Positions 1 to 64,000 of a stretch of DNA of 64,000 bases are shown here, piece after piece. The notes beneath the pieces are model-generated. The model was not told the DNA's origin. It did not search any database and saw nothing but the letters and a program-made list of their open reading frames with translations. The number at the start of each line of letters is the position of its first letter. The first letter of the stretch is position 1. Made by a program: the position numbers and the translations under genes. The DNA is taken from assembly GCA_964016885.1 (NCBI GenBank), contig OZ024742.1:145824001-145888000 (forward strand). The letters run 5' to 3'. The DNA is from Eledone cirrhosa. Lineage: Eukaryota.

Positions 1-3000
1 ATACACCAATGTATATAGTGCCAACACACACCAATGTATATAGTGCCAACACACACCAATGTATATAGTGCCAATATACACCAATGTATATAGTGCCAAC
101 ACACACCAAGGTATATAGTACCAACACACACCAATGTATACAGTGCCAACACACACCAATGTATATAGTGCCATCACACACCAATGTATATAGTGCCAAC
201 ACACACCAATGTATATAGTGCCAACATACACCAATGTATATAGTGCCAACACACACCAATGTATATAGTGCCAACATACACCAATGTATATAGTGCCAAC
301 ACACACCAATGTATATAGTGCCATCACACACCAATGTATATAGTGCCAACACACACCAATGTATATAGTGCCAACATACACCAATGTATATAGTGCCAAC
401 ACACACCAATGTATATAGTGCCAACACACACCAATGTATATAGTGCCAACACACACCAATGTATATAGTGCCAACACACACCAATGTATATAGCACCAAC
501 ACACACCAATGTATATAGTGCCAACACACACCAATGTATATAGTGCCAACACACACCAATGTATATAGTGCCAACATACACCAATGTATATAGTGCCAAC
601 ACACACCAATATATATAGTGCCAACACACACCAATGTATATAGTGCCAACACACACCAATGTATATAGTGCCAACATACACCAATGTATATAGTGCCAAC
701 ATACACCAATGTATATAGTGCCAACATACACCAATGTATATAGTGCCAACACACACCAATGTATATAGTGCCAACACACACCAATGTATATAGTGCCAAC
801 ACACACCAATGTATATAGTGCCAACACACACCAATGTATATAGTGCCAACACACACCAATGTATATAGTGCCAACACACACCAATGTACATAGCACCAAC
901 ACACACCAATGTATATAGCACCAACACACACCAATGTATATAGTGCCAACATACACCAATGTATATAGTGCCAACACACACCAATGTATATAGTGCCAAC
1001 ACACACCAATGTATATAGTGCCAACATACACCAATGTATATAGTGCCAACACACACCAATGTATATAGTGCCAACACACACCAATGTATATAGTGTCAAC
1101 ACACACCAATGTATATAGTGCCAACACACACCAATGTATATAGTGCCAACACACACCAATGTATATAGTGCCAACACACACCAATGTATATAGTGCCAAC
1201 ACACACCAATGTATATAGTGCCAACATACACCAATGTATATAGTGCCAACACACACCAATGTATATAGTGCCAACACACACCAATGTATATAGTGCCAAC
1301 ACACACCAATGTATATAGTGCCAACACACACCAATGTATATAGTGCCAACATACACCAATGTATATAGTGCCAACACACACCAATGTATATAGTGCCAAC
1401 ACACACCAATGTATATAGTGCCAACACACACCAATGTATATAGTGCCAACACACACCAATGTATATAGTGTCAACATACACCAATGTATATAGTGCCAAC
1501 ACACACCAATGTATATAGTGCCAACACACACCAATGTATATAGTGCCAACACACACCAATGTATATAGTGCCAACACACACCAATGTATATAGTGCCAAC
1601 ACACACCAATGTATATAGTGCCAACACACACCAATGTATATAGTGCCAACACACACCAATGTATATAGTGCCAACATACACCAATGTATATAGTGCCAAC
1701 ACACACCAATGTATATAGTGCCAACACACACCAATGTATATAGTGTCAACACACACCAATGTATATAGTGCCAACACACACCAATGTATATAGTGCCAAC
1801 ACACACCAATGTATATAGCACCAACACACACCAATGTATATAGTGCCAACACACACCAATGTATATAGTGCCAACATACACCAATGTATATAGTGCCAAC
1901 ACACACCAATGTATATAGTGCCATCACACACCAATGTATATAGTGCCAACACACACCAATGTATATAGTGCCAACATACACCAATGTATATAGTGCCAAC
2001 ACACACCAATGTATATAGTGCCAACACACACCAATGTATATAGTGCCAACACACACCAATGTATATAGCACCAACACACACCAATGTATATAGTGCCAAC
2101 ACACACCAATGTACATAGCACCAACACACACCAATGTATATAGCACCAACACACACCAATGTATATAGTGCCAACATACACCAATGTATATAGTGCCAAC
2201 ACACACCAATGTATATAGTGCCAACACACACCAATGTATATAGTGCCAACATACACCAATGTATATAGTGCCAACACACACCAATGTATATAGTGCCAAC
2301 ACACACCAATGTATATAGTGTCAACACACACCAATGTATATAGTGCCAACACACACCAATGTATATAGTGCCAACACACACCAATGTATATAGTGCCAAC
2401 ACACACCAATGTATATAGTGCCAACACACACCAATGTATATAGTGCCAACACACACCAATGTATATAGTGCCATCACACACCAATGTATATAGTGCCAAC
2501 ACACACCAATGTATATAGTGCCAACACACACCAATGTATATAGTGCCAACACACACCAATGTATATAGCACCAACACACACCAATGTATATAGTGCCAAC
2601 ACACACCAATGTACATAGCACCAACACACACCAATGTATATAGCACCAACACACACCAATGTATATAGTGCCAACATACACCAATGTATATAGTGCCAAC
2701 ACACACCAATGTATATAGTGCCAACACACACCAATGTATATAGTGCCAACACACACCAATGTATATAGTACCAACACACACCAATGTATATAGTGCCAAC
2801 ACACACCAATGTATATAGTGCCAACACACACCAATGTATATAGTGCCAACACACACCAATGTATATAGCACCAACACACACCAATGTATATAGTGCCAAC
2901 ACACACCAATGTATATAGTGCCAACACACACCAATGTATATAGTGCCAACACACACCAATGTATATAGTGCCAACACACACCAATGTACATAGTGCCAAC

Positions 3001-6000
3001 ACACACCAATGTATATAGTGCCAACATACACCAATGTATATAGTGCCAACATACACCAATGTATATAGTGCCAACACACACCAATGTATATAGTGCCAAC
3101 ACACACCAATGTATATAGTGCCAACACACACCAATGTGTATAGTGCCAACACACACCAATGTATATAGTGCCAACACACACCAATATATATAGTGCCAAC
3201 ACACACCAATGTATATAGTGCCAACACACACCAATGTATATAGTGCCAACACACACCAATGTATATAGTGCCAACACACACCAATATATATAGTGCCAAC
3301 ACACACCAATGTATATAGTGCCAACACACACCAATATATATAGTGCCAACACACACCAATGTATATAGTGCCAACACACACCAATATATATAGTGCCAAC
3401 ATACACCAATGTATATAGTGCCAACACACACCAATGTATATAGTGCCAACATACACCAATATATATAGTGCCAACACACACCAATGTATATAGTGCCAAC
3501 ACACACCAATATATATAGTGCCAACATACACCAATGTATATAGTGCCAACACACACCAATGTATATAGTGCCAACACACACCAATGTATATAGTACCAAC
3601 ACACACCAATGTATATAGTGCCAACACACACCAATGTATATAGTGCCAACACACACCAATATATATAGTGCCAACATACACCAATGTATATAGTGCCAAC
3701 ACACACCAATGTATATAGTGCCAACACACACCAATGTATATAGTGCCAACACACACCAATGTATATAGTGCCAACACACACCAAGGTATATAGTGCCAAC
3801 ATACACCAAGGTATATAGTACCAACACACACCAATGTGTATAGTGCCAACACACACCAATGTATATAGTGCCAACACACACCAATGTATATAGTGCCAAC
3901 ATACACCAATGTGTATAGTGCCAACACACACCAATGTATATAGTGCCAACACACACCAAGGTATATAGTGCCAACACACACCAATGTATATAGTGCCAAC
4001 ACACACCAATGTATATAGTGCCAACACACACCAATGTATATAGTGCCAACACACACCAATGTATATAGTGCCAACACACACCAATGTATATAGTGCCAAC
4101 ACACACCAATGTATATAGTGCCAACACACACCAAGGTATATAGTGACAACACACACCAATGTATATAGTGCCAACACACACCAATATATATAGTGCCAAC
4201 ACACACCAATATATATAGTGCCAACACACACCAATATATATAGTGCCAACACACACCAATGTATATAGTGCCAACACACACCAATATATATAGTGCCAAC
4301 ACACACCAATGTATATGGTGCCAACATACACCAATGTATATAGTGCCAACACACACCAATGTATATAGTGCCAACACACACCAATATATATAGTGCCAAC
4401 ACACACCAATGTATATAGTGCCAACACACACCAAGGTATATAGTGCCAACATACACCAAGGTATATAGTACCAACACACACCAATGTGTATAGTGCCAAC
4501 ACACACCAAGGTATATAGTGCCAACACACACCAATATATATAGTGCCAACACACACCAATGTATATAGTGCCAACATACACCAATGTATATAGTGCCAAC
4601 ACACACCAATGTATATAGTGCCAACATACACCAAGGTATATAGTACCAACACACACCAATGTATATAGTGCCAACACACACCAATGTATATAGTGCCAAC
4701 ATACACCAATGTATATAGTGCCAACACACACCAATGTATATAGTGCCAACACACACCAATGTATATAGTACCAACACACACCAATGTATATAGTGCCAAC
4801 ACACACCAATATATATAGTGCCAACACACACCAATGTATATAGTGCCAACACACACCAATGTATATAGTGCCAACACACACCAATATATATAGTGCCAAC
4901 ATACACCAATGTATATAGTGCCAACATACACCAATGTATATAGTGCCAACACACACCAATATATATAGTGCCAACACACACCAATGTATATAGTGCCAAC
5001 ACACACCAATGTATATAGTGCCAACACACACCAATGTATATAGTGCCAACACACACCAATATATATAGTGCCAACATACACCAATGTATATAGTGCCAAC
5101 ACACACCAATGTATATAGTGCCAACACACACCAATATATATAGTGCCAACACACACCAATGTATATAGTGCCAACACACACCAATGTATATAGTGCCAAC
5201 ATACACCAATGTATATAGTGCCAACATACACCAATATATATAGTGCCAACACACACCAATGTATATAGTGCCAACACACACCAATATATATAGTGCCAAC
5301 ATACACCAATGTATATAGTGCCAACATACACCAATGTATATAGTGCCAACATACACCAATGTATATAGTGCCAACACACACCAATATATATAGTGCCAAC
5401 ACACACCAATGTATATAGTGCCAACACACACCAATGTATATAGTGCCAACACACACCAATGTATATAGTGCCAACACACACCAATATATATAGTGCCAAC
5501 ATACACCAATGTATATAGTGCCAACACACACCAATGTATATAGTGCCAACACACACCAATATATATAGTGCCAACACACACCAATGTATATAGTGCCAAC
5601 ACACACCAATGTATATAGTGCCAACATACACCAATGTATATAGTGCCAACATACACCAATATATATAGTGCCAACACACACCAATGTATATAGTGCCAAC
5701 ACACACCAATGTATATAGTGCCAACACACACCAATATATATAGTGCCAACATACACCAATGTATATAGTGCCAACATACACCAATGTATATAGTGCCAAC
5801 ACACACCAATGTATATAGTGCCAACACACACCAATGTATATAGTGCCAACACACACCAATGTATATAGTGCCAACACACACCAATGTATATAGTGCCAAC
5901 ATACACCAATGTATATAGTGCCAACACACACCAATGTATATAGTGCCAACACACACCAATGTATATAGTGCCAACACACACCAATGTATATAGTGCCAAC

Positions 6001-8402
6001 ACACACCAATGTATATAGTGCCAACACACACCAATGTATATAGTGCCAACACACACCAATATATATAGTGCCAACACACACCAATATATATAGTGCCAAC
6101 ACACACCAATGTATATAGTGCCAACACACACCAATGTATATAGTGCCAACACACACCAATGTATATAGTGCCAACACACACCAATGTATATAGTGCCAAC
6201 ATACACCAATGTATATAGTGCCAACATACACCAATGTATATAGTGCCAACACACACCAATGTATATAGTGCCAACACACACCAATATATATAGTGCCAAC
6301 ACACACCAATGTATATAGTGCCAACACACACCAATGTATATAGTGCCAACACACACCAATGTATATAGTGCCAACACACACCAATGTATATAGTGCCAAC
6401 ATACACCAATGTATATAGTGCCAACATACACCAATGTATATAGTGCCAACACACACCAATGTATATAGTGCCAACACACACCAATATATATAGTGCCAAC
6501 ACACACCAATGTATATAGTGCCAACACACACCAATGTATATAGTGCCAACACACACCAATGTATATAGTGCCAACACACACCAATGTATATAGTGCCAAC
6601 ACACACCAAGGTATATAGTGCCAACACACACCAATGTATATAGTGCCAACACACACCAATGTATATAGTGCCAACACACACCAATGTATATAGTGCCAAC
6701 ACACACCAATGTATATAGTGCCAACACACACCAATGTATATAGTGCCAACACACACCAATGTATATAGTGCCAACACACACCAATGTATATAGTGCCAAC
6801 ACACACCAATATATATAGTGCCAACACACACCAATGTATATAGTGCCAACACACACCAATGTATATAGTGCCAACACACACCAATGTATATAGTGCCAAC
6901 ACACACCAATGTATATAGTGCCAACACACACCAATGTATATAGTGCCAACATACACCAATGTATATAGTGCCAACATACACCAATGTATATAGTGCCAAC
7001 ACACACCAATGTATATAGTGCCAACACACACCAATATATATAGTGCCAACACACACCAATGTATATAGTGCCAACACACACCAATGTATATAGTGCCAAC
7101 ACACACCAATGTATATAGTACCAACATACACCAATGTATATAGTGCCAACACACACCAATGTATATAGTGCCAACACACACCAATGTATATAGTGCCAAC
7201 ACACACCAATGTATATAGTGCCAACATACACCAATGTATATAGTGCCAACACACACCAATGTATATAGTGCCAGCATACACCAATGTATATAGTGCCAAC
7301 ACACACCAATGTATATAGTGCCAACACACACCAATGTATATAGTGCCAACACACACCAATGTATATAGTGCCAACACACACCAATGTATATAGTGCCAAC
7401 ACACACCAATGTATATAGTGCCAACACACACCAATGTATATAGTGCCAACACACACCAATGTATATAGTGCCAACACACACCAATGTATATAGTGCCAAC
7501 ACACACCAATGTATATAGTGCCAACATACACCAATGTATATAGTGCCAACATACACCAATGTATATAGTGCCAACACACACCAATGTATATAGTGCCAAC
7601 ACACACCAATATATATAGTGCCAACACACACCAATGTATATAGTGCCAACACACACCAATGTATATAGTGCCAACACACACCAATGTATATAGTGCCAAC
7701 ACACACCAATGTATATAGTGCCAACACACACCAATGTATATAGTGCCAACACACACCAATGTATATAGTGCCAACACACACCAATGTATATAGTGCCAAC
7801 ACACACCAATGTATATAGTGCCAACACACACCAATGTATATAGTGCCAACATACACCAATGTATATAGTGCCAACACACAGCAATGTATATAGTGCCAAC
7901 ACACACCAATGTATATAGTGCCAACACACACCAATATATATAATGCCAACACACACCAATGTATATAGTGCCAACACACACCAATGTATATAGTGCCAAC
8001 ACACACCAATGTATATAGTGCCAACACACACCAATGTATATAGTGCCAACACACACCAATGTATATAGTGCCAACACACACCAATGTATATAGTGCCAAC
8101 ACACACCAATGTATATAGTGCCAACATACACCAATGTATATAGTGCCAACATACACCAATGTATATAGTGCCAACACACACCAATGTATATAGTGCCAAC
8201 ACACACCAATATATATAGTGCCAACACACACCAATGTATATAGTGCCATCACACACCAATGTATATAGTGCCAACACACACCAATGTATATAGTGCCAAC
8301 ATACACCAATGTATATAGTGCCAACACACACCAATGTATATAGTGCCAACACACACCAATATATATAGTGCCAACACACACCAATGTATATAGTGCCAAC
8401 AT
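1..8402. repeat. 25-bp tandem satellite, consensus CCAACACACACCAATGTATATAGTG, about 336 copies, runs off the left edge of the window
   Basis: 25-nt periodicity visible throughout with only substitution variants; array ends at about 8402. Confidence 0.99.
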
Positions 8403-8510
8403 ATATCAGTCTGTTTCAACCACACCAAATATGTAATATCAACAAAAAATAGCAGTCAAACCTCAATACACTACAATCATGAAGAAAAGAAGGATATGAT
8501 CATTACATTA

Positions 8511-8597
8511 CCCTATGTACTATACATACACTTTTGATGAATTGTAGTGCACCTGAGCACTGTTCACAATATTTTCATTATTATTATCATTATTATT
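8511..8597 (+). mobile_element. Short 3' end fragment of the CR1-type LINE family seen at 59.1-60.4 kb
   Basis: ttttgatgaattgtagtgcacctgagcactgttcacaatattttcattattatt matches the reverse complement of 59085-59165; (ATT)n tail. Confidence 0.75.
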
Positions 8598-8599
8598 AA

Positions 8600-8797
8600 G
8601 GCGGTGGATTGGCAGTATCGGTAGAGGGTCGGACGCCATGCTTTCCAGCATAGTTACGTCCCTTTACGATCTGAGTTCAAATCCCGCCGAGGTTGACTTT
8701 GCCTTTCATCCTTACGGGGTCGATAAAATAAAGTACCAGTAATGCACTGGGTAATTGCTGGCCTTGTGCCAAAAGTAGAAACAATTATTATTATTAT
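8600..8797 (+). mobile_element. tRNA-derived SINE, family A
   Basis: A-box-like TGGCAGTATCGG, B-box GAGTTCAAATCC, body gcctttcatccttacggggtcgataaaataaagtaccag, (ATT)n tail; many copies in the window. Confidence 0.85.
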
Positions 8798-11700
8798 AAA
8801 TCAATTCAATCAACGGTATAAACAACAAATCTTTGAGATTCAATTCTATGGCCAAATAACCTTCCTGATGCCAACCATCAGTTTTTTTTTAAAAGGTACA
8901 AATCTTTTTATATCTAACTGTTGAACAGCAGAACCTTCATTTATGCAGAATGTAAACAAATATCACTGCCTGTGATGAATGCAAAAAGATAAGAAACAGA
9001 ATCACCTACAAAATTATACCACATCAATTAAAATACAAGTCTACACCCAAAACAAACTTTTGAAAATTAATAATAGTTAAAACTGTTTCATACAGAGGTC
9101 TTCTATTTTCATTAGAGGTCAAGTATAAGGTCAACATGAACTGCTAGATTTATTATCTAAGCAGTGCACTCTACCATGCACAGCAAGTTGACCAAAGTAT
9201 TGACATCTGCTGAAGACGTGCAATTTGTCCGATTATATAACTATCTGCTGATAATATGTAATTTTCTAAACACTATAGATTTAATATCTGTAGTTGTGAA
9301 GTATGTTGCACAGAAATGGATATGTCCAGGAGAGAGATATATAATGTATCTCTACCAAAACACAGCCACTGTACTTGCTATTAATTAAAATATGTGCACT
9401 CTGAACTGCTGGTTCCAGTAGCATTAATGCAATCTAGCAGATTTATTGAGTGGGCGAGGTGTTGGCCAGAGACTGTTGAGTTAATATCAATGATTTTCGT
9501 AAACATTGTATAATAAAATCAATGTCATAATTGTACAATAAATACAAGAATGAATAAACAGAAAGAAAATACTCACTTTCAAATATTTTCTTTAAATCTG
9601 TTTCACCTTACCTGATCATATCCTTAATAGAAGAGTGTAAACTTATTTAACAATCACCAAATTATCAGCAGGAGGAGGGGGCACAAAATAAATGTTTGCA
9701 AGGCAAACACCACATGTAAAGTGAGGCCGAAATATGCCAACACAAAAAATGTCCATGAGCAAGCCCAAGCAACCTCTTGTGGCCTTAGTTTTAATGTTAT
9801 TTTTGTATGGAAATCATTTACTGCCATAATTTTATTATTTACCAAATTAATGGAAAAGATTCATTGCCATGATTTTTGATACCACAAACATTCGGGCCCA
9901 TTGTGCGTATGAGTGTGAACCCTTAGAGGCGCTGTAGCGACATATAGCATTTCTTGGGGACTTTATACCTGGAGGAACTCATCCCCTTTCCAGATCTGAA
10001 CACAGTTGATTTCTTCTAAAGAAGGAGAGAGAGTAATAGGGAGGAAGCTAGAAAGAGATAGAGTGGAAGAATTGACTCCATTACTGGACTGGTACTTTAT
10101 CAACCTTGAAAGGATGAAAGGCAAAGTTGACCTCAGTGGGGTTTGAACTAATATGACCTCAAATATTCAACCTAAACATTATCAATCTGCAGCCTCCTTT
10201 TATTCTATCTTCCCTAGTAATTACTACTATCAACCTATTTACATACAACACCCACTAGTCCTCTGCTGAGCTTCTTTCTTGCAGCAAGTCCCACCCCACA
10301 TTCACTTATACCCACCCTTTCCCCCAAAACTACATCCATATTAATTTTATCGGTCAGAAATCATCTGCAAATTGTATTTAAACCTTTAAACAACAACCCA
10401 ACTCTTAATGTTTCAAATTTATACTCAAATGTTGGACTGACATCTCATTATGTGATATAATAAGATTTCAGTAGTTAGATATACCTTAAGTACTATGTTA
10501 AAAGATAGTTATTTCACTAAACTTTTCATAATCATTGATTATTTTGATAATTTAAACACAAAGGTAGTATATTAGTTAGAAATATGATCACAAAATGCTT
10601 AACATTTTTCAGTATTGTTATTTGTTTTCTACTCTTCCAAACAACAAACCCAGATTCCTCAAACCCTCTGTATAATTTAGAAAGTAATAGATTTGATACA
10701 GACACTGCATGATAAACTTTACTAAGTAGGGATCATCATCATTTAACATTTGTTTTCCTGCTAGCAAGAGTTGTACAAGTTGTTACAGACCAGGTCAGTA
10801 CTCAAGTGGGACTACCAACCTCTAAGATAGGCTGGGGCCCCCACATCTCGCTTACATATATATATTCCTGGGCTCCAATATGTGCTCAGATGGGCCAAGG
10901 GCCAGTATTTTACTCACATTATGTTCCCGTGTTGTACCAGGTGCATTTATTGTGGTACGGGGGAGGGGGGGGGGGGGGGCTATGTCTTTGACACAACTGA
11001 AGAGTCCTCTCAACCTTTTGTTTGGCAGGTTCTCTACAGCTAGATGCTCTTCCTACCACCAACTACTTTACAGAGTGTACCAGTTGCTTTTATTATATAG
11101 ATCAGTAACATTAGGAAGGTTGTCTTTAACACAACTGAAGTGACACCCTGATGAATATGTTAATACAGAACTTCAATAGGTGAGTAATCACTTCAGTAAT
11201 TTATTTATTTCACCAGTTGGCATCTACCTGAAAGGATTATGGCCACTTTTAGCTCCTCGTTCATTTAGAGAGAATTTACTGGTTGATTGTTACAACGCTT
11301 AAATTTTACAAAATGATGTCATCACAAAGAAATCTAGCCCCAAATTAATATGCAAATAATTACACACACATGCATATAGATAGGTGAATTGGACAGTAAA
11401 TGTTAAAAAATGATACAATATGACAAACTGAATGAGTTGGTGTTAAACTCAATGAAACTTTATCTGTGTAATGTCACTATTGTAACTAATTATATATAAC
11501 TCATCCCATGAACTAAGTGCTCTAATCTCTTTGATATTTATACCAAGTTTGTACTACAATACATATATAATTTCACACTAAAGAAGGTCGGCAACTACGG
11601 AGGCTCTATTAATAGAATATACATTAAAAAATAGCACACAGATATAGCATATGTGAAACTAATTATAATAACTGCCATGCTTCAATTAAAAAAAAATTTA

Positions 11701-13254
11701 AGTCAGACGTTCATGATTTCTTACTCTTAAGATATTTTACAATAACTGCTACCTACGTACATGACTAATATGCCACAAAAATAATCATTCCAATTCTGAA
11801 AATGGACTGTGAAGGGTATGCAATCTTAATACACATATAGATTTAGGAATGCTGTTCCAACCGAAGTTTAAAGAAGTAATAAGGAAATATGAAAATATTA
11901 ATATAAATGATGAAACTGGAGTAGTCATGTTTTTAATTTAATAAATTTGAAAGAAAAGCTGTTCCCTACTTATACCAATATATGTGGGCATGTATGTCCA
12001 TGTCCCATAAGTTAACATTTCAACAAACATTAATAAAATAAGTACCAGGCTTGAACTAGGGTCAATATGATCAACTAAATCCATTTATGTTAGGGCCCCA
12101 GTCTACTGACTTAAACTAGTAAAACAAAAACAAAAAAAAAAAAAAAAAAAAGGCCAGTGAAAACTTGAAGATAATCTTCCAAAAATACATTGTGTGAACT
12201 GGAATGGCTATATTAAGAGGTAAAGCATATATATTCCATGAACTAGTCATACATTAATTATGTGAACATATATAATATTCATGACTAATCTAAATATTGA
12301 CTCTGTAAATATTTTGTTTGAACATGTTATGAAAATATTTCACAAAATGGGGAAAGTGGAAGAATGCTGAGTGAACCATAGTTGATAAGTGACATTGCAG
12401 AAAAACAGAACATGTAGATGACTTTTGGGAGTGGAAAGAGAGAGAGAAATAGTAAGAAGGACATGCGATGACCTGGTGGTAGTGGTGGTGACATATGTGA
12501 GGAGAGAGAGATGAGGGAGGGCATGAGAGAGATAAAGATGACATGGGGGTAGTGGTGGTGTGAGAGTGCATAATCAGTTGACCCATAACATAGTAGTATG
12601 GAAAATGGTCTTTAGTTATAATGGTGTAAACCACATATAAATACTAGAAATTGCATATTATACTAGACAGATAGCTCAGCTACATAATATACCAGGAAGT
12701 ATGTATAGATATAATGAGGAAAATCACAGATTATAGACTAACAACTGCATATTAGACCAGCTATGACTATAATGGTCTAAACCATAGGATATGTGCAATG
12801 CATATTATATTTATACACACTGACACAAGCTATAATGTAAAAACCACACTGCACATATATATACACCAGCAATTACATGGTATATAATTGACAGCATCAT
12901 TATCGTTTCCACAGATGTTATTGCCAGGAATGTGGCACAAATGAAAGCAAAAACCAAATCATATGTGATACTACATTGCTAACAAAATAGGTAATAGACA
13001 AATGTAACAGGAATATAAATATTGGAAAGTATTTAATTTAGTAAATAGAAATAATTTTTAAATGCAAGTGCTAACAAATTTAAATACATTCTATAAAAAG
13101 TATGTTTTGAACCACCCCAGGTTCTATGGTAACAAAATAAAAACTTTGTTTTAATTTGTTCATGTTTCAATTTAAACCTTCCATTATAATTTTATATAAG
13201 AACTTATGGTTAAGTTATGTTCCAAACTTAATGAGAAATATATTATTAAACACC

Positions 13255-13427
13255 TCAAGTCCCCGAGCAAGATGATTGGATAACATCCATGAGCTTGGCT
13301 GGTCTCACTTGGGGATCCAGCCAGATCAGTTGGAGATGGTTGCTTCTGACAGGACCCGCTGGAAGGAGTGTTTGAGGACTCAGTGCCCACGACCCTATCA
13401 GGAATAAGTAGGCAAAGAAAAAGAAGA
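13255..13427 (+). mobile_element. 3' end of an RTE-clade LINE, same family as 63.1-64 kb
   Basis: Translates as PRAR*LDNIHELGWSHLGIQPDQLEMVASDRTRWKECLRTQCPRPYQE*, then a (GAA)-rich tail. Confidence 0.6.
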
Positions 13428-14514
13428 CCTCAAAATTCTGTATTAATCCTTATCAAAAGTCCTACTACAACTACTATTTCACTCAACTCTTTAAACACGA
13501 GGTTGTGTGGGTGGCATAGTGGTTAGACCAGGTGGCATATCTTATTAAGCAAAACATTTCATTTGACATTGCTCTATCTACATTGGTTGAAAATGAGCAC
13601 AAGCAGCAGTTGAGTGAGGTGAGGGGATGGTAAACACTGTGATAGACTGCTTTGTATTCTCAGTTGTTTAATCAGCAATGCAACTGAAATAAGACCCTAA
13701 TGAGCCACAAGACTTCAACCTAAAGTTTATCCTTACGAATCTCTGGAGAAAACAAGAAAGCACTTTAGTATATTGCCTGGTTCTCATAACTGCCATAGCA
13801 AGCAACACACCATTTTCCATGGAAATATATCATGTGAAGCCTCAGTATTTTTCATTGCACCAGCACTATCACCTTACAAGGTGGACTGAGTGTATTTTAT
13901 TATGGCTCCAGCACTTTCTATTATAATCCTCTCCCCATCAAGGACTTTTTATAGGAATATTATTATATCATCCTCAGTACTTGACTGGTACTTTATTAAC
14001 CAATACCCAGACAGAATTGAAGTCAGAATGGAATTTGCCACAACTAAATACTATAGACGACAACCAACGCTCTAGCTATTCTGACAGTCCATACCTATAA
14101 CAGGATAAAAACAGGAAGAAAATAATAACATCAGATAAGACCTAAACCTTATAACAGGAAATGTTTTTTCTTTTTATCCTTATATCCTATTTAAGGCAGT
14201 GATTTGGCAGATTTGTTCTGACTCATCAAATTCTGAATTCAAATCCCCCTAGAGTCAATAAAATAAAGTACCAGCCTAGGGTGGTGTATTGCCAAACCTG
14301 TATTGGAGAAAATGTTTCAGATCTTTACATTCAGAGTACCCCGGGCAGGTGCAGTGAACCTGTTTGTATCTCGCTAACAAGAAACCAGGTAAAAAATACC
14401 CAAAGGAAGGCAATGAGAAATTATCTTTGTACTCTCTCAAGAAAATGTCATGACAATCACAAAGCACTTGTTATGGAAGTTACCAAGGGTCATATAACCA
14501 AATGAATGAAGGGA

Positions 14515-14715
14515 ATGAAGTCATCATGGATATTTGTTTTAGTCATCTAATGGTGTAAGGAAGACATGGGATGAAGTCACCAGGTGTCATATGACCTAAT
14601 GATATAAAGAAAATGGGATGAAGTTACCAGATGTCATATGACCTAATCATATAAGGAAGACATAGGATGAAGTCACCAGGGATAGTTAGTGACTAGATAG
14701 TGTAAGGAAGACAGT
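14515..14715. repeat. Degenerate ~55-bp tandem repeat, about 3.5 copies
   Basis: Recurring taaggaagacatgggatgaagtcaccaggtgtcatatgacctaat. Confidence 0.7.
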
Positions 14716-16164
14716 ACAAAGTGATTTAGAAATAACACATAGCTGAGAGAAATTTATTGGCCAACAAATGTCAAAATCCTATAAATTCCTCTCAGCTCCA
14801 TCTTCCTTTTAAACCAAAGAAAAGTTTTAATGTGTCAATAAGTTTACTTGCTATGCCAGATGGAAAAAAATCTGATATTTCAAGCTAAGGTGATTTGATA
14901 GAAGGAATTTAGTCTAAAATGTCAGATTTTTCACCCTTGATAGTAACTAAACTTATTGAGCAAAACACTTCATTTGACATTGCTCCAGTGAACTTGGTTG
15001 AAAATAAGTAATAGCAGCAGTTAGGTGGGGTGAGATGCTGGTTAATTGCAATAGACTGGTGTCCTGGCCAGAGGAAAGTTTTGTATTCTCAGTCGCTTTA
15101 ACACCAATGAAACTGGAATAAGCTCCATCATGATAAACCCCAAGGCATGAAACAGACTTTAACCATAAGTTAATCCTTACAATTCTCTGAAGAAGACAAG
15201 AAAGCACTTCAGTATACTGCCTGGTTTTCATTTGACTGTCATAGCAAGCATCAGTTATGAACATACTATATAAACTTGTGTATAAGTTACTTTTTCCCAT
15301 GGAATTATAACATGTGAAACCAGCACCTCCTGGACATATAAAACCTCAGTTCAAAATAAGATATATTGTTAATGTTATTAAACAGGGTTGCTTATTTACT
15401 AGTGTGACTTATAGCTAAGTCTCTCTATATATACATGCTTTAGTCTAAAATGTCAGCTTTCCCATCCTTGATAGCAACTAAACTTATTGATACCTAGAAA
15501 CTCTCTTGGGTTTATTAGTTAGTACCATTATTGCTGAAATGGATCCTTACTAATTCTTCACATTCCATTCTTAACCCTTGCATTTTACTACTTATAAATA
15601 CTGTCCGTGTGTAGTGAAAGTTACAGCTGGGTCAGTTGCAAAGTTGTATTAGCTAACTAATAAGCAGTTAACAGTCCTTGTCAAGTTAACTCTGTGTTAT
15701 GGCACTTGAAAAAGACACTCAATGGTGTACTATGTTGTATACGAATTATCAGTGATATGAGCAATTCATTGACAAGGAAGTGTTCCAAATTGCTTATTAG
15801 AAAATTAAGATAAACTTCATCATGTCACAATGCCCTCTAAGAACAGTGAATTATTTAAGTCTCTCTCAAGGGTTTCAACCCAATTTCTGTCTACCTAATT
15901 CTACTTGCAAGGCTGGTTGACCAGAAGCTATAGTAGAAGACACATGCCCAAGGTATTGTGCAGTGGGTTTGAATGCAAAACAATCTCCTTATCCACATAA
16001 CAATGCCTATGGTTAAGAACACCAAAGAACAGCAGTGAATTATTTTAAAAACCTGAGACGTTTATGCCCAGTTTCTGGTCCTTGTTAAAAGTTACTATCT
16101 TTTTTTGTTTTATATGCTTTTGATTAATTCTTTCCCCCAAGAAAATAATTATAAGAATTTAACA

Positions 16165-17021
16165 TCTATATATTAATTTCAACAATGTCATTATTCCGTG
16201 TGTCATAATTCTCGATTATCATTGGTTCATAGGTTTCAAACGACTCCACCCACCTCAACGACACCAAACTTAAATTAATATGCATAATGCCAATGAGGGA
16301 GTGAGAGGGGAGAGTAAGAAACAGAGAGGCAAAGTGAACGCTGTGTTTGGATACACTATGTATATGTGTTAGTGTAGAGACGTGTGTGTGTGTGTGTGGA
16401 AATAAGAGGGGAACGAAAGCAATAACTATTAACATGTGTGTGTGTGCATGTGTGTGTATGTGCGTGCGTGCAGCGTTCCAGAGAAAGTAAAAACTATCAA
16501 CATGCGTGTGCAAGTTTGCGTGCATGTGCGCGTTTCCATGCATCCCACAATCGCCACACAGTTTATCTGTCTGTGTGTCTGTCTGTCAGTCTAACATACA
16601 CAGAGTTGTGAAGGGAGTAAATAGGGACCTTTTTTTTACATTGACGGACATCTTTTATATTAATTATCTATATCTATATCTACATATAATATAAAAGATT
16701 GGAACTTCCATCATCCTTTTGAGAAACGTGGAACTACGTCTATGCAATGATACACGTTTTACAGTCAGGCAGAAGATGAACCATCTCCTAGAGGTCACTA
16801 TTCTAGGTGGGAGCACCTAGAATTGTTCATATACTATGCACAAACGGTACAACGAAGAATCTGGTATATCTGGAAGAATTTTTTACTGTTTTTTGTATCA
16901 CCCAGACACCACAGACTCGCCTCATACTGTAACCAGACAAACATCCAATACAGTCATTTTCTCTTTTACCTGTCTTCTCTTATCATCTGTTTACCCGGGT
17001 GAAACTGGGTACATCAGCTAG
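16165..17021 (+). mobile_element. Non-autonomous Helitron carrying a helicase C-terminal remnant
   Basis: A|TC at 16164/16165; subterminal hairpin acccggg-tgaa-actgggt and CTAG|T at 17018-17022; internal remnant IILLRNVELRLCNDTR...TKNLVY resembles the Pif1-like RepHel C-terminus. Confidence 0.9.
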
Positions 17022-17848
17022 TGATGTTATAATGGTTTCTTTCTCACCGTGTTCAGCTCTAAAATTACAAGCCCACTAGATTAAGAAGTTGCTAGGTCAA
17101 TTTACAATATAAATACGTTATACATTGATACACATCCACACGCATATACACTAGCAGAGTAACCCGTCGTTGCTAGGCAATTGTCACCATAGAATATCTT
17201 TTTTCAATTTTTTTAAATTCCATGTCAGACCATGTTTCCCACATGCCTCATCTCCCATTATTTCCTGTGAACCATCAATCATCTCCAAGGTGGTTTCTAT
17301 GGAAAGTGGACTGGAGCAATACAAAAAAAGTCTTGTTTAAAGGGTAGAGCACACCACCAGGAATCGAACCTACAGCCTAACGATCATGAGCCGAATATCC
17401 TAACCACTAAGCCAGACTACAACAAAAAGTCATACACACATCAATAATACAGAAATCAAAAGATGAACTGAAGAAAAGAGCATTTTGACTGCCAATGAAA
17501 AATCATGTGACAGTGAAGTTCATTCACTTGATCTGACAGGTTATCTGACACCATTTCACTGCATATTTTCGTTGAAATGATGTAAGCTTATGTTTTGCTT
17601 TTGGAATTAAGAAATTCCATGTGCCCAAAAACCTTCTCCTTGGAACACAGATTTTGAAAATCAAATCCGATTTTCTCTAGGGTGCACCGTTTCAGAGCCT
17701 TTGGGCAACATACATACACACACACAAATATATAGTGTATACAAGTAAAAACAAATGGGAAAAAGCAGTACAAGAGAACACATAATAATAGTATGTTAGT
17801 ATAAGGCTTATAAAAAGTTAGAAAAGAATCTTAACATTTTGGAAGCTA

Positions 17849-18081
<233 letters not shown>

Positions 18082-18268
18082 ATTTGCTAGTCAACCATTT
18101 ATATCATCATTTCTGTGACCACTTTTCCACACTGGGATGTGTTGGATAGAATGTTTTGAAACAATATTTTACAACCAGATGCCCTTCCTAATGCCAACCA
18201 ATTTAGTTCTCTAATATATATATTTGTAATGATGCTCTAACATAGTGGTACACACATATATGTATGCC

Positions 18269-18438
18269 TTGTATATTGAATAATATACAGGATGTTTATG
18301 AAAAACATATGAGGGCCTTTCCCTATGAATGTTTAAGGTTGTAATCAACAGGTTAGGTGTGATGTTGGTGGCAACCTTAAACATTCATAGCCCTCAAATG
18401 TTTTTCATAAACATCCCATATATTATTCAATATACAAT
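18269..18438. repeat. Imperfect inverted repeat (fold-back)
   Basis: ttgtatattgaataatata..ggatgtttatgaaaaaca..ctatgaatgtttaaggttg is mirrored by caaccttaaacattcatag..tgtttttcataaacatcc..tatattattcaatatacaa. Confidence 0.85.
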
Positions 18439-19553
18439 ATGTACACACACACACACATATATAAATAATGTGTTTGACAGTAGCATCAAATAAACTTAAC
18501 TGCATAACCTCAGACCATTGCCAAGCTTTCTATACTGTTTGTTTTATTATAACTGCTTACATAGATGGCATTCAGAGTTATTCTATAAATGCACTTTTAA
18601 TTTGTATTTCTGTGCCCCCTCTATCCCCATAAAACTTGTGCATTCACTGATGTGCGTTTGTATTTTTAACACATAAGTACCTTCTAGAGTTTCTTTCCTA
18701 TCTTTTCATCATCAGAACACTGTAAAGCAATATAGAAATATTCTAAAAAACCCAGACTTGAATTTTCTGAAAATAACACCATCCAACCATACACAAGATG
18801 TTAATTTCAAATCAAATCAAATTAATTAATATTTGAAATAATCAAAATGTCACAATATACTGGTTATTCTGGCTGCTATTTTCTTTACATGTAAGTATAG
18901 GCATGGCTGTGTGGTTAAGAGGTTTACTTCGCAACCATGTGGTTTCGAGTTCAGTCTCATTGTGTCTACTATAGGCTCGGGTTGACCAATGCCACGTGAA
19001 TGAAATTAGGTATAGGGAAACTGTACAGAAGCCTATCACAACAACATCGTTTAACGTTCTTTTCTTTTATGCTGGCCTGCGTTGGGCGGGTCGTCACAGA
19101 CCCGGTGAATATTTAATCAGAGTCAGTGACCTCTCAGATGGACCAGGGACTGGCATCGCACTTACATACGTTCCAGCACTTGGAAGATTGTTGTGCCCTT
19201 GACAACTGAAAAAAGTCCTCTGGGCCTTTTGGCATGTTTTCTACGGTTGGAGCCTTAATACCACTCACTTTACATTAAGTATAAAGAACAATGGATCATG
19301 GACACTGCCCTTCGCTCTCCAACGAAACGGTAAAAATAGGTGTTAGTCATTATCCAGTGGGCCTCTCCTTTTTCAAGTGGACACGGCTTACTTAAAGAGA
19401 GATTTGGCTGCTATTTCAAGCAAACCAAGTGACTACGTAGAGGCACTTCATTAGCTGGTATATCATTGATTTTTTTAGCTTCTGGTCAGCCGTGATTTAA
19501 CAGATCAGACGTTCCAATAACGTCTACCAAAGATATTTAAGGTGTAAATGATT

Positions 19554-19738
19554 GGATTGGCAGTATCGGTAGAGGGTCGGACGCCATGCTTTGACGCATA
19601 GAGTTACGGCCCTTGCCATTCTGAGTTCAAATCCCGCCGAGGTTAACTTTGCCTTTCATCCTTATGGGGTCGATAAAATAAAGTACCAGTAATACACTGG
19701 GTAATTGCTGGCCTTGTGCCAAAAGTAGAAACAATTAT
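19554..19738 (+). mobile_element. tRNA-derived SINE, family A
   Basis: Near-identical to 8600-8797. Confidence 0.85.
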
Positions 19739-20140
19739 TTAATGTAGCCTTTTCCTTATTTAAGGCAATATGGTGTATTTTGAAGATTTGGATGCTATTT
19801 CTAACAGGTCGAGAGCTGATATTTCTAGCTTAAGGAGTGGTGATTGACAGGCGTTAACGGAGAAAGAAGATGGTTTGGGAGACTTTAATAGCAGTTGAAT
19901 TGAAAGGGAAGAGATTCAGTATTACTGACATAAATGGATATTGTTACGGGGAGTTCAGTCATGGATATTGAATATCACACTTTATCAAGGATCTTGTACC
20001 GTAAATTTAGCCTAACAGTGTTATATTCTTTCAGCTTTTGAAATCCAGTTTTCTGAAGAAACAGACCAGTAGTAGATCTAGCTTTACAAATAATGATATG
20101 CACAAGTAAGATGGAATTCATAGTTACAGAAAAGAATCGT

Positions 20141-20320
20141 TAATAATTGTTTCTACTTTTGGCACAAGGCCAGCAATTACCCAGTGCATTACTGGTACTT
20201 TATTTTATCGACCCCGTAAGGATGAAAGGCAAAGTTAACCTCGGCAGGATTTGAACTCAGAAAAGCAAGGGCCGGAACTCAATGCATGACGCCCGACCCT
20301 CTACCGATACTGCCAATCCA
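20141..20320 (-). mobile_element. tRNA-derived SINE, family A
   Basis: Reverse complement of the family A consensus. Confidence 0.85.
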
Positions 20321-21716
20321 AATGTTCACTCAACACTTAATACAGAGTGAAAGATGGAGGAACAATAGCATCAAAAGGCTATCTGCTTTTATTCGAAGTA
20401 GATGTCTGGATAAATAGATACAAAGCTATTTGAAAAGTCCTCAGCATTCAAATATTTAACACGTAACCTTCAAATACCAAATATATAAAATCAGAGGTGG
20501 TTGTGATGCAACAGTTGAATGCATTGACAAAAACTTGCAGTACCACTTATTTTATAGTAGAAAGCAAGTACTACAAATATCCAAATATTGACATGAAGAA
20601 CAGTTTTAAAATTTATCTATATATATATAAAATCCCATTAGGAATAAATTCTAAAAAATATATTCAAACAATCAATAAATGGATGTTGTATCCAATAAAG
20701 GTGCTAAAAATATACAGGGGAAACAGGATCACCGAAGTGAAGCAAGTTCGGATTGAGCTAGCAATCTTTTCTGACTAAGGTAATGGCAGAAGTGAGATAA
20801 TTATACTTTTGGTGTGTAAGACCGTTTTATAAAAACTTGGGATGAATTAGGATGCTAAAATAAACTTAATTATGAGTATAGGTATATATTTTCGTCACGT
20901 CAACTCCACAACAATTTTAGATGAAGAGGCAAATGCACCTTGTGTAATATGTTAAAATCTATTACTAGAAAAGTTTTATAACATTCCACGTTGATTAGTT
21001 TGAAGGTAGCGGTGAATGATCTATGGTAATTAACTAGAAAGTTGCAGCAATAAAGAAAACTATTTTTAAACCTTAGCGGTCTTCTTTTTTCTTATTTGGC
21101 GAACGAATTATTTACATGTCAATTACAAAACCTCTGTATTTTGATAACGAAATATACAATTTTCTTCCATTTACTAAAAATTTAAACTATAATATTCGTC
21201 AAAATAAATTATTGAGAGTTAAAAATAAGTTAAAAGCAAAGTAGAAAAAAAAGTGGTCTGATTTAGTTATATTGCACGATTCTTTCTCTCAGTTTACTTG
21301 GCTGACGCAACTGGCATTAGATATTTACTAAAATCTACAGCAAGAGTGAAAGAAGGATTAAGGAAAACACCCCCTGAGATCCAGCTGATAATTACCAGAT
21401 AGTTTACTACTAATACTGACAGAAGGTAAATAGAAACCATGCACCGGGAAGAAAACTTAAACTTATTTATTAAAAAGAAAAAAGAACTGGGTGGGTAAAA
21501 ATATTAACTGAAAAGTATTTTATATCCATGCTGGGTGCAGCAATAATGTTAAAAAATATAAGGGCTACGTAAGCACCCCCTTTTTTTTTTTTCGTCAGTT
21601 AGTAAACAAAGTTCAAATTCAACCAAACACTAACAAATGTATATATATATTATATATAAGATAGTAATAACAAATTTTAGTTGAAATAATGAAAGAAAGA
21701 GGGAAAATATACTAAC

Positions 21717-21850
21717 CTGAAAGTTGTTGTTAGGAGCAGCAAGTCTGAATTAATTGAGAGACGTTAATTACGACGACGGCGGATAAGAGTTGGGGCAAAC
21801 AGATGCTCGCTTTTTCAACCAATAGAATCGTTGGTTAGAGATAAACCATG
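21717..21850 (-). promoter_or_regulatory. Possible non-coding first exon and promoter of a minus-strand gene
   Basis: CAG|GTTAGT donor at 21717/21716, local CpG enrichment, CCAAT motif near 21819, repeat-poor surroundings; no coding support. Confidence 0.25.
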
Positions 21851-24497
21851 CCTCGATGGTAACCGATAAATACACGTTTATAATTGCACATCTCTTTAGA
21901 AAGCTGGCCAACATTTATTATTGTTTTGAGAAGATATTTCTGCTTGGGTGCAAGAAAGTAATAAATTAATAAAAAGGGTAACAACTGTTATAAAAGAAAA
22001 CAAAGCAAAATAACAGTGAAAGCGTGATGAGTCGTTGACCTAAATAACAAATCTGTAACGACAGCGAATCAGAAACGATGTTTTATTGTTAACTGAAGGA
22101 GGAGGAGATAAATTAACCAATTTATAATTTTAGGTTTCATCGTAGTATGTGTATATATATATATATATGTGTGTGTGCGCGTGTGTAGTTTCTTAGTGAG
22201 TGTTGTGTTACTATTACGCGAGATCAGGTGATGTTGTTTTCAATGTTGCCATCGAAACATCTCCATCTTTACATAGAATTTTATTTCCTGTTTTGTGTTG
22301 TTGTTTTAGTATGATGATGAATCAGTACCTATTATATTTACCATCATGCAACAATTAAATTACTACAACACATTTCGACAATGTAGTCTTACTTATACAA
22401 CTCCTTGGAGTAGGGCGGGTTAATCATGACTGGAATATGCCTTTAATCATAAATCTGCTTAGTCATGGGGCTTACCCACATCATTTTACTGATCGCAGCA
22501 TGCATCTATGCAATTTTTTGTTTAAATAAATGCACGTAAGAAATAAATTTAAAATGAAATAAACCCAAGCAAATTAGTGTTAAACATTTGAAATTGATTG
22601 CATTTAGAAAGTAGAATAATTTGTTTTTATATTCAGAAAGAATTAAAATAGAGATTAAAAAAAACTGTTTAATGGTATATCTGTTTATTTAACTGTCATT
22701 ATTTCTGTTTATTACAATGGTGGTTTGTTATGATTTTGCTAGAATATTCCTTCACTGGTTTAATTCATTCGACTGCAGCCATACTGGAGCACCAATAATC
22801 TAAACTTTCTGGACTTTTAAAAAATATTTCCAACTAGCTAATAACAGTTTATTTTTATTTCCATATCGACAGCGCAGGGGAGAGATGGGCTCCGCTTGGT
22901 TTAAATAACGGCTCCTCTACGACTCGATTAAGAATCTAGGGACCATGGATGGATACATGCACATACACACAAACATACATATATATATATATATACACAT
23001 GCATACATAATCACACACATATATTACGCTTTTGAGCAAATAATTATATTTATTAAGATATCAGTTTTTAGACTGTAGCCATGTTGCAGCACCGCCTTGA
23101 AGAGATTTAGTCGATCATATCGACTACAGGACTATTTTCTCGATTTCTTTTTGTCGAACTGCTATATTACGACACACACACAAAGATTTACACATATTAG
23201 CAATACAGATTAACTCATATACCTATATACATATGTGTGTGTGTATGATGGGCTCCTAAAGTTTCCGCTCAGCAATCTACGAATTTCACTGATATAGCAT
23301 TGGTTAACCCGAAGTATTTGCCCAAGGTGCAATGCTGTAGAAACGAACCTGAAACCACGGGGTTGAGAGAAGAGTTCCTTAACCACACGGCCATGCCTGT
23401 TCGAATTGTTTATGTATAACTCACAACGAGACTATATATGTTTATAAATAAACATATTGAGTCCAAATCCCCCTTTCAACTATATTTATGGAGAAGCACA
23501 ACTCCTAAAAGCAAGCTATTTCCTTGCATAGAAATTCACACTAAGAAATGTTGGGTGCATGGAAGAAAATATCATATTACTACTACTTGGCTATTAAATT
23601 TCCGTCTAAAAGGTTTCAGTGGTTATCTAATACAGTTATCTTCTTTCTAAAAATAAACTGATTACATTAATTTTAATTTAATCCTAATTTAGATTTCTAA
23701 TTGTAACTAAAAATAACTTCATGCAGCTGGAAATTTTCTTCTTTTAACTAATGTCTAAGAATTATTTACTTATTTATTTATTCGGCAAATATAGATAAGT
23801 GTCGAGCTTATCGTATATAGGAGTGTGTTCCTCCATTCTAGATTCAAATCTTAGCAAGGTCAAGTTTAATTGATATTCTTTCGTTGCCTGTGTAGAAGAT
23901 ATGTATAAGCAGTTATCTAACTGCTGGATAACTTTGAGCAGACACGTGATCAAAGATATTTTAGCCATGACCATACCGGCGTTTTAGGGATATTTAGTAC
24001 GAGTACATTTCTCAATCTATTCTTTGGCTGTTATTTCTGTATGAGTAATATACTGAAGTCGATTTAATCGATTATACATCCCCGTTAAAAATTGTGTTGT
24101 TTTGCCGAACATTGGGTCTTTGGTTTCCCTTGTACTACATAACTCGTAATATATTTTTGTGTATTGTATTTATTATGTGTTTATATTTGTGTTTGTATTT
24201 TATTTCTGAAAGAATTGTCAGCGATATGTAATGTTATTTATGTAGATAATTTATAATGTTTTATTATTAACTAGTTTTATTATTAACATATAAACCCCCA
24301 CTTCCATCCTTAGTGCCACAGGTTAAAAGGCATAATTTGTTTCCAGTGTGAATGTGAAATCACTCTGAGTGTTATTAATCAACTGAATGACCCTTGACTG
24401 CATAATCTATCATTATTTACTCGTGCATTAACGGTTTCTAACTTTAGCAGCACAAAATTTTATCTGACACGTGTTTTATCAGCTATCGCACTAGGTG

Positions 24498-24850
24498 TAA
24501 TAATTGTTTCTACTTTTGGCACAAGGCCAGCAATTACTTTAGTGCATTATTTTATCAACCCTGTAAGGATGAAAGACAAAGCTAACCTCGGCGGGATTTG
24601 ATCTCAGAACGTAAAGGATCATAACTCTATGCTGCAAAGCATGGTGTCTGACGCTCTACCGATACTGCCAAATGGTTTCTAATTTAAACAAATTAGGAGC
24701 TGGGTAAGTCGATTATATCAACACAGTATTTAACTGATACTATATATTATCGACATTGGAAGTGTTGAATGGTACTGTTGACCTCGGTGGGATTTGAACA
24801 CAGAACATAAAAAACCGAAATTTGTCCAACGCTCTGTCGATTCTGCCAAC
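24498..24850 (-). mobile_element. Two adjacent SINE family A-related copies
   Basis: Two reverse-complement copies with ctcggcgggatttga / accgatactgcca motifs. Confidence 0.7.
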
Positions 24851-24949
24851 TCAGAGCTCCAGATTCTGGTGTTACAAAAAAAAAAAAGCAGAAGTTGAGT
24901 AATTAAAGTTTTTTTTTTTTTTTGCGGAGGGAGGCTTTTTGTTTTTCAC

Positions 24950-25550
24950 TGATAGATGAACCAAAGGGTCCCTCTCAGCTAGACAACAATAGCCTGCGCA
25001 TCGGCAGTGTCGCTGCGGATCCACCGTGGACTCTTTCGGCCTCCATCCGCTTTCCTGTCGCCACAGTGCCGGCCGCCTTCCACGCCATGCTGCCCTCAAC
25101 GAGGTCATAAAGCATGGCTTGGACGCTGCAGGCTTCCCTTCCCAGCTCAAGCCAGTGGGGCTGGACCAAGGGAACGGCAAAAGGCCAGATGGCATGACCA
25201 TCTTCCCGTTCCGCGGTGGCAAACTCCACGTCTGGGATACCATTTGCACTGACACTTTCTGAAGCTGCAACCTGGTGCAGTCTGCGACTAACCCAGGTTC
25301 TGCTGCACATCTGGCTGAGGAGGCCAAACTCTTCAAATACCGGTCACTCTCCGACAGGTTTGCGGTTCTACCCCTGGCAGTGGAGACTTCTGGTGTCCTC
25401 GGCCCTAGGGCTACCTCCCTTCTCACCACCATAGGCGCTGAACTGGCCAGCCGCAGGTGTGAGCCCCACGAGTTGGAGTGGCTTTTCCAGCGCGTCTCCC
25501 TTGCCGTCCTCCGGGGAAACGCCTTCTCCATCCTGTCCGCCGGGGCTGTG
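24950..25550 (+). pseudogene. C-terminal zinc knuckle plus restriction-like endonuclease (RLE) of a CRE-like non-LTR retrotransposon
   Basis: MDSFGLHPLSCRHSAGRLPRHAALNEVIK..GKRPDGMTIFPFRGGK..WD..AEEAKLFKY..LPLAVETSGVLG..LFQRVSLAVLRGNA; in-frame stop at 25260-25262; GC-rich relative to flanks. Confidence 0.85.
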
Positions 25551-25619
25551 TGTGGGGGGAGGGGGGGGGGGGGGCATCACGTATCATTCCATATTTAAGT
25601 ATAGTCAATGAAGAATATG

Positions 25620-28600
25620 TGCCAATAGCCGGCTGTGGTTGGATTTCAGGTACTTTTCGACAAATAAGTCTTGTAAACTACCTACCCTGGAGCAACAAAC
25701 GTAAAGTTGACCATGAGAAAAGAAAGGTAGATTTCAAAGTCTGACCTCCAGCTTTATTGATAGACATTGTCAAGCAAAGTCCTGGGAATTGTGTTTCAAA
25801 TGGCATGTCTGTTGGTTTCATTGGAATTCTTGTAATGGAAATATCTTCCCCAGAGGTACACTCAGTAATGAGGGTAGCTTCAATCACATTAGGTGATAAT
25901 GTCTTCACAATCAACATTGTCCCATTGCATAATTTAGGAGGATCTAAATTTCTTAGAAGCATTATTGGGACTCCAAACTTCAGGAAAGGTTTCTGTGGAG
26001 GAGTTCCAGGTGACTCAAGAGAATTAAGGAACTCTGTTGGGTAGTGGACAGCTTGATTTTCATCAAGGACTGAATCAATTGATTTGTACTCCTTAATTAC
26101 TGTTGGAATCTTATTCATTAACTCATGGTTAATCCTTGTTAGTCTCATTTTTTTTTTAGCAAGAATTGCCTTTTCACACAACCATTTGTGTGAATTATAA
26201 TGATTACTTAAGCCTGGAAATACCCTGTTCTTCAATTCAGCTGGTGAATCCACCATGATACCTATATGAACCAAGTTGATATAACCATACCCATCAATCG
26301 GTACTGCCCCATTTCCTAATTGAAGGTGTTGGGTTGAGAACTGTTCTGTGCCCAGTGTAATAAAGCTCTCATGTTAGTATTGAAGCAGAAATTTTTTACT
26401 TTATTCCATAGCTGTGAAGACTTAATGCATGCTTTTATTTCATCAGCTCTTGTTCCTCTCGGAATGACTGATAATTTCTGTCTGAAGTCTCATGATAAAA
26501 CTAATGTAACTCCTCCCGTAGATGTATTGTTGTCTCTTATGTCCTGTAAGGTCTTATCAAGAGCTTCCATTGTTCCTCTATGTGACATAGTGCATTCATT
26601 TCAAATGATCAAGTGGCATTGGCGCAACACTTCTGCTAAACCTGAGCCTTTGCTTCTGTTACAAATTGGACTGTCATTTGTGACCAGGTATAGTGGTAAT
26701 TTAAAAGCAGAATGAGCTGTTCGTCCTCCTGGGAGAAGGGTGGCAGCAATGCCAGGCGATGCTACAGCAAGTGCAATTCTTTTTTGCCACCTCACCTTGG
26801 AGGGAAGTAATGTTGTTACAAATACTTTACCTCTGCCACCTGGAGCAGCATCAAGAATGAAAATTCCTCTTGACTGACGAAATGGTTTCATAATATGCCC
26901 AGTGTTGTTCTGGAAAACGTTTAGGTTCATATTCATTCACAAATGTAACCAACTTTGTGATGCCATAATTTGTCCCTCTTGCAAATTCCCTTGAAGTTAA
27001 ATCACTTTGAATTTGGCAGTCCATGGCCAAAATTGATCATCAATTTCAATCAATGGTTGATTGAAAATTTCTTCACAGAACTGAATATTGATGCCTGGGT
27101 TTGCATGTTGACCTGCATACTTTAAGTCCCCAGTCATATCCTCTTGATGTTTCATCTAAAGTTGTCGAGGACTGCCAAGTTGACACATGTTCAGCATAAT
27201 GGCAAAAAAGTTATGGAGTTTCCTTGGAGAATATGACACTAATGCTTCAGTCAATGCAAGGTCTTAATGATCATCATTTTCTAACAAACCTTTTTGATAG
27301 CATGTTACCCTATGTTTCACACATTTACTCATTTAATCTTAGAATGATTTTGAACCATGTACTTCATGCAAAATGGTCAGTTGAATGATGGCTGGGTGCC
27401 TCTCATGAATGGGAACATTGAAGATGCATCAAAAATCCTCATTGCTACTGATATATCTTCCTCTCTCATACTGTACAACTTTGTCATTTTTGTTTATCTG
27501 CTGACTGCCATTCTGCAAAAGAATGTATGTTGCAGCATCTGAACCTTTGTATTCATATTTTTAAACATACTTAATAGATTTAACAGAGTTGCAGAAATCA
27601 ACATTGATATGGGCTTTGAAAGATTTTGTAAGATGACTAGGGTACAATCCACTGATTGTCAATGATGAATTCTTACCCATTTTTTTTTTTTTTTTTCAAA
27701 GTGAAAACACCCTGCCCAGGCTTTCTTCTGTAAATGTAGTAGCCATCTTCTTCAGTTTTGGTTTATTGTATAGGGGGACGGGGTATTTCTTGGTACACTT
27801 TTTATCCCTCATGCATGGGGAGGATGGATTAATTGAACCACAGGGCCCATGAATCATCTGTGACTTGACAATTTTATGCAGCAAAGGATATTATGCATCC
27901 AAATCAAAATGTGGGCATATGGCAATCCTCGTTTTTGTCATTCAATTGTGTACGTGTCACATTAGACTGCTCCAAAGATTTTGCCTATTTTAGGAGATCC
28001 ATCAGCTTTATGACTTTAAGTCTGAACACCCTAGCAATAATTCATGTGATCTTTGGGTTCTTGATGATAATAAAGTTCACTCTTTATTTCATGTCATGTT
28101 GGGTTATATGTGACTGTAACAAAGAGGTCTGGACGACCATAGTGTCTGACATATGTAAGTGCATCTTGGGTACGCTCCTTGCAATTTGCCACAAAATATA
28201 ACTGTAAAAACTGTGGATTTTTGCCTTCAGTTGGCAACCAAGATCCAATACCATGGTATACTTGACCTTGAATGTTAATGGTTGGCTTGAAGTTCCCTTC
28301 TAATGTTTTTCAAGAAGTGCATGGTCTTTGATGTGTTTCCCCAAAGCAATGCCTTCAAAGTATCTGGGGGTACCAAACGTCGGTAGAGCAACCATTCCTC
28401 CTCCACAACACATAGTGAGGGTTTCTCTTTCCTTCACAAAAACTGCACTCTTTTGACATTGCACCAATACCAATCAATTTCTCTGTAGAATAATCATGCT
28501 TTGGATCATAGTTGAAAGCTGATCTTTTCCAAGTCCCATTGAAAAGTGCTATGCTTTTGTCAAATGAATTCAGCCTATCTTGATGAAGATGCTTATGTCT

Positions 28601-29380
28601 CTCCTTTGACGAAGTCCTGCAGCAACTGTTTGCTTTGGTTTTTTCTTTGTCTAATCTCTTGCTGAACTATTGTCTCATTGGTAACTCTGGCAGCTTGTCT
28701 TTGTCTTGCATCCTTTTAACATTTTCCTCTTTCCTCTTTTGATTCTTGGCTACTGCGGGTTGTATTTTGTTGACGTAATTGTTCTGACTGTTTTTTCCTT
28801 GCCTCTTGAGACTCATTGGTTGTTTCCATGTTTTTGCTGTCGTTGTGCAGGGGACCTTAGTGCCCTTGCTCTCTGTACTTGCCTTTGCTGCACTGTAGAA
28901 TACTGTTCTTCTGCATGTCTCCACTCTCTTCTTGCCTCGTTAACAACGTCTGAAGAGCTTGTGGAGAGAGAACATTTTTCTCCTTGGCATCTTTTTTGAA
29001 AATTGAAATTGGGATTAAATGAAAAATGAGTGAAAGTTACATCAATATATTCACAGTAACACACATACACAAACACACATAAGCAAATGCAACGACTCAC
29101 ACAAATACACACATATACTTTCATACAAACACACACATACATTCACACAAACACACACATACACTCATGCGGAGCGTGGAAAAGTTGGGAAGTGTGTTGC
29201 CGTAGTTTTTTCACCATCACCTTTCCTCCCTTTTACACACATACATTCACACGCGCTCTTTGAACTCTGCTGCTGGTAATCGAACTTTGTGGAGAGAGAT
29301 AACGCGTTAATACACAGTCTGCAACTGGCAGAGTTTAGCATCACAAGAAGACATTCACATGCTCTACATATATTATAACC
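25620..29380 (-). mobile_element. Decayed autonomous-type Helitron (RepHel pseudogene)
   Basis: Rep motif MIHGPCG..NPSSPCM..KCTKKYP (27696-27884); degenerate Walker A GGRGK plus AVASPGIAATLLPGGRTAHSAFKLP (26601-26936); YPTEFLNSL..PIMLLRNLDPPKLCNGT and FSHGQLYVCCSRVG (25.7-26.3 kb); many frameshifts; boundaries approximate. Confidence 0.92.
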
Positions 29381-29719
29381 CCCTCTCTCTCTATATATAA
29401 CTACCTCTCTCTCTCTCTCTCTCTCCGACAGACCACGTAAACTTTCGATCTATATTTGTTCATCAAGCCTTCCAATTTTTGGATAATGTCAGATTTTATA
29501 GTGGAACGTAATGTCATTTCTAATATTACAAATTGTTTATAATTCTTACAGAATGAAAATATAGACACATATAATAAATACAATAAATTATAGCTAGGAA
29601 CCTCACAAATATAATGCACAAAAATATATAATTAAAGCGAAAGAAAAAAACAACAAACAAAAACGACCATCAATTCACCACCAAGTGCGACAATCGGTCG
29701 CACACCACAGGGATCAACG

Positions 29720-30620
29720 GAAAATTTCGAAGCAAGCCAACACACTCGCATCATTACCACTGGTGGTAGCGAGGCTAAGACGCTGAAACAACCAGGCACC
29801 CTCACGGACATCACCTGACACCTCGATAAGGCGAGCCGCTAACGATGACAAGAACCTCCCTGCCAGCAGCCTAGCTCCACCAAACGTCTCGAACGCTACA
29901 GACAGGAAAAATAGTTATTTGATAGTTCCCGGTATTTTAGGATATTATTCTGTTTGGCAACGGAAGTAGTGACCCTCACATTTACCGCGGTATCCATGAT
30001 ATGGGCGCGAGCAAAAAAGTAACTGACTGGTGTCCCAGATGAGACATCAGCCTCTTACCCAGGGACAAAGAGTAAGACAATCTGGTCTCTTCCCATCAAT
30101 TCTGGATAGTGCAGCCGGCTCCAGAACTGTGAGGATATTCTCCTGAGCTAGGGCTCGCTTAAGGTTTAGCTCGGTGTAGCGGACGAACGACCCACATTCA
30201 GGCGGCAAGACGGACCATGGAGGCCTATGGAGTCGAGAGGCCTACCACAGCGACATCTCAAACTCCAACAGACATCGGCTCACACTCGGAGTGCAATGAG
30301 GATGCGGAGCTCCTCCAGCTACAATTAGGGCATCAACCCATCCCCCGAGAATTTTGCGCTTCCAGAAAGTAAGTGACACCTTAAAAATTGATGAAATAGA
30401 GAGTATAAGGTGTCGCTCGAACGCAGATTGTCTTATACTTTCTGCTTCCGCCATTCCTTGTCAGTATCAGGAACTGACAAGCCCAGCTCTCTCCACTGTA
30501 GTAAAGCTTCATCCATCTCCATGGTGGAATTAATCCGTGTTGGAAAGGAGAGGGTGCCGCCTACTAAAGGGGAGGAAAGAAAGCAATGTAGAGACAGAGA
30601 TGAGCATTAATATATCAGGT
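29720..30620 (-). pseudogene. Second, divergent CRE-like RLE retrotransposon 3' fragment
   Basis: Manual translation gives LKRALAQENILTVLEPAALSRIDGKRPDCLTLCPW..LIWD..VAFETFGG..REGAWLFQRLSLATTSGNDASVL, interrupted by stops and frameshifts. Confidence 0.8.
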
Positions 30621-30763
30621 GATTCAGTAGATTTGTGGTTTACCAAAGAAGGTACCAATATAAGCATAATGCTATAGCAGAGTGTCTACATTAAGAAGAA
30701 CAAAACGGGGTTTCACATGGAGGTTTTCATTGATTAGGCTTAGTTATGAACGTTTCACAGATG

Positions 30764-30952
30764 CAAACCTGTCAACTCTCCCTGCCCGACGGGGTGGATG
30801 AGCTGGGGTGGATGAGAACTGTCCTCTCTTGTGAAAATGGATATAGCTTTCATTGTATAAAATCTCCCCCATTTTACCTTATTTCTCCCCGTTTGGGGGC
30901 ACTTTTTTTTCATGGTACTCACCGTCTGGGTTTTTAGAGGTAGGCAGGTCTG
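30764..30952 (-). mobile_element. MITE with 6-bp target-site duplication (TSD)
   Basis: Termini CAAACCTGTC..GGCAGGTCTG; TSD CAGATG at 30758-30763 and 30953-30958; homologous to 34893-35072. Confidence 0.85.
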
Positions 30953-32498
30953 CAGATGGGTGGCTCAAAATCCAGATTTGTGTTATAGACCCAACGCCAT
31001 CCCCAATCTGCTCATCAGATTTGTTAATCAAGCAAAACCAAAATCTTATTTGAGGGCATCCAATCTCAATGATTAAAGGTATTCCAGCCATGACCACTCT
31101 CTCGTTCCCACGAGGGTAATGCATAGCTAGCACTACATTATCCAACGTGGACTGCCTTTATTTTATTTATTAGCTGCTCTCTCTAACATGTCTAGCGACT
31201 GCATAGAGGCACCCTACATTATTAATTACTGTATTAACTATTTTCCCTTGTGCTTACGTATATAGCAAACATAAAAAAATCGATGAAATTATGTGCATCG
31301 ATTATTTTTCATTCATACCAAGCATTGACTGACATTTTTCTTTTTGTGTTCGTTACCATTGAGACCTCCTGTGTCCTCAGTCTCGGACTGCCATTTTCCT
31401 CCGCCAAAGTAGGAGTCCCGATTGAGCCGATGTCACTGGCCGTTCGCCTTCCTGTCCGCAGGGCGCAACTGATATACACCGTCCAGCCAAGAATGTAAAG
31501 TTTGGCCCCTCTTCATATCCCAGTTTCTTTTTATTGACCACCCCTCCCACTTTTCTTCTCTCTCTCCATGTTTGTAAATATATACAATTGAATAGCACAT
31601 TCTGAATCAATAAAAGTTATCGACGTTTACCGAACAAATGAATAAAGAGATGAACGAACTCTCTTTAATTAAATAAAAGAGAAAAATGTTTCCTTATGTA
31701 TGGACCCTGATTTTTGTACCTTCGCCGAAGATATTAATATTCGGTAAATTTGTTTACAGTTGAATAACATTACAAATATGTTTTAAATAGATACATAAAT
31801 AACATTACAAATACTTAATTTCAAGTCTCGAAGCCGGCGTATTCTGATACTGTTGTTATAGCGCATGTCGGCTGTTATTAATAAATATTGAAATGTTTGA
31901 TTTAATAGTTTGTTTTTTTTTAAGAAAATATTTTCTTTACACATATTTGTGTGTAGGAACAACAACAACAAAAAAACGAGACCTGCATATATTGGAGAAA
32001 TAATTATATTGTTTAATGGAGAATATAAGGAACTGAGATCCAAAATTTAACAAATATTTAATTCCATATAAACACAATTTAAATAATGAATATGGTTTAT
32101 AAAAGAAACATATCAATAGAAATTAATCAAAGAAAACAAAGAAAAGAATGATACATGTCATGTATACTCAATTAGACCCAACAGGGAACGCTGGTGTTTT
32201 CCTTCAAAACCTTTTTTAGGCAAGCCAAGATATTCATGGCATTGACGCGGGTGATAATAAGGCTAAGGCACTGGTATAGCCAGGTACCCTCGCTAGGAGC
32301 AACACCTCATACTCCGGTAAGACCGGGCGAGAGTGGAATTAAATCATTGGAATAGCCAAACGTGACTTGACGCTTCAGTAAGTCGAACTGCGATCAATAA
32401 CAAAACCCAGTTGTCAGTAGTGCACTTTCCGCGAACGTCTTCAATGTCACAAGTTGAAAAACATTCCGTGTTGGATAATGTCTAGAATTTATGAATAA

Positions 32499-33351
32499 CT
32501 AGCTGACGTACCCAGCTTCGCCCGGGTAAACAGAAGATAAAAGAAGACCGGTAAAAGAGAAAATGACTGTATTGGATGTTTGTCTGGTTACAGTATGAGG
32601 CGAGTCCGTGGTGTCTGTGTGATACAAAAAGCAGTAAAAAAAATCTTCCAGATATACCAGATTCTTCGTTGTACCGTTTGTGCATAGTATATGAACAATT
32701 CTAGGTGCTCCCACCTAGAATAGTGACTTCTAGGAGATGGTTCATCTTCTGCCTGACTGTAAAACGTGTATCATTGCATAGACGTAGTTGTTCCACGTTT
32801 CTCAAAAGGATGATGGAAGTTCCAATCTTTTATATTATATGTAGATATAGATATAGATAATTAATATAAAAGATGATGCTCAGCCAGTTCGTCTTCAACC
32901 ATCGCAGCACGCCGTCGCTGCTTGGCTCTAGTGTTTCGTTGGCGTGTTCAGCCAGCTCCTCTTCATTCATGGCGGCACGTCTTCGTCTCTGAAGTTCGGC
33001 GTTCCGATGGCGCTGTTCGGCCCGTTTTTCTTCATCCTGGCTGCACGCCGTCGCCGCTGTAGTTCACTGTTTGATAAAGTCGAATTGCTTTTACTTTCTG
33101 TGGAACGCTGCACGCACGCACACATACATAAACATAAGCGCACGTACATACACACGCGCACATGGTAATAGTTACAGCGTTCACTTTGCCTCTATTTCTT
33201 ACTCTCCCCTCTCTCTCCCTCATTGGCATTATGCGTATTAATTTAAGTTTGGCGTCGTTGATGTGGGCGGAGTCGTTTGAAACCTATGAACCAATGATAA
33301 TCGAGAATTATGACACACGGAATACTGACATTGTTGAAATTAATATATAGA
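32499..33351 (-). mobile_element. Non-autonomous Helitron, same family as 16165-17021
   Basis: TC start at 33351, hairpin plus CTAG|T at 32499; same helicase remnant. Confidence 0.92.
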
Positions 33352-33978
33352 CTAGCTGACGTACCCAGCTTCGCCCGGGTAAACAGATGATAAGAGAGAA
33401 TGACTATAGGTAAAAGAGAAAATGACTATATTGGATGTTTGTCTGGTTACAGTATGAGGCGAGTCTGTGGTGTCTGTGTGATACAAAAAACAGTAAAAAA
33501 AATCTTCCAGATATACCAGATTCTTCGTTGTACCGTTTATGCATAGTATATGAACAATTCTAGGTGCTCCCACCTAGAATAGTGACCTCTAGGAGATGGT
33601 TCATCTTTTGCCTGACTGTAAAACGTGTATCATTGCATAGACGTGGTTGTTCCACGTTTCTCAAAAGGATGATGGAAGTTCCAATCTTTTATATTATATG
33701 TAGATATAGATATAGATAATTAATATAAAAGATGATGCTCAGCCAGTTCGTCTTCAACCATCGCTGCTTGGCTCCAGTGTTTCGTTGGCGTTGTTCAGCC
33801 GGCTCCTCTTCATTCATGGCGGCACGTCTTCGCCTCTGAAGTTCGGCGTTCCGATGGCGCTGTTCGGCCCGTTTTTCTTCATTCCTGGCTGCACGCCGTC
33901 GCCGCTGTAGTTCACTGTTTGATAAAGTCGAATTGCTTTTACTTTCTGTGGAACGCTGCACGCACGCACACATAAACA
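33352..33978 (-). mobile_element. 5'-truncated second Helitron copy fused head-to-tail to the previous one
   Basis: Near-identical to 32499-33125; minus-strand junction GTCAGCTAG|TCTATATATT. Confidence 0.9.
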
Positions 33979-34892
33979 CCATAACCTAGTGGTTATGGTG
34001 TTGAAGATTCGATATCTGGACCGTGTTGTCTGTTGTGTTCTTGAGCAAAACACTGCATTTCACGTTACTCCCGTATACTCAGCTGAAATTGAATATAGAC
34101 AGTAGCTAGAGGTTTAACCCTGTAGTGAACTGGCATTCTGTCAAGGGAAATGTCTTGTACCCCCAGTCACTTAATGACAAGGAAATTGGCTTAATGAGTC
34201 TCTGAGTTTGAGATAAACTTTAGACTTTGACTTGAAAAAAAAAACAACTGAACATAAAGTACTCGTAAATGACGTGATGGTTATGGTAGAAATGGTTTTA
34301 ATAATAAGTAAGAACTGATCTGTGAGTTAAACCTCTTATATTTGTAAAACCATATTATTTAGCACTCACTGAATACCTATCATATTATTTTGTATTAAAT
34401 ATTTGTTTAACGGGAAAAACGTAACCTCACCTACCGCAAAGGTCCTCTCCTATAATCTGTCTTGTCCCGTGGGATATATCTGTGAGAGCTGTACCTGCTC
34501 AGCCTCTGATCAGAAAACCTAGGACATGTACCTGAGCTCAAACCACAGACACGTCTGCCCCTGGTAATGGTCAAGAAAGAAAGAGGCTCACATAACTAGT
34601 CCTTCAACTCACGTGATGTTGCTTGACCCGTACTTCTAGCAAGGGGCCCAGCAATGTCACAAACCTCATACTTCCAGCAAGTCCCCCCCCCCTACCCATT
34701 TAACCCCCATAATATTAAAATAAACAGTGTGTTATTATGACGCAGTAAGTCATAAAAGTATTTCGTAGTCCTTGCAGATAAAAATAGAGAAACTATTAAC
34801 CTGAAGAATCGTGAGGGAGATAACATACAGAATGTACTACACTGAAAGAGTAATTACCACTTCACACGACTCATTCTTACAGATAGCCATTC

Positions 34893-35072
34893 CAGACCTG
34901 CCAACCCTAAAAACCCAAACGGGGAGTACTCTGAAAAGAAGTGCCCCAAAACGGGGAGAAATGATGCAAAATGGGGGAGTTTACATAATGAAAGCTATAC
35001 ACAAGAGAAGACATCTCTCATCTACCCCAAAGTGGGTGGGAGACCTTCCCTTCCGACGGGGAGACAGGTCTG
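34893..35072 (+). mobile_element. MITE with 6-bp TSD
   Basis: CAGACCTG..CAGGTCTG terminal inverted repeats; TSD CCATTC at 34887-34892 and 35073-35078. Confidence 0.88.
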
Positions 35073-35566
35073 CCATTCTGTCATAATTGAATTGAGTAGG
35101 CAAGTGATTCAGGGAGACATGATGCTATTACTATAAAAGATTATTGTTGCATATTTATTTAGAAATATCACTTCTTTCTTTCAGATTCAGTACAAACATT
35201 GTTTGTGGAATAAATAAAATTTATTTGAATAAAGAGGTTCAATAATTCTTATTTATGATGATATTTGATTATATCTGTGTGTGTTGGACCTGCATCGAGT
35301 GTTCGAGCTTTTTTATCAACAGAACATCACAAAAATGGATGATCATTTCCATAACGTAATTCTCAGGGAGATTCAGTATGACAGTAGGTGGAGCAATGTG
35401 TGATAAAGTGTTTTGCTGAAGTACACAATGAGCTGCTTGGGATCAAACTCATGAACTTACAATCATGAGCCTAACCATTAAACCACTCACCTTCACACAC
35501 ATACATAGATGTGTGTGTATGTGCATATATATATATACATATGTGTGTGCATATATATATATATAT

Positions 35567-37496
35567 GAGAATAAACGTGCTGCGTGGTTGCTAATGGGTT
35601 ACATATGAAAAAGTTTGTCCTTCATCAGTGGCCTTCCAACCGTCGTAGGCATTTCGTCGCTTTAAAGGCCATATACCTCAGGTTGGTGCGAGCAACCGCT
35701 AAAAAAAGTCGTTGGGACACGTAAATAAAGGGGACGCTAGGGTAAACAAACAAAATGGTTTAAGCAACAGAAAGTGATGAAGAAGAAAGAAACAAGTCCC
35801 AGATTTCTATGAATATAAATTCGGTGGAATCGTGAACGAGAGAATAAAGACCATCAAACCTGGTTGAAATGTGAGCAAGGAAGGAATTTCGCACAGGTCT
35901 AACGGGAGGAAGAAGGGGTCTGGTCTGCGAATTCGGTAAACATAAGTTCTGTGAAGTCGCAGACGAGAGAGAAAGAAAAAAATTCATACCGGCTTGGCCA
36001 AGTACGCGCGAGAAAAGGATTACGGACAGGTCAAACGGGAAGAAAGGGGAGGAGGAGAGGTAGTGACAGAGAGTGAGTGAGTGAAAGGTGAGGAAGAGGG
36101 TAACAGAGAGAGAGAGACTGCTAGAAAGGGTAAAGATACAAAGAACGAAACAGACGGGTAGCAGCGGAGGAAAAAATATATGTGTAAATATGATAATAAT
36201 GGAGCTGCGGCGTTGCAAATGGGTTACATATGAAAAAGTTTGTCCTTCATCAGTGGCCTTCCAACCGTTGTAGGCATTTCGTCGCTTTAAAGGCCATATT
36301 TACACATATATTTTTCCCCGCTGCTACCCGTCTGTTTCGTTCTTTGTATCTTTACCCTTTCTAGCAGTCTCTCTCTCTCTGTTAGCCTCTTCCTCACCTT
36401 TCACTCACCCACTCTCTGTCACTACCTCTCCTCCTCCCCTTTCTTCCCGTTTGACCTGTCCGTAATCCTTTTCTCGCGCGTACTTGGCCAAGCCGGTATG
36501 AATTTTTTTCTTTCTCTCTCGTCTGCGACTTCACAGAACTTATGTTTACCGAATTCGCAGACCAGACCCCTTCTTCCTCCCGTTAGACCTGTGCGAAATT
36601 CCTTCCTTGTTCACATTTCAACCAGGTTTGATGGTCTTTATTCTCTCGTTCACGATTCCACCGAATTTATATTCATAGAAATCTGGGACTTGTTTCTTTC
36701 TTCATCACTTTCTGTTGCTTAAACCATTTTGTTTGTTTACGCTAGCGTCCCCTTTATTTACGTATCCCAACGACTTTTTTTAGCGGTTGCTCGCACCAAC
36801 CTGAGGTATATGGCCTTTAAAGCGACGAAATGCCTACAACGGTTGGAAGGCCACTGATGAAGGACAAACTTTTTCATATGTAACCCATTTGCAACGCCGC
36901 AGTTCCATTATTATCATATTTACACATATATTTTTTCCTCTGCTGCTACCCGTCTGTTTCGTTCTTTGTATCTTTACCCTTTCTAGCAGTCTCTCTCTCT
37001 CTGTTACCCTCTTCCTCACCTTTCACTCACTCACTCTCTGTCACTACCTCTCCTCCTCCCCTTTCTTCCCGTTTGACTTGTCCGTAATCCTTTTCTCGCG
37101 CGTACTTGGCCAAGCCGGTATGAATTTTTTTCTTTCTCTCTCGTCTGCGACTTCACAGAACTTATGTTTACCGAATTCGCAGACCAGACCCCTTCTTCCT
37201 CCCGTTAGACCTGTGCGAAATTCCTTCCTTGCTCACATTTCAACCAGGTTTGATGGTCTTTATTCTCTCGTTCACGATTCCACCGAATTTATATTCATAG
37301 AAATCTAGGACTTGTTTCTTTCTTCTTCATCACTTTCTGTTGCTTAAACCATTTTGTTTGTTTACGCTAGCGTCCCCTTTATTTACGTGTCCCAACGACT
37401 TTTTTTAGCGGTTGCTCGCACCAACCTGAGGTATATGGCCTTTAAAGCGACGAAATGCCCACGACGGTTGGAAGGCCACTGATGAAGGACAAACTT

Positions 37497-37500
<4 letters not shown>
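35567..37500. mobile_element. Tandem/inverted array of a ~620-625-bp non-coding unit (subfamily A) with Penelope pseudo-LTR-like architecture
   Basis: Period 625 (35593 to 36218), inversion near 36298 at CATAT microhomology, period 620 (36301 to 36921); both ends abut (TA)n. Confidence 0.8.
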
Positions 37501-37568
<68 letters not shown>

Positions 37569-37572
<4 letters not shown>

Positions 37573-38523
37573 ATAAACGTGCTGCGTGGTTGCTAATGGG
37601 TTACATATGAATAAAGTTAGTCCTTCATCAGTGATCTTCCAACCATCATTGGTATTTCATCGCTTTAAAGACCATTTACCTCCGGTTGGTGCGAGCAACG
37701 GCTAAAAAAAGTCGTTGGGACACGTAAATAAAGGGGACACGAGTGTAAACAAACAAAGATGGTGAAGCAACGAAAAGTGAGGAAGAAGAAATCAAGTCCC
37801 AAATTTCTATGAATATAAATTCGGTGAAATCGTGAACGAGAGAGAATAAAGACCATCAAACCTGGTTGGAATGTGAGCAAGGAAGGAATTCCGTACAGGT
37901 CTAACGGGAGGAAGAAGGGATCTAGTCTGTGAATTCGGTGAACGTAAGTTCTGTGAAATCGTAGACGAGAGAGAGACAAAAAGCGACCTGCCAGGCCAAG
38001 GGTGCGAAAGAAAAGAATTACGCACAGGTCAAACGGGAAGAAGGAGGAGGAGGAGAGGTAGTAACAGAGAATGAGTGAGTGAAGGGTGAGGAAGAGGCTA
38101 ACAGAGAGAGTGACTGCTAGAGAGGGTAAAGATACAGAGAAAGAGGAAGCAGTAAGAACGAAATAGACGGGTCATAGCGGGGAAAAAAATATGTGTAAAT
38201 ACGAGAATAAATGTGCTGCGTGGTTGCTAATGGGTTACATATGAATAGAGTTAGTCCTTCATCAGTGATCTTTCAACCATCATTGGTATTTCATCGCTTT
38301 AAAGACCATATACCTCCGGTTGGTGCGAGCAACGGCTAAAAAAAGTCGTTGGGACACGTAAATAAAGGGGACACAAGTGTAAACAAACAACGTGTCCCCT
38401 TTATTTACGTGTCCCAACGACTTTTTTTAGCCGTTGCTCGCACCAATCGGAGGTATATGGTCTTTAAAGCGATGAAATACCAATGATGGTTGGAAGATCA
38501 CTGATGAAGGACTAACTTTATTT
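37569..38523. mobile_element. Diverged subfamily B of the same unit, also tandem then inverted
   Basis: Period about 634 (37569 to 38203), inversion near 38391, flanked by (TA)n. Confidence 0.8.
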
Positions 38524-38908
38524 ATATATATATATATACATATGTGTGTGTATATATATTCATATATATAGAACTAGAGATATTTCCCTCATATGTATTC
38601 TCCATATATGAGGGAAATATATTTGATCGTTATCAGGTTTTAAATTTTTTATTAGATTTAATAAGATACTCAACGAATTATGTAGTCTTACTTTCAGTGT
38701 AGATTGTCTCTAGTTCTATGTTTTGATATGTCTTAGTGTACACTTAACTGTGTATGAATATATTTAAATCCCTTTCTTATAATCATTAAGGCTCGATTTT
38801 ATTCTCTGAATTCTATATTGAGCTGTTTTTAGAGACAAGACATATGTTTGATTTTGTATCATTCATGACACCCTTTACTTTGAAAGTAATAATAATAATA
38901 ATAATAAT

Positions 38909-38945
<37 letters not shown>

Positions 38946-38946
<1 letters not shown>

Positions 38947-39527
38947 TAGCCGAATTACCCGCGCCTTGCTGCGTTTCACCCATTTTTCTTTTTGTAAGTG
39001 ATATAATTTATGGAGAAAAACTCTGCATTTCAATATTACTCAATGTAAAATGTAATGCATGAAAAATTGGAAAACATTATTTTTTGTAATATATCAAATC
39101 AAAATTACATTATTAAATTTTATTCTTATTTTGTTTCTTGTAAATAATTATTTTCAAAATATCAATTCAAAACTTGATCATTTCATTTTTGTGTAAACCA
39201 TTATTTCAAAATTTTCACTATAGGGGGTTTAACCTCCATTAGGGTGTCTTAATATTATTGAAATTTGCTGAAATGTTGTGAATAGGCATCATATCTTGTC
39301 ATTTACCTATCGTTTAAATTTCATATAAATTGAAGGGAAAAGATTTTCAGTGGGGGTTTGTGCCCCCGAGGAACTCTTTCATTAAAATAAAATATACTTA
39401 TCCAAGTACCCTGGGCAATGTAGTTTCAGAATATATATGGTTATGGGGGTCTATCTCCAAAACCATAGGAGGAGTTCGTGAACAAACAAACTGACAGGAA
39501 CTGCAACTTTATATATATATATAAGGA
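38946..39527 (-). mobile_element. Non-autonomous Helitron
   Basis: CTAG with a GC-rich subterminal segment at 38946-38975; other end reads TCCTTATATATATATATAAAGTTGCAG on the minus strand. Confidence 0.65.
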
Positions 39528-39586
39528 AAATATATATCCAATATTTAAGAATCGAAGAGCAAATATTTATTAAAATAACAGATTAA

Positions 39587-39637
39587 AGTTTAAGCAAAGA
39601 ATCGCTGCTTTCACCCTTAATGGGATCTTCTGAAACT
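39587..39637 (-). ncRNA. Type I hammerhead-like ribozyme, CAGAAGA (U4A) variant
   Basis: Stem I AGUUU/AAACU, stem II CCC/GGG, GAAA, stem III AGCA/UGCU, CUU triplet. Confidence 0.6.
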
Positions 39638-40456
39638 AACAAAGTCAATCTGTAAACGCAGAACTGGATATTTCAAAAAACGTTGCAACCGGAGGAAGAC
39701 AGGAAGACGATACTTTGGTTCGTGGTGACGTTCGCTGGCAAAGAACGGGAAAAAACGAATAATACGTCATTAATAGGAGCGGTGAAAAACAATTACGCGC
39801 AAAGACAGAACCACGTTTATGGTATAAAAGAGGTCGTAGACTAATATTCTCTAAGTGGTGCATAGAGACGTTCTCTGGTAATGAACGAAAAAACGAAGAT
39901 AATAAGTCATATGTGGAGCGTGGAGAACAATAGCACGCAAAGACAAAACCACGTAAATGGTATAGCAGAAGTTGTAGACTAAAATTCTAACAAGGAGACC
40001 GAATGAATCTCCGCTACAGAGTTAAGAACAAAGTAAATAAATACAATACAGAAGTAATAGAAACAAATAAATACATACACGCAAACAGATACGTACATAC
40101 ACAAGCATACGCAAAACCTTACCATAGGTATACAAAACCACGCACATATAAATATGTGTATGTGTGTATGCCTGTGTACAAATAAATAAATAATTATATA
40201 AACGTATATAAGTAAATAAATACGTATATAACAAGCGCACACACATACCTACAAATAAATACACGAAGGTTCAGAGACGTAAGTCAACTAAAACAAGAAG
40301 TACACATATACACACACCCACCATACGTACGAACCTGCATACTCACGCAGACGCAAAACTCCCATATACACATAACCAAACCCTAAATACCAGAATATGT
40401 AAAAATTATACGCCATAACAGTCGAATATACGTACGAGAAGGTATACCTACCTTTT

Positions 40457-40507
40457 AGTTTCAGAAGATCCCGTTAAGGGTGAAAGCAGCGATTCTTTGC
40501 TTAAACT
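40457..40507 (+). ncRNA. Type I hammerhead-like ribozyme, CAGAAGA (U4A) variant
   Basis: agttt CAGAAGA tcccgttaagggt GAAA gca gcgattctt tgc T T aaact. Confidence 0.6.
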
Positions 40508-40527
40508 TTAATCTGTTATTTTAATAA

Positions 40528-40577
<50 letters not shown>

Positions 40578-40599
40578 AGAAGGTGAGTAATATTGTAGA

Positions 40600-41290
40600 A
40601 CAATAAAACTATGCATATATCAGATAAGTAGCACTCAACAGTTGGTAGAACTGGAGTATATATTAAAGAAGAAATTAAAAGATGGTTAAATAATACAAGT
40701 ATAAATACGACGTCAAACGTAACTTTGAGGAATACATCAAATAGTAATGTAAATCTAGAAACTTTAGCACCTCCTTTAGTTAATTCCACCACTCCAGTTC
40801 CTAATATAATTAACCCTGGGCCACTTGCCAATAACACTGTAAATAATCTTAATCGTAAATGCAACTGCCCTATTAGAACTAATTGTCCTCTTGGTAATTT
40901 CTGTCTCGATAAAAACCTAGTATATGAATGTAAAGTGGTAACTAGTACCAATACCCATACCTACATTGGCTCTACTTCTACCTCTTTTAAAGCAAGATTC
41001 TATAATCATTCTTCTTCATTTAAATATCCACTTAAAAGGACCAGCACCGCACTCTCAGAGCTTATTTGGTCCTTAAAAGACAAAAACATTAATTATGAAA
41101 TTTCTTGGCGTAAAATCTACAACGCTTCTCCATACTCCAATGCTTCCACATGTAGTGTTTGTAATTTATGACTAGTTGAAAAACTTACCATTATCTCGAA
41201 TTTCAACTCTTTAATAAATAGAAGAACAAATTTATTTGGTCTTTGCAATCCTTCAAGACCTTTCACAAAGTATATAGCTAATGTCCTATA
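40600..41290 (+). pseudogene. GIY-YIG endonuclease domain of a Penelope-like retroelement (Neptune-like), 5'-truncated
   Basis: CNC..CPLGNFCLDKNLVYECKV..YIGSTSTSFKARFYNHSSSF..STALSELIWSLK..EISW..CNL*LVEK..INRR; premature stop at 41169-41171; no RT domain upstream. Confidence 0.88.
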
Positions 41291-42137
41291 ACTTTTTCTA
41301 CGAATAACGGTTAATTTTTTACACATTTTTTTTACATATATATTCTTTTTACATATATATATATATTTTTTACACATATTTCATTATATTCTACAATGTA
41401 TTAATTTAGTTTTCTCAGCATATTTTAAGCCTTTGACCTTTTTTCGATAGCCTTAAATTTTCGCTCAAACCTTCGTAGATTTTGTAAACAAACTATGACG
41501 TCATATGTTTTTTTCTACGTTTATAAATCATTCTAGCAATTTCCTTTATTTACTTGTTGATATTAAATAATAATTAAATAGTATACCCCACATATATGGA
41601 TTTTTAATAACAAATTTTAATTTTGACATAGATAGACTATTTTTATTTTATTTTTTTTATTTTATTTTTATTTTATTTTTTATTTTAATTTATTTTATGT
41701 AAAAATCTTTTTTTATACTTATTTTAATTTAATTTAATTTTATTCTGTTAATACATTTTTACACTTCTTAATCCAAGTTTTAGTATTTAAACCCAATATA
41801 AAATAATATACCCAGTTTCTATATTTTAGACCTCTAATATTTGAATACCATCTATAATATTCGCACACACACCTCATCAATTTACTTTTTAACCGTTATC
41901 TACAGCTGTTTTTATTTTGACAGCGTTCCTGATCAAAAGTCTCTCTCTCTCTCTCTCTTTCTCTCTCCCTTCTTTCTTTTTTCTTTTTTCCTCTCCTCAC
42001 TTTCTTTTTCCTTTTTCTCCTTCTTCTTCTTTTCTTTTTTTCTATTTTCCTATCTTTTTCTTACTATTATATTTTCTCTCATATGTAGGTTTTGCACTTT
42101 CCTGTTGACAAGTGTTTTTAGACCTCATATGTTACCT

Positions 42138-42207
42138 TATTTTATCTGATGAGAACACAATTTTTGTCCCAGGATGATGTTGTTTTCGAAATGCGCATAA
42201 TAAAATA
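42138..42207 (+). ncRNA. Type I hammerhead ribozyme in the Penelope 3' pseudo-LTR
   Basis: Stem I TATTTTAT/ATAAAATA, CTGATGA at 42146, stem II gaacacaa/ttgttttc, GAAA at 42188, palindromic stem III ATGCGCAT, AUA triplet. Confidence 0.85.
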
Positions 42208-42259
42208 TATGGAACTTCTTTAACCATCTTTTAATTTCTTCTTTTATATATATATATCA

Positions 42260-42444
42260 GTTGAAGGAAGACGTGGTAGAGGTAGACCACGAAAAACATG
42301 GGCGGAGGTGGTGAGAACAGACCTCAGATCATTGAAGCTCACGGTGGAGATGACGAGGGACCGTGACGAGTGGAGAGATGCTGTGCTGAATAAGACCCGT
42401 CCCACCCTTGCAAGCAGGGAAAAGCGGACGTAAAATGATGATGA

Positions 42445-42447
<3 letters not shown>
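42260..42447 (+). mobile_element. RTE LINE 3' end
   Basis: VEGRRGRGRPRKTWAEVVRTDLRSLKLTVEMTRDRDEWRDAV.., (ATG)n tail, inserted in (TA)n. Confidence 0.85.
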
Positions 42448-42503
<56 letters not shown>

Positions 42504-42789
42504 TGTATGTATGCATAGGTGATCATGTCTTGCTCATACAGAACTGTATCTGGCTTGGTTTCTTCGACTGGATGCCCTTCCTAGCACCAACCACATTTGG
42601 TGTGTATGCTGGGTGCTTTTTGTTGTGACACCTACATAACCACTTTATAGTGTAGGCTGGGGACTGGGACAGAGGTGTAAAGGCATGGGAGAAGGGTGGT
42701 GTAATCAGATATGGGTGGGGTGTTAGGGCATGGGAGGCGTATGGAAGGAGGAGTTAAGAGGTGCATACAAGATGTATGCTTCAGTCCGT

Positions 42790-43075
42790 GCACATGTGAA
42801 GGTGGATCTTCTGTATTACTGCATAATACTAAAGATCTCGATCCTGTGTCATTGTCTTTGAGAGGTGCAATTGTGTAAGATCAGCTTTTATCACCTCATC
42901 CTGAGTCTTTTTATGCCTACCCATTCCATAGCTTCCATCAATTTTGAGTGCCCTGCACCTTTTTATACAGCTGTCAGCCTTCATATGCATCATATGGCCA
43001 TACAAATGCAATTTCCTGTCTTACATACTACATCTGATCCCTCTTATGCCCAATTTCTCTCTCACTTCATTTACT
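42790..43075 (-). mobile_element. Older RTE LINE 3' fragment
   Basis: LYGHMMHM..CIKRCRALKIDGSYGMGRHKKTQDEVIKADL. Confidence 0.7.
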
Positions 43076-43428
43076 CTTTGCCATTCATATATATTACTAT
43101 TACATATCCATCGGAGCAATGAAAAGAAAAATAACAGGTTTGGGAGAGAAACCAGTAAAACAGTTGTGGCTCAGGCTGAATATTTAACCCATTTGTCACC
43201 AAACTGCCTGAAACTAACTCTGGTTCTATGACAGAAAACTGCTTGTGTTAAAGTGCTTATCATCATCATCATCATCATCATCATCAACATTTAACATTTA
43301 ACACTTGGTTAGATGTGTTGTCACATTATAAGACAATTCAGATCAAGGGACCATGTTTTAGTCTCAAAAACCATTCTATCATAATTATATGTAAGAACCT
43401 TTGTTAAGGTATTTTCCAAACACTAGCT

Positions 43429-44095
43429 TAATAATTGTTTCTACTTTTGGCACAAGGCCAGCAATTATGCCAGTGTATTACTGGTACTTTATTTTATCGA
43501 CCCCGTAAGGATGAAAGGCAAAGTTAACCTCGGCGGGATATGAACTCAGACCATAAGGGGCTGTAACTCTTTGCTGCAAAGCATGGCGTCCAACCCTCTA
43601 CCAATACTGCCAATCCACCGCCCTACCGATACTGCCAAAACACCAGCTTAATAATGATTTCTAATTAAGGCAAAAGGCCAGCAAATTGAAGGGAAGGGGA
43701 AAGTTGATTAAATCGACCCCAGTGCATTACTGGCGCCTTATTTTACTGCCCTGTAAGGAGGAAAGGCAAAGCTAACCATGCTGAGATTTGAACTCGGACT
43801 GTAAAGGACCGTAACTCTATGCTGCAAGGCATGCTGTCTGACGTTCTACCGATACTGCCAATCCACCGTACCACACCAGCTTAATAATGATTTATAATTT
43901 AGGCACAAGGCCAGCAAATTTTGGGAAAGGGCAAAATTGATTAAATCAACCCTAGTACTTGACTGGTACATCCTGGAAGGAGGAAAGTTAAAGTTGACCT
44001 AGAAGGAATTTGAACTCAGAATATAAAGATCCATCACTAAATACAGCAAAGCATTTTGTCCAATGCTCTGCTGATTTTGTCAACCCACAGTGCCT
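43429..44095 (-). mobile_element. Three stacked SINE family A-related copies
   Basis: Three reverse-complement copies separated by a recurring ACACYAGCTTAATAAT. Confidence 0.8.
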
Positions 44096-44419
44096 CCACT
44101 TGGTGACAGGTCTGCCCTGGACTAGTACTTTACTTTATCAGCTCCAAAAGGACAAAAGGCAAAGTTGGTCTCAGGACACAAATCACCAAAACAAATTCTA
44201 GCAGGTATCTCATACAATACTTGAGATTTCTCCTGCAGGACATAGCTGAGAAACACCGAGGGTAGAGTCTGTCACTCCCTCCACCTTTTCCCTTCCTTTC
44301 ATTACTTAATTTCTTATTTTATTCTATTTCTTTTCCCTTTCTTCTATCTTATTTCTTTACTTTTTCTTCTATTCTTCATTTCCTTATTTCTTCGCCATAA
44401 ATATTTCTGTAAATAAAAT

Positions 44420-44765
44420 GGAGGCACATGGCTTAGTGGTTAGAGCATTGGCCTTGCAATCGAAAGGTTGTGAGTTCAATTCTCAGACCGGGTGATGTGT
44501 TGTTTCCTTGAGCAAGACACTTTATTTCACATTGCTCCAGTTTACTCAGCTGTAGAAATGAGATGATAGGGACTGGGGTCCCTATCATTCCACTGCAAAG
44601 TGGTCGTGGAGGTGCCACAGCAAAAAAGCACCCAGCACTCACTGTAAATGAGGTTGGTGTTAGGAAGGGCATCCAGCTGTAGAAATCAAGCCAGAATCAG
44701 TTCCTGTCCCACCCTTGCAAGCAGGGAAAAGTGGACGTAAAATGAAATGATGATGATGATGATGA
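44420..44765 (+). mobile_element. tRNA-derived SINE, family B, with an RTE-derived 3' tail
   Basis: A box TGGCTTAGTGG, B box GAGTTCAATTC, ccttgagcaagacac body; 3' end cccacccttgcaagcagggaaaag..gacgtaaaatga matches the RTE end at 42400-42447. Confidence 0.85.
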
Positions 44766-45109
44766 AATAAAATAAAATTTAAAATCCTGCTGATCTGGTG
44801 TTGTAATATGGAAGGTGAACTGTTTTCACCAAAGAATCCAAGAGACAAGTTAATATAAACTGCCAAACCTTGTTCTACTGGTATTTCAGTAATTTGTGGT
44901 GCACTCACATTACTTTCTTACATACAACTACAACAACAAGAAGACATGGTGTCAGATTTAAGTGTTTGTGGGTAGGGGTAGGGGTGGGGGTGGGGGGTGG
45001 CATAGAGGAGAAACCAGAAATGAACGTGTTGACATTCATGCCTTGCTATAAATCATTAGTAGTGATGTCAATGATGAGAAGTAGCTTCATATGGGAATAG
45101 AAATCATGG

Positions 45110-45400
45110 GGCCACCGCCATCACCACCACCATTGACCCCCCCCCCCCCCTGTTGCAACAGCTATTACCACCACCTCACCATTACCACTGTTGCTGCCAC
45201 CGCCATCACCACCACCATTGACCCCCCTGTCGCAACAGCTATTACCACCACCTCACCATTACCACTGTTTTCTGCCACCACCATCACCGCCACCAACAAA
45301 ATCACTGCCACCACCGCCACCATCATCACCACCCCAACCGCTATCACCACCACCACCCCACCACTACCATTGCCGCTTCCACTACCACCACCACCACCAC
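45110..45400. repeat. (CCA)n-rich low-complexity tract with an internal duplication
   Basis: Seen directly; ccaccgccatcaccaccaccattgacccc occurs twice. Confidence 0.85.
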
Positions 45401-46036
45401 ACCTGTTTCTTGATTTAGTTCTTCCAGTTGGCATCATGGGAATAGATAGCTTTACAACATCTCATCCTCATCCCCCTCTTCAGCTCCTCCTCTTCCCTTC
45501 TCTCTCCTCCAGCTCCTCCTCTTCCCTTCTCTCCCCTCCCCCTCTCTCTCTCTCTCTTTGTAAGGTCACATGTTCCTCTCCCTTTGTACATTCACATGCT
45601 CCTCATTCTCATTTTACAAATTCACATGTTCTTCTCCCTTTCTCTCTCTCTCTCTAACTCCCCCTCTCTCTATCACTTTACCAAGTCCCATGTTGTTCCT
45701 CTCCCACTTTTCCAAATCCTTCTTTGTCTACCATCTGTCCTTCATTTCTTTCCCCCTCCACCCAATATTTTTTTCAGCCTTCAAAGCATTAGTTCCATTC
45801 TCACCACATGCTTTCTACATGTAACATTTAATGATTCCAACACATGGTAAACGCTCGGATTTCACTGAGATTCACCGCTTTCTTTTCTTTCTTCCCTTCT
45901 TTTATTATTTCTTTCTTTCTTTTTTCTTACCATTTTCAAGTTCATTTGGTTCATTCACCAAATCTGCCATACCTACCTAGCTGCTAACTATTTACTTTTG
46001 CTATTTAACTCTTTCCTTACAATATTTCTAAAAGAG

Positions 46037-46245
46037 TGGTGGATTGCAGTATCGGTAGAGGGTCAGATCCATGGTTTGCAGCATAGAATTATTGCACTTT
46101 ACGGTCTGAGTTCAAATCCCGCCGAGGTTAACTTTGCCTTTCAATCTTACAGGGTCGATAAAATAAAGTACCAGTAATACACTAGGAAAACACTAGTAAT
46201 ACACTAGGAAAATTGCTGACCTTGTGTGAAAAGTAGAAATAATAT
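46037..46245 (+). mobile_element. SINE family A
   Basis: Matches 8600-8797. Confidence 0.8.
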
Positions 46246-46279
46246 TTCTAAAATAATAATGGAAAGTTTTAGATAAATA

Positions 46280-47328
46280 CTAGCAGATGTACCCGGCGTT
46301 GCTCGGGAAATGAATGACAGCCTGTTTGTCCGTATAAAGAGAGCCAAAGGTTGAGCAAAGAATTGAAATGTAATTGTAAAAAAAAGTTTAACAAAATGGG
46401 TGTACAGTGACATGATTGAGTGAAATAAACGGCAACATAAAAACAATTGATGGGGTAGCTTGAGTTAATTGGCGTGAATGATTTCAGGTCCGGCCTTGCT
46501 GTAGTAGGTATGAGTAAGGGGATAAAGATGGAATAGACGCACCGTATGTCCTTCAGTAGACTAAACCCTATGCGTAAGATGGTGCTGCCACTATCACGTT
46601 GACCATCCACTGGACATAGAAATATCATTCCTTGAAGCAAATCGGCCTAGTACTTCAAAAGTTAAAAGGAGCCTAGTATTTGTACACAGACAGATACAAA
46701 CAAAAAATAGATTTTCGGCCCCGATATCGATTTTTTTCAAATTTGTTTTTGTCCAAAACCTACTCTGGCATATAAGCAACATGTGTGCCAAATTTGGTTG
46801 AAATCGGCCTTGTACTTCAAAAGTTAAAAAGAGCCTAGTATTTGTACACAGACAGACACACACACAGACACACACAGACCACCGGTGGGTGGTTTTCTGC
46901 TAGTATATATATATATTACACACACAGAAATGTATATATATTTCTGTGTGTATATATATATATTTCTGTGTGTGTATATATATATATATATATTACACAC
47001 ACACAGAAATGTATATATGTTTCTGTAGCACTCCTCAATTCCCCCCTCTCTCCCTCCCGCTATCCCCCTCTTGTAGTCTGTCTCTTTCTTTCACTCTCAC
47101 TCTCTCTCTACGCGTGCGCAAAAAACATTCGCACGCGCGCACGTGTTTTAGCGTCTATTCACTCTCTCTCTTCCTCTCTCCCTCCCGCTATCCCCCTCTC
47201 GTAGTCTGTCTCTTTCTTTCACTCTCACTCTCTCTCTATGTGTGCGCAAAAAACATTTGCACGCGCGCACATGTTTCCACTGTCGGACAGACAGACAGAG
47301 AAATTGCTGGTTATATATTATAAGGAGA
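46280..47328 (-). mobile_element. Non-autonomous Helitron
   Basis: A|TC at 47329/47328; hairpin cccgagcaacgccgggt plus CTAG|T at 46280; rejoined flanks (gataaata+taaa) match the paralogous empty site at 48011-48025. Confidence 0.88.
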
Positions 47329-47564
47329 TAAACACTTATTTGTTACCATATTTGGAAAGATTGAGTAATAGAACTAACTTTCACATTATTAATTTGGTAT
47401 CTGAACCACAAGTTAACAATGGCTCTTACATAAAATTATGATGGAAAGTTTTTAAATAAATATAAAGTTTTTAACCCATTTGGTATCACATTTCTAAAGA
47501 AAGACCCTGTCTGATTTTCAAATCATTTTGGAAAGATTTAGTAATATAACTTTCTCATTTATTT

Positions 47565-47948
47565 GGTAAAGCTTAGGACACCATGCTTTGCAGCATAGAG
47601 TTACAGCCATTTAGGTTCCGATTTCAAATCCCGCTAAGGTTAGCATTGCCTTTCATCCTTATAAGGTTAATTAAATAAATACTAGTAATGGACTGGGGTC
47701 GATTTAATTGACTTTCCCTTCTTCAAAATTGTTAGCCTTGTGCCTAAATCAGAAACCAGGGGATTGGCAGTATCAGTAGAAGATCGGACGCCATGCTTTG
47801 CAGCATAGACTTACGCCCCTTTATAGTCTGAGTTCAAATCTTGTCGAGGTTCACTTTGCCTTTCATCCTTACGAGGTCGATAAAATAAAGTACCAGTAAT
47901 GTACTGAGATAATTGCTGGCCTTGTGCCAAAAGTAGAAACAATTATTT
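47565..47948 (+). mobile_element. Two tandem SINE family A-related copies
   Basis: Repeated ccatgctttgcagcatagag..gcctttcatcc bodies. Confidence 0.75.
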
Positions 47949-49705
47949 ATTTGGTATTTAGAACATAATTTAACAACGTTTTTTTATCTAAAATTATAAT
48001 GGAAGGTTTTTAGATAAATATAAAGACTTTCAAATGACAGATGTGTCATAGAATCATAGGTGATGGTCTCAAATGGGTTGGTAGCAAACAGTTATGGTGA
48101 TGTTTGAAACACTATGTAATAGAGGTTCTTACATAAAATTATAATGGACATTTTTTTCAATGAACAGTTAAGAGATCTCCAATACTACAAACAAAGATAT
48201 TGAGAGATCTCAGCTCCAGTACTACAGACACGTCATTAGAATATCTAAGGAAAGAATTTATCAGATTCCTGATAATTTCATACAAATGAAACAGTTCTAG
48301 TCCCGTGAAAGTAATTTCTCTCTCTCTCCCTCTCTCTCTCTCTCTTGTAGGTGTCATGACAAAAAGCACCCACCACACACTGTAAATGTCCTGCCGTTAG
48401 GAAGGGCATCCATCCATAGAAAGCTAGCCATAAACAGCTCTATGTGAGCAAGGCATAATCTCCTGATCCAACTTGCCTCTAATGAGACAACCCATCTAAC
48501 CCATGCTAGCATGGAAAATGATGATGATGATATATTACTGGTATTTTTAAAATCTAATTCAAAAAACAGAAAAGCAAAATCCAAGGGAAAGAAACTCAAT
48601 TTACTTTTGTGTTTCTTCTTTAAGTAGATTTTACTTTTGTTTCTCTATTAACTATTGTTTAGTCCCAGGTTGCCTGACTGCCAAATGAAATGGTACAAGG
48701 CACACATTGTACAAGCATTACCAAATGAAAAACAATACAAAAAATTCAACAATGAACAACAACACAAAAACAATAATTTTAAAATGCACTCCAAGCTATC
48801 ATCTGACATATCAAACTAGCTGACCTCAGTAGAGAAGGCAGAGGAGTGCCTCAGGCAGTGGGGAACAGAACTGCTGATCTAGCACTCAGTATCCTCTTTA
48901 TTCTTGTTTCATCCTGCTTGCACGAGGAAGTGGATCTTATTAGTCAAATCTATCCTGTGTCATCTTTAACAATAATAACATAGAATTACACAACAACAAA
49001 TACAATAATTCTTAAAGTTATCATCTTACATAACAAACAAGCTGACATTAGCACAGTATCATAAAGGGAAAGTCTTCTGTGTCTTCCAAAACAAACAACT
49101 ACCAGCTACAGTTTGATGAAGTGAAAGTACATTATATTAAAGGATTGACAAATAAATATGTATAGGGAGGTGGTTTTATGACAGCTCTTTTGTCAGTAGA
49201 AATAATTGACACATTATAATGTCTGTAATTATATTGTTTATTCAGGATGCAGAGAGATGAAACAAATACAGACAATCTAATGACTATACCAATTGGCTTC
49301 ATTTTGATTCTTGCCAAGATCAACAGCCTTTCATCCTTTTAGGGTTGATAAATAAAATTACCAGTTTAGAAGTGATGGATTGGTGGAATTGTTAAAGAGT
49401 TTGGTGTGATAATTTGTGGTATCTGATCTGACTCTGTGCGTTCTGAGTTCAAATTCTTTCTCCATCTTCCAGGAGTTGTGACATGCTGATAGTATCAGCA
49501 ATAGAAAGACCAATGGAAGCAAAGTTTTCTTGCCCTGATCTAGCGATCAACTTCTTTCTTTTTTTTTTATATAGTTCACACAGACACAAGTCTTACTCTT
49601 CCTATTGTTAATAAGAGATAATGGGTAATTGCTGGCCTTGTGCCAAAAGTAGAAACAATTATTATTCTCTAGTGTCAGTAAATAATTGTTTCTACATTTG
49701 GCACA

Positions 49706-49890
49706 ATAATAATTGTTTCTACTTTTGGCACAAGGCCAGCAATTATTTCAGTTTATAACTGGTACTTTATTTTATCGCCCCTGTAAGGATGAAAAGCAAA
49801 GTTAACCTCGGCGGGATTTGAACTCAGAATGGCATGGGCCGTAACTCTATGCGTCAAAGCATGGCGTCCGACCTTCTACCGATAATGCCA
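49706..49890 (-). mobile_element. SINE family A, with adjacent inverted tail fragments at 49622-49705
   Basis: Reverse complement of the consensus. Confidence 0.8.
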
Positions 49891-49993
49891 ATAATAATAA
49901 TAAGAGATAGATAATCTTATATTATTATTGTCTGGTTTACAGAGACACAAGGCTCAGTTTTCTTATAATTAGATATTGGAAGAGAAATATATA

Positions 49994-50163
49994 CAATGAA
50001 ATTTCATTATAATGAAATCCATGAGGTATAAATAAAAAAACTGTTGTAATGAAAAATTCTTTATAACGAGATTGACTGAAAAAAATTGACCGTTTGTTAT
50101 TACCTCAGGAATTAAACAAAATTTTGTTATACTGAAATATTCATTATAATGGAATTTTACCTG
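49994..50163. mobile_element. Tc1/mariner (pogo/Tigger-like) MITE
   Basis: TA|CAATGAAATTTCATTATAATG..CATTATAATGGAATTTTACCTG|TA degenerate inverted repeats with TA flanks. Confidence 0.6.
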
Positions 50164-50993
50164 TAATATCTCAATTACAAAGTTTATTATTTAAACTTTT
50201 ATGTCATTTCATTCATTTAAGTAAGCAGATGTTTGTTGGAGTAACATGTGCTCTATAAAGCCAAAATATCAATGTCATTTGTAAGTCTAAATAAATGTAT
50301 CTGTTTTATGACTAGGCACTTTTATTTTTATTGTTTAGTGACCATGAACATTTTTCAAGGCTTCCATGACTGGTAGGAGAGGAGGGATCGATGTAAATAA
50401 TGAACTATTTCAGAGTTACCACAACAGGTTAAGAGAAACATTTAGAATCAAACAAATGTAAACTGAGTAGTGTAATATGATAATGTGATAAAAAACAAAT
50501 CCAAAAGCTTTTCCTTATATGTAAGGAAACAAAACAATATAAAGTCAAAGTTTGTATTTTTTTAAAATATAGTGAGGAAAAAGCAGTGCCCATTAACCCT
50601 TTCCAAGGCCTCTGAGATTGAAGAGACAGAGGGATTTGGGAAGGTCTCCTCAAGCCCAAGTCCTGATCTGAATGCTTGCAGCAGAGTGAACTCCACTAAA
50701 GTTACCCAAGAGTCAGGAAGTCGTGTTAAACTGAGCAATGGATTAAGTCTACCACCCAAGTAAGCTGCAGCAGGATTTGAAGTCAGAACACTGATGGCTG
50801 GAACATATACCACAAGACATCTTCTCTGATGTTCTAAATATTCTACTAATCAACTGCCCTGGACTTGACACTTTATTTTATAGACTCTGAAAGGACAAAA
50901 GGCAAAGTTGAATTCTGTTGGATTTAAACTCAAAGTGCAGAGAGCAAGTCTTATATTTTAACAATTTCGCCTATGCAAAAGAAGAGAAAATTA

Positions 50994-52225
50994 CACTGGT
51001 CAACAACCAAAATGCTTCTGAGACCAAAGTAGCAATTTCCAACTAACTTTAGGTCACTGATAATGAATATCATGGTTATAACTATTTGTTAGCTCTACTT
51101 TTCAATATACATGTATGTTTGTAGTGAGGTGACCTTTGCATCACAGAAGTGCCGTATAACTACTTTGGTTAAAAAGGCATATCACCTATATTTTGGATGC
51201 AAGATTGGCAACCAGAATAAGAAGTGGGCTCCTCATACTTGTGCTACTAACCTTTGCCAATGGTTTAACAGGAAGAGGTAAGAAATGCCTTTTGCTGTGC
51301 CAATGTTGTGGCGGGAGCAAACAGACCATACCAACAATTGTTATTTCTGCATGGTACTCCAGGGCTTATCAAAGAAGAAAAAGGTGTCCATTGAATATCC
51401 AAACATTCCATCAGCTATTCACCCAGATCCACATGGAGAAGGTCTACCTGTTCCTGATGCACCAACTTTGGTATCCTTTAAGTCAGATGAAGAATGTGAT
51501 GGAGAGGAAACAGAGAAGGATGACAGTGCTGGGTAACAGAGTGATCCAAATTTTGATGAAGGACACTCCTCTAGACCACATCTCATAACACAAGGGGAAC
51601 TCCATGACCTTGTCAGGAATATACAACTGCCTAAAGGCAGAGTTGCTAAGCTCTCATCTTCAACAGTGGAATCTCCTAATAGCTGATGTGAAGATTTCAA
51701 AATTTCATGACTGTCAGCAGCAGTTCAGCAATGTTTTGATAATGGAAGGTGATTTATTGGTCTGCAACAATATTAATGGTCTGATGGAAGCACTTGGTAT
51801 TGCATACGATTCCAGTCGCTGGAGGCTATTCATAGATTCATCAAAAGCTAGTCTGAAAGGTGTCTTGCTGCATAATGGCAATAGTGAACCATCAGTTCCT
51901 GTGGGCTATGCATCACATATGAAAGAAACTTATGAGAATATAAAGCATATGTTACAGTAAATAAAATATACTAAACATCAATGACAGCTCTGTGGTTACT
52001 TAAACGTTGTTGCTCTTGTGATGGGCTTGCAGGGTGGATACACCGAGTACTGCTGCTTTCTGTGAGAATGGGACAGCCACGCAAGAGGTTCCCACTATAT
52101 CAGGAGAGACTGGCTACCTCATCAATCATTGGAACCTGGAATGAAGAATGTTCAACAGCCACGTCTTACTGAACCAAACTAAATTTTGCTACTACCACTT
52201 CACATAAAAGTAGGGCTCATGAAAA
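50994..52225 (+). mobile_element. Chapaev3-like (CMC) DNA transposon remnant: 5' terminus plus pseudogenised transposase
   Basis: TTA|CACTGGTCAACAA terminus; KKAYHLYFGCKIG..WAPH, MPFAVPMLWREQTDH..CYFC, WRLFIDSSKASLKGVLLHNGN, YCCFL*EWDS, LPLHIKVGLMK; family name is from recalled motifs. Confidence 0.75.
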
Positions 52226-53935
52226 TACATAAAAATTAAATAATCTCATTTAAGAAGCACACCACTTTTCAAAAATTGTTGACTAATGTTATCTAAAATA
52301 ATTACTGATACTTAAAGCAACATGAGAGAGATAGAAAGTAAGGTTGACCATGGCAAGATTTAGGTATAGTTGACATTATGGTATTTGTGCATGTGCTAAA
52401 AATATTAGTAATGTGCATGTGCAAAGAAATTGTAACACAACTACAACTTTCCAACTGTAATCATCCTGTCTCATGACCTCTGTAACCCTAATTCCAAACC
52501 CAACCCAAGACCTAAAATCTAAATCCTATACCTAAACCCTAAACCAATAAAATATAACATAAATTTTACAAACTTTATTGAATAACACTTTCTGTATTTT
52601 ATGTACAAATATGAAATGTATTGAACCATCAAGTATATTTTAGCTAATTTGGTGATAAGCAGCTGAAGTATACAGTAAATTTATATATGTGTATATATGC
52701 AGTATAGAGGTAACTGAAACTGTGCAAATATGTATATATACACATTGCATAGGCAAAGGGCCCTGAACACCTGTTGGAATTGTAGGGGTATTGTCCTGAC
52801 ACAGTGTGTCTTGGGTATTTTAAACTTGGTGGAGCTGATCCTTCTCTGGGTCAGAATACAGCCAATTTCTTCCAGATACAGAATAAGGAAGAAACGACCC
52901 AAGTACTAGACTGGTACTTTGTTTATTGACCTCAAATGGATGAAAGGCAAAGTTGACCTTGGCGAGATTTGAACTCAGAGTGCAGTGAGCTAGAACAAAA
53001 TACCAGAGTTTACTGGTATTGTTTGACATTAATCCTGTGTCATCAAAGTCTCTAAACAATGATCATATGGTAGTCAAGGTGACAATATATGTATTACTTT
53101 GATCTCTGAGTTTATTAATATTGTCTGTCATTAACACTGTGTCATCAAATATTTAAACTTCTTTAAGAACATTTCAAAATATTTTTCTTATTTTTTTTTA
53201 TTTTTATAAAATAATATGAGACAACTATAATATAAAATGATTTGCAGCTCAAATATTTTCAGAGGCCCATGAGGGAATATTTTTTAGATTATCACCAATG
53301 AACACATTTTCAAAATATTTCACCAGCCATTTTGTCTATAAGCTTATTTTTGGCAGTTAGAGGAAGTTTACTTTCTCCCCCAGTACACATATATATATTA
53401 ATGCACTAAATACTAAATACAGCAGCAATTATTATTTTAATTCATGATAATTAGTGAGTGTAGTTTTATATTAGACAAGCTTCAGTTCCCATGGTAGACA
53501 TAAAGAACAACTAGTGCCTAATAAGGACATTTAAGCTTACACTGAATACTCCAACAGTTAATGAGATATAATTAACTTTCTCTCTACTGATAAAGATTTA
53601 TAAAATTGTAAAACCAGAACATACATACATGCAAATTTAAATTCTATATTCATGTCTGCATGTGTGCATGTGTGTGCAGGCATGGATGTTATTGTATGTA
53701 TGAGATCGTGTAGGTGTCACGTAAAAAAACACACAGTTCATGCTGTAATGTGGCCGTGTAGGCAACACGGTAAAAACCTCCCAGCCCCACACTGTAAATG
53801 TGGTTGGTGTTAGGAAGGGCATCCAGCTGTAGAAAACCCGCCAGATAGTCCTATGCGAGCAAGACAACCACTCTTGCTTCAAGTGGGAAAACCCTCCGTC
53901 CAAACCCATGCAAGCGTGGAACACGGACGTTAAAC

Positions 53936-53969
<34 letters not shown>

Positions 53970-53972
<3 letters not shown>

Positions 53973-54115
53973 TGTGTTTTGAATTGTATGTGTGCATGTG
54001 CATATGCATTGTATCTGTACTTGTGTTCATGCAGTTTTTACATGCAGAATTTTTGGAATGTTTTACATATTTTCATTGTTCCATTAATGGATTGTACTTG
54101 TCATTTCCTAACTAT
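53970..54115 (-). mobile_element. 3' fragment of the R4/Dong-like element also at 60.5-61.25 kb
   Basis: tttttggaatgttttaca..attaatggattgtacttgt..tttcctaacta shared with 60660-60728. Confidence 0.7.
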
Positions 54116-54487
54116 GAATGTATGTATGTATGTACGTATGTATAAGTAGGAAATTGGTTGAGTCATTAGAACATTGAATTGAATACTTAGTGATATTTGT
54201 TCTGATTCTGCAATCTGAGTTCAAATCCTGTCAAGGTCAACTTTGCTTTTTATCCATTTGAGGTTGATAAATAAAGTACCTGTCAAGTACTGGGATCGAT
54301 TCCTCCATCTCTTTCTAATTTCCTCTCTATAACCCTCTTCCTCTTCTTCTCTGGAATAAATTGGCTCTGTTCAGGCCTAAAGAGGGGATGAGCTCCACAA
54401 GGATTAAAAAGTATCCACGAAACGCTGTATGTAATTGCGGTGTCCCTATAACATCACTAGGAATTACAGGTACATGTATGTATGTAT

Positions 54488-54715
54488 GTCGGGTCACTCT
54501 TGAGTGCTACTGGTAACATGTAACCCAGTAGAACCTGTCGCAAGGTCGGATCGTTGGCGACTAAACTGGCAACCCCACCAAGTAAACTTGGTGGGGTTGC
54601 CAGTTTAGTCGCCAAGTAAACTTGGTGGGGAAGGTGATTTTGGAGACCCTGCTGGACAAAAAACAAAACCTGACAAAGGGCAGAAGAACTCATAAGAGTC
54701 AACAGTCACCCCAAA
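54488..54715 (+). mobile_element. 5' part of an RTE-derived non-autonomous element; further copy at about 54980-55170
   Basis: Homologous to 61290-61465; begins in (TATG)n. Confidence 0.7.
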
Positions 54716-55323
54716 ATGTGTAAATATGTATATATACATGTACATATGTATGTATATGTGTATATGTATATGCATGTGTGCATGTGTATGTATATGCAAG
54801 GGCACATAGAAATAGTTAAACCACTGGAATTGAAGGACCCCTAGCCTTTGTCAGGGCATTCTTCTAGGAGAAGGCAACTCATTATTATAATTATTAATAA
54901 TGGTATATCATGCAATGGCCATACTTAATAGCAAGGGGGCAGCCATCATGCATATATGCATATATGTATGTATGTTATATCAGATCACTCTCAAGCGTTA
55001 CTGGTAACATGTAACCCAGAACAACCTGTTGTATGGTTGGGTCTTCAGCGAATAAATTTGGCAACCCCACCAAGCTTGCTTGGTGAGGAAGTTGAATTTT
55101 AGACACCCTCTGGGATGAAAAACAAAACCTGTCAAATGGCAGAGGAACTCAGGAGAGTCAATGGCTACCTAATAAAGTATATACATATGTATATATTTTA
55201 AAATATAGACATAGAATATTCGAAAATATTCTGTATGTTTATAATAAACATTTTGAAGACCTAATCGCTATAGAATAGAATACGTCACGTATTACAATTA
55301 GATTCTCGATAAAAGCAAGGGAA

Positions 55324-55366
55324 GTAATCTACGCGTTTCATTCTCGTTAGAAATCATCAGGACTAC
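55324..55366 (-). ncRNA. Type I hammerhead ribozyme; second copy at 55634-55676, truncated copy at 55944-55980
   Basis: Reverse complement of gtagtc CTGATGA tttctaacgagaat GAAA cgcg TA gattac. Confidence 0.88.
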
Positions 55367-56103
55367 ATATCCAGTGCTTTTATCGAGAATGACACAGCTA
55401 GAGACTTATAGAATACTTAGCTGTGTACAGGAACTGGTTTGAAAGAGCGGTTGCCGGTCCGGCAGAAATTAGAAATTGGAATAAATGCTCTGAAATAGCG
55501 ATATATATGTGAATATAGACATAGAATATTCGAAAATATTCTGTATGTTTATAATAAACATTTTGAAGACCTAATCGCTATAGAATAGAATACGTCACGT
55601 ATTACAATTAGATTCTCGATAAAAGCAAGGGAAGTAATCTACGCGTTTCATTCTCGTTAGAAATCATCAGGACTACATATCCAGTGCTTTTATCGAGAAT
55701 GACACAGCTAGAGACTTATAGAATACTTAGCTGTGTACAGGAACTGGTTTGAAAGAGCGGTTGCCGGTCCGGCAGAAATTAGAAATTGGAATAAATGCTC
55801 TGAAATAGCGATATATATGTGAATATAGACATAGAATATTCGAAAATATTCTGTATGTTTATAATAAACATTTTGAAGACCTAATCGCTATAGAATAGAA
55901 TACGTCACGTATTACAATTAGATTCTCGATAAAAGCAAGGGAAGTAATCTACGCGTTTCATTCTCGTTAGAAATCATCAGAGCATTTATTCCAATTTCTA
56001 ATTTCTGCCGGACCGGCAACCGCTCTTTCAAACCAGTTCCTGTACACAGCTAAGTATTCTATAAGTCTCTAGCTGTGTCATTCTCGATAAAAGCACTGGA
56101 TAT

Positions 56104-56146
56104 GTAGTCCTGATGATTTCTAACGAGAATGAAACGCGTAGATTAC
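56104..56146 (+). ncRNA. Type I hammerhead ribozyme; identical copies start at 56414, 56724 and 57034
   Basis: Stem I GUAGUC/GAUUAC, CUGAUGA, stem II UUCU-AACG-AGAA, GAAA, palindromic stem III ACGCGU, GUA cleavage triplet. Confidence 0.9.
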
Positions 56147-57339
56147 TTCCCTTGCTTTTATCGAGAATCTAATTGTAATACGTGACGTATTCTATTCTAT
56201 AGCGATTAGGTCTTCAAAATGTTTATTATAAACATACAGAATATTTTCGAATATTCTATGTCTATATTCACATATATATCGCTATTTCAGAGCATTTATT
56301 CCAATTTCTAATTTCTGCCGGACCGGCAACCGCTCTTTCAAACCAGTTCCTGTACACAGCTAAGTATTCTATAAGTCTCTAGCTGTGTCATTCTCGATAA
56401 AAGCACTGGATATGTAGTCCTGATGATTTCTAACGAGAATGAAACGCGTAGATTACTTCCCTTGCTTTTATCGAGAATCTAATTGTAATACGTGACGTAT
56501 TCTATTCTATAGCGATTAGGTCTTCAAAATGTTTATTATAAACATACAGAATATTTTCGAATATTCTATGTCTATATTCACATATATATCGCTATTTCAG
56601 AGCATTTATTCCAATTTCTAATTTCTGCCGGACCGGCAACCGCTCTTTCAAACCAGTTCCTGTACACAGCTAAGTATTCTATAAGTCTCTAGCTGTGTCA
56701 TTCTCGATAAAAGCACTGGATATGTAGTCCTGATGATTTCTAACGAGAATGAAACGCGTAGATTACTTCCCTTGCTTTTATCGAGAATCTAATTGTAATA
56801 CGTGACGTATTCTATTCTATAGCGATTAGGTCTTCAAAATGTTTATTATAAACATACAGAATATTTTCGAATATTCTATGTCTATATTCACATATATATC
56901 GCTATTTCAGAGCATTTATTCCAATTTCTAATTTCTGCCGGACCGGCAACCGCTCTTTCAAACCAGTTCCTGTACACAGCTAAGTATTCTATAAGTCTCT
57001 AGCTGTGTCATTCTCGATAAAAGCACTGGATATGTAGTCCTGATGATTTCTAACGAGAATGAAACGCGTAGATTACTTCCCTTGCTTTTATCGAGAATCT
57101 AATTGTAATACGTGACGTATTCTATTCTATAGCGATTAGGTCTTCAAAATGTTTATTATAAACATACAGAATATTTTCGAATATTCTATGTCTATATTCA
57201 CATATATATCGCTATTTCAGAGCATTTATTCCAATTTCTAATTTTAAAATATATTTTATGTGTATACATTTAAATTTTTTTTCATCTTTTAACTTTTAAC
57301 ATGTTTTTTTAAAAACTTTTTAACTTTACAATTTGTTTT

Positions 57340-59085
57340 TTTAGGAGGGGAAGTGAGAGATTCCCTTGTCTTCATTAAGACATCTCTCTAAGAGAAGGTC
57401 ACTCTGATATAAAACCTGCGATTTAGTTAGCATCCAGTGATGTGATGTAGACCGGTTTTTCTTTTTGGGTAAATGTATTTGAAGTTCAGAGAGTGGGATT
57501 GGCTCCATGCAAGCCTTTCCTCACCTAAAAAAGCTTCAAGCACAGGCATCACTTGATCTTTGAGTTATTTGTCATCTTTTACGTTGCATGGCATAGTACG
57601 GCTGGCCGTAGCTGAAAAAGGCAAAACCATAAAACGAGGAACTTCAATACCTTTCCGACCAATAGTAATAAGGGCTCTGGAATGGATAGTGACTAGTGAC
57701 TAGGCCTGTTAGATGTCCCAAGGCTTGAGCCCAATCATAGTCCTGCTATTGCAAGAAAGTTTAAGCCTTTGAACATTGGATGCTGGAATGTTTGCACCTT
57801 ACTAAATTCTCAGTCTTCTACGTGTCCTGAAAGAAGATCAGTTCTGGAAGCTAAAGAACTGCAACAATACAACATGGATAACGGCCTTATCTTAAACAAG
57901 ACTCTCTGAAGAAAGCCTTTCATTGAAGAGGAAGAGCAGAAGGTTGCAAGTTGGAGATTGGCGAAGCATTTGCCAAGTTGGAAGAGCTTCCATGTGATTT
58001 AACTGATTGCCTTATCTCAATGAGAATTCCATTATCAAAGAACAGGTTCGTCACTCTAGTGAGTGTATACGCTCCAACAATGAGTTCTTTTGAAGACGTA
58101 AAACTCTCTTTTATCTCTCACCGAAGGAACTTGTCTGCACGATTATTCATGCTGACAAAGTTGTCATTCTGAGTGACTTCAATGCTAGATTTGGCAAGGG
58201 TAATAAAACCTGGGGTCTGCTCAGAAAACATGGAGTCAGCAGGTGCAATAACAATGGTTAGCTGCTGTTACAAATGTGTCAGGAGCTGGATCTGTATATA
58301 GCAAATACCCTGTTTCAGCTGAAAGATAAATGCAAAACAACTTGTATGCACCCAGGCTCAAAGCAGTGGCACATGATTGATTATGCTCTTGTTCATAGGT
58401 GTGATGTTTGTGATGTGTGCAGTGTCCAGGTTGTGCAAGGAATTAAATGTTAGCCTCCACATTGTCTGGTTTGTGCAAAAGTGAAGTTTGCTTTGAAAGC
58501 AAAGGTCAGGGTCGTCGTGTGACATACCAAAGAAAGTAAATATGGTTCATCTAAAAGATCATGCCATTAAGGAAGAGCTGGTAAAGAGAATGGATGACAT
58601 TCAATGTGATGATTCATGGGAAGAATTCAAAATATCTGTATATAAAGTCTGCAGGGATGTTCTGGGTTTAGTTGAAAAAAACCCATCAAGACTGGTTTGA
58701 TGAAAATAACAAAGAAGTTCAGATGCTATTAAATGAAAGGAACACAGTGCTAACTGGTGGAACAGAAATGAGTAAGAATGAAGACTTGCTGGATTAAAGA
58801 GTCACAAAAGGAGCCATGTTAGTGCATATGGTATAACAATTATAAAAATCTTCCATCAATGTGGTAAAGTCTGCCAATCAACAGGAAGCCTGAGGTGGCA
58901 CATGAAAGAAGATGGCAACCAGCCATCGATTCTTGTTGCCAAATGCCATGTCTGCATGATCTGTGCCAGAGAATGTAAAATCTTGATGGCTTAAAAAGTC
59001 ACACCTGTGCTACACATGCAGAAGCATGTTCGAAATTCTAAGCCAATAGCTATACTTTAGCATCGGTCTGCTGCCGTTATAATAA
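57340..59085 (+). mobile_element. Internally deleted, decayed RTE LINE (5'UTR, APE endonuclease, 3' zinc-finger end; no RT)
   Basis: IGCWNVCTL..PERRS, LVSVYAPT, DFNAR, HPGSKQWHMIDY, QDWFDENNKE, then C2H2-like CGKVC..HM and a (TAA)n tail. Confidence 0.8.
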
Positions 59086-60361
59086 TAATATAATGAAATT
59101 ATTGTGTACAGTGCTCAGGTGCACTACAACTCATCAAAGGTGCATGTATAGTACATAGAATAATGTACAAATGTCAGGAAAATAAACAGTGTATGAGTCA
59201 TGATATAATAACAATAACAATAATGAAATATTGTGCACAGTGCCCAGGTGCACCACAACCCATCAAAAAAGTGCATGTACAGTACATAGGGCAATGCACA
59301 AACATCAGTAAAATGAACAGTGCACACATGTGTGCATGTGTATGGAAGGAGCACATCAGGTGTAGTTTTGGCGTATTTCGGGAAGCATGAGTGTCTTAAA
59401 GGATGCAGTGTCTTGGCAGCTAACAATTGACGCAGGCAGTTTGTTCCATGCTTCAGCAACTCTGAGCGTGAAAAAATGTCTGCGAAAGTCATGGGAGCTG
59501 TGCTGTTTTCTTATCTTGTAGGCATGTCCACGTGTGTTAGACACATGGAGATCAAAGAGGCGCTCAGGGTTGCAGTTGGCGAGATGGTTAAAAACTTTGT
59601 GGGTATTCACCAAGTCCATTGCCAGACGTCGGAGCTTCAATGAATCCATGCCCAGGGAAGCAAGGCGTTCAGAGTATGGTAGGTGTCTGATGGAGGGTAT
59701 GCGCTTGGTTGCACGTCTCTGAACAGTTTCCAGGAGGTCAATGTTCCGAGCAAGATAGGGGTTCCAGACTGATGATGCGAATTCCAAGTGTGGTCGCACC
59801 ATAGCTGTATACAGTTTTAAATAGATGGCTGGAGAGCGGCTAACAAAGGTCTTGCTGAGTGATGCCAAGACACCCTCGGCCTTCTTGACAATCTTAGAGA
59901 CATGCTTTGTCCAACGCAAATTGTTGCTGACAGTAATGCCCAGGTCACGTTCACAAGAGGACTTTTTGATGTCAGTGTTGTGGAGGGAGTATGTGGACGC
60001 TGGATTTTTCCTTCCAAAATGCATGGTGGTACACTTGTCCACAGCCAGCTTCAGTTGCCAGTCTGTGATCCATTGCTGCATTGTGTCCAGGTCTGATTGT
60101 AGGAAAGAGTTGTAAATTTCAGGATCAGTCCTTTTGATTTCAAGGTACAGCTTGATGTCATCTGCATATTTTAGTACCGTAGCATTCTGTAAGTTGGCAT
60201 CTATGTCATTAATATATGCCACAAACAAAAGAGGACCAAGAACAGATCCCTGTGGTACACCAGATGACATCTCATATGGTGAAGAATGCTGTCCTAGAAC
60301 CGTGACTACTTCCTTTCGGCTGAGAATGAAGGATTTCAGCCAGTCGAAAAGATCATCCCTC
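59080..60361 (-). mobile_element. 5'-truncated CR1-clade LINE with an open RT C-terminal reading frame and 3'UTR
   Basis: SGVPQGSVLGPLLF, KYADDIKL, ERDLGI, VRPHLEFA..WNPY, LETVQRRATK, TRGH..FFTLRV..WNKLP; stop at 59356; (ATT)n tail near 59080. Confidence 0.95.
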
Positions 60362-60368
60362 ACATGTA

Positions 60369-60449
<81 letters not shown>
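60362..60449. repeat. (TG)n microsatellite
   Basis: Seen directly. Confidence 0.98.
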
Positions 60450-60450
<1 letters not shown>

Positions 60451-61252
60451 CATTCTTCTGGTTTTATAATTTCACAAAGTTTTACCAATAGAGAGAGAGT
60501 CGGTTTCTAACATAGACACAAGACTCTCTCATTAGAATTTACACAACATCAACTAGGTAGATATGTATGTATGCATGCATGTGTAGATATGGATGTTATT
60601 GTATGTGTGGATGTGTATGTTTTGAGTTGTATGTGTGCATGTGTACATGTGTAGATGCAACATTTTTGGAATGTTTTACAAATTTTTACTGTTCTATTAA
60701 TGGATTGTACTTGTAATTTCCTAACTAGTTGTGTTCTTTCTGTTCCTGTGACGCCTAGCTTCTCAAGATTTGTATTGAGGCAGTTACTAACATATCCCAG
60801 TGTCCCAATAATCCCAGGCATAAATCTGAAGGTGTAATCAGGGTGGAGTATCTGCAGATTTCTCATCAGTTCTGCATAAATATTCTCCTTTTCGCTAATC
60901 TTTGATATTATATTGGCATCTGCTGGGCAGCTAATTTCCACTACTGTGCATGCTTTCCACCAGTACTCTTTCATATTATGTACATGGATGTCTTCCACAT
61001 TGCTGTAGCTTTTAATGTGTTTATTATCGGGGCTATCTTTTTTACGAACTGCATTGTACAGTGTTTTGGCCACTACATCAAGCCTCATAGGTAGATAATA
61101 CCGCGATGATATCTTTGGACAGCTGCTGATGATATGGGTGATATCCTCGATGTTAGTTCTGCAGAGCCTGCACTTGTTATCACATCTAGGTGTTTTGCCT
61201 GCATCCCTATCTCTTTTGTGAATCAGGTATTTCGTGTTAATCTCCTGTTCTC
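60450..61252 (-). mobile_element. R4/Dong-like RLE non-LTR retrotransposon 3' fragment
   Basis: CRLC..IEDITHIISSCP (CCHC), YYLPMRLDVVAK, VVEISCPAD..KENIY..L, IIGTLG. Confidence 0.8.
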
Positions 61253-61287
61253 ATGTATGTATGTATGTATGTATGTATGTATGTATG

Positions 61288-61882
61288 TTGGTGCTACTGG
61301 TAACATGTATCCCAGTACAACCTGTCTCATGGTCGGGTCGTTGGCGACTAAACTGGCAACCCCACCAAGGTTTCTTGGTGAAAAGGGTGACTTTGGACAT
61401 CCTGCAGGACTAAAAACAAAACCTGTCAAAGGGCAAAGGAGCTCTTAAGAGTCAATGGCCATCCAAAATCACCGGGAGAGATGACCCCTTAGCCTTTGTC
61501 AAGGCAGAATTCTATGAGAAGGAAAACTCTGATATAACACCTGCAACCCTGATGGTATCCAATGATGTTGACTTGTTCTTCTTTTTGGTAAATATCATCT
61601 TGGTCAAGAGAGTGGGACTGGCTTTGTGAAGTGCTTTTTCTCACTATAAAAGCTTCACGGCACAGGCATTGCTTTATATCTGGAGATCTCTCTGCACTTG
61701 TCGTCACATGGTACCATGGGCCCAGCACTATGTGTCAATAATTGTCACAAGTGTAGTGTTTGTACCAGAGTTTTCAAGTCGCTGGTTGGACTAAAAAGTC
61801 ACACTCGTTCAGCGCATCGGTAGGAGTTCTCCTACATGGGTATAAAGTAGTGGCCGTACTCGAAAACGAGTTGGCAGCCACC
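61288..61882 (+). mobile_element. Bipartite RTE-derived non-autonomous element (5'UTR fused to 3' end) in (TATG)n
   Basis: Middle resembles the RTE 5'UTR at 57360-57560 (gagaagg..actctgatata..acctgc); ends ggccgtactcgaaaacgagttggcagccacc(atgt)n. Confidence 0.6.
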
Positions 61883-63084
61883 ATGTATGTGTGTATGTAT
61901 GTATGTATGTATGTAAGAAAGGAAGGCCAGTATGAGACCTCTGGTTCAGATCAGACTTACTTTTTTTAAAACTCTTCCTCCACCCTCGCCACATAGATGC
62001 AGGCATAATAATTATATCGATATTGTATCATGCCTAATAAATGATATTGGAAATAACAAAATCAACATGTGTCATATTACGTTTGATAAATAATATCAGA
62101 AATACCAAAAAATTATACAGCATTCGATATAAATATGTAAAGTAGTACGCCTGTATTTATAAACCAATATGATTAACTTATCATGTGGGCTACCATTGAT
62201 TTCATGGTCTTGCTCTTAGGAATTTTCCTGATTTTACAGGACAGAAAATACAAAAAATATTTTGATGTTATTAAATTCCTCTACTTTCAAGGGGAATAAC
62301 TCGTCTTAGACAGGTTTGAGAGTTAAGTTTCTTTAAACGTTTCTGGTATAATATTGAAGTCGTTGGAAAAATACGTGTTTGTTTGGATTTGAGAGACAAA
62401 CAAAAGATTATGTGTGATTAAAGGGAGATTAAAGTCTGTAAATGGAAGGGAGGTTATAATACCGTTGGTGGGATGGGGGGGGGGGGGGGGGGGGGAGGAA
62501 AAATATACTAGGTGATTGACAGAAGGTATAAAGTTTAAAAGAGCAAAGAAAGTCTAATGTGAAGGAATATCAATCAGATGTCTGTACATATATGAGGTTC
62601 TAGTTGGGGAAAAATAGGGTTTCCCATTTGCATCATTTTTTCGGTGGTTTCATGCGAGTTTCTCTTGCCTCACCTGGTACACTTCTGTGTTTATGAGGTA
62701 TATGCAATATTGTGTCGTTTTGTTATTGTGGAAGAGGTTTGAATAGTGTTTAGTGTCCTCCTGCTAGTGTATTTCACCAGCCCTGTTTTGTTATGGAGTT
62801 TAGCTTGTTGTTTCTAGTGTTATTTTAGTTTTCGTTCTGTTGTATTGCTGTGTGTAATGTGAATGTGTTATTTTATAGGGTATTAATCTTTATATGTTGT
62901 GTGAGCTGTGTTGTTTTATATTTATTAGGTGCTTATTGTATAAGGTGTGTGTTGTGTGTAGCAAGTTTACTATTTGATTTGTGCTATTGAATGGATCATC
63001 TCCTGCACAGGTTGTGGGCTATTCCTTGCAGAGCTATCTTTGTGTGCTATGATATGGCTTCATTGTTTTTGTTGTTGGTTATAT

Positions 63085-64000
63085 TCTTCTTCTGCTCCTC
63101 CTCCTTCTTCTTCTCCCACATATTCCTGGGACGGTCGTGGGAGCAGAGTTCTCAAGCATACTTCCCAGTGGGTCCTATCAGAAGTAACTGTCTCCAAACA
63201 ACCCGGCTGAATACCTGAGCAAAACCAGCTGAGATCATGGATGATATTCAACCAGCTTGCTCATTGTCTATCTCAGTCTCCTGCCAGTTAGCTTTGTCTA
63301 TAAAATCTCTATCCTATGATTCTTTCCTTAGATATTCTGACCACATATTTGTAATATCAGAGTTGTGATCTCTCAATGTGAAGAAGTAACAGCTCTACCT
63401 GGAGTGACACCTTGATCCATGAGCTATACACCCTAATGAGTAACATTACTCTAAAGACCCATTGGAGGAAGCCATTTTGTCCCTTTGTATTTGCGATCAT
63501 ATTCTTTCGGTCATTACCCAACATTCAAGACTATAAATAAGGGTAAGCATGAACAGCAAATTGAAAATAACAAGTTTGGCTTTTACACCTACCCTCTTCT
63601 TCTGATGACTGGGTGCTGAAACTGGCACATCATTGCACCAGCTCCAGCAATTCTTTAACTTAATTCAGCCTTCTACCTTCCATCACTTGTAAAAATACTC
63701 CTGAGATACACTGAATCATGTACAAAACTTCATGTAACTCCACTTACATGCAGAGTGTACACCAGAGGATTTCTTGAGAGGATGAGTATCTCAGTCTTCA
63801 CAGAACTGATTTTAATTCCTGTCATGTTTCATGAGGCACTCAGCAGCAAACCTATTCAGTGCATGCTGGAAACCACCTTCGAATGAGTAAAGGAGCACCC
63901 TGTCATCTACAAATATCAGTCGACTGATCCTACACCCATTGGTTTTAGTACTACTTCGAACCTGGCTGTGCATATCAATCCTGTTCATGAAGATTATGAA
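63085..64000 (-). mobile_element. Decayed RTE-clade LINE, RT and 3' end, running off the right edge
   Basis: ISRLIFVDD, FQHALNRFAAEC, GIKISSVKTEIL, YLRSIFTSDGR; 3' end homologous to 13255-13427. Confidence 0.75.

Follow-up and report, generated by a model that had tools for sequence, protein, structure and literature searches.

A dispersed, non-coding repeat of the Eledone cirrhosa genome carries a pseudoknotted, non-circularly permuted hammerhead-like motif. We judge this motif to be probably a self-cleaving hammerhead, predicted to fold as a circular permutation of the published type SGC opened between CUGAUGA and stem II, in a repeat that a Penelope-like element (PLE) likely copies in trans. 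The analyzed stretch of 64,000 nucleotides (hereafter, the window) holds seven copies of the motif, four of them on the minus strand and one of those 5'-truncated; the repeat pieces span 35552-38530 as tandem, truncated and inverted arrangements of a ~625 bp unit. The predicted strands of the copy flagged by an earlier, sequence-only reading and the repeat pieces around it are listed by window position.

36791..36862, plus strand: whole predicted ribozyme of the flagged copy, subfamily A (from strand pairing tallies and alignment)
36791..36794, plus strand: stem II strand 10.2-10.5, UCGC, from the 5' flank; pairs with 36822-36825, all four pairs in 164/179 copies
36796..36801, plus strand: 5' strand of helix P (equivalent to the stem I/II interaction helix); pairs with 36841-36846
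36802..36804, plus strand: non-bulged strand of the predicted kink-turn (3n, G2n, A1n); G and A each in 173/179 copies
36805..36810, plus strand: 5' strand of stem III with U16.1 (36809) and N17 (A36810); cut predicted 3' of 36810 by analogy
36811..36817, plus strand: stem I strand 3' of the predicted cut; pairs with 36847-36853
36822..36834, plus strand: stem II strand 11.5-11.1, GAAA core (36827-30) and 3' strand of stem III (descriptor and pairing checks)
36835..36840, plus strand: bulged strand of the predicted kink-turn (3-nt bulge, G1b, A2b, 3b); G1b and A2b each in 176/179 copies
36841..36862, plus strand: 3' strand of helix P, stem I strand, CUGAUGA (36854-60) and base 10.1 (36861 or G36862)
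35552..36299, minus strand: inverted subfamily A copies; predicted ribozyme 35620-35691
36245-36299, minus strand: 5'-truncated predicted ribozyme of subfamily A, starting 3 nt before the predicted cut
36300..37507, plus strand: subfamily A tandem, a ~625-bp unit followed by one that ends in (AT)n; further predicted ribozyme at 37416-37487
37554..38390, minus strand: subfamily B tandem; predicted ribozymes 37623-37694 and 38257-38328
38394..38530, plus strand: inverted 5'-truncated subfamily B copy ending in (AT)n; predicted ribozyme 38438-38509

Strand order and relation to published hammerheads

The core strands of the flagged copy lie where the sequence-only reading had placed them: AGGUAU at 36804-09, A36810, UGGCCUU at 36811-17, GAAA at 36827-30, AUGCCU at 36830-35, AAGGCCA at 36847-53 and CUGAUGA at 36854-60. 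The subfamily B motif noted from 38443 on likewise bears the base changes that had been claimed for it. Across subfamilies the strand order is kept as II-P-III-UH-I-II'-GAAA-III'-P'-I'-CUGAUGA. Stems I and III adjoin the core, both in the copy tallies and in an alignment of 10 representatives, and the core bases are those of a hammerhead, with U16.1 in 179/180 copies and only A, C or U at N17 (CUGAnGA is fixed by the selection of rows). These tallies of 179 or 180 copies cover loci that were not picked for deviation, and leave out L091-L165, which were picked as deviant, and overlapping duplicates. We retain the proposed cut after A36810 as a prediction by analogy with known hammerheads.

As had been noted, the order fits none of types I-III; the stems cross, and Rfam yielded no matches in the window at the gathering score. 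The same reading knew of no described hammerhead with this topology, but the S-G-C block order is already published. The sections of Eckert et al. (2023, PMC10085705) used here define blocks S, G and C and report in vitro cleavage by types SGC and CSG; according to them, none of the RNAs came from genomes of known organisms except one GCS candidate, and SGC was only metatranscriptomic. As far as these sections go, our motif shares with SGC and CSG the S-G-C order, a short linker between stems I and II, a full catalytic core and a helix that connects stem I with stem II at their far ends. It differs from their SGC in having the strands of stem II and of the interaction helix 5' of the cleavage block, in its kink-turn-like loop and in residing in an animal genomic repeat. 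With these strands so placed, block C is split, whereas the same sections assume CUGAnGA to be inseparable from its stem II strand. Judged from sequence, the layout is best described as SGC whose strands for stem II and P are shifted to the front, a predicted circular permutation with its opening between A9 and position 10 and a putative arrangement outside the six published orders. In the literature that we searched, mostly open-access, neither this layout nor the presence of non-circular permutations in animal genomes had been described.

Stem II and helix P

The sequence-only reading had proposed a weak stem II formed by CUUU and AAAG. Our analysis does not support it: the duplex has a predicted energy of +0.7 kcal/mol, and the 4-bp partner is absent in 43/179 copies. 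The upstream pairing of UCGC (36791-94) with GCGA (36822-25), complete in most copies (see the list above), occurs in 0-1 copies when the register is slid, except at -4 (98 copies) and -5 (27); an alternative upstream register (GUUGC) fits 98/179 copies. This stem is weak (-3.6 kcal/mol) and, among the 10 representatives, shows only one-sided change within this lineage. Base 11.1 is paired with the first base past CUGAUGA in 143/180 copies, as A-U, G.U, U-A or G-C, while 35/180 copies, the flagged one included, have A.C at this pair. Stem II may consist of four to five pairs supplied by the 5' strand, on which a single pair made by the base following CUGAUGA is stacked. In locus L155, an apparent 7-bp stem II was rejected as the product of a 3-nt deletion in that copy.

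Helix P starts one base past the upstream stem II strand, and its 3' strand leads into stem I. Each of its pairs is formed in 128-136 of 138 copies, and two pairs show two-sided change. It corresponds to the helix that joins the segment before stem I to the segment after the stem II strand, in a permuted position. The sequence-only reading had overlooked both this helix and the kink-turn-like loop described below.

A different reading keeps the ordinary SGC order with a minimal stem II, in which one pair and non-canonical G.A contacts come from the downstream GGAC and the upstream UCGC is incidental. GGA(C/U) is indeed conserved after the core and is not accounted for by our preferred structure; moreover, the +1 G pairs with 11.1 in 152/180 copies, C or U four bases on faces G11.5 in 172/180, and the sections of PMC10085705 used here show U-G after the core in the SGC RNAs. 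Copies linked to a LINE (see below) fit a downstream stem II with one mismatch in 14/23 cases versus 11/23 for the upstream one, although these copies are old and their automatic anchoring imperfect. However, Watson-Crick partners of 11.2-11.4 occur downstream in only 1-3 of 180 copies, and our re-coded Eckert SGC descriptor gave no hits in 294 sequences, in which an intact block C (at least 3 pairs directly after CUGAUGA(U)) was absent. Furthermore, in the Naiad consensus passages covered below, 6-bp upstream stems II occur, and several passages lack the G after the core. We therefore regard the minimal-stem reading as unlikely and favor a stem II supplied mainly from upstream.

A predicted kink-turn between stem III and helix P

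The loop between stem III and helix P has three free bulge bases, followed by G and A facing a G and an A on the opposite strand. All four G/A bases are present in 165/179 copies by letter count, and at least four triplets are common in the bulge. The loop fits what we take to be the standard kink-turn consensus, and we refer to it as a predicted kink-turn. Such a kink, together with helix P, would fold back from stem III and hold stems I and II side by side, so that the two elements may replace the usual contact between loops I and II. The flagged copy carries a private change here, A in place of G1b at 36838, where aligned contigs read G. Owing to this change and its A.C at 10.1-11.1, sister copies are better test material.

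Copies and conservation across the genome

A pattern that starts at the GAAA block and stops one base past CUGAUGA gave 11,236 matches in this 3.0-Gb assembly, and its reversed control gave none. The full structural descriptor made 167 hits in 184 sequences from the same genome, none in 109 loci taken from pattern scans of metagenome (79) and viral (30) contigs, and none in a 6.4 Mb Markov-1 control. With 11,236 matches against none, and a descriptor clean in controls, the motif is not a chance occurrence. Searches of the genome recovered subfamilies A, A', B, C, D, G and others, whose units measure ~530-630 bp.

We compared the conservation of the motif with that of its surroundings. The alignment favored the motif: among seven subfamily copies, the invariant columns were 10/11 in the core, 22/44 in the helices and 101/489 in the rest of the unit. 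Similarly, subfamily A is 73-76% identical to C, D and G in the predicted ribozyme versus 52-58% upstream, while A versus B shows no extra conservation of the motif (85% vs 86%). In the alignment of 10 representatives, the full pseudoknot had 95.8% of its cells paired, compared with 35-48% in slid controls; the structure was read from the same sequences, so these controls lean towards it. Two-sided change was seen in 7/24 pairs, namely four of the seven stem I pairs, bearing out the covariation that had been claimed, two in helix P, and 10.1-11.1. Only 1/500 shuffles scored as high, a figure inflated by related rows.

Separately, L305, L307, L308 and L309 represent more families, old and degenerate, that keep this block order and have an AAUGA linker; no linked ORF was seen.

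Related motifs in Naiad elements and a LINE

Naiads are PLEs reported without canonical hammerheads; in the portion of PMC8557442 used here, only "core" and "half core" matches are flagged (8 half cores), and the cephalopod Naiads are called long inactive. We parsed by eye the consensus passages accessible to us, a part of the 3' ends among 54 sequences. Eight of these passages, all with an upstream stem II of 6 bp in a different sequence, show the window's order: Naiad_Obim, Naiad_Ovul, Naiad_Bfor, three near-identical Acropora entries and two unnamed ones (near parts 12 and 19). One Acropora entry has mismatches, and Naiad_Bfor has a stem I of only 2 bp and a long insert. Six further passages, near nematode entries (parts 13-16), read as type CSG and include helix P; we tentatively assign one near part 17 to SGC, and three others with a core match remained unparsed. 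Among the passages parsed, the octopus entries share the kink-turn linkers UGA and ARUGAU, which the others do not. The octopus Naiad motif, searched as an exact pattern, had no matches in this genome. Overall, the repeat resembles Naiads, as presented in that portion, in its (TA)n target, tail, and tandem and inverted insertions, and the octopus 3' ends have the same strand order; Naiads differ in that they encode EN-RT, whereas the repeat is non-coding.

A second family in this genome adjoins the 3' side of a broken ORF, with the motif downstream at 21/30 loci and upstream at 0/30. The ORF has an RVT_1 match (E 9.5e-8), and its C-terminus is RLE-like and shares 80-87% identity with several fish proteins. 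The RLE-type LINE with the permuted motif in its 3' UTR is seen in L391 (110-1817), L400 and L402. Horizontal transfer is a possible explanation for a C-terminus up to 87% identical to fish proteins. Against prokaryote contigs the LINE protein gave one weak 24-residue match; against viral contigs it gave none, and a search with a 49-residue piece gave none. We assume that the LINE belongs to the Hero clade. Hero is placed among the R2-group clades in the part of PMC3636483 used here. The likeness to an R2-group (RLE) non-LTR retrotransposon lies in a homologous-looking motif just 3' of the ORF in this genome's copies; the LINE differs from the repeat in being protein-coding and in that its stem II can be drawn upstream or downstream. 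The upstream stem II is complete (5/5 pairs) in L391 and L400, while both kink-turn GA pairs are found in 5/23 of the LINE-linked copies, which are old and imperfectly anchored. The intact LINE-type motif pattern had no matches in this genome. The family also occurs in tandem, in 85-87 bp units with 50 copies in L162 (G000:C20:19501727-19507288), and its arrays place CUGAUGA ~14 nt before the next stem II strand. Satellites of 87-90 bp with one whole permuted motif per unit were observed in L162 and at G000:C2:218952172-218954212.

Element anatomy and proposed mobilization

The repeat consists of dispersed and tandem non-coding units with one predicted ribozyme each, and shows a (TA)n target, a 3' tail, tandems and 5' inversions. 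(AT)n targets, tails, tandems and inversions are described for PLEs in the portion of Craig et al. (2021, PMC8557442) covered here. The ~625 bp unit folds modestly (z -2.4, 20 shuffles), and the one long open frame in it has low complexity. In 170/234 copies, (AT)n is reached within 110 nt of the core, with peaks at +14-16 and +55-65 (distances 40-50 nt apart); the other 64 have no nearby (AT)n, and those printed run on into the next unit. At the other end, 208/274 copies pass the predicted cut and reach over 125 nt upstream of the core. No sharp pile-up of 5' ends was found at the cut, with 14/66 falling within -7..+4 versus ~7 if even, a post hoc count from biased sampling. Contigs of runs X4 and X1 showed no clustering of begins or ends, which material of this sort is unable to reveal. 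Two patterns in this genome and the long ORFs of the examined loci revealed no autonomous PLE sharing the 3' end of the repeat.

The repeat resembles the non-LTR retrozymes of animals as described in the parts of PMC7229834 and 10.64898/2026.07.22.740005 used here: both are low-GC, dispersed or tandem, non-coding units with one hammerhead-like motif each. It differs in its units of 530-630 bp and S-G-C order, whereas those retrozymes have hammerheads of type I, the only type covered by the descriptors used to find them; mobilization by PLEs is proposed for them in the same parts. By analogy with known retrozymes, read-through transcripts of tandem copies would be cut after A36810 into unit-length RNAs, a host ligase would close these into circles, and the circles would be reverse-transcribed into (AT)n nicks, yielding tandems, tails and 5' inversions. 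The copying would likely occur in trans, by a Penelope-like element.

The earlier reading had left a choice between a pseudoknot and assembly from adjacent tandem units. We favor the pseudoknot, and a tandem partner is not needed in the predicted fold, where helix P and stem III close within one unit. We rate it as quite unlikely that the motif acts only in dimers or tandems, where the CUGAUGA block of one unit and the II-P-S-G of the next would form type CSG with a large insert. Tandems are common, the arrays of the related LINE family have the spacing given above, and dimers are required by some retrozyme hammerheads, according to the part of PMC7229834 covered. On the other hand, besides the closure within a unit, single motifs stand at Naiad and LINE ends, and subfamilies C, D and G no longer have a candidate palindrome, CUUUAAAG; a palindrome-driven dimer was accordingly rejected. 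It is very improbable that the motif is a relic that has lost catalysis and persists as a fold bound by a protein, either the retroelement RT or a kink-turn-binding host protein: most copies run through the predicted cut and stem II is marginal, but the catalytic bases are fixed while stems and linkers vary, and read-through is expected from circular templates. We retain the self-cleaving permuted hammerhead as the probable reading.

Several other features of the window were observed. The repeat unit shows internal self-complementarity at 36440-36710, with a strong pyrimidine bias on the ribozyme strand. A 310-bp tandem repeat at 55191-57244, with a head-to-head inversion at ~55980, is probably a classical retrozyme; its units can each be read as a normal type I hammerhead, in which CUGAUGA precedes GAAA (e.g., 56110-56140). 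A Penelope-like, GIY-YIG-type ORF fragment was recognized by eye at 40632-41290, without a Pfam match, and a type-I-like hammerhead end follows 0.9 kb past it (42146-42200); a similar end follows a PLE-like fragment in locus L039. Across five PLE-like fragments, Pfam gave one GIY-YIG match, below threshold. The window also contains a minisatellite at 3-8401 (25-bp unit, 336 copies) and a dispersed SINE-like family (8618-8789, 19568-19739, 20140-20325 and others), presumably akin to octopus SINEs.

Discussion

The repeat and two retrotransposon groups with the same or related strand orders likely use an overlooked form of the hammerhead, as far as their sequences can tell. With slightly more confidence than doubt, we further propose a large hidden class of pseudoknotted hammerheads in animals, in which one circle of strands is opened at different points to give CSG, SGC and the new kink-turn-braced form, whose opening lies within the core. 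This class would include the missing ribozyme of Naiads, occur in Hero-type LINE 3' UTRs and drive a new class of retrozymes. Genome surveys now rely on type I-III descriptors, and such elements would be missed.

If our reading is true, the motif would be a seventh hammerhead layout and would break the assumed inseparability of CUGAnGA and stem II. Non-circular permutations would move from anonymous metatranscriptomes to high-copy repeats of animal genomes, and, with its core braced by a natural kink-turn, the ribozyme would present proteins with a handle for acting on cleavage. Finally, the question of why Naiads "lack" hammerheads would become directly testable.
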